This document shows positions 1-64,000 of a DNA stretch of 64,000 nucleotides, piece by piece; positions within the stretch are counted from its first letter, which is position 1, and each line of letters starts with the position of its first letter. The stretch is from Piedraia hortae CBS 480.64 (lineage: Eukaryota): NCBI GenBank assembly GCA_010093745.1, contig MU005961.1:310001-374000 (forward strand), read 5' to 3'. The translations under genes and the position numbers were made by a program. A model generated the notes under the pieces. The model did no database searches. It was not told where the DNA came from and was given only the letters and a program-made list of their open reading frames with translations.

Positions 1-1016
1 GGGCTTCGGCCGCCCTAACGGTGCGCTGTGCGCTCTGTGCAGACAGCATTGCCTGGTGCTGGAGGAACGCTGCAACCTTTGTCGACACCGACGACAGCTG
101 CGGCGACGCGTACTTGAGCGACAGCGCCTGCGACGGCTGGTTCAGGATGTTGGAAAGGTTGAGCGCCACCTGTGCGTCGTAGCCCACTGTCCAGTCGGAA
201 GAATACGGCTGTGGCCGGCCCAGAATGCACTGTGCCAGTGTCAAGGCCGAGGAAGCCATGACCGACGGCCGCACGGGAATAAACTCCTTGTGGTACAGCG
301 CCAATTCCGTCAGGTACGACGCCATATGCTCCAGCTCAGAATCGGGCTTTGGCAGCTGCAGGAAAGTCGTTGTCGTCGGATGACCGATGATCCAGTCGAG
401 CGTTTGCAGTACATGCCATTCCATCTGCGTGAACATATCTTCCTCGTAAAGGGAACAGCACATTGACCGAAGCTCGCGAACCAGTGGCACCCGTTCTTTG
501 CGGTCACCGTACTTAGCGGCAATGAGCAAAGTTGCACAACCAACCAGTTGGTAGTGTCGTTTGTACACCACTCGCCGTGAGCAATACCGATCCAGCAGGT
601 TGATGGCAAGATGGAGCGTCTCTGGAAGCAATTGGAAGGCGTGATGGGCCTCAATCAGAAAATCAAGCAGATATGGCCTCATGTACCATTGGATCTCTGT
701 CTGAATCTCAATCGACTGAATGTCAGGCATCGTGAGAGACTGTACCGTGTAAGCAACCAGCGTTTGAGCTTGAAATTTACCAACCCACCTCCATATGCAG
801 TAAATGGGAAAAGACGTCTCCCTGATACTCTGCAGCCGTGAGGTGAGACAGTTCTCTCGCCAAGATTCTCTGATGTCCCTTGGCCAGGCTGCGATGATGT
901 TCGCGCTCTGCAGCCGCACGGGCATAGATGCCATCCTCGTCTCCGTAATCTTCAACAAAGTACGTATCGCAGTAGCCGTATGCCGGACACACGTTCGCTG
1001 TTTGCGGATATCCCAT
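1..1016 (-). CDS. G1/S cyclin (CLN1/CCN1/Puc1 type), 3' end runs off the window; exons 789-1016 and <1-739
   Basis: Splicing a 49-nt GT..AG intron (740-788) joins MGYPQ..LHME to SLTMPDIQSIEIQTEIQWYMRPYLLDFLIEAH..ETLHLAINLLDRYCSRRVVYKRHYQLVGCATLLIAAKY, the fungal G1 cyclin box. Confidence 0.93.
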
Positions 1017-3190
1017 TGCCTCGATAATATACTAATGATGCGGGAACAAAAAAACCCAAAAACAAAAAATCAGGTCGCCGATGTAATGATAGTATTAGTT
1101 GGAAATGGTCGAAGGAATGAATGCAGCAATGAAATGGCGAGAGGTTGTATGATATGGTCCTCGGGAGCTGTAGAGGCAAAGATTAGCATCGTAGAGCCCA
1201 ATAGCAGCGGAGCAAGGCAAGTAAAGTATAATGCTGCTCACATACCTTATATTGGGACCTTTAGATTGGCTACGGCCAGTGCAGCATACAAGACAGCTCC
1301 TTGCAAGCCACAGCTGGAATCGTGATTGGCCCACGAAATGTCACCCGCCAGTCGTTACAGAGCACGAGCTAACGCCTCCGCAGTTGCGACAAAGCTTTCT
1401 GGTGAAGGGGGATTGGACGTTGGTTGCTGGGGAATGCCGTCAGTCTGGCCCCTTGAAGAATTCAAAACTCGGCAAGGGACGGAGAGACCAAGCTCGACCG
1501 TCAAAGATTGCACTCACCTTGGCAACGTGGTGCCAAGCAAGGCTGCAATATTGAGACTGGCACCTGCGTGTTGGGGCTGCGGGCTGCATTGCAACTGTTA
1601 GCAACAGACCTCGAAGCTGAACCACATATTTCTTGCCACTTAGCTGCCCGGAACTGAGAGCGGAGGGGTTCTCTAGAGTGTAGATTGGCTCAGGGGGGTA
1701 ATTTGGTGTGGAATTTGGTGTGGGTATGGACTGTCGACTGCGAGGAATGCGGCTGCAGCAGAAGCCTCGGATCTGCTGCGAGTGCACTTGACGGATATCC
1801 AAAACATATATGAGGTGCCAGAGTAGGATCACTTCATGTCCAGTATTCGATCCAGCTGCCGAATGGTATTCATGGCGTAGTCACACCGCGGATGAAGAGT
1901 TTTCCCAGAGCACCGCCCCAGCTTTTACGCAGACTCGAGGATGATTGCCCTCCTCTTGTGCAACAGCGTAATGGCTCGTTCTTACCTTTTTTTTTTGATG
2001 TGGCACCGCCGTAGCTGTCGAGTGACTCTACGATCAACGAAGAGGAGAGGTCGACGGAGAGGAACACCCTTGAGGAGGGGTAAAAGGGGGCGGAGGAGAC
2101 GTCGGAGAAGGAGCGACAAGGAAGCAAAATTGCACAGATTGGGGAACAAACTGGCAGGTCAAGCACCTCGTCTTCAATACTCCATGACGGTTGAGGACAG
2201 GAGGAGGGAGTGAGAAGGGGTTAGACACGAGAGACAAGTACCAAGCGGAGACAAGCCCGGGCAAGCTTCGGAGGACGAAGGCCGGTTCCGCTTCTGAAAC
2301 GAACCCCTGACCCTGCGCGGTTGGATATGATCCGGTCATTCTGCTGTGTCCTTGAGCGGCAAGAAAAGCATTCGAGGGCGGGGCGGGGCGGGTAGCGGAG
2401 GGATCCCTGCAGGCTAACGCAGGCGATGCGAGGACGTGGCTTACATGGGGCAGAAAGGCTGGGCAACAAGAGCCGCCACTCAATGGTGCAATCGAAACTG
2501 ATGGCGACGGCCAAACAAGAGAGCCAGGACGCCTCTCGGATGCGTTGACGCCTCTCTGCTACCCACGGCCCCCAAAAACCGTCTGCGACGCACAGAGACC
2601 AACTGCCGCGGTGCGAAGCCAAGTATAACATAAGCTTCACCGACGCTCATTTGCCAGCCAGCAATAAGCAGATGGTAGCCTGTCCCTGCCGGCTGGGACG
2701 CTATCCCGATCTAATTGATGGAAACACCGAACAGGGGTTATGGAAGGAGGGGAAGATGGGTCCACAATTAGCTGTTTGCTTGCTCGGTGCGCGGCAGATG
2801 GCATGTCATCTGTCTCGACGAGTCAGCAGCAGCTAGGCGTTAGTCACGACAGGTGCGGCGTGGTCGAAGCGTGATGTCTTTCACGTGCGGACGCCCCTTG
2901 CTCTTGGCCGTTGGCAATGTAATTCCGCTCATCACATCGAGCATCGAACGCCAACGCTGGGCGCCAACTCAACTCAACCGCCAACCCCAATGAGTGGCGT
3001 TAAAGCCTTGTGCCAAGAGTGGCACGGTGTCGGCTGATAAATTGCCTGCATGCAACGCACCCGCTTGTTCCACTATAAGACGCGACGCGTTCGTTTCGTG
3101 CCAACGGCGCTCGTCTCTACGATTGGCACGTTGACTAGCCAAATGACAAACCTTAGCTTCCGCCCCGCCAGGCATACCACTATTACAGCG

Positions 3191-4012
3191 TTAGGTTACT
3201 AAATACGATCGCTTCAGCCAGGCCACCGGCCCTGTGCCAGCAAGTCTGTCCTGTTTGCTGAGCTGCTCCAGTGCCATGCCCCCTTGGAGCATCTCGCAGC
3301 TGGCCAAGTTCAGCCGCCACGTCTTCCCCCGCTGCCCCATGCGTAAGTGTGCGACCCCCTCGCGATAGAAAAGTCGGCGTACATGGCCCACAATTTGCGG
3401 CACTGCGTTGCCCGTTGAGCTCGGCCGGGCTGTCACGTTCACTTCATCCGTTGCCGCCGCCGTCGCCTTATCCAACGTCAATGACGTGTAGTCTATTTGA
3501 TTTCCAGCCACCCTACCGTCTATAAACGTGTCATGCGGCTGCGTCTCCCATGTTCGCACGCGCGAGAACGGCGTTGCCTGAGTGCGAATCAGCAGCAGCG
3601 GTTCCTTCTTTCCCTTGGCTGGAGCCCGAGCCGTGATGGACCGGACTACGGCACAAGGCCCAAGTATCATGGCAGTGCCCATTGCCCCCAGAAAGACCGT
3701 CGTCGCCCCTGCTGTCAGGCTTGTCAAGTGCTTTGTCCATCCTTCCGATTCCTTTGTAATGTTGCTGAGTAGGAAGGCCCAGTTCGCCGCTCCAAGCAAT
3801 AACATTGACCCTCCTACTATCGCGAAAGCTGCGTATCCTCGGTTGCTGGCCGCACGATAGATTAGCACTTCCGGCCCACATTGAAATAGCCTCTCCGTCG
3901 GTGCAGAAGGGGCTCGATATAGCTTAGACGGCGGCGGTGGTGCATTGACTGGCTTGCTTGGTATTCGGCGCCAGGGACTCGGATGAAAGAGTCGTCGGCA
4001 TAGTAGGTTCAT
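3191..4012 (-). CDS. Hypothetical two-TM protein with a mitochondrial-type basic N-terminus (possibly TMEM223-like)
   Basis: 273-aa ATG ORF with an Arg-rich presequence-like start and two hydrophobic segments; divergent from PDX1. Family assignment is tentative. Confidence 0.65.
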   Translation of the reverse strand: MNLLCRRLFHPSPWRRIPSKPVNAPPPPSKLYRAPSAPTERLFQCGPEVLIYRAASNRGYAAFAIVGGSMLLLGAANWAFLLSNITKESEGWTKHLTSLTAGATTVFLGAMGTAMILGPCAVVRSITARAPAKGKKEPLLLIRTQATPFSRVRTWETQPHDTFIDGRVAGNQIDYTSLTLDKATAAATDEVNVTARPSSTGNAVPQIVGHVRRLFYREGVAHLRMGQRGKTWRLNLASCEMLQGGMALEQLSKQDRLAGTGPVAWLKRSYLVT

Positions 4013-4254
4013 CTGGAATAGGATGGTCGTCAGTGGCCTACTTTAAATCCCATGATCTGCACGCGGTTGATTGGCTGGTTAATCGACACGTCACGTGAGC
4101 TGTATAACGACTTCGGTGCAACAACGACTTGCGTGTATTGAGAAGAGCCAGGATCTGAGCTACTTCAAGCTTGTGGCCCATTGAAACAGTAACTTAACAA
4201 CGCGACTCAGCATTGCCTATTTCCTGTCTTCTATGTTTATTTAACGTCACGACA

Positions 4255-5572
4255 ATGGCGACTTTGAGATGTGCGAGGCTCACGGCCCATCGGGTTGCTT
4301 GTCCCTTCAAACGTCATGGTTTACGTCGGGGTATGTAAGATTTAACATGAAGGCTATGCGACACTGACAGGCGTAGCATTTGGTTCCTCTGGTCGTGATG
4401 ACGGAGCTCATAATCTTCCAATGCCCGCGCTCTCCCCGACTATGACCGAAGGAAACATCTCCCGGTGGCAGGTCAAGGAAGGCGACTCATACTCTGCAGG
4501 GGATGTTCTGCTGGAGATTGAAACAGACAAGGCCACCATGGATGTGGAAGCGCAGGATGATGGCATTATAATGAAGGTGGTTAAGGGCGATGGCAGCAAG
4601 GGAGTCAAAGTCGGGCAGCGAATCGCTGTCTTCGCAGATCCCGGAGATGATGTCAGCCAGCTCGAGATCCCGCCTGATGATTCTGCGCAGGCCTCAAAGC
4701 CGACCAAAGATGCTGAGCCCAAGAAGGCCAGGTCTGAACCTTCGGCGAAGCCCGAGTCCAAGGCAGAGGGCATTTCAAAGCCTACTACCCAATCAAAGGA
4801 TAAGCCAGCTCCGGGCTCCTATCGCCGACCTCTGTACCCATCAGTGGAGCATCTACTTAATGTAAATGGCCTCTCCGAAGCAGATGCTGAGGGAATGAAA
4901 GCCACTGGCCCTGGCGGACGTCTTCTAAAAGGTGATGTACTGGCTCATATTGGGAAAATAGAACAGTCCAAACCTACCGAATCCGCAATCAGGCTCGAGA
5001 AGCTAAGCCATCTCGATCTGTCCAACATCAAAAGGGCACCGCCTAAACAAACAAAGCCTGCTGAATCAAAGCTCCCAGAATCAAAACAGGAACCACCCAA
5101 GATTATGAACTTTGCTATCCCCATATCATTTACTGCAGTGGCTCAAACTCAGAAACGTGTCAAGGATACTTTGGGCATAACACTGCCGTTGTCCGTTTTT
5201 GTAGCCCGAGCCACAGAGCTTGCAAATGAGGATCTTCCACGAAGCAGACATTCGCCGCCAACTGCTGATGAGCTTTTTGATTCCGTCATAGGATTGGACA
5301 AGCTCCCAAAGCCCACACAAGGTCATTTCATGCCCGTCGTCACTGCTCCCATCCCAGCCTCCAAAGCTCCACCTGGAAAAAAGGTTGACATTATCGACAT
5401 CCTCACTTCCGCGCCCAAACAGCAGCATAAGCCACAACCGGCCCTCGTTACCAGTCCGGACGAGAACGTGTTCAGTGTTTCGGCACCGGCAGCGGACAAG
5501 CACAGTGCAAGGGTATTTCTAGAAAGGCTGAAACTCACGCTTGAGCAGGAGCCTGGCAGGCTGATCATTTGA
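4255..5572 (+). CDS. PDX1: Pyruvate dehydrogenase complex protein X (E3-binding protein); intron 4331-4376
   Basis: Lipoyl domain MPALSPTMTEGNI..ETDKATMDVE and E3-binding motif ATGPGGRLLKGDVL. The presequence exon from ATG 4255 splices in frame (GTATGT..CTGAC..TAG). Confidence 0.92.
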
Positions 5573-5674
5573 AGGAGCAAGTTGTAGCTGTAGGTATTTA
5601 GTCAACGGCAAGCGAATGTGTGTAACATCCAGCAATGCACTTTGCGCTTGCTCAAGTTTCCCGCTTGCGTTCCG

Positions 5675-6226
5675 TTACACATATCGGGTCCCGATATACG
5701 TGCCGCCCATGCACATATATCTGCACACGCACGACCATTTTGTGACACCAAACACGGTAGTAACTCAGCAAGAGCGAAGATGAACTCCTCAACAAGGAGA
5801 GCAGAGAAGAAGACCGGCCATCGCCTTGTGGAAGTCTCTCTCCTTACAGGAGAACCCCGGCAGTTCGCGCAAAAGCTATATATGCTATCCGTTCTATTTT
5901 CATCGCGCAGATATCTCGGAATCCAGGACCGCCTTTGCCAGGTCATCATTCACCATTCCGCCAATTTGTATGAGAATCTTCTCCAGGAGAGCAGATCAAA
6001 CTGTATTGGCATATTAAGACGATCATGCTTTGCAATTGGGTTCCCAAACACTCTATTCATCTTTATGCTACAGCCGAAACACCGATGTTCGCCACCAGGG
6101 CCATATAACTTCAAGGAAGTAAAGGCTGGGCTTGATTGTTGCAGATTCAGAATAGATGAATGTACAATCAGCCATCTTCATTCGCTACTACATATAGAAG
6201 AGCTCGGCAAAAGAAGTGGATGGCAT
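5675..6226 (-). pseudogene. Possible decayed gene (weak BTB/POZ-like resemblance) with many in-frame stops
   Basis: One frame reads MPSTSFAELFYM**RMKMADCTFIY..WPWWRTSVF..LLRELPGF..LLCSPC..CVC with more than 10 stops, several TAG. Similarity judged by eye only. Confidence 0.25.
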
Positions 6227-6321
6227 GCGGCTTGTTAGTCAGCATGGCCCACAATTAATACCTGCGGCCCGAACCGAGCCGCTGAAATTCAAAAGAACAC
6301 GCCATCAAATTTTCCATGGTC

Positions 6322-6327
6322 AAAAAA
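6322..6327 (-). terminator. Pol III oligo-T terminator of tRNA-Phe
   Basis: TTTTTT on the minus strand immediately after the tRNA discriminator base. Confidence 0.8.
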
Positions 6328-6328
6328 T

Positions 6329-6438
6329 TGCAGCCTCTGAGGATCGAACTCAGTACCTCCAGATAACATGACTAATCCTCAGTCATTCGAACCGAAGTGG
6401 ACTTCAGTCTGGCGCTCTCCCAAGTGAGCTAAGGCTGC
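6329..6438 (-). tRNA. tRNA-Phe(GAA) with a 37-nt intron (6365-6401)
   Basis: Minus strand GCAGCCT-TAGCTCACTTGGGAGAGC-GCCAGA-CTGAAG-[intron]-ATCTGG-AGGTA-CTGAG-TTCGATC-CTCAG-AGGCTGC-A. All stems pair and the mature length is 73 nt. Confidence 0.96.
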
Positions 6439-7271
6439 TTCAGTTGTAAACAATTATGTAACGTTTCTTATTAAATTACCGAATGTCTAGGACATAATGT
6501 GTAGGACCTTGAGGTTCGAATGAATTGCCATTGAATCAACTATATTGACAATGGCTCGCTTGCGATATCTACTTAAGATTCGAATACAACTCGCATGGCT
6601 CTGGCGGTAAGATTGTCTGCGTGGAGTCAGCCGCTTACCCTGCACACGCTATCTGCAACATCGCAACCCCAAAGTGTTTCAAGAGCAGACGTCACATAAA
6701 AGTACAAGCATTGGGAATATTGGCCTTTCATGGCCGGTGATGATTTCAAGAGCGAGCCTGCACAATGGCGAAAGCCATGGGTTGTTAATGCAAGAGTTAG
6801 TCTGCTCACAGCCAAGTAACCAACAGCATCGGGTCTCTTGTGCTCCTGTTCTCAATCAAATAATGCTTTTTGGTCGTGGGCTGTCAATATCTTTGTCTTC
6901 AGCTGTGGACTCAACAATTGATCTCAGCACGAGGCTTTGTTGCGGAAACTTGACCTTCGTAGAGAGCCTGCAAGGCAAATGTATTACAGCCACAACAATC
7001 TATCCAAGCCGGAGATTATCGACTCAATGATATAAGTCATATCAAGCGTCCATGACTTGCAGAAGACAAGAGTATTGTACATTGCAACGCCTGTGACGCA
7101 ATGTCTTCGAGCAGCAGCAATACCTACAGAGGATACAATTGTATATGTCTGATTTGATCCATTATTCACATCCTGGTGTCATTGGCAGGTCTTATAAAGT
7201 TTCCTATTGTGAAAGGTTCTCCCCACATCATCATCAAAACAACACGACAAGCCAACATTTCAGCAACGAGC

Positions 7272-8861
7272 ATGGTTCCCTCCTGCGAATTCGATTCAAA
7301 CGATTCATCTCGTATTGACTCATACCACTCGGCTTCTGAAGAGATCACTCCTGTGGAGGCAACCAACATTCTGGATACTCGCGACCAAGGAGATGCTGGC
7401 ATCTCTCGCTTGTCTGCTGTGTTGTCAGCTGGAGAATGTGCCCGATTGTCCAGACGTGTAAAGCTCCCGGAAGGGGGATTTGCTGATTCAGCCAGGAACG
7501 GAAGGATCTTTAAGGTCGGCATGGAAGAAAGCCGCGTGCTCTCCTTTCTTAAAGATGCCAACACTCATCATAACCCCGAGAAAAATGCCGAGGGAAGTCG
7601 CCTGCTCTCATTACTCAAAGACGCTGACACCAATGGTAACTCCGAAGAGTATACTGAGGATCATGGATCTCACTTGCCAGTGGACTCCCATGTAACACAA
7701 AGCAAAGATCTGGACTCAACGCTTCCGAAACAAGCATCATGCCTGGGGCTTCAATCAGACAGCGACAATCAGGACAATCATGAGTGGGCAAGAGTGCTTT
7801 ACAGCTATGACCCTTCTCCGCAAATCCCGGAGGAAGTCTCGCTTTTCAAGGGTGAGATTCTCTTGGTACTCAAAAAGGCAAAGTTCTGGTGGGAAGTAGC
7901 TAAAGAGGGTGGAGAAACAGGCCTGGCTCCAAGGAGTCACCTGGTTCTTCTGGAAAATTCATGCACTAATTCTAGCTCATCCCAGCTATTCAGTACTTAT
8001 CAAGGCTTCGATGGCGGCTTATTTCGTGCTACAAGTCGGTTCTCAATGAGGAGCATCCAGAGTCCTCGGTTGGCTTTGGTGATCCAGGCTTATCAAGCAC
8101 AGGACGATGGCGAAGTGAGCCTCCACAAAGGCCGATTTATCCAAGTGAACGACTTTTCAGGATTTTGGTGGACCGTGACCGCAAGCAGCGGCAAGACAGG
8201 TGTCGTTCCCAGCAGCCACCTGAAGCTTCTCCCTCGTGCAGGCCCAAATGCTAAGGCCAGCATTGTTCCAAATCAACCAGAGCAGGTGAAGATGCCCCGT
8301 CTGGCCCAAGTCATTCGAGGCTACACCTCAGACGAGCCCCACGAAGTTTCTGTCGGCCCAAACGAATTCATTTACGTGAATGATATGACTGGCACATGGT
8401 GGCATGCAACCAAAGGTAACAACGAAACAGGTCTTGTGGAAAGCCATCGCCTTGACTTCCCCAGGGTCTGCTCGTCCAACAGAGCTATCACACCAGGACA
8501 GCGCACTAAACATCCGCGCCGGGCCCAGGCTGGCTTGGACTACAGAGCGGAAGCTAAGCACCAAGTCCCGCTCCGCAGACACGAAATTTTTGATGTGATC
8601 GATACAGACGGGTCTTGGTCTTACGTGGTGAAGCAAAGCGGTCAGGCTGGTTTCGTCCCAACCACTCATGTCAATTTTATCGAACCACTTTTACCGGCGA
8701 CTCCGGAAGCTTCAATGGAGGATTTGCTCGTGCCTGGGGCAGAATGTGAAAACGAAAAAAAGATGGAAGAAATACAACCATCGCGTGCAGGGAAGTGTCG
8801 TTCACTATTGTCTCTACTGCGATCGAAAAAACTGACTGCAAACAGGTGGACACATCGCTGA
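7272..8861 (+). CDS. Soluble protein with four tandem Sho1-like SH3 domains
   Basis: Four repeats of A-x-V..Y..EVS..(K/H)GE..W(W/S)..GxTGxxP at about 7788-7952, 8064-8231, 8295-8460 and 8514-8681. No TM segments or introns. First ATG at 7272 in an ORF open from 7176. Confidence 0.85.
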   Translation: MVPSCEFDSNDSSRIDSYHSASEEITPVEATNILDTRDQGDAGISRLSAVLSAGECARLSRRVKLPEGGFADSARNGRIFKVGMEESRVLSFLKDANTHHNPEKNAEGSRLLSLLKDADTNGNSEEYTEDHGSHLPVDSHVTQSKDLDSTLPKQASCLGLQSDSDNQDNHEWARVLYSYDPSPQIPEEVSLFKGEILLVLKKAKFWWEVAKEGGETGLAPRSHLVLLENSCTNSSSSQLFSTYQGFDGGLFRATSRFSMRSIQSPRLALVIQAYQAQDDGEVSLHKGRFIQVNDFSGFWWTVTASSGKTGVVPSSHLKLLPRAGPNAKASIVPNQPEQVKMPRLAQVIRGYTSDEPHEVSVGPNEFIYVNDMTGTWWHATKGNNETGLVESHRLDFPRVCSSNRAITPGQRTKHPRRAQAGLDYRAEAKHQVPLRRHEIFDVIDTDGSWSYVVKQSGQAGFVPTTHVNFIEPLLPATPEASMEDLLVPGAECENEKKMEEIQPSRAGKCRSLLSLLRSKKLTANRWTHR

Positions 8862-9383
8862 CAGTCATCGTGAAGGGTGGTTTGTAGGTTATTATGGGAC
8901 TATGGGTATGAAATGGTGAGTATGCGTGCAGCGTTAGGTCTGTCACCAGCGGGTAAGTACGCTGAAAAGTTTGAGTTGTGCTACAAAGGTTGGTCCACCT
9001 TAAAAAGTTAGGTTCACATTAGTCTCTTCTCTGTACTTTCAGTTTGCTGTGCTTATAACCGACCCTAGGGCTGTCCGCTATGCAGTTAAAATTCAAAGTT
9101 GGAGGTGGTACCGTTTTGAAGGTGAATATATCGAAAATCATACCATTTCTTTGTTTCGAAGGTCCTGTTAGACTCATGGATAGACATTGCGATTACTTGG
9201 CAAGCCCCACCAGCGCCGGGATACCATGGATCTTGTCAGAACTTAACTGCTCAAGCAAGGTGCCGCCTTTGAATGTCACGGCAAAGAGGCCCACAAGTGA
9301 GGCTGCGATTGAAGCCCGACCCTTTCCCTCAACGGATTTAGGTCAAGTTCCATTTTCAGGCAGCATCATGAATTCGGGCATCC

Positions 9384-11087
9384 ATGAGGTGGCCCCAAAT
9401 AGTACTAGCACAAGCCACCTATAAATACGAGCCAATCAGAGCTCAGGATTTGCGCGCAACGCGAAGCACGCGCCTTCCATTCACGTCGCAAGTACCTCAA
9501 GGTTTCTACATTTTGACTGAGTCACCGTTTTATTCAAGGGTGATGGACACCTCCTACGATAACCTGCGTTCGCCTGAATTCGATGAATGGTCGGATTTCG
9601 AGAATGAACAGATTCAAACTTTCAGGTTTCTGCACAAACAACTACGGCAGCATTTGGGAATATCTGATGAGAAGGCCGCAAAGATACCCAGTGGAGTGTC
9701 TGCAGGTATGGCAGAGGAGTGCACGCGGGCGTCGCGATTCAATCTTCTCAGCACAGCAGACTTAGCAAAGTTTGAAAAAACCGCCCTCATAAAGCCAGTT
9801 CAAACACTTTATGCCAAACTTTGCGAAATTTACGACATGAGGAGGAATTATTCAATGGACTCTATCGTTGGTTTCGAACTCCATAACCATCCAAGTAAAC
9901 TGATGGTGGAGGACTTTGAAAAAAGCTCTAAGAAAGTCGATCTACAGTGTGTACATTCGACAGGCTTCGGCAGGTTTGGTAAGAGGCTGCTATTCTTTCT
10001 GGAATACGCCCCGGCGTACGAGCGCCCAGTAGCGAGTATTCGTAATGCACTTTCCAAACTGGCATCGAACAGCATGTCTGAGCTTGACCCAATCGAAAGG
10101 AAAGTTAAACAATCGTTGCATTATCTTTACCACCGCATGGTGGATGAACGGGTCGCATACTCGTGTATATCTACTGGAGAGGCATATCTCTTTCTTAAAG
10201 TAGACGAAGATCCGGCGAACCATCTGCTTTTTCACCTCTGTGTGCCCGCCGAGGACGCTGTGTCAGATACGCTATCTTTGCCGTCAATTATCACCCCCAT
10301 ATCCAGAATGTTATGCTTGACCTTGATTGCTACCAAAACGCCCTTGCGACCGTTGGAATGGCGTTGCCTTGCTCGATCTCTGGTCACTGATGACACAAAT
10401 TTGCCTGAAGATTACGAACCAAGCAGACCCGCTACAAAGGCCGATTTTGTGTATGGCAAGTCTCCTACGCCTGCTTTTTGTAGTATGATATGCCTGTTGA
10501 ATCTGAAGAGAGGGTTTGGCCTGGACGAGAGATGTCCCAATTATCGCCAGCACCTCAAACACTCAACAGATAACAAGCATCCAGCAGGAATTGACGGGGT
10601 TGTTGAACAGCTGTCGAAGACTATGACTTTTGAAGATTTCGGTCCCATCGTCGGAAGCGAGTGCGGGACCACAGGCACACCGTTTTGGATTCGCTGTCCC
10701 ACCTACGGATATGTTTTCATTGGCAAGGGAGCGTCAACATGGTCGTGGCCCGAGGTGTTGGACGAGAGAAAGTTTTACAACCACCTGAATGACGTACAAG
10801 GTACACTGGTTCCGGTCTTCGTGGGCACCATGTATCTGAACCCGGGGCAGCGGTACTTTTTACACGGTGTTGGCGAGATCAGTAGGTTCCTTCTCCTTGC
10901 CTGGGGTGGCAGAGAGCTCACAAGAGAAGAATGGTACGGTTCGAAAAGAAAAAAAGTCAAGTATGCTACTCAAATTATGGAGGCGTATGGAATTGAACAC
11001 AACAGTCTGAAGTGCTCCAATGCGCTTTGGAACGATGAGTTGAAGAAAGTCCTGTTGATTGACTTTCACAGATCAGAAATGCGATAG
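9384..11087 (+). CDS. Spok (spore killer)-family protein: PD-(D/E)xK nuclease-like domain, Cys/His cluster and kinase-like domain, catalytically degenerate
   Basis: Motifs WSDFENEQ, VGFELHNHP, VDLQCV..LEYAP, ISTGEAYLFLKVD..LFHLCVP, C-x3-C-x13-C-x5-H-x8-H (10479-10580), YGYVFIGKG, VQGTLVPVFVG, LLLAWGG and HNSLKCSNALW..VLLIDFHRS occur in the order known for SPOK proteins. Confidence 0.82.
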   Translation: MRWPQIVLAQATYKYEPIRAQDLRATRSTRLPFTSQVPQGFYILTESPFYSRVMDTSYDNLRSPEFDEWSDFENEQIQTFRFLHKQLRQHLGISDEKAAKIPSGVSAGMAEECTRASRFNLLSTADLAKFEKTALIKPVQTLYAKLCEIYDMRRNYSMDSIVGFELHNHPSKLMVEDFEKSSKKVDLQCVHSTGFGRFGKRLLFFLEYAPAYERPVASIRNALSKLASNSMSELDPIERKVKQSLHYLYHRMVDERVAYSCISTGEAYLFLKVDEDPANHLLFHLCVPAEDAVSDTLSLPSIITPISRMLCLTLIATKTPLRPLEWRCLARSLVTDDTNLPEDYEPSRPATKADFVYGKSPTPAFCSMICLLNLKRGFGLDERCPNYRQHLKHSTDNKHPAGIDGVVEQLSKTMTFEDFGPIVGSECGTTGTPFWIRCPTYGYVFIGKGASTWSWPEVLDERKFYNHLNDVQGTLVPVFVGTMYLNPGQRYFLHGVGEISRFLLLAWGGRELTREEWYGSKRKKVKYATQIMEAYGIEHNSLKCSNALWNDELKKVLLIDFHRSEMR

Positions 11088-11923
11088 GAAGGATTAGCGC
11101 GGTGTGGATGTTTATAACACAGATTGTTTACTAGAAATCTTCGTCCAAGTAATTTGAAGGTATTAATCCATTATCTGTCACACGAAACCTTTACCCTCGC
11201 TCGGCGAAACCTTCTGCAGGAACGGTGGAACCCAATGAATGAACTTCCGCAACGGTTCTCTGTTATCTTACATGTAAGATCACTCGCCAGGCGGTCTTGA
11301 TCAAAGCCAGAAAAATGAAACTTCAAAAAAACGGAGGTTTGACACAAAGCCTCGTTGTCATGAGCACGTGAGCATATAACGTTGAAGTCTTATCGTTCAT
11401 GAAGAGTTCTTCCGAAAACTCCTCTGACACTTCAATGCTGTGATAATACGAGGGTCCTCGGCGGGTGACTCTACCTAGTTCCTGGCCGGGTTAAGCCCCT
11501 GTCGGTAGGTCCCTAATCACCGTGGATAGTTAGTACTCGTATCTTGACACAGCGTTCCACGTCTCACTACCTCACTCTTAGTCCACACACGCACAAATTC
11601 TATACGCCAATAAGCGGTGGTCGACCGTTCGATCGATGGTGGACTACCAATGGCTAATCTTTGTTCTGGAACAATGCCTCTTTGTCCACACCACAAAAGT
11701 TCCTTAACCTCACAGTGCGCCATGATGGCTAGCCTCCCTTTGAGGCTCCCATTGTCCTTGTCTGCATAACAATACAATTGTGGCTTTGTTCAGCCTGAAG
11801 CATATAATCTCTACCCGCGACCAGTGCCTTTTCCCGGAAAACATTATCCGCATATTCGCAAGGTTTGACACCAGCGTTCAATCATTAACATCACATTCAA
11901 CAAACAACCTTGGTGTATCCACC

Positions 11924-12624
11924 ATGCCCCCAACGACACTCATGGTCAACAAACATACCAAACTAAAAAAGAACCAGGCCTTCGCACCAAGCCCCCTTCG
12001 CTTCTCACTTCCCGCTTCCCCGCGAACACCTACCAGCAAAAATCTTCCAGAAACCGACAAAATTGCCCAGTATCTAACCCAAACTGACATCCCCCTCCCC
12101 GAGTTTAAGCCCCTCAGGACGGCTCTGCAACTCCCACCCCCAACCGCCTCTAACATCGCCAAACCTTCGATCGACGAAGAACCGTCGAAACAATTGTTTC
12201 TAGAAGTCCTTATCCCCTTCAATCTTATCCCAGGCCCCGCTAACGCAACTCTAAAAGGCCACATAATGTATCGCGGCCAGCTCGAAGGCGAGAATTTCAT
12301 CCTTGCGGTCTCCATCAACACGACCGAAGAAACAATCACAACTTCAGCGAGGATAGTCAAAGGGGAAGAGGTAGCTGGCTATATCCCCTTACCACAGTCT
12401 CGTTGGGCGATAAGTCTGATGAGGAAGGGAAGATTCACTTGGGGAATAAGCCCTACGCGCGGGCGGTTAGGGGTTTTTTTCCTGAGGGGGATTTGTATCA
12501 GCTTTGTTTTCGCGAGGACGAGATTCTGGAGGTTTTGGATGGTAGTGGTTCATGGTGGGTGATGAGGGATGGAAGGGGGGTTTGTGGGGTTGCGCCGAGG
12601 GGGTGTTTTGAGGATCTTGGGTAG
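11924..12624 (+). CDS. Pro-rich protein with a C-terminal Sho1-like SH3 domain; split across two frames (unresolved intron or frameshift)
   Basis: The ATG 11924 frame is Pro-rich. A second frame open 12244-12624 ends PYARAVRGFFPEGDLYQLCFREDEILEVLDGSGSWWVMRDGRGVCGVAPRGCF (SH3). A GCTAAC..AAG branch/acceptor lies at 12239-12257. Confidence 0.6.
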
Positions 12625-13203
12625 GGGTGTGGCGAGGAGGTGGTGGAATCGCCGCTGGGGTTTGATCGGGTGGGGTATTCTTGGGTTGTGGAGGGGGAGG
12701 ATAATGATTTCTCTTAGACGATAACCATTGGTGGGTTATTCGAGATGAGTGTGGGCGAGCAGATATCTCGAGGTGTTGGGTACACCTCAGGTATAGATAC
12801 CCTCTTGACTTGTTACCTGAAACCAATACGTTTGTTTGTATTGTTGCTGTTCTCCCCTCTTTGCCCCCCTTAACCACTCCAGTCAAGATTATCAATCATT
12901 CACTCCGGAATGTGGGGCAGTCTTGGCACACGAATTCAACCTTCACTTCCCTTCCCGGTTATAGAATCACACACTCTGCTGACGAATTCACCTTTCTCAC
13001 AAACGATAGGAAAATGATCCCCTGACGCCACCAGCAAGAATTGTGTCCACTACAATAAGGATCCACTGTGTTCAATTCTCCACAGGTGCATGGAGAGGAG
13101 GCCAAATCGGGGGTGCTAACAGTCTTTGACTGTATCCAAGTTTAGTTGTATCTCTATTGAAAAAGCTTCCCTAGACGAACTTCTAGGTCTAGTTCTTTCC
13201 CGG

Positions 13204-14313
13204 CTATTTCGAAGATCCCCAAAGCTGCACAATAGCCTCCACGCACCCACTGGCACTAACAATAGGGACATCATGCCCCCCATCAAGTCTTAAGATGGAG
13301 ACGTTCTCCGCCCCAAAGGCCGCAATCGCATCTTCCTCAATCTCATCCGCAATGATAATATCATCATCACGGCCCAAAAGCACCAACACCTTGTTGACAA
13401 GCTTACCTTCAGCCCTCTGCGCAGAAAGCCGTTGACCAAACAGATGCCAGCGAGCATTCTCGCCCGTCACGGGGGCGTTCTGAATAGAGGAGGTGAACGA
13501 GGACAAGAAACCAGGGTGGGATTCTACCTGCCAGGCCACGGCCTTAGCGGGGGACATGTTCGGCTTGTCTCCATACAGAGCCAGAGAGTCTGACGAGAGG
13601 GCTGGATGGCCCGGGTCAATTTCCTCTTCCGCTTGCGAGGCTAGCAGTCGCCTACGAACAATAGCCTTGGTTACGACGCCGGGGAAGAGCGGATTGTGGA
13701 CTATTCTGCTCGTAAGGCTGATACGGTGTGGGCGTAGTAGCCCCGCCGGGGCGATCAGGACCAGATTTTCCACCATGTTGGGGAAGTACGACGTGAATGA
13801 AGCTGCTATTCCGCCGCCTAGGGAGTAGCCGATTAGGGTGAAGTTTTTCCACGAGAGTTCAGACGAGGATAAGACGAGCAGGATTTGGGAAGTGAAGAGC
13901 TGGATGTCTTGCGGGTAGGCTGAAGGGTCGGGCGCGTCTGAGTACCCCCTTCCAAAGAGATCAAAGAGCATTACTCGACAGCCCTTTTCGGCAAGGGATT
14001 GCGCCACTTTAGTGAAGACTGGGCAAGGTGTACTGATCCCATGGACAAAGAGCACTTTGTGTCCTGTTACAGGGCCCCACTCATAAACTCGTACGCTTCC
14101 ATAAGGCGTGTTCATGTCTCGCCCTCCCGGTAGCATGTCCGGTGGATAGGGTAGAGCTGCTTGTTCCCCTCGGCTGAGCTGCAGCACGGATTCTCGTGGC
14201 GAGTCCCGGACCTTTCTTCTACCTGTTTTGATTAGAGATGGGATCGTTGCAGCGGCTGTGAACGATGCAAGCAGAGCTATCAGGAAGGTGGATCCAATAT
14301 GTTGCAGTTTCAT
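13204..14313 (-). CDS. Alpha/beta hydrolase with an N-terminal hydrophobic anchor
   Basis: VLFVHGISTP, FDLFGRGYSD, GYSLGG nucleophile elbow, GRDDDII and GGHD. Confidence 0.9.
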   Translation of the reverse strand: MKLQHIGSTFLIALLASFTAAATIPSLIKTGRRKVRDSPRESVLQLSRGEQAALPYPPDMLPGGRDMNTPYGSVRVYEWGPVTGHKVLFVHGISTPCPVFTKVAQSLAEKGCRVMLFDLFGRGYSDAPDPSAYPQDIQLFTSQILLVLSSSELSWKNFTLIGYSLGGGIAASFTSYFPNMVENLVLIAPAGLLRPHRISLTSRIVHNPLFPGVVTKAIVRRRLLASQAEEEIDPGHPALSSDSLALYGDKPNMSPAKAVAWQVESHPGFLSSFTSSIQNAPVTGENARWHLFGQRLSAQRAEGKLVNKVLVLLGRDDDIIIADEIEEDAIAAFGAENVSILRLDGGHDVPIVSASGCVEAIVQLWGSSK

Positions 14314-15028
14314 GTTTGCGGTTGTGTGCACGCGATCCTATGCGTGAAGACCTGACGTGATCGAACAGACGTCAAGCACAACATGAAAGGGGATGCTTTA
14401 CGATCATGCTTGTCAGAATAAACACGATGCCTAGATGCAGCGATAGAAGTTAACGTACATACCCAACTTGGATAGCCGCGTACGTTGAGCCCAGCGCCAA
14501 GGAACGTTTGCTACACCACTTTCACAACAGCAAACTTTTGTGAGCCACCCCACCAGAGGTTGAATGATCTCTAATGCAGCCGCAAGCAATGATTTCCTCA
14601 CAAGTTCCTGTCATACGGGCTGATATCATACGTTATTCTGCACGGTCCCTCCCTTACTTTTGGTCGAGGCAGAACAAGAAGTAGGTGGTTAGGCAAATTT
14701 TATCATCGGCAATCCGAATGACTTGGTGGACGGTCAGGACCCCTCAAATCGGTAATTTTCTCAAGTGCATCCAAGTTTACGTCATACAAATCGGACTTGC
14801 AGACTTCAGTGAAATCTCAAACAGGCTCCTCAATTCGCTTCTTGGGAGAATAATCTTAGTACCTATGTAACAGATAAAGAGTGAAACCCAGTTCCTGTTT
14901 GGGCGGGTAGCAGCTCGCAGGTAGTTCCAACCCGTTCACTTTTCTCCAGTCTGGCTACGTCATGGCCGTACAGAACTTTTCAATCGAATCGGACCAGTTC
15001 ACATTTCTGACCCTATCCTCTTTATCAA

Positions 15029-15865
15029 ATGGCTGAATCCAATACTCTTATCTTCTACGATATTGACTCCCTCGTAAAGCCCAAGTCATTTGCCCCCAAC
15101 CCAGCCAAAAGCCGGCTCGCACTCAGTGTCAAGAACGTTCCCTTCAATACCGAATGGGTCGAGCTTGGAGACATCACCGAGACTCGCAAGAAACTAAAGT
15201 GCCCAGCTGTGCGCAAGCGCGCAGATGGCTCTGACTACTATACCTTGCCGATTCTACGCGACCCAGCCTCTGGCAATATCATCGGGGATTCGTACGAGAT
15301 TGCAGTCTGGCTCGAAGACAACTATCCAAACTCTGGCGGGCATCTTTTTCCATCGCATTTCACTGGAGAGGAATATGAAAGTCCAAAGATAGACGAACCA
15401 ATCTATGTGCCTCTAACTCCGCTTGATGGAGCGAAGCATCAAAACTATGCGCACTTCAATATTCAGGTCGATACTACTTTTTCAGCCTTCGTGGGATTAG
15501 TCGCATCTGGTATGCCGCTGAAACGTGAAGTTTATGAAGGATTGCAGGATAGGTTGAAAGATGTTTCCAAGTCGGACGCACCAGTTCAGATGGATATCGG
15601 TGGTGAGAAGCGCAAGCAGCTCATGACGGATTTTAAAGATGGGCTAGAGTCACTGGCGAAGTACTTTCAGAAGATTGATGGCCCGTATCTGAATGGACAG
15701 CAGGCTACATATGCGGACATGATTGTTGGCGGATGGCTTATCATGATGTCTGAGTCGATGCCGAAGGTGTCGGCCGACGAATGGGAAGATTTCAAGACGT
15801 GGCACGGCGGTGTCTTTGACCGACTGCTGAACGCGTTGATCAAGGACTGTTACAAATGTATCTAG
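15029..15865 (+). CDS. Glutathione S-transferase-like protein (fungal GST_N_3 / etherase-like class)
   Basis: FAPNPAKSRLAL, YTLPILRD..IGDSYEIAVWLE and GPYLNGQQATYADMIVGGWL. Confidence 0.88.
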   Translation: MAESNTLIFYDIDSLVKPKSFAPNPAKSRLALSVKNVPFNTEWVELGDITETRKKLKCPAVRKRADGSDYYTLPILRDPASGNIIGDSYEIAVWLEDNYPNSGGHLFPSHFTGEEYESPKIDEPIYVPLTPLDGAKHQNYAHFNIQVDTTFSAFVGLVASGMPLKREVYEGLQDRLKDVSKSDAPVQMDIGGEKRKQLMTDFKDGLESLAKYFQKIDGPYLNGQQATYADMIVGGWLIMMSESMPKVSADEWEDFKTWHGGVFDRLLNALIKDCYKCI

Positions 15866-16266
15866 TTTAATGATCATGATAGATGACTACGAATGGACAA
15901 TCGTTTAACTACCAGAATAGTACGACCTGACTTTCCACCACGCCAGGTGATTGTTGAGTTGGAAATTGTTGGCGCTCGTCGGTGGGGTTTCGTCTTTGAT
16001 GGAAAGTTTCACTGTGGTTGATGGAAACATTCCAAGTGTTGGTCTGGTGGGGAACAAAGGACGAGGAAAATTTGGTTTCGATCAACAACGTGATGGGCTT
16101 GGCAGTGAATTGATGCGACTGGAGATTGATGGGGTGATTTCACTGGATGAAATAAATTCAAAGAGCAACAACTGGGTATCGTTACTGAAACTATATTCCA
16201 CTTCCCGCAAGAAAAGACTCCAAACCGCCAGCAAAACACCCACATCCCCCATCACTATGCACATGC

Positions 16267-18042
16267 TCATCCCAAGCCCGGGTGATGTCCAAGCAAGGGC
16301 TTATCAGCCTCGATGCCAGAATCCCCATCTGCATCAAGCACACCAACACCTTTCCACATTCTGAGGACTTCATCCGCCGCATTTCCCACCTCTGCCTCAT
16401 CCTGATCATCCTCGTCTTCCTCCGCTTCATCGTGAGTGTGGCTCTCATCATCTCCAGGATGCAGCACTCTTCCACCCATCTTGACATCTGACACCCTCAC
16501 ACGATATGCGAGAGCCTTTTGACCCTCCTTGATCATCTCCTCGGTCGCATTCATACACCGTCTTATGCTCTGATTGACCATCTGACTTTGCGTCAGCAGC
16601 TCTTTGTGTTTCTGCATGTCGCGCATAAAGCGTTTTTCATCTCTTCTTATGGGATCTGACTCCCGCAGACGGAAGACGCCAGATGAAGAGCGGGATCCGT
16701 CTGGCGCGTCGAGATTATCAACAGACTCGTCTCCGCTAACATTATCGAAACTGGGGTCCATATCTGATGGTCGGCTGGAACAGTCGTCGTCCTCTTCTTC
16801 TATTGACTCTCCCTCCTCCATGACATGCTTCGGCTTGAAGGAGAAAGCGGACGGCATAGAAAGACGTCGCAGACGCTTGAGTTCGGCTTTCTGCTTGCGC
16901 ATCTGACGTTCCAGAGATGCGTTGATGGCGAGGAGGCTGCTGTTGGATATTTCGAGGTCAAGAACTTTGCGTGCATGTCGTGCGTCTGCCGCGATTTCGA
17001 GACTGGACTTTTGTGGGTGTGTGAGCTCGGTAGGGGATGAAACGAGGTCCTGTGGCGGCGGAGGTGGATTGCCGCTGTTGTCTTCCTCGCCTGCACATGC
17101 GGAATCGACGGACAATGTGCTGGGCGACAGGTGAAGAGTCGGGGCTTGAGGAACTTCGTTGCTGTTCCACGAGCTGAGCGTATCCACGCTTACACGGGGC
17201 ACCGGACATGTTCCTATTATTTGCGAGGCGCCTTTACGGTATGACAGGTGGATATTTTCCTTGTTCGGTGACGGTGGTCTGGTGAACAGCTGCCCTGCTG
17301 GCACTGGCAGTATGGGTGAGACATTAGATAAGCTGCTGAATGTCGGCGAGAGCTGAGGAGGACTTCTGGATGCAGTCGATGTGCTGTCCAGCCGGATCCA
17401 CGGCCCAGCAAACCGGTTCTCTGACACAGCGGAGAGCGAGGGGGAGTTGATTTTGGCAAACGAGTTTCTCTGCCTTAGTCCTGGCGGCTCTTCCTCTTTT
17501 CCGTCCGCGTAGACGAAGGCAGGCTTCTTGGGCATTGGAACATCGGGAGAACTTTCGTTTGCGCGAAAGAAGCGGTTGTCAATATTGGCTGTGCGGCTGG
17601 CATCCAAATGTCCCAAAGCAGGTGTTGACCGCGCTGTAGTGTTCGTTCCCACTCCATATTCGCTTCTGGGGCGGGATTTTCCCATTGGTAGCCCGCCACC
17701 CACTCGAAGTCCCTTTGCCTCCCTCTTCTCATCGGCGAAAGACGCTGCCAGTTTCGGTCTAGACTCGCTCGGAAGTTCAGCCTGTAAAGGGGAAGAATGC
17801 ACGCTAGCCGCTCGTCCTCTCTGTGCCAGGAACCGGGGTGTGGAACTATCCTTGGCCGTACTTCTTGGCGTGCCGTCTATTCGTGCCCTAACTTTGGGAG
17901 TGACGTTGTTGGTGGGTGGTCTTGGCGAGGGGTTGCGAGACGTAACACAGGCAGTGGTGGCCAAGCGGGGAGTCAGCGGCGGTCTCCCTCGACTGGAGGC
18001 GACTGTGGGCTTTAGTGACCGATTGTTTGATCGATCAGCCAT
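16267..18042 (-). CDS. Conserved fungal hypothetical protein (disordered N-terminus, C-terminal coiled coils)
   Basis: 591-aa ATG ORF with the recognisable motif ARKVLDLEISNSSLLAINASLERQMRKQ and ALAYRVRVSDVKMGGRVL. Confidence 0.8.
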   Translation of the reverse strand: MADRSNNRSLKPTVASSRGRPPLTPRLATTACVTSRNPSPRPPTNNVTPKVRARIDGTPRSTAKDSSTPRFLAQRGRAASVHSSPLQAELPSESRPKLAASFADEKREAKGLRVGGGLPMGKSRPRSEYGVGTNTTARSTPALGHLDASRTANIDNRFFRANESSPDVPMPKKPAFVYADGKEEEPPGLRQRNSFAKINSPSLSAVSENRFAGPWIRLDSTSTASRSPPQLSPTFSSLSNVSPILPVPAGQLFTRPPSPNKENIHLSYRKGASQIIGTCPVPRVSVDTLSSWNSNEVPQAPTLHLSPSTLSVDSACAGEEDNSGNPPPPPQDLVSSPTELTHPQKSSLEIAADARHARKVLDLEISNSSLLAINASLERQMRKQKAELKRLRRLSMPSAFSFKPKHVMEEGESIEEEDDDCSSRPSDMDPSFDNVSGDESVDNLDAPDGSRSSSGVFRLRESDPIRRDEKRFMRDMQKHKELLTQSQMVNQSIRRCMNATEEMIKEGQKALAYRVRVSDVKMGGRVLHPGDDESHTHDEAEEDEDDQDEAEVGNAADEVLRMWKGVGVLDADGDSGIEADKPLLGHHPGLG

Positions 18043-18779
18043 TGTGTGGTTGTGTCACCAACGACATTTGCTGTGTCTATCCGTATGCGCCTGGTAGATG
18101 AAAGCAAGAGACCAGCCTTTTGAACGCCTAAGCCAGGCGATCCGGCGCATTAGCAGACCAATCCACGCACAGTGCTTCTTTTAACCAACTCTCACAGTCG
18201 GTAGACGTTTAATTTCACACCTTCATCGACGAGGGGCATCTGTAAACAAAACACAGGGAGCCAGGGACCCTGGGGCGGCCCGTCCCACCCTGCATTAGTC
18301 AATGCGCGCCACAACCCAAATCACACAACCGTCACGTTAGGAGTCTTCCCTATAAACAGAGGAAGGGTTACAAGAATGCCTAGATGGGCAATCAGGCTGC
18401 CGAAGCGGCCGTTATGGCGATGGAACCACCGCAAACGACAGACTCGACCCGAATTGTGCGCCACAGTGTGCTATGTCCTCTCCCGATTCAGGAACAGCTT
18501 CCCGACCAAGGGGCTACTATAGAAGATGAGTTGGTTCATTGCAACTGTCGTAAAGGATGCTCACATAGGACCAATCATGCTTATGGTCACCCCTGCTATA
18601 TAGAACAGGTATGTGAGCGCCGCGCGGAGTCTCGCACCTGCAGACCATGGTCACTGAGTTTGCTCGCCAGCTTGAGCAGATGGAGACGAGCTAGGCCCGG
18701 CAATACGAAGCCATGGAGTGACACAAGGAGCAGCTACTGGCGGCTATTGCAGCACAACAGTGGAGCTCCTCTGATAACC

Positions 18780-18885
18780 CTTCCTCCGTTTAATAAACCT
18801 TTGGTGAATGAGAGATTACGTAATCTCTAATGTAATTCACTTCTTAGCTTCTTCCGTTTAAAGAAAATCTTCCTCCGTTTAAAGA
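18780..18885. repeat. Three copies of CTTCYTCCGTTTAA upstream of Pol kappa
   Basis: Copies start at 18780, 18848 and 18869. Confidence 0.8.
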
Positions 18886-18933
18886 GCCCCTCACGTTAGC
18901 GGCACGTGGTTGCCGACTTTCGTCTGGTCCGAC

Positions 18934-20763
18934 ATGCCGCGCCATAATGATGATTTGGCCCTGGAGGCGGAGCGTGCCGTCGCGGATCATCCCGCCGAGC
19001 AGCATGATTCACTAAAGTATCAACTACTTGGCCCATCATTGACCAAAAGTGGCCAAGATGGTGTGGATCAGACGAAAGTGTCGGAAATCATTTACAATGC
19101 CAGCAAGGGTAGCAAGTTTTTCAACAACGAGGAGGCCAGAGACAAGAACTTGACGATTAAAATCGATCAGATTTTGGCCAGAAAGCAAGAGCTACAGCGT
19201 ATCGAGGCTGCTGGCGGCCTGAAGAGTGATTTGAAACGAGCAGATGATTACCTATCGCTGTTGGAATCAGAACGGGACCTTAGCCAGACTATTGTACACA
19301 TCGATTGTGACGCCTTCTACGCAGCCGTAGAGGAATTAGACAATCCAGAATTGAAAGATAAGCCATTCGCGGTTGGAAAAGGTGTATTAACAACTTGCAA
19401 CTACATTGCCAGAAAATATGGATGTCGCAGCGGTATGGCGGGATTCGTAGCGGATAAGTTGTGTCCTGGTCTCATCCATATCCCTCTCAACTTTGACAAA
19501 TACAATGCCAAGGCAAAAGAAGTCAGAGAGGTGCTTGAACGATATGATCCCAGATTTGAGAGTGCAAGCATTGACGAAGCCTACTTGAATCTCACAGAAT
19601 ATTGCAGCACGCACGCCATGCAGCCAGAGGATGCCGTGAAGCAGCTTAGAGATGAAGTGTTCAAACATTGCAAGATTACAGTCTCGGCAGGAATCGCGGC
19701 CAACTCCAAACTAGCCAAAATATGCTCTAATCAGAACAAGCCGAACGGCCAATTCCTCCTTGCGTCTGAGCGAACGGCAATTATGGCCTTCATGAAAGAT
19801 CTGCCCACGCGCAGAGTAAATGGGATTGGTCGGGTGTTTGAAAGAGAGCTGGCCGCTATCGGCATTGCAACCTGCGGGGATATCTACCCACAGCGGCATT
19901 ATCTCAGCAGCTTGTTCGGGGTGAAGGCTTTCCAATTCCTCATGGGTGTGTATATCGGCCTTGGTCGGACGGATGTTAGGCCCGCGGAGGAGCACGAGCG
20001 TAAATCTGTTGGCACAGAGTCTACCTTTCACGACTGCGGAGATCCACATGAACTCCGCAAAAGGCTTAGGTCGACTGCAGAAGAGCTTGAGGCGGACTTG
20101 AAACGAACCGAATTCAAGGGCAAGACTTTGGTGCTCAAAGTGAAACTTCACACGTATGAGGTTCTATCTAGACAAGTCCAGCCCCCAAGGGCTGTGTACA
20201 CGGCCAACGACTTATACCATTTTGCCCTGCCAATGTTGGTCAAATTAGAGAAAGAGATTCCAGGAATGAAGTTACGACTCATGGGACTCAGATGCACTAA
20301 TCTCATCAGCACGAAGAAAAGCGCAGTCGGATTATTCGGGAAAGTTCATGCGCAACAGGCTCGTGGACCAAGGATCGAGGTCGATAAAGATGGCTGGCAA
20401 AAGTGGCCGGATGAGGAATTCGAGAAGGCTGCTCGGCAGGAAAAACAAGATGACATGGACGAGCTCGAGCGACTTTCTCAAGAGTATGCTATTGAAGCAA
20501 CCAAAAGTACATCAAACAAGCTGCCCTCTCATCACACACTTTCTGGGCGCGAGAAAGCTCCACAAAAGGAGCTGTGGAGTTGTCCTGTTTGCAACCTACC
20601 TCAACAGGCTGATGAGACCGTGTTCAACAAACACATTGATGACTGTCTCTCCAAGCAGACAATCAAAGAGCTTGTCAAAACAGAAGCCAACTCGGGCAAA
20701 AGAAATGCGACTGACGGAACTGGGCGTGAGACGAAGAGGCGCAAGCCTTGGTTCACCAGGTAA
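18934..20763 (+). CDS. POLK: DNA polymerase kappa (Y-family, DinB-like)
   Basis: N-clasp IIYNASKGSKFF, HIDCDAFYAAVE, SIDEAYL, ERKSVGTESTF and a C-terminal UBZ finger CPVC..HIDDCL. Confidence 0.96.
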   Translation: MPRHNDDLALEAERAVADHPAEQHDSLKYQLLGPSLTKSGQDGVDQTKVSEIIYNASKGSKFFNNEEARDKNLTIKIDQILARKQELQRIEAAGGLKSDLKRADDYLSLLESERDLSQTIVHIDCDAFYAAVEELDNPELKDKPFAVGKGVLTTCNYIARKYGCRSGMAGFVADKLCPGLIHIPLNFDKYNAKAKEVREVLERYDPRFESASIDEAYLNLTEYCSTHAMQPEDAVKQLRDEVFKHCKITVSAGIAANSKLAKICSNQNKPNGQFLLASERTAIMAFMKDLPTRRVNGIGRVFERELAAIGIATCGDIYPQRHYLSSLFGVKAFQFLMGVYIGLGRTDVRPAEEHERKSVGTESTFHDCGDPHELRKRLRSTAEELEADLKRTEFKGKTLVLKVKLHTYEVLSRQVQPPRAVYTANDLYHFALPMLVKLEKEIPGMKLRLMGLRCTNLISTKKSAVGLFGKVHAQQARGPRIEVDKDGWQKWPDEEFEKAARQEKQDDMDELERLSQEYAIEATKSTSNKLPSHHTLSGREKAPQKELWSCPVCNLPQQADETVFNKHIDDCLSKQTIKELVKTEANSGKRNATDGTGRETKRRKPWFTR

Positions 20764-20779
20764 GGCGCCATTCCAGAAT

Positions 20780-22027
20780 CTATCCGAAAATTCTCAGCAC
20801 CGCTGCAGCAACAGGAGCAAAGGTCAAAATCTTATTGTGCCCGCCATACTCCACAATATCAACCCGCCAATTCGGGCCCACAAAGTCCTCATCTGTATCA
20901 GGAATATATTCTGCAAATGCTGGGCCACGGCTGGCATCCACACATGACTTCCGCCACGCTTTATCATCAGCCCCAAGGATCCTTGCACAGATCATTTCGC
21001 TCTGGCGGAAAGAGATATCCCAATCTCTCCGCGAATGGATCAAGTGGACACCTCCCAACAATTTACTATTGCCCATTGTTTTCATCGCTTTTCTGTTGTT
21101 GATCAGTATACCATAGTACATGGCAAGACGATCCGCGGTACGCCAGCGGTCAACAATTTTTTGGTTCAAGATCTTCGTAACCCAAGGAAAAATAGGGCGA
21201 AGAGGTAGAAGGATTGGCAAGCAGCCGCCAATCCGATAGGTCAACAACAGGAGAGGAAGGTTATAGAACGGTGCAATTAGGACCACACCTGCAAAGGTCG
21301 TTGGTGAGATTCCATCATCGTCTTTCAACTCTGGCTTTGGCTTGGCTTCGGTTGGAACCATTTGGCTCTTGGAATCTGCAAAGTATAAAGCAACGGCACT
21401 GGCGACGCCAGTACCTAGAGAATGGCCCAACAGAATTATCCTCTCCGCCGGAACCCCGGCAACATGGAGAACAAAATTCACAAAGGAAATCCCATCGGCG
21501 ATCAAGCCGCTCTCTGTGGGTGAGCCAGTGGAGTGGCCGAAGCCACGATAATCGAACGCCAGAACATGAGTATTAGCCTGGTTGATGAGGCTGCGGTACA
21601 AGCCTGGTCGGTAAGATTGGGCTACGTGGCCTGCATTGCCGTGAAAGACCACAACAACCCTTTCCGCCCGAGTCAGATACCCGAATGCCTTGGTTCGGAT
21701 AAACTCCTTTTTCTCCAAAAACTTATCCTTCCCTTGAGTTTTCTCTTCTAGTATATCGGGTCCGTGTTTGATATAACTGTTGAGTGGGAGAATGTGCCAT
21801 GCAAAAAGCTTTTCCCCGTCATGCGTTGAAACAATAAAAGGCGTTACTTGCCTGGACAAGAAGCCAAAGCTTTCGCCAGACGCTAAGTTATCACCCAGAA
21901 AGAGTGTGTTGAATTTATGGGCATAGAGGGCGAACCTTTGCAGTTTGTGGATTAAGAGGAGTTTTAAGACCAGAAGATATAGAGCTACCGGGGAGCTGAA
22001 GATAAGAAAGAACGACAAAACTGTCAT
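20780..22027 (-). CDS. ABHD12/Bem46-like membrane-anchored alpha/beta hydrolase
   Basis: N-terminal TM, FHGNAG, FDYRGFGHSTGSPTESGL, GHSLGTG and YGGHN. Confidence 0.9.
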   Translation of the reverse strand: MTVLSFFLIFSSPVALYLLVLKLLLIHKLQRFALYAHKFNTLFLGDNLASGESFGFLSRQVTPFIVSTHDGEKLFAWHILPLNSYIKHGPDILEEKTQGKDKFLEKKEFIRTKAFGYLTRAERVVVVFHGNAGHVAQSYRPGLYRSLINQANTHVLAFDYRGFGHSTGSPTESGLIADGISFVNFVLHVAGVPAERIILLGHSLGTGVASAVALYFADSKSQMVPTEAKPKPELKDDDGISPTTFAGVVLIAPFYNLPLLLLTYRIGGCLPILLPLRPIFPWVTKILNQKIVDRWRTADRLAMYYGILINNRKAMKTMGNSKLLGGVHLIHSRRDWDISFRQSEMICARILGADDKAWRKSCVDASRGPAFAEYIPDTDEDFVGPNWRVDIVEYGGHNKILTFAPVAAAVLRIFG

Positions 22028-22218
22028 TCTGTAGCAAATTTTTGTGGATATTAGGAAGTTATCCCTGTGGCTTTGCTAAGAGTGGATCTACATGAACCAT
22101 CAGAGTCGGAGACTGCGAGTGTGGCTGCAGCTGTCAACGGCCCGAAATGGTTAGACACTAACCCTAATTGGCATATACCTCTGAACATCCACCCTCGATG
22201 TCCTTCATACAATTAACC

Positions 22219-23694
22219 ATGGCGCAAACAGCTGATTACCCCTCCAAAAAGGTCCGGCTTTCCATTGATGTCCCTGCTGCCTCTCCAGGACCAACCGTGC
22301 CATCCAAAATCACAGAAAACAAGCCGCTACCGACGAGCACTGTTCCTCAAAGTCTTGACCTTCCAAATGCTTACTACATGTCAGTCGCCGCGAGCGAAGT
22401 GCTGTCGGCTGCAATTCAACGCTCACAGGCGCAGTGGACGGTCAAGGGGATCTTTGAACGGTACTGGACGCGGCCAGAAACCGGCAAGAACGCGCGTCCT
22501 CCACCGGTCAACAACGCCGACCCGCGGTGGATGAAGAGCAAAGGCGAGTGTCGGATTCGCATTGAACCGCACATTTTCAGGTGTGAGATGTTTGTTGAGG
22601 AAAGACCGCCAGGGCCAGCGTATGGGCAAGCCTACAGACCGCCTCCTCAGCCTCTGCCTACTCAGCAGGCGGTTAAACACACTCTGCCAGCTACGGCGCC
22701 CCCAAAACCGGGGTCAGACCCGGTTGTGTGTAGGTTAGCCACCCTTGCATCAGAGGACCGCGTGCTCAAGGACATCATGCGGTTAGTTGCAGCAGGTAAT
22801 GCGACCCCGGACCAACTACGCGCTTTCCAAGGTTACAGAGATCGGGCTAGGAGCCAGATCGATGAAGATCAGAAGCGTATGGCTAATGAAGCAAATGCAA
22901 CTCAGTCGCAAATCTCCAATGCCCCCCCGCAGGCTAATCTGAGTCAAGTCGTTCCGCAAACGCCTGTGCAACAATCCGCCACACCGCTGCAGATGAAATG
23001 GCCAGCTCAGGCGAGTGTTCTCCCCCAACAACAAGCCCAATCGTGGCTGGTAGTACCAAGTGGGCCTCCTCCCGTTATCTTGGGCTTTGACCTGCCCGGT
23101 GCATCAGAAGATCGTTTCCTTTTCCCACAATACAGTATTCTAGAAGCACTTTCGCCCCATCACCTCCTAGCAAGCTTCATTGTCACGCGAAGAGGTTGCC
23201 ACGCAGCGGATCAGACAGGTTTAAACCTGGACCAAGAATACTGGCAGCCAGTGACAATGATGCTGGAGGTCAAGTACGGACTAGAGAAACTCCCCAATTT
23301 TGTCAAACAATGGGTAAAACCGGCAGATGAAGTCAGAAGGCATATGGAGGCAATAATGCAACGATGCGAGAGAGCACCTGATGCGCATTTGACACTGCGA
23401 CTACCTAGAAAATACCCCTCTGCTATTGCCACTGTTGCAGACGAGAGTGGAATTAGTGTAGAAGCCACGCCCACTGCATCGCTTGGCGATAAGTCGAAAA
23501 ATGGACTAGCAGCAAACACTTCGACCAAGAAATCAGCTAAAAAGTCCAAGGCACCAGCGAGGAGAAAATCTACGGCTGCGACTAAGGTCAAAGGGGAAGA
23601 CAGTACTGTTGGGACGGAGAGGGAAGCGCGCCCAAGAAGGGCCGCGAGAAAAAGTGTAAGGATTATAGACGATGCCTACAGTTCTGGGGCATGA
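22219..23694 (+). CDS. SWC3: SWR1 complex subunit Swc3-like
   Basis: GIFERYWT, IRIEPHIF, DPVV..LA..A, DRFLFPQYSILE and YWQPVTM blocks. Start could be 22198 or 22219. Confidence 0.75.
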   Translation: MAQTADYPSKKVRLSIDVPAASPGPTVPSKITENKPLPTSTVPQSLDLPNAYYMSVAASEVLSAAIQRSQAQWTVKGIFERYWTRPETGKNARPPPVNNADPRWMKSKGECRIRIEPHIFRCEMFVEERPPGPAYGQAYRPPPQPLPTQQAVKHTLPATAPPKPGSDPVVCRLATLASEDRVLKDIMRLVAAGNATPDQLRAFQGYRDRARSQIDEDQKRMANEANATQSQISNAPPQANLSQVVPQTPVQQSATPLQMKWPAQASVLPQQQAQSWLVVPSGPPPVILGFDLPGASEDRFLFPQYSILEALSPHHLLASFIVTRRGCHAADQTGLNLDQEYWQPVTMMLEVKYGLEKLPNFVKQWVKPADEVRRHMEAIMQRCERAPDAHLTLRLPRKYPSAIATVADESGISVEATPTASLGDKSKNGLAANTSTKKSAKKSKAPARRKSTAATKVKGEDSTVGTEREARPRRAARKSVRIIDDAYSSGA

Positions 23695-23833
23695 ATAGTG
23701 TGCACATGTGTAGATGACATCACTACTGCTGATCTCAGTGCGGTGGGGCAAAGTCGATCAACCAAAATAGGTTAGCGCATTTTAACCAGAACGATAGTTG
23801 AGGATTCCGCCGACAGGACACATCAAACCCATC

Positions 23834-24237
23834 ATGCTTGCTGCCCGTACTGCCCATCATTTTCTTCGGAGCGCTTTATCTGCTGCACGCGCTACCTATC
23901 CCGCACAACTTGTGAATTTGAGAGCATTATTTACAGTGCAAGCAAAGCGCGCCTTCAGCAGCGTTCTTTCCGCCACTAAACGGAGAACCTCACTCAGTAA
24001 TGGGGCTTGTCAAGTATCTGGAATAACAAGGACCGTCTCAAATAATCTTATGGGTCAGATTCGAGGCATGAAGGTTCGAAGCAGCGTCAAGAAGTTATGC
24101 GACGGGTGCAGAAGCGTCAGACGAAGGAGAAGTAAACGCGTCTACATTATCTGCTCTAAGAACCCAAAACACAAACAGAGGTGGGTGGAACAACCATGTG
24201 GCGTACTGTGCTGACAAGTGGTGACAGGCAAGGTTGA
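23834..24237 (+). CDS. RTC6: Mitochondrial ribosomal protein bL36m; intron 24181-24227
   Basis: Long presequence, then [32 protein letters not shown] after splicing. Confidence 0.93.
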
Positions 24238-24444
24238 TTGCGAAATATGAAGATCTCGAGGCCGAATCAGCCTCGTGTGGGAGTTTCAGACGTAAAGGAG
24301 TCGCTCTCTGTATACCAATGCCTCAATAGATGGTTATTATAATGTACTCTCTTCTTATAAAGCCCTTCGGCACAGCTTCGACGCGTGAGTTGGTGGTTGA
24401 CAGGAGCGGAAATGTTCCGACGCTTGTGATTGGCTGACCCCAAA

Positions 24445-24492
24445 GAATATTCTGGGTGGCCCAAGCTTCTCGTCGAAAGGCAACGAATCTTC
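24445..24492 (+). promoter_or_regulatory. Heat-shock elements upstream of HSP90
   Basis: GAATATTC (24445) and GAATCTTC (24485) match GAAnnTTC, with further GAA/TTC units between them. Confidence 0.65.
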
Positions 24493-24695
24493 CAGCAACT
24501 TCGGCCGTGCGCGCATTTGCTTAAAACCTTTCCGCGCTGCTGACTTTTTTTTCTTCCAAACACAACACGCTCAACACCCCCAACATACCACGCAGCTTCG
24601 GCTCACTTCATACCTGTAACAGACCAGTAAGTTGATTGACTTCATCGACAGGTCCCGCCGCTCCGCCGCTGACACTGACAGGAAATACGACCATC

Positions 24696-26807
24696 ATGTC
24701 GCAGACGTTCGAGTTCCAGGCTGAGATCTCTCAGCTTCTCTCGCTCATCATCAACACCGTCTACAGCAACAAGGAGATCTTCCTGCGAGAGCTGATCTCC
24801 AACGCCTCTGACGCCATTGACAAAATCCGCTATGAGTCGCTCTCAGACCCCAGCAAGCTGGACAGCGGCAAGGACCTCCGCATCGACATCATCCCGAACA
24901 AGGAGGCCAAGACGCTTACCATCCAGGACACTGGTATTGGCATGACCAAGACTGATCTCGTCAACAACCTCGGAACCATTGCCCGCTCCGGCACCAAGCA
25001 GTTCATGGAGGCCCTGACTGCTGGTGCTGACATCAGCATGATCGGCCAGTTCGGTGTCGGTTTCTACTCTGCCTACCTCGTTGCCGACCGCGTCACGGTC
25101 ATCAGCAAGAACAATGACGATGAACAGTACAGGTGGGAGTCGGCTGCTGGTGGCACCTTCACTATCTCGGAGGACCACAGCGAACCGCTCGGCCGTGGTA
25201 CCAAGATCATCCTCCACTTGAAGGACGAGCAGCTCGACTATCTCAACGAAAGCAAAATCAAGGAGGTAGTTAAGAAGCACAGCGAGTTTATCTCTTATCC
25301 AATCTACTTGCACGTTGTCAAGGAGACAGAGAAAGAGGTTCCTGACGAGGATGCCGAGGAAGTCAAGGATGAAGACAGCGCTGAGAAAAAGCCCAAGGTC
25401 GAGGAAGTTGATGATGATGGGGAAGACAAGGAAACCAAGAAAAAGACCAAGAAGGTCAAGGAGACTAAAATTGAGGAGGAGGAGCTCAACAAGACGAAGC
25501 CTATTTGGACGCGTAACCCCCAAGACATCAACCAGGAGGAGTATGCTTCATTCTATAAGACGCTGAGCAACGATTGGGAAGACCATCTTGCCGTCAAGCA
25601 CTTCTCGGTCGAGGGCCAGCTGGAGTTCCGCGCCATCCTCTTTGTGCCCAAGCGTGCGCCGTTTGACCTCTTCGAGACTAAGAAGAAGAAGAACAACATC
25701 AAGCTCTACGTGCGTCGCGTCTTCATCACGGATGATGCCGAGGACCTTGTGCCTGAGTGGCTTTCGTTTATCAAGGGTGTTGTCGACTCGGAGGATCTGC
25801 CGCTTAACCTTTCGCGCGAGACTCTGCAGCAGAACAAGATCATGAAGGTGATCCGCAAGAACATTGTCAAGAAGTCGATTGAGCTGTTCAACGAAATCGC
25901 CGAAGACAAGGAGATGTTTGACAAGTTCTATTCGGCCTTCAGCAAGAACATCAAGTTGGGCATCCACGAGGACAGCCAGAATCGCCAGACGCTTGCCAAG
26001 CTCTTACGCTACAACTCGACCAAGACGGGCTCTGACGAGATGACGTCGCTCCAGGACTATGTCACGCGTATGCCGGAGCACCAGAAGCAGATCTACTTCA
26101 TCACGGGCGAGTCGCTCAAGGCCGTCGAGAAGTCTCCCTTCTTGGATGCACTCAAGGCCAAGAATTTCGAGGTCCTGTTCCTTACTGATCCCATTGACGA
26201 GTACGCCTTTACTCAGCTCAAGGAATTTGATGGCAAGAAGCTCGTCGACATCACTAAGGACTTTGATCTTGAAGAGACGGACGAGGAGAAGAAGCAGCGC
26301 GAAGAAGAGGAAAAAGAGTACGAGCCGCTCGCGAAGAGTTTGAAGAACGTGCTGGGAGACCGCGTTGAGAAGGTCGTTGTCAGCCACAAGCTCGTTGGTG
26401 CTCCTTGCGCCATCAGGACTGGTCAGTTTGGCTGGTCCGCCAACATGGAGCGCATCATGAAGGCTCAGGCGCTGCGCGACAGCTCAATGTCGTCGTACAT
26501 GAGCAGCAAGAAGACGTTCGAGATCTCGCCCAAAAGCCCCATCATCCAGGAGCTCAAGAAGAAGGTTGAAGCTGATGGAGAGAACGACAGCACAGTCAAG
26601 TCAATCACGATGTTACTTTACGAGACGTCGCTCCTGGTGTCTGGCTTCACCATTGACGAGCCGGCTGCGTATGCCGAGCGCATCCACAAGCTGGTTAGTC
26701 TCGGTCTGAACGTCGACGAAGACGCATCGACTACCGAAGAGGCAAGCAAGGAGGATAAGGCGACGGAGGCGGCGACGGGCGATACCTCGATGGAGGAGGT
26801 TGACTAG
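24696..26807 (+). CDS. HSP90: Cytosolic Hsp90; probable 5'UTR intron 24627-24681
   Basis: [47 protein letters not shown] and C-terminal MEEVD. GTAAGT..GCTGAC..CAG lies upstream of the ATG. Confidence 0.99.
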
Positions 26808-27240
26808 ATGATTAGCGAGCATAATGCATGGCCACGGGCGTTTGAAAATTGTAATTGTGATGTCTAGATGTGTTATGTCATGTGTCAAGTATGTGTGCAC
26901 TTTTATCGTTCTGAGTGTTGTCTTAGCAAGCACCAGCATGGAGAATTACGAGAGTCACAAAGGACTAATTGTAGCACATTGTCAAGCTCAGGTACATCTG
27001 CCGATCTTACTGCTTAATATTGCATATCACACGAGGCTGGAGTGCGTCTTTCTTTGTTAATCACGCTGAGCCCCGCCATTACAACATCTCGGTAGACAAC
27101 TCGACTACTGGCAACTCTTAACAGGCGGAGATTTGGTCAAAAACGGAAGTTAGTTTAGCACTTGTATTCCTCGCTGTCAAGGGCACTTGCCACATGGGAA
27201 CGTCTGGACATCAAGATCTTATCTAGGCAGAGTCAGCCCA

Positions 27241-28332
27241 ATGGACAAATTTCTGGAGTCAGGTAACACGTCTGATTCGGATCAGAAGCAACTCCCTCAC
27301 CAAGGTGGCCATGACCGGCACGATAGCACTGTTTTTGTGGATACCACGTGGCTAGCAGCTAGCTCAAATAGAGCTGCGGCTCAGGCGGAGGGCGCGGAGA
27401 GCGTGCGAGCAGGCGATGGCTGCCAGTCAACGAAAGAAAATGACAAGAATTTAGTCCACCGGTGGCCACAGGAACAAAGATGGCAAGCCGGAGGCGTTCC
27501 ATCACAAGGTGTCTTGTCTGTCGGGCAGGAGAGGACAGCTGACGGTGTCATTCTGTCCCCGTTACGGACAGAAGGTGGCACTTCACTGGCACATAAGAAG
27601 CTTCCGTCCATCCACCAGCTCAATGTCGGAATCAATGCGCTGGCCGATGTCGCACTGGCTCAAGATACTCGAACTAACCGCACCCACTCCCTCTCGTCTA
27701 CCACAACTTTCCCATCGACACTATCAAATTGCACCTCACAACAACAGACAACGCAAGAAGCCGGTGATCAGCAAGCATCTCACGCATCGTTTCGTCTTAA
27801 CTACCCTACAACTGCTTACCACTTTACCTACACCTTGCCCGAAGAGAGCAGGCAAGATGAGCCCAGTCTCGGCCCCAACATGGCTGCATCTTCAAGCCTC
27901 ACACAAACATCGACAGGTTATCGATGCCACTGGCCTGGCTGCAATGCCGCTCCTTTCCAATCACAGTACTTGCTAATATCTCATCGAAACGTGCACATGA
28001 CATTCAGACCGCACTACTGTCCGGTCGATGGATGCCCTCACAGCCGTGGCGGGCAGGGTTTCAAGCGCAAAAACGAGATGCTGAGGCATGGCCTCGTACA
28101 CAGCAGCCCAGGCTACGCATGCCCCTTTTGCCCTGGACGAGCTCATCGGTATCCACGACCGGACAATTTACAACGGTGAGTCGAACAAATGTGAAGCAGA
28201 TAACCGCTGATAGACAGGCACGTACGCGTACACCACGTGGATAAAGATCGCGACGATCCAGCACTGCAGGACGTGCTTGCACGGCGAACCGAAGGCCAGG
28301 CTGGAAAGCAGCGACGTCGCAGAAGAGGCTGA
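27241..28332 (+). CDS. C2H2 zinc-finger transcription factor; intron 28176-28217
   Basis: CHWPGC..HRNVH, CPVDGC..FKRKNEMLRHGLVH and CPFC..YPRPDNLQR|HVRVHH after splicing. Confidence 0.92.
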
Positions 28333-28692
28333 TACCAGATATCAGCTAGTCACGTGCGAGGCCAAGAAGTGGGAAGGTGGCGTGCGGGCACTGCGGGGCA
28401 AGCGAAGGATCCTCTCCGAACACCTCAGCCGATGCGTCATTCCATTACTTTTTTAATCATTCTTGGCTGCAGCCTGCATGATCCGCTGAGGGAAGACATG
28501 CCCAACCAACCCCCCACTCCGGTGGCGCCACCTAGATGTATCTAGGCGTCACGCGGTGGAGGAAGCGTACTGCAGCCTGTAGCCGAGGCTTCGTAAACGC
28601 CACTCTGACCATTTTGCTGCGCCGCTTTACTCACTCTTTCTCCTGGAAACCAGTGATGCACTGGTTGAGCCATGTTCTTGTAGCATAGCTAT

Positions 28693-30347
28693 ATGGGAAG
28701 CATGTCTTCGGACATTCACGAAATGGAGGAAGGGTCGAGGCCAAGGCCCTCGCGCCGAATTACCAGCTATCACCATGTCTATACGATGACTTGTTCTGCC
28801 GACAGAGATGAACCTCCATCGTATGTTGTGGCCGCTCGCCAGAAGCCGCCCACAGACGATGGCTCCGTGGTGCGAGAGCTACCCGAGTACACCAGCACGG
28901 TGAATGCCGAGGGCGTGATGCTATATCAGACTGAGTCGGTGAATCCTCTGCACGGAATGACGTGCGGCGAGTGGCGAGAAGTCTATGTCGTCCTTCGGGG
29001 GACGCTGTTAATCCTCTATCGAACAAAAGATGGTCGTCCTATCAAACGGATAAAGGCTTACACGCTGCAACATGCCGAGATTGGCCTGGCCCCAGACAAG
29101 CAACATAGCGTATTAAAGCCGCTGTCTCGCATGGCATCTTTAATTCCCGTCGCTGCGCGGAGAAAGGCTTGGCAGGCCGAACCACATCTCTTTCAAGTTG
29201 CGCGACAACATATTGTTCGCCTGCGGGTAGAAACGAATCAGATCCTGCTGGCGCATTCTTCGGAACAGTTCATACATGATTTCATCCAGGCTCTGAGCTC
29301 TGGTATAGATATTGCTCTACCGATTGACGATCGCAGTGCGCCGAGGCACTTTACGTTGCCACGAAGAAGGAGACGACGACAACCTGATGCGCAAAACCTC
29401 AATGATCCCCAATTGTTGGCTGAACAAGAGCAAATTCTTAGAAACATGTATCCCGCTTTCGCGCGGCCGGATGGCGAGACTGGAGAAGCTCCACGGCTGG
29501 AGAGGGAAGTGGACGAGCTAGACCTTGATACAATGCGGGAGGAGGGTACGCTTCCAATTTAATCGTTCAATGGTGACATTGCTAATTTTCTGCAGCTCAG
29601 CCATGTCGCACCTCTACCAACATAGAAAGCGCAACGCACGAGCCATGTACGCTGACGAGCGAGGAACAAGCTTGTCAAGGGGCATCGGCGCCTGGCGAAG
29701 TAGAGGAAGCTCCCCAAGAGGCTGCTCTTGTGTTGGAAGAGGATATGATCCACTCCACACCGGTATCAAACTTCGATCCAACCACAGGGAAATGGCAGCC
29801 ACCACATCCCCGTACACCAGCCCAACAGCAACGATATATTCGTCGCTGCATGCCAATCTTAACGTGCGATGCGCGCAGAGCCTCTGATGTGTTGATCTCG
29901 CGTGGCCAGAGATGCATCATCAACTGGCAAGAGCGGACTTTGGACCGATGGTGGATGAGCCCACCAGGGTACTGGGGGCACGACTTTGCCGAGCACCTGT
30001 CCGCTGAAGAAAGCGATGCCACGAGCATGCATTTGGATAGGATAGACGAGGAGATCCTCGCCAACGCAGGCGAGGGTGACGTCTCTTCAGTCAACGGCAG
30101 CGCCTCGGGAAGTCCAGTCTCAAGCATGGTCGAAAGCGGGAGCAGCATACTCCGACAAAGCCTTGCCAGCAGCGCAACGGGAACGACCGCCACAGACACC
30201 ACGCACGTCACCCGCGTCGAAAGCCACGATTCCATTCACTTTGACGGAACGAAAAAACCCGATCGGCCGTTTTTCTCCCTCCCGACCGAAAAGGCAAGCG
30301 ATAACCAAGATGCGACTGAGGTTCATGGCGTGTATATATGTTTCTAA
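28693..30347 (+). CDS. PH-domain protein (YHR131C/YNL144C-like); intron 29546-29595
   Basis: LPEY..WREVYVVLRGTLL..YTLQHAEIGLA..VRLRVETNQILL..PIDDRSAPR. The intron joins ORF 28693 in frame to ORF 29730. Confidence 0.85.
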
Positions 30348-31081
30348 TCTTTCGAATTTCCTTGTATAGACGAGCGTTATGATGCAAGCAAGCAATCAAT
30401 CAGTCGTTTTATCTTTGAGGGATGTATACGCCTCTAGGGATTTTTGACGTGAATGGCTGTCATTTTGCCAAGGGTAGGGTTGTCTTGGCAGGGTGTAAAC
30501 GTACAGTCCGGGGCTGAGTCTTGCCTCAGACGGAGGCTCGTAACCGGGTGTCGTAACCGCAGGTCGTAAACTGGAAAATCAGACCAATCGACCTCGGGGA
30601 AGGATCATCTTTCACTAACGAACAGTTCGAACTGCGATTTAGACGAAAAATTCCCCGAAACATCGATAGTGGTACTACCCTCTCCCATCGACTCTCAAAT
30701 GCACTACGAGATATTTACGATTCCGATCCCTAGATATAGACACGGGTAGACAGCGCAGTTGATGGGGTCATTGATGCAGACATGAGCATATCCCGCGAAG
30801 CATCTTCGATAGACGAGGCGAGACCGGTCGGAACATTAGAGTGATTGAACTGCATAACATCAAGCTCGCGGCATCTGAACGGTTGACAGCCGGTTACACT
30901 ACAGTTTAAGAGTGGGTCAAAAACCATTGACATAGACCCACCCATCACGCCACAGCTCAACATCACCTCACAGATCAAAGTAGAACTTGATTGAAAATAC
31001 ACATTAAACAGACATCATGTCCGATAAAGTTTTACTGCGACCCCTATAATGGATCATCTGATGCTTCGGGATGCATTGCAT

Positions 31082-31701
31082 CTACACGACTTGCGGCTGC
31101 ACCGGCTGCGTGGGCTGTGCCATGACGGGCGCGTTGGGATCGCGGATGACGGTTTCGCGGCGGCGGCGGACGAGGAAATGGCCCAGCGCGGCGAAGAGGA
31201 ATGCAGCAAAGGCGAACCACAAGAATGCGTCGGCGGCACGAGCCTCGCGGCAGCGCTTGCGCGAGCCCATGACGATGTAGTTGGTCGCCAGATAGTTCTG
31301 TGCTTAAAGTCAGCATGGTCTGCGGGGACAGAGATGCCAAAGCTCACACTGTTCTTGCAGCTCTTCGCACCAAGCTTAACGGTGAAAGCAATAGCGGCCG
31401 TCAGGAAGAGAAGCGTGTTGAGCACATCCAGGGCGAGCGGAATCATGCGGTGGCCGGCAAATTTCTCCTTGGTCGAGGCCGGGATGAGGTAGAGCAGCGA
31501 CAACAGCGCAAAGGCCGGCACGAAGAGGCAGTAGATGATGAGGCCGCTGCCGTTGGTGCCCCAGCGGTGGACCATGTGGCCGAGGAGGCCGAGTGCGGTG
31601 ACCGAAAAGATGAGCTGCGGCTGTTAGCACCAACCGACGCGAACGATCGCGCTACATACCGCGAGAGCCCTCAGGGGCAGGTGGAGAAGACTACCAAGCA
31701 T
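31082..31701 (-). CDS. NCE102: MARVEL-domain eisosome/MCC protein Nce102-like; introns 31615-31659 and 31298-31347
   Basis: Spliced product LRALA|LIFSVTALGL..LDVLNTLLFLTAAIA..LGAKSCKNS|NYLATNYI..RCREARAADAFLWFAF with four TM helices. Confidence 0.88.
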
Positions 31702-32318
31702 CCTGACCTGATGCGAAGCTGTGGAGTGGAAGTGTGTTTGTAGGAAAAGTCGCGGGGGTGGGTGTAGGAGGAGGGGAGCAGCAAGGGAACGACGGGTAAA
31801 TGAGGGCACTGTTCAATGCACTCTTGTACTCCCGCCCGTGGGTGACGTGATGTGTCACTAGTTGCCTGCACCGCCGCGCCCTGATTGGCTACGCGGATAA
31901 TTCGGCAGCACAGTTGTTCATGAAACGGGAACAAGCGTTTCAGATGGCAAATCCGTGCATGCTCTTGGTCCTGCGAGGGAAGGTTCAGGTAGAGGACATC
32001 TCTCCGACATGATTCCGATTCGTCAACAAATAGCATTAATGCTGGCAATCATTAACGCCTGCCAATTTGACAGAAGCAAGAAATGTGACCAGACACCAGT
32101 CTAGATCTCCGGCCCGGCATTAACCCCCACGGTAAGGTTCAGGTGATCGCTTGACCACATGTACAAGTAGAGTACCAACGCAGTGGTACCCAACAGTCTA
32201 CAGCCGCAGACCGCCTGGGCACCTTGCATGCACAAAGCTGTGAAACAAAAAATCATTGGCCCATTGACCATGCATTATAGACATAGGGATTCACTCATGC
32301 AATAACATTAGGGAACCT

Positions 32319-33971
32319 TCAGTTCTTCTTCTTCCAAGCCTTCACCAGTTGGCCCAATCTCTTCTCCATCAGCTTCCGCCCTTCAAGTTCGTGCCACACG
32401 AGGTGCGGCGCCTTGACCTCATCCCAAGAGATCAAATGATCAGTGATTTTGGTCAAGTCCTCTTGTTTGCGCGCCCATTCGCCATCGCTGCGATCGTGAA
32501 TGGCCGACGAAATGACGACTAACGGTGTATCGGCAGCCTGCAGTTGGATATGTCTCGCGGAAACAACCTCCGATTTGGTCAGACTTTCCGCAGCAAGACT
32601 CTCCTGTAGCTGCGCCTTGACAAACTTGCCACCGAGCCGGTGCTGAGGTCCGTAGACGCGGTCTTCACGCGTGCCGCCGCTGAACAATGCGAGCATGAGG
32701 CGGCGGATGCCAATCGGGGTAAGAACGCCCCATCCCCATAAAGCAAAACCGCGGCTTGGACTGGCCAAACGATGCAGTAGATCCTCGTGCAAAGGATCAA
32801 TGAGCAGCAGACCAGCCACGTCGCGGAAATGGCGTGCACTGAAGATGCGTGAGACAATGCTGCCGTAGCCGGCGCTGGCAAGAATCCAAGGTCCATCTTC
32901 GCCACGAATAGCCAGTGCCTCAGCGAGATTGTCGGCGCTCATCCCGGCGCTGTGGGGAGACGGAGCGTTGTCAGACCAGCCGTAGCCGGGTCGATCCCAG
33001 TAGCAATAGCGATCAATTGTTCCGTTCTTCCAAGCAGAGTAGGCCCAGTATTCAAAGTCGTACTCCAGCGGAGCCTCACCGGCCTCCAGCAGCAGCGTCG
33101 GTGTGCGTCTGCCCTTTGAATCTGTAGTTACATTTCCGACGCAGCCCAAATGGACGTCGTATTTGCCGCCGTCAACAGAGTAACGGTCACCAGTCATTGG
33201 GAGCGTTGCGTCCTGAGTGCGGATGATGAGCGTTCCGGTCATGAGCACGACAATGGCAATGTAAACGGCCAAGATGATGGTTGCGCAGAACACCTTCAAC
33301 CATTCCTGCAGCGTGCGTCTCGTCTCAGCCCTGCCCGTCAAGCGCTCCTCCTCCTCGTGCTTGCCCCAAGTGACTACGCGATCGAGGAGAACGCACCACG
33401 CAGCCATGAGCGTGGCCCAGATGACACTTGCGATCCCCGGTGGTCCTTCCTCATGGCGGATCTTCCGCACCGACACAATGATGATGAGGTCTATGAGCAG
33501 GATGAAAGCAACGATGCCCTGGCAAACGCGCATGGCCATGCTCGGGGCCGAGAAGAACAGAAGCGACACCAGCAACAGACCCATGGTGAGACATGTGTAG
33601 GCAAAGTCGAAGAAGCCGGAGCCGCGCGTATGGAGGCCAGGCGGGGAGACGAAGATGCTGACGAGGAGTATGACCCACCAGACGAAGGTGATTGCGAGGA
33701 ACAGGAGGCTGAGGAAGCGAAGAGCCCTCACGCTCCAGAGGTTGTAAGGGGAGACCTGATTGTCAGCTAAGAGCTAGAACGATGCCGGAGCACTCACAGC
33801 AGGGTCATCGGGATCCAGAAACCCCTCAGGCTGTCTGGGCCGAAGCAAGCGATCACGCTCCGTTGGCTGCCGGTGCTGATCATCGTCCAGCGAACGGCGG
33901 TCAACGGCAGCATCCTCTAGGTCATCCTCGGGCTGGGACGTGTTAGCGTTTGACCCCCACAACGAAGGCAT
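32319..33971 (-). CDS. Integral membrane protein with a C-terminal alpha/beta-hydrolase-like domain; intron 33756-33797
   Basis: FLDPDDPA|VSPYNLWSVR, several TM helices, YCYWDRPGYGWSDNAPSPHSAG. Confidence 0.88.
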
Positions 33972-34112
33972 TTTGACGCAGAGTCAAACGTGTCAGTCGG
34001 TTGTCAAAGCTGGCGGTTGAGGTGGAGCTTGGAGATGATGACATCACCAGAGAGAGAGAGACACGCCACTCCCGCACGGATTAGTGGGGCCCCGCCGCAC
34101 ACGCCCCATGCC

Positions 34113-34598
34113 ATGAATCGAGATGCCAAAGTCCCGCCTTACTGGACGCCCGTCCCATCATTCCTGGACGTCAGCCCGTCGGCTAGTCAAATAACACTGG
34201 TGGACCGTTCGTCGCTGTCCAACACCCACAGTCAATCATGCTGGGCCCAGTCCGTCACCATTCCCAAATTCACAATCGTGTCTTCATCGATACCTGATCC
34301 TGCGAACCTGGCTGGTGCATATGTAGTCTTCCACATAAACATCACCTTGCTGAATTCAAACGGCGTGCTGAGCATACAGAAGCGGTATTCGGACTTTGAC
34401 CGGCTCCGAAGACATCTTGTGATGGCCTTTCCACATGCGGAAAACATGATCCCCATGCTGCCTCGAAAGAGCCTTGTGAGCCGCTTCAGGCCGGTTTTTC
34501 TGGAGCAAAGAAGGCTTGGCTTGAACCATTTCTTGAACTGCGTTTTGCTTAATCCCGAGTTCGCGGCGAGCCCGGTGCTAAAGGAGTTTGTCTTTTGA
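34113..34598 (+). CDS. YPT35: PX-domain protein, Ypt35-like
   Basis: AYVVF.I..KRYSDFDRLR..L..FP..IPMLPRKS..FLEQRRLGL.HFLNCVLLNPEF. Start could also be about 34035. Confidence 0.8.
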   Translation: MNRDAKVPPYWTPVPSFLDVSPSASQITLVDRSSLSNTHSQSCWAQSVTIPKFTIVSSSIPDPANLAGAYVVFHINITLLNSNGVLSIQKRYSDFDRLRRHLVMAFPHAENMIPMLPRKSLVSRFRPVFLEQRRLGLNHFLNCVLLNPEFAASPVLKEFVF

Positions 34599-34615
34599 TC
34601 AACTGTACAATTACA

Positions 34616-36753
34616 CTAATTGGATGCAAAGCCGCCTTTTTGCAGGGCAGCATCTACAATTTCGTTCCCGTTAATCATACTCGTCGTGGCAATGACAATC
34701 TTTCTTCCGCTCGCAGCTTCAATCTGGCTGCTTACATAGCGCAACGCTGCAACCTCGGCCCAGGTCACGCCGCCCAGGTAGAAGACGACGGTAGTTTTCG
34801 GTCCCTCCTTGCGAAGAGCTGATCTCACAGCGCTCGCGTCTTCATTCGCCCCGGCCTGGGTTACATCCACCGTTGCTCCACGCATGCGGCCGAGACTGTC
34901 TTCGAAGCCTTTCCAGCCGCTACCAGAAGTTGTGACTGGCGCCCCCGATGCAGGTGCATTCTTGGGTGGGTTCAGTAAGCCTTGCAGGTAACTCTTTTGT
35001 AAAACACACTGCACCAGCCGTACGCTAAGCGGGGCGTAGCCGCTGAACACGTAGGCAACGTCTTGTGGGTCAGATTCATTGATATCGTCAACCCAGAGCG
35101 ATAGCGATCGACGAATGGCGGCCCAATCAGTGGTGGTCTGGCCTGCACTTCCCGCAATGGGGTTCAGGAAGCCTTTGTGTGCTTCCCTTGACACGAGGAG
35201 GCCCATTTTGCCGAGATTGGCGAGGGTGATCAGATGCTGGAAGCCGTAAGCTAGCAACACCTGGCGCTTGAAGTTTTCCAGATCCCGCTGGCGGAAGCCG
35301 TTTGCAAGACAGCTTTCAAGACATAACAGTCTCAGTACAGTCTTCAAGGGCGCCTCGCGTGCGATCAACTCTTCAATATTATCGTGTATCGTGTTAGGGT
35401 CAGAGCCGATCAGCAGCGTCTGCTCCACTTCCAGCGTGTTACTAAAGGTTTCAGACTTTGTAAACGTCGTGATCGATTCAGCCAATGCGGTGTGCGTCTT
35501 CAGTGCGGCCTGTTCGGCTTGGTAACCCGGGAGCTTGGCCACGTTGGCTCGTAGATCGGCAATGCTCTGGTCTTTGGATTTGATATTGTCCTGTTCAGAA
35601 GCTAGTCTACGGGCGACTCGATTGAGAGAGGGCCCAATAGTTGCAAAGTTGACATTCCGTATGTCCGGGAAGAGCTTGCTGTTGTTGTCCAGCTGAATTT
35701 TCCGCTTTGGCGATGCGCCTTCCAGCACCGACGAGTCTACCTCGATCTGGTTATGTGCCACGCCAAACACCTCGTCCAGCAAGCCTTTGTATGTAAGCTG
35801 AGTAGCCAAGGCAGAGGGAAAATCTGTCTCGCGGTCGATGATGATAAGATTCTCCCACTCGGCACTTGGCGTCAGGCCGAATGAGTCGCTGTGGAGGCTG
35901 CTGGAAGCGTCGACTTCTTCCTCGCTTCTCATGCGTTGTAGCAGGTTTGCAAGCCGCTTTGCGCCGTCTCCTTTGCCCAAGATGCGTGGGAACATGCCCT
36001 TTTGCTTCTGCAGCTCCATCAAGGCCTGGGCTGCGGCAAAGACGCAAGTTGGATCCTTCCATAGACATAGGTCGTGAAAGGAGCTCTCCAACTCCAAGGA
36101 AAGCAGATCCTGCTCCAGGGGAATGAAGTGGAGTGGTATGGAAGTTATGCTGGTCTCACCCAACACACCGTGCTCTTCTAGCACAAGGTCAGACACTCGT
36201 GTTCGACGAGGGACCCATACAATGGTGAATTCATGGCTGATTTGGCTGGCCGTCCTCACCATGCGTATCTGTTCTGCTCCTGTTAGTTTTTTCTACCAGT
36301 GGAAAATGTAAGCATGTACTGATGGCTCCGACACGATAGAGACGCGGCGGGCTATAGGAGATGCTAGCTTTGATGTTGGGATCAAGACTGGATACGCAGA
36401 GTAGGAAGGAGTCTGCGTACGCTACTTTAAGATCCCGTAGATAGGATATGATAGGATAAAGGGAGCTTACCGGCTATTGTGCGCACTGTCTTCGCATTTT
36501 CGCCCCTTGCGAAGAATATAATATTTTTCTGGGACGTGTCTACGTTGTGGTTCTCAAGGAAGAAGAGCTTGTCGACGCCATGGTCCTGCAACGTGCTGAA
36601 CTTGACTAGCAGACCAAGGGTACCGGCGAGGCTCTGTTGGATGACGAGATTCTTCTTTCCTCGCGCCTGGCTGGGGTAAGTGGTTTTCAGCGGGCACGGA
36701 GATTGACTTACGGCTTCGATCACAGCCAAGACGCGGGAGACGGCCGAGTCCAT
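34616..36753 (-). CDS. VPS33: Sec1/Munc18-family vacuolar sorting protein Vps33; introns 36667-36711 and 36274-36470
   Basis: [83 protein letters not shown] and [12 protein letters not shown]. Confidence 0.93.
36304..36438 (-). ncRNA. Putative intronic box H/ACA snoRNA in VPS33 intron 2
   Basis: Hairpin (GGGATC/GATCCC plus TACGCAGA/TCTGCGTA), H box ACATCA (36371-36376), second hairpin (AGCAT/ATGCT, CTCC/GGAG), then ACA-TTT. About 135 nt inside an unusually long 197-nt intron. Confidence 0.7.
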
Positions 36754-36767
36754 TGTTGCTGTGGGGG

Positions 36768-38324
36768 ATGCGTCAACAGCTGGCAAAGGTGGTGCAGACA
36801 ACAATCATGGGCAAGGCCAAGGAGCAAATGGCGCTCAAAGTGCCCAAAGGCACCAAAGACTGGGCCGGGCGCGACATGGTGCTGCGTAATCACATCTTTG
36901 CGACCATCACGCGCGTCTTCCAGCGCTTTGGCGGCGTCACGCTGGACACGCCGACCTTTGAGCTCAAGGAGATACTGACGGGCAAGTATGGCGAAGACAG
37001 CAAGCTCATCTACGACCTCGCCGACCAGGGCGGTGAGCTGTGTGCGCTCCGCTACGACCTGACGGTCCCCTTTGCGCGCTGGCTGGCCATGAATCCCGCC
37101 GTCAGCAGCATCAAGCGCTACCAGCTGGCCAAGGTCTTCCGCAGAGACCAGCCCGCCATGACCAAGGGCCGCATGCGCGAGTTCTACCAGTGCGATTTTG
37201 ACATCGCCGGCACCTTTGATCCCATGCTGCCTGACGCCGACATCTTCAAGATCATCACCCAAGTGTTTGACGCCCTCGGCTGGAATGGCCGCTACACAAT
37301 CAAGACAAACCACCGCAAGATCCTCGACGGCATTTTCCAGGTGTGCGGAGTGCCCCAAGACAAGCTGCGCACCATCAGCAGCGCCGTAGACAAGCTCGAC
37401 AAGAGTCTGTGGAGCGAAGTGAAGCGTGAAATGACCGAGGACAAGGGACTAGACGCTGAAATCGCAGACCGCATAGGTCAATATGTCACCCTAAAGGGCC
37501 AGCCGCTGGATCTCCTGCAGAAGCTTCAGGCAGACGCCCAACTCAGCGGAAACGAATCGGCAAAGGCCGGGCTGGAAGACATGAGTCTATTGTTCAGATA
37601 CCTGGACATCTACTCTGTGCTTGACAAGGTCTCGTTTGACATGTCGCTTGCCCGGGGTCTAGACTACTACACGGGCGTCATCTACGAAGTTGTCACCGAA
37701 GGCTCTGCGCCTCAGACCAGTCAAGGCCAAGCAATCCAGCACAGGGCCAAGAAAGAGTCAAGGAAGGCAGACGATGAAGATGGATCCAATGATCCCAATA
37801 TCGGTGTAGGCTCCATCGCTGCTGGGGGTCGCTACGACGAACTAGTCAAGATGTTCGCCCCCCGTTCCAACATGCCCTGTGTGGGCATCTCTTTTGGCAT
37901 CGAACGCATCTTTTCCATAATCAAATCCCGCGATCAAGAGTCTTCCACCTCTCGCTCCAATGATGTTGACGTATACGTCATGGCACTGGGCGGCAAGGAC
38001 TTTGACGGAGGACTAAAGGAACGAATGGAAGTTGCCTCTCGTCTGCGCAATGCGGGCATCAACGCCGAGTTCATGTTCAAAGTCAAGCCAAAACTTCTGC
38101 AGCAGTTTAAGGCGGCTGAGCAGAATAACGTTCCCTTTGCTCTCATTCTCGGCGAGGACGAGCTCAAGAACGGACAGTGTAAGATCAAGGAACTGGGCCT
38201 GCCAGAAGGACACCCGGAAAAGGACGGCGTTGTCGTGCCTCTGACTGATATGGAAAAGGAGGTCAAGAAACGAATCGATGCTGCGAATGACCTGTCCAAT
38301 GGCGTGCAAAAGTTGACCGTTTAA
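36768..38324 (+). CDS. HTS1: Histidyl-tRNA synthetase (ATGs at 36768 and 36807)
   Basis: [47 protein letters not shown] and [10 protein letters not shown]. Confidence 0.97.
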
Positions 38325-38338
38325 ATAGATACCCAGTC

Positions 38339-40033
38339 CTATTCTCCGTCTAGAGCGACATTGTCAAAATTCTGTATGAACTTCACATACCACCTCACGG
38401 TGGAGAGATGGTTTTCCACGCTGATCCTTTCATTGACTGTGTGCACTTTCTTCATGTCATTCTCCCAGTTGGGATCGTAGCCCGGTCCGTACCGGAAGAT
38501 GTGCTTGGTCAGATCCCAATAGTGCCTCGTGTCGGTGTTTCCAGTCATAATCATCGGACTGACGACTACGGGCTCGTCGTCAACCGTGTAGAGTGACCTC
38601 GTCGTCCCAGCCAGGACTGCAAACGGCGTCAGCCTTCCGCCTTTTGTCAACGCGCTCGGGCTGACAGGTGCAGGCAGAAGGGTGCTATTTTCCTTGTGGA
38701 GGCAAATCGAGCCCTGCTCTTCTTTGCCATCCCATGCATGGACTTTCAGGTCAAACTCCTTACCTACCTTCTTAGCAATTTCCTCCAGCCTGTCCCACAC
38801 CATTTCCGGCTTCTCGCCAACGTTGACTCTGTGGTTAACCCATGCCTCCGCCCTCTCCGGCAGGGCATTGAGCTTGACACCGCCAGACACGACGTCAACC
38901 GCCTGCGAAGTCTGCAGTAGATACCTCATCTCTTGCGACGTTTTTGCCGTTTCGGCCGCCAACCTCCTTCTGCAACCTTTACCAAGCAGCTTCCTCAGCT
39001 TATGTGGGAAAGAGTCCGCGTAACGAGCTCCACACTGTAGCATTTCGCCCACTGGATTCTGCTGATCCAAGTACGGCGTATAAGTCTCCCCCTCAATCTC
39101 CGTAATGAGTTTCGCGAGAATACCGATGGCTGTATGCCGCGGCGGGACGGATGAGTGTCCTCCCTGCAGCCTGACACTGACCTTAACATCAGTATACCCC
39201 TTCTCCCCCACGCCGGGAATAGCGAAGCGTCTCCCCCAAAGATCAGCCATTCCGAACCCCTCATCAACAATCGCCGCAACCCCATCATCCCCGTACCTCT
39301 CGCGAAGCGATCCCGCAACATACCTCGCGCCCTGGAGTCCAGAGATCTCCTCATCGAACCCAAACGCCAGCACCGTCGTCCTACGCGGCACGAACCCCGC
39401 CTTCAATAAACCCTCCACCGCCTCAAGAATAGCAATAAGACTATTCTTACAATCATTCGCGCCGCGACCATGCACAAACGTGCCGTCGTAGAACCCGCTA
39501 AACGGAGGATGCTCCCACTCAGAAACCGTCGAAGCCGCTACGGGAACCGTGTCATAATGCGCCATCAGCACGAGCGGTTTCTTGCCCTCGTCCCTCCCGC
39601 GCCAGGTATATACCAATCCGTGGGTGTTTACCTTCTCCAGCGAGAGAGCAGAGTTTACCCGAGAAAAGGTTTGTGTGAGGTAGGTTGAGAAATTGGTCAT
39701 CTTGTCCCAGCGGGGGTCGTGCCCTACGGGCCCAAAGTCATCGTGCGTTTCGGTTTCGATTTGTACGGCTCCTGAGAGGGAGGCGATGCTGAGGGCGCGG
39801 TAAGACGGTGAGTGGAGCGTTGTCCATAGTTTGTCTAGTGCTGGTGTGGTTGGTGGTGTGAGTGGTTCTGCTTGGGAACAGGTTTCTTTGGGTGACTCGG
39901 TGGAGTTGACTAGAGGGTAGGTGTAGAGTAAAAGACAGATGAGACATGTTGATAAAATGACTTTGAGGATGTAGTGGAGTTTCCTAGAAGGTGGGCGTTC
40001 ATAAACGGTCGGGAGTGCTTCTTGTTTTTTCAT
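38339..40033 (-). CDS. CPS1: Vacuolar Gly-Xaa carboxypeptidase (M20)
   Basis: N-terminal TM anchor, LMAHYDTVPV, GRGANDCK, FGFDEE, DEG, GGHSSVPP and HTVNE. Confidence 0.92.
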   Translation of the reverse strand: MKKQEALPTVYERPPSRKLHYILKVILSTCLICLLLYTYPLVNSTESPKETCSQAEPLTPPTTPALDKLWTTLHSPSYRALSIASLSGAVQIETETHDDFGPVGHDPRWDKMTNFSTYLTQTFSRVNSALSLEKVNTHGLVYTWRGRDEGKKPLVLMAHYDTVPVAASTVSEWEHPPFSGFYDGTFVHGRGANDCKNSLIAILEAVEGLLKAGFVPRRTTVLAFGFDEEISGLQGARYVAGSLRERYGDDGVAAIVDEGFGMADLWGRRFAIPGVGEKGYTDVKVSVRLQGGHSSVPPRHTAIGILAKLITEIEGETYTPYLDQQNPVGEMLQCGARYADSFPHKLRKLLGKGCRRRLAAETAKTSQEMRYLLQTSQAVDVVSGGVKLNALPERAEAWVNHRVNVGEKPEMVWDRLEEIAKKVGKEFDLKVHAWDGKEEQGSICLHKENSTLLPAPVSPSALTKGGRLTPFAVLAGTTRSLYTVDDEPVVVSPMIMTGNTDTRHYWDLTKHIFRYGPGYDPNWENDMKKVHTVNERISVENHLSTVRWYVKFIQNFDNVALDGE

Positions 40034-40152
40034 TGTTTGGTGAGTTGAATCAACAAGCCGGGGTGGGGGTTTGACTTTGATGTTGCTGTCATCTGATACC
40101 TGTCTATGTACAATGTGCACGGGCCAGGCTAGGTTCATTATGCTTGTTGATA

Positions 40153-41045
40153 TCATCTACCACTGCTTCTGCTTCCGCTCTTGCTCCGACTTGGACTGCG
40201 GCTTAGCCTTGGTCCTTCGCTGTTAGAGATAATGTCTCTCCTCGGCAACGAACGCCGTCTGCGTTTTGGTAGTGGCGAACGACTATCCTCACGCACTCGT
40301 TGTCTAGGAGGTGGTGAGTATTTTCTGCGCTTGTCGGGGCTCCTAGACGGCGAAAGCCTCCTGCTACGTCTCTCGATGCTTCTTGATATCGGGGAACCCG
40401 AACGTCGACGGGGCACGTAAGAGTCTATGCGTCTGTCATTGTAGCGTCGTGGAGACCGACGCCGGCGCCCGCGATCTCTTCCATGTCGCCCATTTCGCAC
40501 ATCTCTACAATTCATGCGGTCAAGCTCCCGTTCTCGCTCGATTTCTAGCCTCTGGCGCTCTTCTTCGCGGGCATGTTCTTCTTTCATCTGCTTGGTCAGT
40601 TGGTTACAGCATTCAACGAGCCAAACTCACCCTTTCCCGGAGAATTTCCTGTTTCTTGGCTTCCAAGAGCACTTTAGGTATCCCCTGAGCACTCTCTTGT
40701 GCGCTAATACAGAGCTTCCACAGCTCTTCGCAGAACTTTGGCGCATCCTTCTCTAGAAAACCTTGCAACGAAATTTGCAGTCTCTTAATGTCGGGCTATA
40801 CGGTCAGCGTCATCATTTGGATTCAAAAGTGCACGTACGTATCTCGATCCTTCAATTAGATTATAAACCAGTTCAGTGACAACCTCGTCTTCGTTGCCCA
40901 GAATCTTGAGCAACTCGTCCGATATCCACTTCTTGATTACCGGTCCATTGACCTTCTGCATATCCACCTTTGTGGAAAAGATTGAGGGAAATTTAGTGCT
41001 CATCAACAGACGCTTGTCAACGTCCGTGGTCAGCTTGGCCGACAT
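40153..41045 (-). CDS. PWI-domain SR-related splicing protein (SRRM1/SRm160-like); introns 40796-40838 and 40588-40630
   Basis: TKFP..F..KVDMQKVN..VIKKWI..LGNEDEVV..Y|PDIKRLQISLQGFL..FCEELW, followed by an RS-rich tail. Confidence 0.92.
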
Positions 41046-41213
41046 GGTGGATGCGGGGAAAACAAAACCACCAACTATGCAAGTCGCAGATGTTTTATCC
41101 GATCTCACGTCGTTGAGCGCCTGCGTACGTTGATTTTCTTCTACAGACGATCGATATTGACGACGCAGGATCCCAAAGCTGCTCTCGCTCTAGTAGCGGC
41201 GAAACCTGACAGG

Positions 41214-41369
41214 ATGGCCGACGACGGCGATGAAGACCTCAAACGCGCAAAGGATCTCTGCGAACTGCATACAACCGTCAAGCTAGCTCATCAAGACGGG
41301 CCGAACAAGGAGCTTCACGAGGCACGAGAGACCGTCAACGATGTGATCTCTGAGCTGGCCAGAGCATAA
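41214..41369 (+). CDS. Small 51-aa protein of unknown function
   Basis: MADDGDEDLKRAKDLCELHTTVKLAHQDGPNKELHEARETVNDVISELARA; good ATG context, helical composition, and it fills the gap between two genes. Confidence 0.5.
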   Translation: MADDGDEDLKRAKDLCELHTTVKLAHQDGPNKELHEARETVNDVISELARA

Positions 41370-41460
41370 CCCTGACCCTATGTAACCCTATAACTCCTTT
41401 GACCCTGAGCCTCCCCTTATCAAGCCCCACTTTGACAGCAAACAGCGAACCCAAACAAAC

Positions 41461-42128
41461 ATGCACAAACTGAAAAGCGTTTTCGGTAAAAAATCGTCGG
41501 CCTCCGCCTCAGAGAATTCTGGGAGCAACTCCGGGATGTCCACTGGCAGCTCGGGGGCGGCCGCAGGCAAGCCGGGTGTTCCATCCGGCAAATCAACAGG
41601 CAATGGTGATAACGCTAAAGGCGTCATCATGCACACCAACGTTGGCGATATCGTCATTGCCCTATACCGCGATCAGACGCCAAAGGTGAGTATAAATCTA
41701 TAGATGATGACGCCCCCGCCGACAAGTGTCAGACATGCCGCAATTTTGCAACGTTGGCGGCGACAGGAAAGTACGACAATGTGATTTTCCACCGTATCAT
41801 CGCTGGGTTTATGATCCAAGGCGGAGACCCAACGGGAACCGGCCGTGGCGGAAGCAGCATTTACGGTGCTAAGTTCGAAGATGAAATTGTGCCAAGCCTC
41901 GTTCACAAAGACAAGGGCACGCTGAGCATGGCCAATTCCGGGCCCAACACCAACGGTAGCCAGTTTTTCATCACTCTAGGTGCCACGCCGCATCTCAACG
42001 GGAAACACACCGTCTTTGGCCACGTGGCGGAGGGGATGGATGTCGTGGACAAGCTCGGCGCGGTCAAGACGGACTCAAACGATAGGCCGCTGTCGCCGGT
42101 GTGCATCGAGTATTGCGAAGTTTTCTGA
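41461..42128 (+). CDS. Cyclophilin-type PPIase (PPIL1-like) with a Gly/Ser-rich N-terminal extension; intron 41686-41732
   Basis: [63 protein letters not shown]. Confidence 0.95.
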
Positions 42129-42155
42129 GCATTTGAGCCCGAAAAGTCATTGTGT

Positions 42156-43160
42156 TCACTCCGGTTCAACATGTCTATGTTTGTCTCTTAGGCCATTAAT
42201 ATCATACTCACACTGTCCCGCCAACTGCACAATTGCCCTCGCCTTGCCCGCAACAGGTGCATCAATCATCTTTCCGTCCAGTGTCCACGCCCCTCTGCCC
42301 TGCTTATCTGCCTTTTCATCTGCAATGCACACTTTGACTGCCCACTCAACCTCGTCTTCAGCAGGTCCGAAGACTTGCTGCACAATATCCACCTGATCAG
42401 GATGAATGACCTGTTTTCCAGTAAACCCAAGTCGTTTCCCATTCTCACTCTCCTTGCGAAGCGTCTCCGTCCCCTTATCCCCTCTATAAGCTGTCGTGAC
42501 GAGATCCAGGGCACTATCCAGCCCAAACGCCTTTGCGGCCGTGACAATTGCGCTGCGCGCATACAGAAACTCGCTGAGATCCGGGGTGCGCGTGATGCCG
42601 AGATCAAGTGCAAAGTCCTCGGCCGCAAAGGTTAGACCGCTCAGGTTCTTCGCTGCAGTGCAAATTGAACTAAGATCCACGATCGCACGCGCAGACTCGA
42701 TCAGCGCGATCAATTTGATAGGTCTATCTCTCGTGGGAAGGTGATGGGCGATCATATCTGTGACGAAGACTATATCCTTTGCGGAGTTGACTTTGGGGAT
42801 GACGAGGGTATCGAGGTTTGTGGCGGCGCCGTTGCAGCTGAGGACCGTAGAGAGGTCATCCTCGGCAAGGCCGGATGATACGCTGTTTATTCGCACCGAG
42901 AGCTCGCTGATTTGTGCGGACTGTGTTCGTGGGAGGTTGAGGATCTGGCATATGTTTTCTCTAGCGGCGGGTTTGAGGGACGGGGTGACGGAGTCTTCGA
43001 GGTCGAGGGCTAAGGAGTCGACCTTAAGACCGATGGATTTATGAAGGAATTTACTTGAGCTCCCCGGTACGTAGAGCTGGGCGCGTCGGAGGAGGGTCAT
43101 GTTTTTTTTTTCCGGATGGTGCTGCCCATTTAGGAAGGCACGCAAGCTTTGGGTGGACAT
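42156..43160 (-). CDS. Citrate lyase beta-subunit-like (CitE/CLYBL) protein
   Basis: [45 protein letters not shown] and DGKMIDAP. Confidence 0.92.
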
Positions 43161-43250
43161 CGGGTGAGGTGCAAAAGTCGCGAGTGGCCAAAACTCGTGG
43201 ATCGTCCTCCAACCTCACACACACTAGCTGGACGATCCCGAGAACCCACA

Positions 43251-43914
43251 ATGTCCACACCGGCACCGGAGCCGCAGCCGGGAGAGCTGAACGTGCGTCT
43301 GTCGGCGCAGCCTCTCACATTGATCACGTTTCTTCTATTGCGAATCGGTATGTCCTTTTCGAAAACGCTCAACATTACTGACTGTTCCAGCACCGCTGCT
43401 GGTCTACCTCCTCGGCCTCCTGTTCACGTCAAACTTCATCCTTGTCTTCATCGTCACCATCCTCCTACTGGCGGCCGACTTTTATAATGTCAAGAACATA
43501 GCTGGCCGTAGATTGGTAGGCTTGCGTTGGTGGAACGAACACGGACGTAGTAGCGAGGGGAATCCGCCGGGCACCGTCCAGGGAAGCACGAGTCACTGGG
43601 TATTTGAGAGCGCACCGCCCCCTAATGAACCGGGTGGGAAGATTGTCAATGCAACAGACAAGAGGTTCTTCTGGCTGTCACTCTACGTGCAGCCAGCGCT
43701 GTGGATCGGCCTCGCTATCCTCGCCTTTGTCAAGCTTGAATTCATATGGCTAACGCTCGTCGTTATTGCCCTTGTCCTGACCATTACAAATACGCTGGCG
43801 TTCTCTAGATGCGACCGCTTCAGACAAGCCGAGGGCTTGGTCGGCAGGGGTCTGTATTCGGCCACCCTCGCCAGGAGCGTCGGTGGAGCTCTAATATCGC
43901 GCGTCTTTGGATGA
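43251..43914 (+). CDS. TVP23: Golgi membrane protein Tvp23; intron 43348-43390
   Basis: [57 protein letters not shown]. Confidence 0.93.
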
Positions 43915-43963
43915 TATATCGGCATTCATGACATTTCGTTCTACCAAAGTAATCCAATCTTCA

Positions 43964-45209
43964 TTACACGTGTCCCTCTGTGAGCACCCGCTGTCGCTCT
44001 TCTTCTGCCTTCATCTCGCGCACTTTGGCGAGCACAACCTATGTCCGTCAGCACGGTGCTCAGGCGGATCGAAACACTTGCCTCTCGGAAAATGGCGGCC
44101 CGAGTTACTCTACTAGGCCTCCGTGGCCGCTCAGCCGCTTCCGGTGGTCGGAGACCGTCATTGTGGTGTGCAGAAACGGCTTCCTCAGCCGCCCTCTCGG
44201 CGTCAGCAGGGAGATCAGACTCTTGTGTCTCATCTTCCTCATCCTCTTGCATCCTTAGCGCTTCAATGCGGTTGGCCAGCTTGATTATCTCCACACCACG
44301 CCGCAACCTGGCTCGGGTTATGTAGGCCTTGATTTCAGGCAGCACGTTGTGGTCCGTAGCCCCTACGCCTCGGATCCACGGGTCCTCCAGGGCTTGCTTG
44401 GAGGTTGCCCGCTCACGCGGATCAGGCTTCAGCAATGACGTGATGAAGTCTTTGGCCTGTTGTGACACGTCCTTCCAATGACGGTTGTGAAAGATGACTC
44501 TTCCCGTCTGCGTCTCTTCTATCAGATCGGCCAATGATTCTGACCGAAAGGGCGAGTAGCCGCAGAGAAGAGTGTAAGTAATCACGCCCAATGACCACAT
44601 GTCTACCGGCTTACTGTGGCCCTTTTTAAGCATGACCTCGGGAGCAGCGTAGCCAAACGAACCAGCCATGGTCCTGAGAACGCCGTCAGGGCTGTCCAGA
44701 TGCTTGGCGATGCCAAAATCGGCCAGGACAAGGTCCGAATGCGCATCTTTGGTGAGGTATAAGAGGTTCTCTGGTTTCAAGTCGCGGTGGACAATGTTGT
44801 GCTGATGCAAGTAGTCGACGGCCTCCAGCACCTGGCAGATGGTGCTGGAAGCATCCTTCTCGGTGAACTTCCCCAACTGGCAAATGCGATCAAACAATTC
44901 GCCGCCCGTCGCCAGCTGAGTAACTATATAGTACTTATCCCTGCTCTCAAAGCAATCAACAAAGCGAACGATGTGTGGATGGTGGAGCTCTTTCAGCATA
45001 TTAAGCTCATCTTGGACCATTTCATCGTTGCCCTTTACGTTTTTCTTTAGGATAATCTTGACTGCGACCTTACCGGACGGGCTTTCGGCCTCCTTGACGA
45101 TGCCATATGTGCCGGCGCCCAGCGTGCGGCCCATACGATACCGCGACTTGCGGTCGTATGAGTCCGGCTGGTGCCAGCGATGCAGCATGCTTGAGAGGGA
45201 GGAAGACAT
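43964..45209 (-). CDS. cmkA: Ca2+/calmodulin-dependent protein kinase (CmkA/CMK1 type); GC-AG intron 44039-44081
   Basis: LGAGTYG, HRDLKPEN, DFG, AGSFGYAAPE. The spliced C-terminus is AIFRE|VVLAKVREMK..HV*. Confidence 0.94.
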
Positions 45210-45387
45210 CCTGCGCCTCCCAACACTCAGCCTCCTGCCGTCCGATAAGGCGCGGGGGATTGCAACCCCGCGCGAGAGTCACGTGCCAGTCATGTTCTCA
45301 CATTCGCCTGATTGGGTTCACTGTTCCCTCCGCCGTAAGAGGCTAAGTCTAGAGCAGCTGTGTAACTCATCCTTTTCTCTTCCCACC

Positions 45388-45915
45388 ATGGCCTCTCTCT
45401 CTAGCCGTCGTCTACAACGCGAGCTTGTAAAGGTATTCTTCATTATCTTCATCTAACCTAAGACCCCGTCCCTGATTAATAACTCCCAGCTCCAAACCTC
45501 TACCGCGCCCGGTATCACGCTGGCCAACGCAGAAAATCTGGATGAATGGCTCGTCGATCTCCGCATCCCGGACAATCCTATCTATCCCAGCAACGAGATG
45601 TTTCGCCTCCGCCTGACCTTTAGTCCGCAGTACCCCATCGAGCCTCCCGAAGTCGTCTTCCTCTCCCTCCGCGATCCCGAGCGCAAAGTCCCTATCCATC
45701 CGCACATCTATTCCAATGGCATCATCTGTCTGGACATCCTGGACAAGGAGGGCTGGAGTCCCGTGCAGAATGTGGAGTCGATTTGCATCTCCATCCAGTC
45801 GATGCTGGCCGGGAACACGGTTGCCCAGAGGCCCGAAGGCGATGAGGAATTTACCCGCACCAACAGACGGCGACCAAGGGATGTGTCATTCCTGTTCCAT
45901 GATAGGCATGTGTAA
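45388..45915 (+). CDS. Ubiquitin-conjugating enzyme, UBE2W-like; intron 45433-45489
   Basis: RRLQRELVK|LQ..YPIEPPEV.F..HPHIYSNGIICLDIL..WSPVQNVESICISIQSML. HPH/SNG is the UBE2W-type signature. Confidence 0.9.
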
Positions 45916-48632
45916 TGATTGCAGCGTTGAGCATTTTTGGTAGCATTGCATGGATGTGGAGTTGTGGACCTCGCTAGTCACGTACGGCTTTTTCTCACAC
46001 CTGGTTTTGGGCTGCTATGCTTTGGGTGGCTGTTCTTCGCCTTGTCACTCTCCCCAGAAGTGAAATACGTCGTGTCAAGACAAATGAATGAGTAGTAGGC
46101 TTATCTGTCTTCTGCGGGCACAGATGACTGTTCATTACGAATCGTAGCGACGAATTCATCCGCTCCACGGTGTTCCCTGTCTATCAATGATGCAGCGTTC
46201 ATTCAAGCAGTAAAGGCTAAGGTTGGCCGGCAGTTGACAGCAATTTCGAGTTTACAAATAGCAATTTCCAAACCTTATCTCACTGTGGAAGTGAAAAACT
46301 CAAAGTAGCTCATCTGACATACCGATCATTCTGTTCTCATCTATCATCATCCAGCGATACGTCATTAATATACAATTGAAAACCCCACCTCATGTTCCCT
46401 ATGTCGCTCCCAGACGATGCAATCTGACTGCACTGATTGCAAATTTCAGGATATCAAGTGAATCTGTAATCCTGACATGCTACCCACTAATCTTCGTTGA
46501 CTCGTTCGCACCATCACGTCAACTTCAGATACGTAATGCAAGACGCGAAAAGGTTACACGATCCCGTTAATACTCCGGTGTTGGGTATACATGACCAATT
46601 TTCTTTCTGGAATCTTTGGCCATCTTAGAGGCTTTGACTCTACCAAGGTTCTCAGCGGTGGATAAGCCCCTGAAGGTGAGTAGCTAATTATAACAAGTAC
46701 CCTGGCCAGTTCTCACTCAATCCTTGCGCAAAGATCTTACACCGCTCATCTTCATCAACACAAGGGAAGACAAGAGAATCATTAGTTCCGTAGGGTGCTT
46801 GGCTGCATAGCGGCGGTAGTCTTATTGAAGAACGTGGTACTAGGTCAGCGAGGGACAACACCAGTTTCTGCCCCGCGCAAAAAACTTGGAAAAGAAGGCA
46901 CCAACGTTCAAACAAAAGGAAAAAATTTCGACGAGACGCGAGAAAGCTTTGGAAGGAGGTGGAGACGCATATTGGACACAAGAGCGCTCCATCTCAAAGA
47001 AGAAGCGCGCGGTTACTATTAAGCTTGTCCTTGTAGTGGATAAATTGGCCACGATGGAAGAAATGGAACAGAATACAAGGGCAAAAGAACCCATATCAAT
47101 GATGAAAGATGAGCGGTGTTCAATAACTCGGGACGTTTGTTACGTTGAAAAGAGGTTGCGCAAACAAGGTAGAGTATTGCAAAATTGCGCAGGATTGGGC
47201 GTATTCTCACGAGAGGCGTACTGCGAAGACCACAGAGGACGCCATGGCGGCGTGGGAGAGCGCGGCATGGGCGAGAGATCATGCAACAAAAGCAATCAAA
47301 CATACGGTGGAACAAAGGAAGCATGCAGTGGAGGTAAGAGAGCGTGCCGTGAAGAAAGTAGAGAGTACCACGATGTATAAATGGAACACGTAAATCGCAA
47401 AGGAGCGCGCAATGGTGGCAATCAAGCTTGCAACCGAGATTATTGCGTGGGCAGTCAAGGCTAACGAGCGGGCGATGGCACATCAAAGGGTTACCAGAGC
47501 CTGGAGAGTGTTGACTTTTCGTTTCCATCAGGAAAATCCGGAGGCTACACAGCCGTAGATGGGCGATTCAGCCCCTACCCATTGAACGTTTGTGAGCAAC
47601 CCAAATAGCAAAACAAATTAGCACTTGACTCTCCTTCCGTGGTCCACCATTAAAAACTCCCATCGCCAAAGACCTGTACATATCATACCTACTGTTGTAC
47701 CTCTAACTTCTCACGCTCTCGTCTTACCAATTCCCTCCCATATCTTCACGGACAACATGACCTTTGCATCTAACATGCAAGAAAATGTTCAATTCGCTGA
47801 ACTGGAGAATTGTTCTTGATGAGAGAAGTGGCTTTCGGAGGATGCGTTCGGTAGAATGCTTTCACCCAAGCGGTCCTCCTTCACCGACGGTTAAACTCAA
47901 AACGCCTGGGACGATCACCTACATGCTGATAGGCAGGGCGCATGACTTCACCAAACTCCGCCCTGTTGCATGTCCCAGCGAAAGGATACTTGGAAGTCGG
48001 TCACGAGTGTGTCACCAGGCGGTGCGAATGAAGCATTTAGAGGCATAATTGAGCCCGGCAAGTTGCCAAATCGGGAGTTGCATCGCTTAGACTGGGGGGG
48101 GGGGGGGGGACTCTGCGCAACGCATGCCTGGCACACCGAATCGGTGCTAGCATACTCACCACTACCATTACCATCAGATATCTTCGGAGGTGTGGTCATT
48201 GCGAAGTTAACAAGTGGAAGTTGCGCTGGGGTTGCGGAATTTGAGAACAACGTAGGAATGGCCCACTGTTTGCGTGATATGCAAGGCTGTCCAGCCGACC
48301 ATTCCCACTGAACGAGGATGGCTAAAAGGTTCGAATAGATGAGCAAGTGGACTCGCAATCTGCAGTATCCGTGGTTGCGGGTCCGACTCCACCACTCTCT
48401 CCTGAGGAGCGTCCCGTTATTCTGTTGAGCTTGGTTAGCGGACGCCGCTGCCAGTTCATCAAGAGGCCTATATTCTCCTTGTTAACACTCATAGCTTACC
48501 GTGAGGACTCGAGCTTGTGTCTAACTACTCGTCTGCACATCTGCGATAGTCAAGGCCAACCAATATTGGCGGATTAACTCGCGTGTTGCGAACTACTACG
48601 ATATACAATGTCATAACATGAACAAAATGAGA

Positions 48633-49403
48633 TTATCTCGCCCCGGCCTTGGCATTCTCCTTATCCAACTTGGCCATCCGCGTCTTATATTCCCTTGGAC
48701 TCTCCAACTCCCTCCCCTTCTCGCCCAAAATCTTCCTCACCAACCCCGGCTTGTGCCACATTCCCACCTTCCTCTCCCTCGCTCTAGATTCCGCTTTTCG
48801 ATACTCGATCTCTTTCGATCCAAACTCACTTCCAAACTTCGCCTCATAAACAGTCGCCAGCCCATTCCTAATCATCGCCAGCCCAAGATCCCTCCGCAAA
48901 AAGCCCCATCTCCAAAACGTAACACCGCAAACAATCCGCTCATACTGATCCCGCCTATAAGGACGGATCCTCACATACCGATGAAGGAGAGTAGCCTGGA
49001 GCCAGTCAAGAGCATCCTGGCCATACGGCTGCGCCGGACGACCAAAATGGGCCATTTCCGGAGCATCTACGCCTGCGATGCGGACATGTAGCGTCTGGCC
49101 ACGCAGTTTCTTCATCTTGCCCACTTTCCGGTTCGGTAACCAGCCCCAGCCCAGCCATCTTCCGCCTGGGGTGTGGAAGAAGTGGAAGTTATCGCCGTCG
49201 CCGACTCTAGTTACGTATCCGAAGAGGCTGCGGTGGCGGAAGGTGTCTGGTTTGAGGTGGTCGGTCGAGGGGATGCGTCGGAGATAGGTTTTGTAGAAGC
49301 GTAGGAGAGCAATGGTGCTGGCTGTGCTGACGGCTGAGAAGACAAGGGCTTCGGGGGTGAGCCACGAACGGCAGTTGGCGGAGTCTGATGTTTTTGCCGT
49401 CAT
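48633..49403 (-). CDS. LCL3: Staphylococcal-nuclease-like endonuclease Lcl3
   Basis: YLRRIP, GYVTRVGDGDNFHFFHTPGG, RIAGVDAPE.AHFG, RDQYER and GLATVYE. Confidence 0.92.
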   Translation of the reverse strand: MTAKTSDSANCRSWLTPEALVFSAVSTASTIALLRFYKTYLRRIPSTDHLKPDTFRHRSLFGYVTRVGDGDNFHFFHTPGGRWLGWGWLPNRKVGKMKKLRGQTLHVRIAGVDAPEMAHFGRPAQPYGQDALDWLQATLLHRYVRIRPYRRDQYERIVCGVTFWRWGFLRRDLGLAMIRNGLATVYEAKFGSEFGSKEIEYRKAESRARERKVGMWHKPGLVRKILGEKGRELESPREYKTRMAKLDKENAKAGAR

Positions 49404-49828
49404 TTCCAGGCAGGTTTATCTTTGTACCAGTAGGACAGGCTCCATGGTTGGCGTCGTTGCCGGCACTGTCGTTGGACGAATCTGAACGGATCTAGCCGTA
49501 CGGGGCGGGCCGCACCTTCGATGCAACTGTGTTTTCGCAAGGCGATGATGTAAGCATTCCATCAGGCACGTGATCTGACTTTTGTTTGTGACGGCTGGAC
49601 CGTAGATAGACATCCTTCATACAAGTTCGAACACTGAGTTATCGCTCTACGTTAGCGTACCGATTTCAACACGCGGCTCTTCCTGCTGCTGGGAGATCAC
49701 GTGCTCTTGAGCGAGAAGGCCTAAAGCACACAACGTCACATGCAACGTGCGCGTACAAGTCTTGGCAGGGCGGGGTAGGGTTAGGATCGACATGGCAGCT
49801 CTCGACGTCTGGCGTGGATAGCAGCAGC

Positions 49829-50832
49829 ATGTTGCTCCTCGACTACCAGAACTGCCTCATTGAGAGCCTTCTAAAGGACCGATTCCAGCCCGAGTGAGTT
49901 GTCTCTGCATGCAATCAGACAGTTGTTGACAACCCAGTGCCACGCCATCGTCAATCGATCAGATCGTGTCCGACTTTGACAATGTCACGTACCACATCAG
50001 CACGCCCAACTCGAAGACGCAGATTGTGATTTCGATGCGGATCAAGTGCTTCCCAGAGCTGGTCAAATATGGAGCAAACGACGTGCTGCAGCGGGAATAC
50101 GGCCCGTGGATTGTGACGCCGCCAGAGAGCGGCTACGATTTTAGTGTCAGCATCGACCTGACGCAGCTGCCGAGCAGCGCCGACGATCGCAACGAGTTGA
50201 TCCAGCGGCTGGCGCTGTTGAGGCGCAATGCCCTGGCGGCGCCCTTTGAGCAGGCGTTTGACGAGTTCTCAGAGCTGCAGCAGGAGGCGGCCAAATACAC
50301 GAGTGAGGCGGCGCCGGCGGGCGTAAGGGAGGGCGGAGCAATAAGGGCAATTCACTACCGTGATGAGGAGGCCATCTACCTGCGCGCCAGCCATGATCGC
50401 GTTACCGTCATCTTCAGCACCGTTTTCAGCGACGAGACGGATCGCGTTTACGGCAAGGTCTTTCTACAGGAGTTTGTGGATGCGCGAAAACGCGGCGTGC
50501 AGAACGCACCACAGGTTCTGTTCCGCAACGACCCGCCGCTGGAGCTACAAGGGATGCCGGGGCTGGCGGCGGGCAAGGGTGATGTGGGATACATTACCTT
50601 TGTGCTGTTCCCGCGCCATCTGAGCTCGGCACAGAAGAGAGCCGACGTGATTTCGCATATTCAGACGTTCAGGGACTACTTCCACTACCACATCAAAGCC
50701 AGCAAGGCTTACATCCATTCGCGTATGCGACGGCGGACGGCAGACTTTTTGCAGGTATTACGGAGGGCACGACCAGATAAGGAGGAGACGAAGCGGAAAA
50801 CGGCGAGCGGGAGGACGTTCAAAGCGCATTAG
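49829..50832 (+). CDS. ARC35: Arp2/3 complex 34-kDa subunit (ARPC2); intron 49894-49937
   Basis: MLLLDYQN.., SDFDNVTYHIST, DRVTVIFST, FLQEFVDAR and FRDYFHYHIKASKAYIHSRMR. Confidence 0.97.
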
Positions 50833-50834
50833 GA

Positions 50835-52579
50835 TTATTCTTCCATGCTTTCCCATCCATCTGCCCCATCAGCTGCGGCATCTTCCTCTTCTTCCTCTTC
50901 TTCCTCTTCTTCCTCTTCTTCCTCTTCTTCCTCTTCTTCCTCTTCTTCCTCTTCTTCCTCTTCTTCCTCTTNNNNNNNNNNTCTTCCTCTTCTTCCTCTT
51001 CTTCCTCTTCTTCCTCTTCTTCCTCTTCTTCCTCTTCTTCCTCTTCTTCCTCTTCTTCCTCTTCTTCCTCTTTCCCTTCCCCTTCTCCTTCTCCTTCTTC
51101 GTCGTCGTCATTGTCATCATTTTTGACTGCCACCAGCTTCTCCTCCTTGCTAGTCAGCGTCTCCATGGCAAAGGCCTCTCTGACAGCCTTGTTGGTGCTT
51201 GTATCCCACACCTGCACCGTTCCCGTGCTGCCTGCGACTGCCAGACTAAATGCAACTTCCGGGTCGGGTGCAAAGTCGAGGGAAAAGACTTTGCCGACGC
51301 CCAGATCTCTACTGAGGACCATAGCCGGTCCCTGTTCGTTTACTCTCCACAGCTTGATTGTCTTGTCCCCTGCGCCCGTAGCGATGTATCCCTTTAGCTT
51401 ACTGTTGATCGCAAATGCCGCCAGATTCTCCTCGTGCGCCTGTAGCCGCCAGAGGGGTTTTGCCTTTTCCGGCGTCGACGGCAGCGTTCTCGAGTCAAAG
51501 GCATGTAGCATTCCCCTCTCCGTAGCCACCATGAACACGTTTTCGTCGTGCGGATCCCACTTGACCTGCTCCACATCGCTCTCCACACCCCACCGCGGTA
51601 CATTTGCGTCTGGCGCGCGCATATCCGCGGCAGCAGCTGTGCGGTCGTAGGAACCCGACAGCAGCACCGACGGATGCTTTGCATGCCAGGCGAGACTGCA
51701 GACTTTATCCGTGTGGTACGAGTAACTGTGGGCGGCGTTGCAAGTATTGAGATCCCACAATTTAACCGTACAATCCGCCGACGCGGAGCCTAAAAGGTTC
51801 CTGTGCGCGCGATTCGCACTCAACGCCAGCACCGACGACGTGTGAAAAGCAGCATTAACGTCCTTTGCCCTTTTCTTCTTCTTTTTCCTTCCTGATGCCT
51901 CCTGATCAACCTCCTGCTGACCCAGAACCGCAGCTGGATAGATCCCATCAATCACATCCAGATTCCAAACCTCGATCTCAGGATCCATGGTTCCCACCGC
52001 CGCGAAATTCCCCACCTCAGCAGCCGTATTAGGCGTCGAGTTCAACCATTCCACACAGATCGGCAGGGCCGGCAACATGACATCGTGGTGGACATATAAA
52101 TTCGCCACATCATCCTCATACACATACACTTCCAACTGCGCGACAGCATCTTCCATCCTCGTCGCAAGTAGGAGATTATCCGTCGGCAGAATCTGCAACT
52201 CCTCCCTCTCCTCCTCATCCGTCTCGCCCCCCTCAGCCGGTAGGCTGAGGTACGGATCTTCATCCTGATCGCCATAGTACGCGAGTCCTTTAATCGTCCC
52301 AAAAATCCCCTCCCCATCACCCTCCCCCCCGGCCTCTGGCTCGCTGTCGTAATGCTCCATATCATACTCTGCCAGTTCAGGATCAACCTCCGCTGGAGAC
52401 GTAATCCTGGTTCCCGAAAGTGCCTTTCTTGCCTCCTCAAGGCCTTCTTTCGCATCATCAAGTTCGAGTTTCGCTAATTTTGAAATTCGGCTGAACTCGC
52501 CCTCATCGAAGACATATTTCGTCGGCAAAGCAGCGGCATGCCCTCGCGGGACCCAGACTGTGCTTGTTATCATTGCCAT
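50835..52579 (-). CDS. PWP1: Periodic tryptophan protein Pwp1 (WD40) with a poly-Glu tail interrupted by a 10-N gap
   Basis: MIT...WVPRG, DPY, NLYVHHDVML and WD repeats. The correct frame after the gap reads EEE..DAAADGADGWESMEE* with TAA at 50835-50837. Confidence 0.93.
50881..51070. repeat. (TCTTCTTCC)n coding microsatellite (poly-Glu of Pwp1) spanning an N gap at 50972-50981
   Basis: Perfect 9-bp unit on both sides of the gap. Confidence 0.95.
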
Positions 52580-52618
52580 TAGCCGTATGTGTTGTTCTCA
52601 AACTGGTATTCTTTTTTT

Positions 52619-52963
52619 NNNNNNNNNNNNNNNNNNNNNNNNNNNNNNNNNNNNNNNNNNNNNNNNNNNNNNNNNNNNNNNNNNNNNNNNNNNNNNNNNN
52701 NNNNNNNNNNNNNNNNNNNNNNNNNNNNNNNNNNNNNNNNNNNNNNNNNNNNNNNNNNNNNNNNNNNNNNNNNNNNNNNNNNNNNNNNNNNNNNNNNNNN
52801 NNNNNNNNNNNNNNNNNNNNNNNNNNNNNNNNNNNNNNNNNNNNNNNNNNNNNNNNNNNNNNNNNNNNNNNNNNNNNNNNNNNNNNNNNNNNNNNNNNNN
52901 NNNNNNNNNNNNNNNNNNNNNNNNNNNNNNNNNNNNNNNNNNNNNNNNNNNNNNNNNNNNNNN
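52619..52963. other. Assembly gap (345 N) hiding the PRP16 5' end
   Basis: Run of N. Confidence 1.
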
Positions 52964-55547
52964 CTGGGCGGAGGAGGAACTCCTCGAAAAAAAACTCGCT
53001 GCCCGTTCTTTGCTCAACCCCAGACAAATCCAAAAGAAGAGAGATCATGATGCGTGGGAGGCGAATCGCATGCTAGCGAGTAATGTCGCGCAGTTAAAGG
53101 AAGCGGGGGGGTTTGATGTTGATGAGACAGAGGATGTGAGGGTTCATGTTCTTGTTCATGATTTGAAGCCGCCGTTTTTGGAGGGGAAGAGGGATTTTAC
53201 GAGGCAGAAGGACCCGATTAGTGCGGTGAAGGATCCGAAGAGTGATATGGCGGTTTTTGCGAGGAGGGGGAGTAATGTTGTGAAGGAGAGGAGGGTGGTG
53301 AAAGAGAGGAAGAGACAAGCGAAGGAGGCGACGGGAATTGTGGGTACGGTGTTGGGGGATATTGTTGGGGCGAGGGAGGAAGTCAAAGGGAAGGAGGTGG
53401 AGGTGGAGATGGAGAAGGGTATGGAGTTGGTAAAGGAGGCTCAGTCGGAGTTTTCGAGGACAAGGAGTTTGAAGAAACAGAGGGAATTTCTCCCGGCGTT
53501 TGCGGTTAGGGAGGAGATTTTAAGGGTCATTCGGGAAAATCAGGTTACGGTTGTTGTTGGTCAGACGGGGTCAGGGAAAACTACGCAGTTGACGCAGTTC
53601 TTGTATGAAGATGGATATGCTAGGGATGGACAGCTGATTGGGTGTACACAGCCCCGTCGTGTGGCGGCCATGTCTGTTGCGAAACGTGTGGCTGAGGAGA
53701 TGGAGGTTCCGCTTGGGTCTACGGTTGGGTATGCGATTCGATTTGAGGATTGCACTTCTAAATCGACGGCGATCAAGTACATGACTGACGGTGTGCTGCT
53801 AAGAGAGTCGCTGACGAATTCAGACCTGGACCAGTATTCGTGTATCATCATGGATGAAGCTCATGAGCGTGCGCTGAATACGGATGTGCTGATGGGTTTG
53901 ATTAAAAAGGTCCTGGCCCGTCGTCGGGATTTGAAGCTCATTGTGACTTCTGCTACTATGAATTCTGAACGATTCTCCCGATTCTACGGTGGTGCACCAG
54001 AGTTTACCATTCCCGGAAGGACGTTTCCGGTGGATATACAGTACAGTCGATCGCCGTGCGAGGATTACGTCGATGCAGCGGTGCGTCAAACGCTTGCCAT
54101 CCACGTCTCGCAGCCAGCAGGAGATATATTGGTCTTCATGACGGGACAAGAAGACATTGAAGTGACGTGTGAGCTACTTCACGAGCGGCTAGCAGCTTTG
54201 AATGAACCACCGCCTCTACTCGTCCTGCCCATCTACTCCCAGATGCCAGCCGATCTACAATCCAAAATCTTCGACCGCGCACCAGCGGGCGTACGCAAAG
54301 TAATCGTCGCCACGAACATTGCCGAAACGTCTCTCACCGTCGACGGGATCATGTACGTAGTCGACAGCGGCTTCAGCAAACTCAAAGTGTTCAACCCACG
54401 CATGGGGATGGACACACTCCAAATAACACCCATCTCGCAAGCCAACGCCGCCCAACGCGCTGGTCGAGCGGGTCGCACAGGCCCTGGAAGAGCCTTCCAC
54501 CTCTTCACCGAGCGCGCAATGCGGGAAGAGCTGTACCAATCCCCCATCCCCGAAATCCAACGCACCAACCTCTCCAACACCGTCCTCCTCCTAAAATCCC
54601 TCGGCGTCAAAGAACTCCTCGATTTCGACTTCCTCGACTCCCCACCTCAAGAAACCATAACCTCCTCCCTTTACGACCTCTGGGCCTTGGGCGCCCTCTC
54701 CAACACGGGGAACCTAACCCCCTTAGGTCACCAAATGACCACCTTCCCCATGGACCCCACGCTCGCCAAACTCCTCATCCTCTCCTCCACGCCCGAATAC
54801 TCCTGCTCCGAAGAAATCCTCACCATCGTCGCCATGCTAAGCGTGCCAAGCGTCTGGTATCGCCCATCAAACACCCCCCAATCGCAACCCTCCCCGCACG
54901 AAAAATTCATGGTCCACGACTCCGACCACCTCTCCCTCTTACTAGTCTACAACGCCTGGTCCTCCGCCCCCAACCGCGAAAAGTTCTGCACCCAAAACAA
55001 CCTCCACCCCAAATCGCTCTCGCGGGCATCTGAAATCCGAACCCAACTCCTCAGCATAATGCAAACGCAATCCCTCCCCCTCCTCTCCAGCGGAACGAAC
55101 CTCGAAGTCGTGCGAAAGTGCATCTGCACGGGTTTCTTCCACCAGGCTGCAAGGAGAAAGGGGTTGGCGGGGGAGTATGTTAACCTGAGGACGAGTGTGG
55201 GGATGAGGTTACATCCGACAAGTGCGTTGTACAATGCGGGTGATCCGGCGGATTTCGTGGTTTATCATGAATTGGTATTGACGAAGAGGGAGTATATGGC
55301 TACCGTGACGGCGGTGGAGGTGGAATGGCTTGTTGAGCTTGGGAGGGTGTTTTATGGGGTGAGGACTCCTAATGGGACGGTGGATCCTAGGCCGGCGCTG
55401 GAGAGGGAGTTTGAGAGAGATAGGGTGCTGATGGAGGGGGGAGGGAGGGTTGAGGGGGAGAGGGAGGGGAGGGATGGAGGTAAAGAGAAGACGAGGAGGG
55501 TTAAAGGGTCGGCTGTTGTTAGGCCTTTGAAGAGGGGGAGGAGGTAG
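52964..55547 (+). CDS. PRP16: Pre-mRNA splicing DEAH helicase Prp16 (5' part in the gap)
   Basis: [66 protein letters not shown] and QRAGRAGR. Confidence 0.96.
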
Positions 55548-55676
55548 ATGACTGTGGAAAACTAATGTCGAGAAGGGTGAAAAAGTCAGTGTACATAGAC
55601 ACAAAGTTGAAACTACAACATCCCCGTCCAAACCCCTAACACCGATTTAATCCATGTCCCGTCTTCCCGTAATCAA

Positions 55677-56648
55677 TCACCCCACAACCCCCTCCACCCC
55701 CAACCCTTCCAACAACGTCCTACATTCCCTCTCCCCACACCTCAACCTCAACCTCTCCTCCATCCCACTTTCCCTCAGTCCCTCCCATGCCCTCTCAACC
55801 TCATCCGTCTCCCTCCTCAAATCCTCAACCATCTTCCTCGTAACCCTGAGTTGCCTCTGCGCGGCATTAGCTGCCTGCCTCCCCATTTGCAACGAATCCG
55901 TAACCTGCCCCAACAACTCCAATAACCTCCCACTCTCAACCTCGAATTTCTTAACCGCGCGAAGCGGGCCAGGGTCAGGGAGGGGGAGGGATGCAACAAG
56001 CCCCTCGACGAGTTCGCTTAATTCTCTTGCTGCGTCCTGCGAGAGGGAGAGGGTAGCAAAGGGACCGAGGATACGGGCGCAGGTTCCCTGGAGGGCTTTA
56101 CTCTGCGATAGGAGGTGGGTGGAGAGGGAGTTTGTAGAAGTTGTGAGCCGGGAGAGGGCCGTTTCGAGACTGCCGGATGGGGGGAGGTCGTGGAGGAGGC
56201 TTGTAGTCTGGGAGATGCAAGGGTCGGGTGAGGCGGCGGCAAGGAGGGTGAGAGTGTGGAGGGATTCTTCGAAGGAGGGGGAGAAGTCGCCGGGGGGAAA
56301 GACGGAGGAGGAGAAGGAGGAGGAGGAGGAGGAGGAGTCTCTGCTTTCTTGTCTGTTTTCGGGTTCGTGGTCTTCGTCTTCGCTTTTGCCTTCGGATTCC
56401 GCTACCCCTTCGGCTTCTCCTTCGGCTTCCCCTCCCCCCCCAGATGAGCAGGATGACAATTGATCCAATTCGTCCGCGAGATTTCCTCCAGAGAGATGTC
56501 TCACCCCCTCGGCCTGCGACGAGACATCGCTATATCTGTTCCTGCGCGAACACGCGCTAAAATTACTGCTACTTGTGCGTCGTCTTCGACGGCCTGTGTA
56601 GGGCGATGTTTCCGCCGATCGCACTGGCGAAAGCGGTGGTGTTTCCAT
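55677..56648 (-). CDS. Hypothetical protein, acidic N-terminus and coiled-coil C-terminus
   Basis: 323-aa ATG ORF with NLADEL, LETAL.RL and DSLQMGRQA...A.RQLR..R motifs. Confidence 0.75.
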   Translation of the reverse strand: METPPLSPVRSAETSPYTGRRRRRTSSSNFSACSRRNRYSDVSSQAEGVRHLSGGNLADELDQLSSCSSGGGGEAEGEAEGVAESEGKSEDEDHEPENRQESRDSSSSSSSFSSSVFPPGDFSPSFEESLHTLTLLAAASPDPCISQTTSLLHDLPPSGSLETALSRLTTSTNSLSTHLLSQSKALQGTCARILGPFATLSLSQDAARELSELVEGLVASLPLPDPGPLRAVKKFEVESGRLLELLGQVTDSLQMGRQAANAAQRQLRVTRKMVEDLRRETDEVERAWEGLRESGMEERLRLRCGERECRTLLEGLGVEGVVG

Positions 56649-56819
56649 TCTTCTTCTACGTCGGCTGTTAAAGGGGTGGTTGTGTTTGGGTGTGATGTTG
56701 CGGGGATGTCTATTTTGGGATGTTTCAGATTTGCGTTACGTGCAGCGACAGGGATGGTGACAGGCAGGGGTTATCCGATTTTTGGTGAGGTTATGAATTA
56801 ATTACATGACGCAAACTTT

Positions 56820-57190
56820 CTAGTTCTGCCCAGCGCACACGGTCTCTACCACCGCTACTGTGGTCGGGGTGAAGGTGTTTCCGGGACATTTCTGTACAAT
56901 CAGTTAGAGAGGGATGTAGAGATTTGGAGGGAGGAACATGCGAATTTCGCGTTCCACGGATAGTCGGCGACGATGGTCTTGACGTCGCAGCCACCGCAGT
57001 CAATCGTCGAGGTGCCCGTTGCAGATGGCACGGCCTCGAGACAGAAGCCCGGCCAGGCAATGGATGCGGTGATCTCGCACTTGGGCGGCGCAGTGCCGGT
57101 GCTGGCAGCAGTGGCAGTTGGCTCAGATGGGAAAGGGGAGGCAGCTGCCAAGATGGCAAAGAGGGCGGTGGAGAAAACAGTTGAGTACAT
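56820..57190 (-). CDS. Small secreted cysteine-containing protein (106 aa); probable GC-AG intron 56892-56941
   Basis: Signal peptide MYSTVFSTALFAILAAASP and TIDCGGC motif. Splicing GCATGT..CTAAC..CAG adds KCPGNTF..VCAGQN*, giving 6 Cys. Confidence 0.75.
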
Positions 57191-57479
57191 GTTGACTTGC
57201 TCTGGTAGCTGGATGGATCAAGATGACAGACGGATAGCTTTATAGCCCATTCTGATGCACTCCTGAGCTGTTCATATATTATGATGACGCCAATGCCTTG
57301 ATCTTGTCGGACATGTTCCTGACATGACATTAACTCAATATTACCCGCATCTTCAACGAGACCCTTATACAGGCACGTGGGTAACCTTTGAGGCTAGAAA
57401 ACAACTGCGACAACAGGAATCTGCTCGAGCTAAAATAGCTCCCGAGAGCATCGGAAGCTGATGTCGGAACGCCGACCGT

Positions 57480-58868
57480 TTAGGCCAGTTCTGAGCAGCA
57501 ACGGGCGCACCTGCAGTTCCCGCCTAGGGCGCCACGGGCCCACTCTCTCCGCTCGTGCACTGGGAGGTCGACATCGCAATAGTGGTTCAGCACCTCTTCG
57601 CCGGCGCGGATGGGACGACGGGCAATCAGCTTAATATCCGCAGCCCATTGCCAAGTGACGTTGGGATCACAGCTGTGGTTGGCGAGACACCAGGCCGGAT
57701 GCACGGCTCCGACGTCCGGCCCGCTTGCCGGACGGGAAAGCCGAGCCGACGCCGTTCCGCGAAACTTGGCGTAAAGCGTATTGAAGATCCAGACGTCAAA
57801 CCGCCGGTCGGCAAAGACGTCAATGTCCAGCTTTTCCAGCACGTGCAGCGGCAGACGCACGGCGTATTCGAAGCTGAACGGCAATCGGCGGTTTATGCCA
57901 AAATCGCCCCAAAGAGTCCGTACCTCGCGCAGCTGCAGCGGATTCCGCCCCTGCGCCAGCGCCATGCACAACACCCGTACTAGCAGTAGCGTGTAGAGTG
58001 CGTCGGCTGCGTCTGCCGGTGCGACGTCTTTGAGAATTGCTTCCGAGTCACTGCCGCACTGTGCCGAGTGGTAAGCTTGCCATGATCTCTCCTTGCACTC
58101 TTCGCTGCAGAAGACGACCTCGTCGCATTCGTCGCATCCCGTCGTCTCCGTCCTTGATGATAACTCTGCGCTACAGCCATCGCAAAGCGTCTCATGCAGT
58201 CTGTTGTTGGCCGTCAACATGGACCTTTCCTTCAACACGACCTCGTCCTTATCTATATCCACCTTTGCAAACACTCCCAGCTGCATCCAACCTCCGTCTC
58301 CATCTAGTCTAGGAAGTTCCACAGTCCTCACTTCCAGCTTCGGCGCCACTGCCCTCATCATCACATTCAGGTCATTTAAGTTCTCGTCCCCCAATCTATC
58401 GCCTTCGTATTCGTTCCAAGGGTAAACCTCCCTCCTAGCCCAGCCGTCTTCTGGGCCATTGACATCCTCAATCTCAATCCCTGGAATCCTCCTCCGTGCA
58501 AGCGCAGCGTACTCTCGCGCAGCGTCCCTACACCCGCACTCTTTTAACGCAAAAACCAGCGTCTTAAAAACCAAGGGAAGGTACTCCTCCTCATGCAGCC
58601 CATCCGCGGTCGCGACAGAGTGGTATTCGTCGCTTTCATCATTAGCAGCATCTGCCAATAGTAACGCTTTATACGCTTCCCCCGTTGCAAGATCGGGGTA
58701 GTCTAGTGCTAGGTATACGTGCGCAGAGTAGATGTATAGTCCTACACTGTAGCAGTTCTCGGGCTGTAGGAGGAGGGTGGAGATTTCTTCCCGCGCGGTT
58801 TCCGGTGAGGATATCGCCAAAGGGATGTCAGAAGACTTGATGTAGCCTAGGGCGGTAGATTTATCCAT
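57480..58868 (-). CDS. SET and MYND domain protein (SMYD-like lysine methyltransferase)
   Basis: QLGVFAK, CDGC..CDEC..FCSEEC..YHSAQC, NHSCDPN, GEEVLNHY and post-SET CRCARC. Confidence 0.9.
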   Translation of the reverse strand: MDKSTALGYIKSSDIPLAISSPETAREEISTLLLQPENCYSVGLYIYSAHVYLALDYPDLATGEAYKALLLADAANDESDEYHSVATADGLHEEEYLPLVFKTLVFALKECGCRDAAREYAALARRRIPGIEIEDVNGPEDGWARREVYPWNEYEGDRLGDENLNDLNVMMRAVAPKLEVRTVELPRLDGDGGWMQLGVFAKVDIDKDEVVLKERSMLTANNRLHETLCDGCSAELSSRTETTGCDECDEVVFCSEECKERSWQAYHSAQCGSDSEAILKDVAPADAADALYTLLLVRVLCMALAQGRNPLQLREVRTLWGDFGINRRLPFSFEYAVRLPLHVLEKLDIDVFADRRFDVWIFNTLYAKFRGTASARLSRPASGPDVGAVHPAWCLANHSCDPNVTWQWAADIKLIARRPIRAGEEVLNHYCDVDLPVHERREWARGALGGNCRCARCCSELA

Positions 58869-58981
58869 GGAGAGTTTAGTGTGTGGTGAACATCTTGGCG
58901 TTTCCTGACCGTTGTGGCTTGACTCCTACACGATATCTGATTACAGCATTACCATACCTCCTCCGACCCAAAATTACCAAA

Positions 58982-60825
58982 CTAACGCAAACACCCTCTT
59001 TCCCGTCTCGCAATCCTCTCCTCCCACGCCGTAGGCTTCAATCCCTCCGCCCCACCCAACACCGCCGCCAACGGCTCCGCATTCAACATCCCATTCGTGC
59101 GCAGCATCGCAACCAACGCAGCAGACAACAGCGCATTCTGCCTCTCCAGCGCCTCAACCCTCCCATCCTCTCTCGTCGTCGCCGGGGTAGCGAAACCCTT
59201 CTCCGACGCGGTAGACGTGGACGGCGTGGGCGGCATGCCCCGAATCTTCCTTGCCGAAGCCGATCTCGGCCGCGGAACATGAGACGTCTTCACCGTCCTC
59301 CCCTGACGCAGCGGAGCAGACCTTTCATCGCTCTCTGGCGGCGCAGCGATTTTCCTCCTCAGTCTCACATCAAGTGACGGCCGATCTCTTAGTTTCCGCT
59401 GTCTCGTCCTCGCTTCACGGGAGGAGGGATAAGGGAACTTTGAGGATGTTTTCCGTTTAATCGGGCCGGTGCATTCTGTTGTGACCGTTGCGCGGACCGT
59501 TGGATCGTGGAATGTGTCGAGGGGTTTGACTTTTTCTGGTGCTGCTCGTAGTGCGTTCTTTGGTGGTGGTCGAGGACCGGACACTTGTCCCATCTCCTCG
59601 CTCCCAGACTTGACGCTCCCAGTAGGGTCGACCCCGTCCAACAAGATCTTGGGATCCGCGATGCGTCGAGGGGAGGGATGTTTCAGCTCCAGCGGAGTAT
59701 TCATTCTCGGTAGCGCCGTTACCTCTTTCTCAACGGGATGACTCCTCAACGCGGGACACTTGTTCTTCGAGAACCTCTCATCGTGAACCCTCTCATCCGG
59801 AACCCTCTCATCGGGTATCCTCAACTTCTTCTCCTCTTCCAAAGGAAGATGCGTTGAAGATTTCCTCGACGGAGAAGGGTTCTCCTCCCGCGCAGCTTGT
59901 AACCCGGAGAGATAACTCTCCAGAAACTCGTTCGAGTCGAAGGAGATGGAGACGGTTGAGTCGTGGATTCCGAAGGGCTCGTTATTCGAGGACCGCTCTG
60001 CGAGGGAGGAGACCAGTGGGGTGAGAGAGAGGTATTTCTTGCCTGGACATTGTTAGTGGCATTCTAGGGAGGGTGGTCCGGCCGGAAAAAAACAGGGGAC
60101 GGGGAAAGGCGAGATCGCCATGGAGGGTCGCCGGAGGGTCCGGGACAGAACAGGGGCCGGAAACGGTGAATGGGTAAGGGCAAGAAAAAGGCGAGATGGG
60201 GAAAGAACAGGTCCGGGGAAAGGACATGCCTGGGAGAACGGTGAACGGAGCAACGGGCCAACGGGAAACGGGCGGGACAGGGCCAAAGCTGAAAGGGAGA
60301 AAGGGTGATGCCATACCAGAAGCAGTCCGTCGTTCCTCAACCCCCCTCGGCACCACCATCTTCTGCAGTAATCCACCTTCGTCCCTCAAAACTCCATTCA
60401 ACCTATCCCATCAGTGCAATCCACCAAACCCCCCCCCCCCCCAAAGAGGGGCTCAAATGGAGAACGTACCTATCATGAGCCTGCACAGCATTCGAACTCG
60501 GCTTGCGGTATTTCTTTAAAAACCTCAATGCATCCTTCTGCGGAGCATCACGACCCGCTTTCGCAGGTCCGGTGGTGCGGAGGAAGTAAGCGAGATCGCG
60601 GGAGGCGTTGTCGCGGGGGAGGAGGGTGAATGATCTGAGGGAGGATTTGGCTGTGTTGGAAGGGGAAGGGGGGGGATGTTTCGCGGAGGGATGTCTCTCC
60701 ACGGAGGGTTGATACGCTGTGGAGTAAGGTTCCCTCCTCTCCTCCTCAATCCGAATACTATCCTCGCGGAGGATAGAACTACTCCCCTTTCGACTTGTTT
60801 CTCTGCTTCGGAGGCCGAACACCAT
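58982..60825 (-). CDS. Conserved fungal hypothetical protein; introns 60403-60469 and 60043-60316
   Basis: DLAYFLRTTGP, TASG|KKYLSL and RVEALERQNALLSAALVAML. Canonical splice sites join three ORF-track fragments in frame. Start at 60825 chosen on ATG context. Confidence 0.75.
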
Positions 60826-61462
60826 TGCCGGCGGCGGGATGTGGAGGGGTGGTGGTGGGGGAATGGGGGAATAATCCAAGAGGGTATCCAAAGAGGGATG
60901 ATTTCGTGGGACGGTAGCCTGGGTGTGATGATCCTGTGGGAGAGTATCAAGCAGAAAATTCCCCACTGAAGTCGTGGTAGGACGCCAAGGCCTAAGCTGC
61001 ACTTCGCCGCTCTGCATCATCTTCTCATAAAAATAACAGGGTGATGCAAACGGCCGGATTTGTACGCCCGTCCCCACCACTATGAATCCGAAAGAAAAAA
61101 GTAAAGGGAACGCGGAAAGTTATAGAGTTCCCCAGCAAGGCCAACCCCCCCTCCCCCCTCCCCTCCCCCAAGGAAACTATCAAAATGAAATAACGCCCCT
61201 GTGTGCTACACGATGAAAGAGAGGAGGGATTGTAACACTCCATGCATTGTGCCGTTTTCTCGATGGATGTGTGGGGAACTATCATACAACCAGGCTGAAC
61301 AAGGGAGCGTGCATGCATGCATGGATGCAACTTCCTTCCGTTTAGTCTTCCCTGCATGACATGGACTTCCATTCCCCCTCATGGATAGACAGTGTGGGCG
61401 AAAGGTACAAAGAACAGCGGATAGGGCGTTAGACCCATCCGTGGTTGTGGTGGTGGTTCTTG

Positions 61463-61497
61463 CTTTTTTTTTTTTTTTTGTTGTTGTTGTTGTTGTG
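61463..61497. repeat. Poly-T followed by (TTG)n microsatellite
   Basis: T run followed by GTT repeats in an intergenic region. Confidence 0.85.
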
Positions 61498-62750
61498 ACA
61501 GGGTAGGGCGATAGGGTTTGGTGGATGTGTTGCACAACGTTCGCCACCCCGGGGTTACACTGTTTGGAGAAACACCTTTGGGGTTTCCACGCGCGCGCTA
61601 GCCTGCACCACGAGGGTCAAGATGTCTTTGAAGGGAAGATCTGTGTGAAAAGTACACTTGGCCGTGAGAGATGCTTCCGTGGCTTGTTGACCATCCTGGG
61701 GAAGAAGTTCTTCTCGACTTGAGTGGGCTCCCGCTGCACATAAGGTTACATATCGGGTTCTGGCAGGACCGTGGACCTTGGCCGGAAGTAATTTTGCCAT
61801 GACCGGGAGGACGGAATAGAGTGAGTGACGGTCAGCGTCCGCTTCTCCTATCAAGACGGTGTGTATAGTTCCATCCCGGCTGGCAGATCTCGTAGCACCC
61901 CTCACGTGGAAAAACGCTCCACGAGTCTCGGCATTAAACCATCAGATATCACGACCATAGATCAATAAAATACACAAACTCCCCGTTCACCGCACGAATC
62001 CTCTCGCAGCACATATTGTTCCATCTCGGCTCTTCGCAGACGGGTGGACGATGCTCCACACGCGCTTCGAGCCTGAAATGTTCGTACCCGGTTTTTGTAC
62101 AGAATCCCCGGTAGGATGTATATGAAGGATGTAACGATAGATCTGTAGGTATGTATCACCTCCATTTTCTCAGAATTTGTGTCTCCCTGGTGGTAGGATT
62201 GTCTGCCCGTTGCGCATGGTAGGTTACATCCCGTCCTCGGGTTCTGGCAGGGAATTGTGGAACGGTGACCGTGGGGTATCTCCCCACGAGGCATGTTGCG
62301 CGATTCTACGCTGAGGTGTCGGTAGCCGATCATTTGGAGGTACAACTTCTACTACGAACTGTGACAGATATGTACCACCTCGGGGTCGAAACCTGGATGG
62401 GATGTGTATTCCCTGATATATAAACCCTCTTCCTCAGATGATGGAGAGTGAAAGGACGTTTATAACCTGGCACATATATGATGGTGTGACCGTTCATCCC
62501 GTTCGCAACTTCTAGTGAATTTGTACAATTCATGCTGGAACAGAAGGGAACTTCTCTACAATATACCCATAACCCAAGGCTCAAGAAAAACCATGCTTTT
62601 GCCCCCGAATGAGCCTACAATGCTGGAAGAGATTAGTATCTCCACCGTAAAAAATCTTCATCAGGTCAGCAAAGGCAGAAGAATGTCACATGTTACAGCC
62701 TGTCGACTGTCGACTGTCGACTGCTAAAACTACCAAAAGGTATCATCACA

Positions 62751-64000
62751 TCAAGACTTTATTCTCGAATTCAGAAAAATCTCCCCCCCGTCTATCCTTA
62801 GATGAGACTCTACCATTGCTGTGTCGTCTTGCTCCCAATCAGCCACGTCATGAAACTCCTTAACTGAACTAGCCCGACTGAGTTGCTGCTGTTGCTGGTC
62901 ATTAACCTTTACCGCGGCGGGCAGCGGAGCGCAAAAGGTCCATGGTTGACCATTGTAAGGATCGTAGGTATCCCTGAAGACGTAGATGCTGAGACGGTAG
63001 TCGATGTGGAAAGGACAGTAGGGTGGATTGGTCTCCACGTCGTTGGCTGCTGCTGTGAGGGTGTTGCCGTTGCTGGGTTTTAAGGAACCATTATTATCAG
63101 CAGTTCTTAAACTCCAGAAGCCGTGTGGTCCCTGGCCTATGCAGTTGTTTTTAGCTTCTCCAGGTAGGGTAAAAATTCGCGGCTGCTTGTGTCTTTTCAA
63201 TCCGGGAACCATGACTTCCCCCCGTTGGCGGGAGACGTGCTCGACAGAGTAGAGGGATAGCTGCCTTCGAGTGGCTACCGTCAAGACGCGATCGTTGTGC
63301 CATTGCATCCACATGATGCTGCCCACTTCGACGCTTTCCTTTATCCGAACCTTGTTGTCTTCGGCATGCCACATATCGCTCGCTCCGCTTCGAGCTGCCA
63401 TGTAGCCTTGGCCGATTCCGCGCGCAACGGCGCGACGACTGACCGCGCCTGCGGCCGCCGCCGTTTCTTTGAATCCCGCAAACGTTGTTGGTAGTGCGTA
63501 CTGAGACTTCAACGCCATGGCTTGGCTGGAAACTGATTGTGACCACGACCGCCAGCCACCAAGCAAGCCGCCGCTACTAGGAGGAGATCTTCCCGGAGAC
63601 ACTTCCACCGTCGCCTCAGCTTTGTTCGACGGCACACTTATCGTGCCCCGTCTCTTCTTCTTTTTACTCGGTTTGGTCTGGAACTCGTGCAGATGAATGG
63701 TGCCGTGGCTTGTCAAGATTGCGAGCCAATTATCTGGACCAGGCCAGACCGTATCAACAATGACAGACGGACTACTGCGCTCAACCTTATCAACCTGCTT
63801 GACGTGAGGACCTTGCTCGGGTCTGTCATCTGCCAAAACGCTGCTTGAGCCATGTGCCATGTGTGTGAGGTCCCAAATAAAAGACATGTCGCCGTGTCTG
63901 TTGCTGGTCAAGAGCCGCAGACCGTCAGCAGAGAGTGAAATGTAGTTACACCCTTCCACCAGTGCAAATGTCGCCATTGGCAAGGGCGCTTGTCGGGGCT
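62751..64000 (-). CDS. BCAS3/Atg18-like beta-propeller protein, C-terminal part (5' end outside the window)
   Basis: ISLSADGLRLLTSNRHGD..WDL..R..PSVIVD.VW..LAILTSHGTIHL and ETNPPYCPFH.D.R. Confidence 0.72.
   Translation of the reverse strand, partial: PRQAPLPMATFALVEGCNYISLSADGLRLLTSNRHGDMSFIWDLTHMAHGSSSVLADDRPEQGPHVKQVDKVERSSPSVIVDTVWPGPDNWLAILTSHGTIHLHEFQTKPSKKKKRRGTISVPSNKAEATVEVSPGRSPPSSGGLLGGWRSWSQSVSSQAMALKSQYALPTTFAGFKETAAAAGAVSRRAVARGIGQGYMAARSGASDMWHAEDNKVRIKESVEVGSIMWMQWHNDRVLTVATRRQLSLYSVEHVSRQRGEVMVPGLKRHKQPRIFTLPGEAKNNCIGQGPHGFWSLRTADNNGSLKPSNGNTLTAAANDVETNPPYCPFHIDYRLSIYVFRDTYDPYNGQPWTFCAPLPAAVKVNDQQQQQLSRASSVKEFHDVADWEQDDTAMVESHLRIDGGEIFLNSRIKS

Follow-up and report, generated by a model that had tools for sequence, protein, structure and literature searches.

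An intact, shortened and strongly divergent Spok homologue of Piedraia hortae that lacks the nuclease lysine and the kinase aspartate of the family

Among the fungal meiotic drivers that consist of a single gene, the Spok genes are understood best; the fate of such drivers after drive has ended and the roles of the hundreds of non-driving homologues are poorly known. The SPOK1-4 proteins of Podospora anserina are described as consisting of a domain of unknown function, a PD-(D/E)XK nuclease-like domain, a Cys/His cluster and a kinase domain, and the N-terminal coiled coil of SPOK3 is predicted to dimerise (Vogan 2019). In SPOK3, the K240A exchange in the nuclease abolishes killing, and the D667A exchange in the kinase results in loss of resistance and a toxic protein (Vogan 2019); mutants in K247 and D680A of SPOK1 lost the respective activities as well (Urquhart & Gardiner 2022). 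A report on Fusarium homologues describes that the corresponding D-to-A change had no effect in yeast in four of the six homologues tested, so that this Asp is, according to its authors, possibly of little weight for some homologues (Genetics 2025). Most Spok homologues have no known drive activity, and single-copy clade I homologues are regarded as probably not being drivers (Vogan 2019); toxin-antidote behaviour may have been co-opted separately (Genetics 2025).

The window analysed here is a stretch of 64,000 nucleotides of the P. hortae genome. In a preliminary description, positions 9384-11087 of this window were proposed to encode a disarmed Spok drive gene in an uninterrupted 567-aa frame. 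The frame is indeed uninterrupted: it is the longest mechanically defined open reading frame (ORF), with 0 stops over 567 codons followed by a terminal stop, and the other five frames across the same interval contain 16-33 stops. The chance of a stop-free frame of the same length and composition is ~1e-13. The true start is probably the ATG at 9543 (M54; residue numbers refer to the 567-aa ORF), giving a product of 514 aa. Residues 1-53 have pLDDT values below 50 in the structure model, and similarity to relatives begins only at ~residue 65 (tblastn with full-length relatives). The octamer TATAAATA at 9420-9427, within this upstream part, may represent a TATA-like promoter box. A second public run from another study is identical over 9546-11102 (0 differences), and the Ala and Ser codons discussed below are therefore no assembly error. 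In this run (X2), whose RNA status is a guess and which may be DNA, a single 1559-base contig is colinear with 9546-11102 without a joint; contigs of this run are patchy, with none on 9417-9545 or 11103-11748. This contig would fit an unspliced transcript, although the contigs show no starts, ends or level. None of the runs listed for the locus is recorded as RNA. No signature of RIP was found in the ORF (TpA/ApT, 0.66; (CpA+TpG)/(ApC+GpT), 1.21).

The encoded protein is an intact, very divergent and shortened member of the ascomycete family of Spok homologues. A phmmer search against 1.84 billion representatives resulted in 1090 matches with E ≤ 1e-3 (656 with E ≤ 1e-10, 62 with E ≤ 1e-30), most of them with two matched stretches; the best non-self match had an E value of 7.5e-60. 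In tblastn, residues 78-665 of one relative (P0007) aligned to the locus across both domains (E 7e-52), and another (P0004) aligned with residues 101-321 (E 4e-16) and 443-640 (E 6e-42). Relatives of the protein carry the precomputed annotation PF27653 (SPOK2_N in the Atlas), and an Atlas structure search aligned the protein itself to a SPOK2_N cluster with a TM score of 0.55, graded there as "meets the bar for a name". A Pfam scan with a set lacking PF27653 found only Kdo (PF06293; E 0.064, below the cut-off), and a search against the sequences of PDB chains gave nothing significant (best E 1.5). The homology to Spok proteins and the architecture proposed earlier are thus supported by phmmer, tblastn, the SPOK2_N annotation of the relatives, the predicted folds and the Cys/His cluster. 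The whole-protein model has a pLDDT of 83.1 and a pTM of 0.82.

A word-index search with the single protein at 90% clustering returned only the protein itself, i.e., no close relative. A search with a 118-sequence profile likewise gave only the protein itself, but its scoring was restricted to the 8000 candidates with the most words in common and is therefore uninformative. The closest non-self relative is 42% identical, and the sampled relatives are 21-40% identical. In our homologue sample, which is biased towards the 150 proteins nearest to the P. hortae protein and the 120 nearest to another homologue (P0005), its terminal branch is the longest among 263 tips (1.58 substitutions per site; median, 0.23). 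Furthermore, it misses 22 of 69 highly conserved columns (family: median, 1.5; maximum, 17), and is the most derived family member sampled.

Features of the Spok homologue at 9384-11087 of the window (functions of the promoter box and the basic cluster are putative)
Feature	Position	Strand	Basis or comparison
Most likely CDS, M54 to stop, 514 aa	9543..11087	+	Corresponds to public gene model P0002 (NCBI/UniRef/nr)
TATAAATA, TATA-like box within the longer ORF, 116 bp 5' of ATG 9543	9420..9427	+	Read off the sequence
Remnant of Spok "domain 1", residues 54-170	9543..9893	+	First ~90 profile positions of the family absent
PD-(D/E)XK restriction-endonuclease-like fold, residues ~180-335	9921..10388	+	AlphaFold2 domain model, pLDDT 83.8
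D186 (GAT), first acidic residue of the nuclease motif, kept	9939..9941	+	D in 210/227 ungapped homologues
E207-Y-A209, ExK motif: Glu kept, catalytic Lys replaced by Ala (GCC, 10008-10010)	10002..10010	+	Alignments
PAYER in place of family PPHKL (H212Y, K213E, L214R)	10011..10025	+	H in 208/221, K in 209/221 homologues
HYLYHRM helix, near-invariant family Gln replaced by Tyr247	10119..10139	+	Q in 238/246 ungapped homologues
Short inter-domain linker	10389..10466	+	40 residues between anchor columns; family median 133.5
C366-x3-C370-x13-C384-x5-H390-x8-H399, fully kept	10479..10580	+	Alignments; SPOK motif described in Vogan 2019
Kinase-like domain, residues 405-567, ending 7 residues past the DFG-like IDF	10596..11084	+	Foldseek; pLDDT >90
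Glycine-rich loop GTTGTPF (G428, G431, F434 kept)	10665..10685	+	MAFFT alignment
K448, beta3-type ATP-binding Lys, kept	10725..10727	+	K in 272/272 ungapped homologues
E461, alphaC-type Glu, kept	10764..10766	+	E in 272/273 ungapped homologues
SKRKKVK, NLS-like basic cluster	10941..10961	+	Partly within a protein-specific insertion (residues 516-521)
H539-N-S541, catalytic-loop HxD: Asp replaced by Ser (AGT, 11004-11006)	10998..11006	+	Alignments
N546, catalytic-loop Asn (Mg ligand in kinases), kept	11019..11021	+	N in 267/271 ungapped homologues
I559-D560-F561, DFG-like motif, kept	11058..11066	+	D in 269/270 ungapped homologues
HRSEMR and stop, C-terminal tail	11067..11087	+	7 residues past D560; family median 38

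The model of the nuclease domain resembles restriction endonucleases. VIA-align in wide mode matched it to BpuSI (3s1s; Z 9.8, 148 aligned residues, rmsd 3.9), to the HsdR subunits of EcoR124I (2w00; Z 7.0) and Vibrio vulnificus (3h1t; Z 6.9) and to many other chains of the restriction-endonuclease fold (Z 4-7); 3h1t is the protein named as the best HHpred match of SPOK3 (Vogan 2019). Foldseek with the model of the N-terminal domain found no PDB match at E ≤ 0.001, the top row being again BpuSI (E 0.14). The catalytic Lys has been replaced: A209 falls under the nuclease Lys column in two independent alignments, in which Lys is present in 217 of 226 (hmmalign; Ala in none) and 103 of 111 (MAFFT) ungapped homologues. 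The change from EYK to EYA noted previously is thus real, and the Lys codon (AAR) must have undergone at least two changes (positions 1 and 2) to become GCC. More residues of the motif are altered than had been listed, as H212Y and K213E have to be added; the family octet EYKPPHKL reads EYAPAYER, with five of eight active-site residues changed. The proposed disruption of a QxxxY helix holds in part. Its Gln is replaced at a near-invariant column, whereas the Tyr position is variable in the family (V in 126, Y in 89 sequences; hmmalign), and Q247Y is therefore the only change in this helix that counts.

The Cys/His cluster between the two halves has the most common spacing of the family (x3 in 262/262, x13 in 260/263, x5 in 264/264 and x8 in 179/263 homologues); in SPOK3, the last spacing is x7 (Vogan 2019). 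For the kinase model, Foldseek found at least 500 PDB matches at E ≤ 0.001, the top 50 being protein kinases (CK2, PKA, CaMKII; ~160 aligned columns, E ~1e-5). The residue directly after the glycine loop is W435 instead of the family Lys (233/273 ungapped homologues). As had been proposed, HxD reads HNS: S541 is aligned with the kinase Asp column in both independent alignments, where Asp occurs in 271 of 272 (hmmalign; one Asn) and 146 of 147 (MAFFT) ungapped homologues, and two changes separate GAY from AGT. A local alignment with human Cdc7, not significant alone (E 1.5), also places S541 under the Asp of HRD. According to the alignments, both the Cys/His cluster and the IDF motif have been retained, and the coordinates given earlier for both of them, as well as for EYA, HYLYHRM and HNS, are all exact. 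With its predicted kinase fold, the catalytic Asp gone and the nucleotide-binding residues kept, the domain shows, as judged from sequence and model, the pattern of the nucleotide-binding class of pseudokinases. The SKRKKVK cluster may function as a nuclear localisation signal.

Three segments of canonical Spok proteins are missing or strongly reduced, and all these length changes relative to the family (coiled coil, linker, basic tail) are in frame. The lack of an N-terminal coiled coil, already noticed before, was confirmed by tblastn and an N-terminal family profile: neither the coiled coil nor the TTxxExLxxCH block could be located within the ORF or the six frames of 7000-9800, profile positions 1-91 had no match in any frame of 7000-9800, and tblastn with eight full-length relatives revealed no upstream exon or N-terminal remnant beyond the ORF. 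None of the 199 homologues measured has an N-terminus as short as the one starting at M54; what remains of domain 1 is modelled with pLDDT ~90 at residues 61-100 and 121-160. The linker lacks ~95 residues, and one of 250 homologues has a linker as short or shorter. The C-terminal tail, which in the family contains 26% K+R, is as short or shorter in one of 263 homologues.

Functional Spok drivers require the nuclease Lys for killing and the kinase Asp for resistance, and the P. hortae protein is the only one among 275 aligned sequences that lacks both. Among the 219 homologues with all four catalytic columns, 196 are intact in both halves. The nuclease triad is disrupted and the kinase Asp kept in 22 (~10%), the reverse state is found in none, and both halves are disrupted in one (P0020), in addition to the protein studied here. 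The 22 sequences look like natural resistance-only forms, and the 22 : 0 asymmetry suggests that the toxin-antidote logic applies widely in the Spok family, although the pattern is weak (Fisher p 0.105 without and 0.011 with the P. hortae protein) and comes from the biased sample. If it holds in an unbiased sample, this logic constrains the whole family, beyond the Podospora genes.

We consider it somewhat more probable than not (probability roughly 0.55) that the gene encodes a retained double pseudo-enzyme, devoid of canonical catalysis in its nuclease as well as its kinase half. Of the nuclease active site, the protein keeps the acidic D186 and E207, and the catalytic Lys, the adjacent near-invariant His-Lys and the helix Gln have been replaced; of the kinase active site, K448, E461, N546, D560 and the glycine loop remain, with a Ser in place of the catalytic base. 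Judging from these residues, the protein should be unable to cut DNA in the way of SPOK toxins or to transfer phosphate in the way of the SPOK antidote. It probably still folds, holds the metal cluster and binds a nucleotide, and since fold, cluster and nucleotide binding would remain with catalysis lost, its role may be one of binding, as a scaffold or sensor. The nuclease activity would have been lost first; the kinase antidote would then have become unneeded, which would have released its catalytic Asp from constraint. N-terminal coiled coil, long linker and basic tail, the three segments that are disordered in canonical Spoks, would have been shed in frame.

The intact frame despite very deep divergence argues for non-catalytic retention over fresh decay, and to this extent the earlier proposal of a retained pseudo-enzyme stands. 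Stops make up 5.9% of the non-synonymous single-nucleotide changes possible in the ORF; a stop-free frame therefore tolerates only ~50 unconstrained replacements, or ~0.1 per site. Compared to the branch length of 1.58, this implies that most of the branch evolved under frame-preserving selection. The searches revealed no orthologue or close paralogue, and present-day constraint is inferred. The kinase and Cys cluster keep 35 of 44 conserved columns and the N-terminal and nuclease part 12 of 21, a difference that is not significant (p 0.078), and some of the columns scored as changed may reflect shifts in the alignment (Q409, for example, counts as changed in hmmalign and as kept in MAFFT).

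It is unlikely that the gene is instead a young pseudogene, i.e., one that evolved fast while functional, lost its function recently and has not yet acquired a stop or frameshift. Indeed, it misses more conserved columns than any sampled relative and has the longest branch, both catalytic residues and three family segments are gone, the searches found no orthologue that could demonstrate constraint, and Spok-like genes are reported to exist often as pseudogenes (Grognet 2014). However, 514-567 codons are free of stops where the other frames are full of them, all length changes preserve the frame, and neither a RIP signature nor a transposon insertion is present. Moreover, the losses are clustered in the nuclease motif, the Lys and Asp codons have each undergone at least two changes, and neither the ATP-binding set nor the Cys/His cluster has been affected; such a pattern would not be expected from uniform recent decay. 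We regard it as similarly improbable that the protein is still an enzyme with non-canonical chemistry, such as a kinase without the usual base, an enzyme of another nucleotide-dependent reaction or a nuclease with a Lys recruited from elsewhere. Several supposed pseudokinases later proved active, and in some PD-(D/E)XK enzymes, the Lys is supplied from elsewhere or another residue takes its place. All nucleotide- and Mg-binding residues (G428, G431, K448, E461, N546, D560) and both nuclease acidic residues are kept, and the Fusarium exchanges without visible effect in yeast would fit as well (Genetics 2025). Nevertheless, with Asp present in 271/272 and Lys in 217/226 homologues, both residues are under strong constraint in the family, their exchange in SPOK3 (Vogan 2019) and SPOK1 abolishes the respective activities, and the neighbouring His-Lys, the helix Gln and K435 beside the glycine loop (now Trp) have been replaced too. 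Least probable of all is a decoy or suppressor, a disarmed copy that neutralises active Spok toxins of the same species by binding the toxin or its target. With fold, Cys/His cluster and nucleotide-binding residues all preserved, interaction surfaces may have survived as well, wild-type Spok2 is reported to protect kinase-mutant Spok2 in trans, implying an interplay between Spok proteins (Grognet 2014), and the wtf family is described as containing both drivers and suppressors (PMC7032740). But tblastn with relatives found no Spok paralogue within the 64-kb window, no partner is evident since the sampled relatives are so distant, and both the coiled coil predicted to mediate dimerisation in SPOK3 and the Asp needed for known Spok resistance (Vogan 2019) are absent.

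The ancestry of the gene is a separate matter. Possibly, though doubtfully, it was never a driver and comes from the non-driving single-copy part of the family, its native role having been specialised or partly lost, and "disarmed drive gene" would then be the wrong frame. No transposon, Starship-type or HET gene was found within the window, flanking repeats in 6000-14000 amount to one 22-nt pair of 86% identity that we take as chance, and the neighbours are housekeeping genes (HSP90, a Y-family (IMS-type) DNA polymerase, HisRS, Sec1, Arp2/3 p34, a DEAH helicase); the gene itself is flanked by an SH3 gene and the ORF at 11924. This situation, with one copy in the window and housekeeping surroundings, differs from that of Podospora Spok-like genes, which are described as lying near transposons (Grognet 2014), and would agree with the argument that a driver role is improbable for single-copy clade I homologues (Vogan 2019) and with the suggestion that toxin-antidote behaviour may have been co-opted separately (Genetics 2025). 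On the other hand, the 22 : 0 asymmetry points to a family-wide toxin-antidote logic, and the question bears on ancestry and not on the present mechanism; a past without drive is compatible with a retained double pseudo-enzyme. In a further, improbable reading, the gene would be a selfish toxin-antidote gene that has been fully domesticated: after the death of the nuclease toxin, the kinase antidote would have lost its catalytic base too, the coiled coil, the linker and a tail serving in nuclear targeting would have been trimmed, and the host would keep the compact remainder for a binding role, for instance to sense nucleotides or to suppress, in trans, Spok drivers that enter the genome.

In this gene, nature has combined what corresponds to the laboratory changes of K240A and D667 into a double mutant, with a long frame and the folds kept. 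No description of a Spok homologue without both residues was found among the papers listed in the literature searches. If the gene is under selection, Spok-type proteins would have a non-catalytic use, and structure and binding in the family could be studied on a non-toxic scaffold that is available as it stands; if it is a slowly decaying relic, it is ordinary.

Compared to P. anserina SPOK1-4, the P. hortae protein has the same domain order and likewise a Kdo/ELK-like kinase domain that ends soon after the DFG-like motif, a likeness resting on Pfam SPOK2_N in the relatives and on published motifs. In contrast, SPOK1-4 possess the N-terminal coiled coil, ~95 more linker residues and the basic C-terminal tail (Spok1 has 734 aa, compared to 514 aa here; Grognet 2014), and the residues corresponding to K240 and D667 of SPOK3 are Ala and Ser. 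An inactivated nuclease in an intact frame is also described for Spok alleles that confer only resistance (SPOK3 K240A; Spok2 of strain A; Vogan 2019); they keep the kinase Asp and resistance, whereas the P. hortae gene has gone one step further. Among the other sampled homologues, the kinase Asp is missing only in P0020 of Aspergillus niger (GAQ39718.1), whose nuclease motif is also disrupted (E207 to G, D186 to E). Yet P0020 has retained the nuclease Lys and the full length of 713 aa, including coiled coil, long linker and basic tail, has an Asn one step away from Asp and is not close kin. Neither killing nor protection is left in the Spok pseudogenes (SpokPsi1 and others), and among their defects only the short 5' end is shared.

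Outside the family, the antidote-only wtf genes of Schizosaccharomyces pombe offer an analogy, not a homology: as members of a killer meiotic-drive family, they have lost the poison function, kept the antidote and persist without driving. The wtf suppressors, as described, are unrelated in protein and mechanism and retain their antidote, whereas the P. hortae protein is devoid of the residue essential for it. A parallel for the kinase half is given by ATP-binding pseudokinases without the catalytic-loop Asp such as HER3; the P. hortae protein likewise keeps the glycine loop, the beta3 Lys, the alphaC Glu, the Asn and the DFG Asp with the HxD Asp replaced. Unlike HER3-type pseudokinases, however, it belongs to the Kdo/ELK-like lineage, is truncated after DFG and is fused to what appears to be a dead nuclease.

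The Spok-like gene, a homologue of the Podospora spore-killer toxin-antidote proteins (SPOKs), occupies one uninterrupted plus-strand frame of 567 codons, as the preliminary description had stated: this frame has no stop within 9384-11087, the remaining five contain 16-33 each, and a frame equally long and of like composition would be open by chance with a probability of ~1e-13. The positions proposed there all proved correct (the table gives the EYA, HYLYHRM, Cys/His, HNS and IDF motifs). In X2, a public sequencing run of a separate study whose RNA nature can only be guessed, a single contig is colinear with 9546-11102, with no joint and no differences; since this independent run is identical, the unusual Ala and Ser codons are not an assembly error. 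None of the runs listed is recorded as RNA. Translation likely starts at the ATG at 9543 (M54, residues being numbered from 9384), because the public gene model (514 aa) begins there, residues 1-53 have pLDDT <50 in the predicted model, homology to relatives sets in around residue 65, and TATAAATA is found at 9420-9427, within the longer frame.

Positions of the Spok-like frame, its motifs and other features in the window
Feature	Positions	Strand	Remark
SH3-repeat ORF	7272-8861	+	529 aa; directly upstream of the Spok-like gene
Direct repeat	8117-8138 / 10426-10447		22 nt, 86% identity; SH3 gene / Spok-like linker
X2 contig	8988-9416		429 bases
Upstream ORF	9080-9424		114 codons; no Pfam match
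Spok-like frame	9384-11087	+	567 codons
EYA	10002-10010	+	Ala codon GCC, 10008-10010
HYLYHRM	10119-10139	+	
Cys/His cluster	10479-10580	+	
W435	10686-10688	+	
SKRKKVK	10941-10961	+	residues 520-526
HNS	10998-11006	+	Ser codon AGT, 11004-11006
IDF	11058-11066	+	
X2 contig	11749-12667		919 bases; one letter differs
Downstream ORF	11924-12562		212 aa; no Pfam match
N run	50972-50981		10 bases
DEAH-box helicase ORF	52587-55547		5' part broken by the next N run
N run	52619-52963		345 bases

Searches of a local Pfam copy and of PDB sequences gave no significant match. With phmmer, 1.84 billion representatives yielded 1090 proteins at E<=1e-3 (656 of them reaching 1e-10 and 62 reaching 1e-30), mostly ascomycete proteins of 700-800 aa (e.g., from Meristemomyces, Penicillium, Metarhizium, Claviceps, Lipomyces, Trichophyton, Aspergillus), and the alignment of full-length relatives spans both halves (e.g., residues 78-665 of relative P0007, E 7e-52). 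With a Metarhizium relative as seed, the number of proteins found at E<=1e-10 was 435, and almost every one of the 120 listed has a precomputed assignment to PF27653 (SPOK2_N, 'Spore killer 2 N-terminal domain' in the protein Atlas), and the Atlas structure search placed our protein on a SPOK2_N cluster (TM 0.55). These matches and the shared motif set uphold its description as a Spok homologue; the link to the tested Podospora drivers runs through the named Pfam family and the motifs, not through direct pairwise alignment. The collections contain no close relative or orthologue (the best non-self match is 42% identical), and a word-index search (90% clustering), able to reveal relatives of 50-90% identity, returned only the protein itself.

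Both active sites had been described as substituted (ExK Lys to Ala, HxD Asp to Ser), and two alignments agree on this. In the MAFFT alignment (the protein and 149 matches), the column of A209 contains Lys in 103/111 and that of S541 contains Asp in 146/147 ungapped sequences. In the hmmalign alignment of 274 homologues (including seven redundant cluster members), Lys occurs in 217/226 (the rest R3, Q2, E2, N1, I1; Ala in none) and Asp in 271/272, the sole exception being Asn in P0020, an Aspergillus niger protein (GAQ39718.1). Among the 275 aligned sequences, ours alone lacks both residues. The octet around the Lys reads EYAPAYER (family EYKPPHKL), including H212Y (H in 208/221) and K213E (K in 209/221). 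In the following helix, reported as an altered QxxxY motif, the loss of Gln stands, Tyr247 replacing a near-invariant residue (Q in 238/246); the Tyr position of that motif is not conserved (V 126, Y 89). The nuclease acidic residues D186 and E207 are retained, as are, in agreement with the preliminary description, D560-F561 and all five cluster residues (C366, C370, C384, H390, H399), whose spacing (x3, x13, x5, x8) is the commonest in the family (x8 in 179/263). The kinase half also keeps, in the hmmalign alignment, G428, G431, K448 (272/272), E461 (272/273), H539 and N546. Both halves thus retain binding or ligand residues without the catalytic one: the kinase keeps its nucleotide/Mg-binding set and has lost the catalytic base, and the nuclease keeps its metal ligands and has lost the Lys and its neighbours. 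W435, right after the glycine-loop Phe, stands at a K/R/Q position (K in 233/273 ungapped sequences) and is another unusual change in the nucleotide-binding region.

The AlphaFold2 model (118-sequence alignment) has pLDDT 83.1 and pTM 0.82. A Foldseek search of the PDB gave 500 or more matches at E<=0.001; the best 50 listed are protein kinases (CK2, PKA, CaMKII) over ~160 aligned columns. For the N-terminal 297 residues, modelled separately (pLDDT 83.8), Foldseek found nothing in the PDB at E<=0.001. An exhaustive VIA-align search with this model ranked the nuclease domain of the type IIG enzyme BpuSI at the top (Z 9.8, 148 residues, rmsd 3.9), the only hit above the Z of 7-8 that is common for best scores, followed by HsdR of EcoR124I (Z 7.0), HsdR of Vibrio vulnificus (3h1t, Z 6.9) and many more restriction-endonuclease-fold chains.

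The protein is strongly diverged. It misses 22 of the 69 columns conserved at >=90% (four as gaps), and 206 relatives miss a median of 1.5 (95th percentile 8, maximum 17). It keeps 12/21 such columns in the N-terminal/nuclease part, 10/12 in the Cys cluster and 25/32 in the kinase, the difference between N- and C-parts being not significant (p 0.078) and a few of the 'changes' possibly alignment shifts. Its terminal branch is the longest in FastTree trees of the C-terminal half (1.58, median 0.23, 263 tips) and of both halves (2.21, median 0.28, 217 tips), with the homologues P0003 and P0038 as weakly supported sisters (0.79). Furthermore, three low-complexity parts of canonical members are missing or shortened. 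At the N-terminus, where the preliminary description had seen no coiled coil, the first ~90 profile positions are indeed absent, and 14 residues from M54 precede the W68-equivalent anchor (family median 95). The linker has 40 residues (median 133.5; equally short in 1/250 relatives), and the tail past the DFG-like Asp has 7 (median 38, 26% K+R; equally short in 1/263). An NLS-like basic cluster, SKRKKVK, lies partly in an insertion absent from at least 137/149 relatives; speculatively, it might be a nuclear signal in place of the lost basic tail.

The window is gene-dense and of ordinary content (SH3-repeat protein, lipoyl-domain protein, hydrolases, GST, Y-family (IMS-type) DNA polymerase, Swc3, HSP90, Sec1, HisRS, M20 peptidase, protein kinase, WD40 protein, DEAH helicase, SET/MYND protein, Arp2/3 p34, SNase-domain protein). 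In these 64 kb we found no transposase, Starship-type or HET-domain ORF and no second Spok-like sequence. The gene has no flanking repeats within 6000-14000 and no RIP signature; the 22-nt direct repeat is probably due to chance. The upstream SH3 ORF matches SH3_1 (E 7e-27), best over 174-220 and less well over 272-317. Between it and the Spok-like gene, 8988-9424, with an X2 contig and an ORF overlapping the start of the long frame, may represent a separate transcript or a 3' UTR belonging to the SH3 gene, or be without significance. Another X2 contig spans the downstream ORF.

All four key columns are present in 219 homologues, a biased and non-independent sample of the proteins most like ours and most like another homologue, P0005. 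Both halves are intact in 196 of them. In 22 the nuclease D/E/K triad is disrupted and the kinase Asp kept, the opposite combination (triad intact, Asp lost) does not occur, and in one (P0020) both halves are disrupted. Including our protein, the Asp was lost twice, each time with a disrupted nuclease (Fisher p 0.011, or 0.105 without our protein). This asymmetry fits a toxin-antidote logic throughout the family, which predicts Asp loss only beside a disrupted nuclease, because an antidote is not losable while the toxin works; we regard it as a lead, not a result. For our protein it suggests that the nuclease was lost first and the kinase second.

We favour, at a probability of roughly 55%, a retained double pseudo-enzyme: the protein would fold, keep its metal cluster, probably still bind nucleotide, and act by binding instead of catalysis. 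Stop codons make up 5.9% of the non-synonymous single-nucleotide changes possible in the frame, so only ~50 unconstrained replacements (~0.1 per site) would be tolerated before a stop becomes likely, and the terminal branch exceeds this more than 10-fold. Changes cluster in the nuclease motif (5/8 residues), the Lys and Asp codons require at least two changes each, the ATP-binding set and Cys/His cluster are untouched, and the frame is open despite missing and shortened segments. This pattern agrees with a protein that persisted for long once catalysis had been lost; the retention proposed in the preliminary description is backed indirectly by the intact frame on a long branch, constraint being argued from sequence. 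It could also come from a young pseudogene, a gene that changed rapidly in its functional period and lost function only lately, a reading we consider unlikely.

The kept binding residues would also suit an enzyme still active through non-canonical chemistry, and in the accessible part of a study of Fusarium homologues in yeast the D-to-A exchange had no phenotype in 4/6 homologues tested (Genetics 2025); we consider this improbable. The role of a decoy for active Spoks or of their suppressor, as once proposed, seems very unlikely, with the coiled coil missing and no known partner. Compatible with a retained pseudo-enzyme is an ancestor that never was a driver, which we hold possible if somewhat doubtful: Vogan 2019 considers drive improbable for single-copy homologues, and drive was perhaps co-opted separately (Genetics 2025), as far as the accessible text of both goes.

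In the part of the literature accessible to us we found no description of a Spok homologue without both residues; such forms have been seen before and not studied. The locus would represent a clean, natural, double-dead and trimmed Spok homologue, apparently a lone orphan with a long terminal branch. According to the accessible part of Vogan 2019, SPOK3 and 282 homologues possess a coiled coil at the N-terminus, a PD-(D/E)XK motif whose last element is ExK, a conserved Gln in the helix that follows this motif, a C-x3-C-x13-C-x5-H-x7-H cluster and a Kdo/ELK-like kinase with the catalytic Asp D667, and 3h1t is the best HHpred match of SPOK3. The SPOK3 features described there are visible in the consensus of the family to which our protein belongs.
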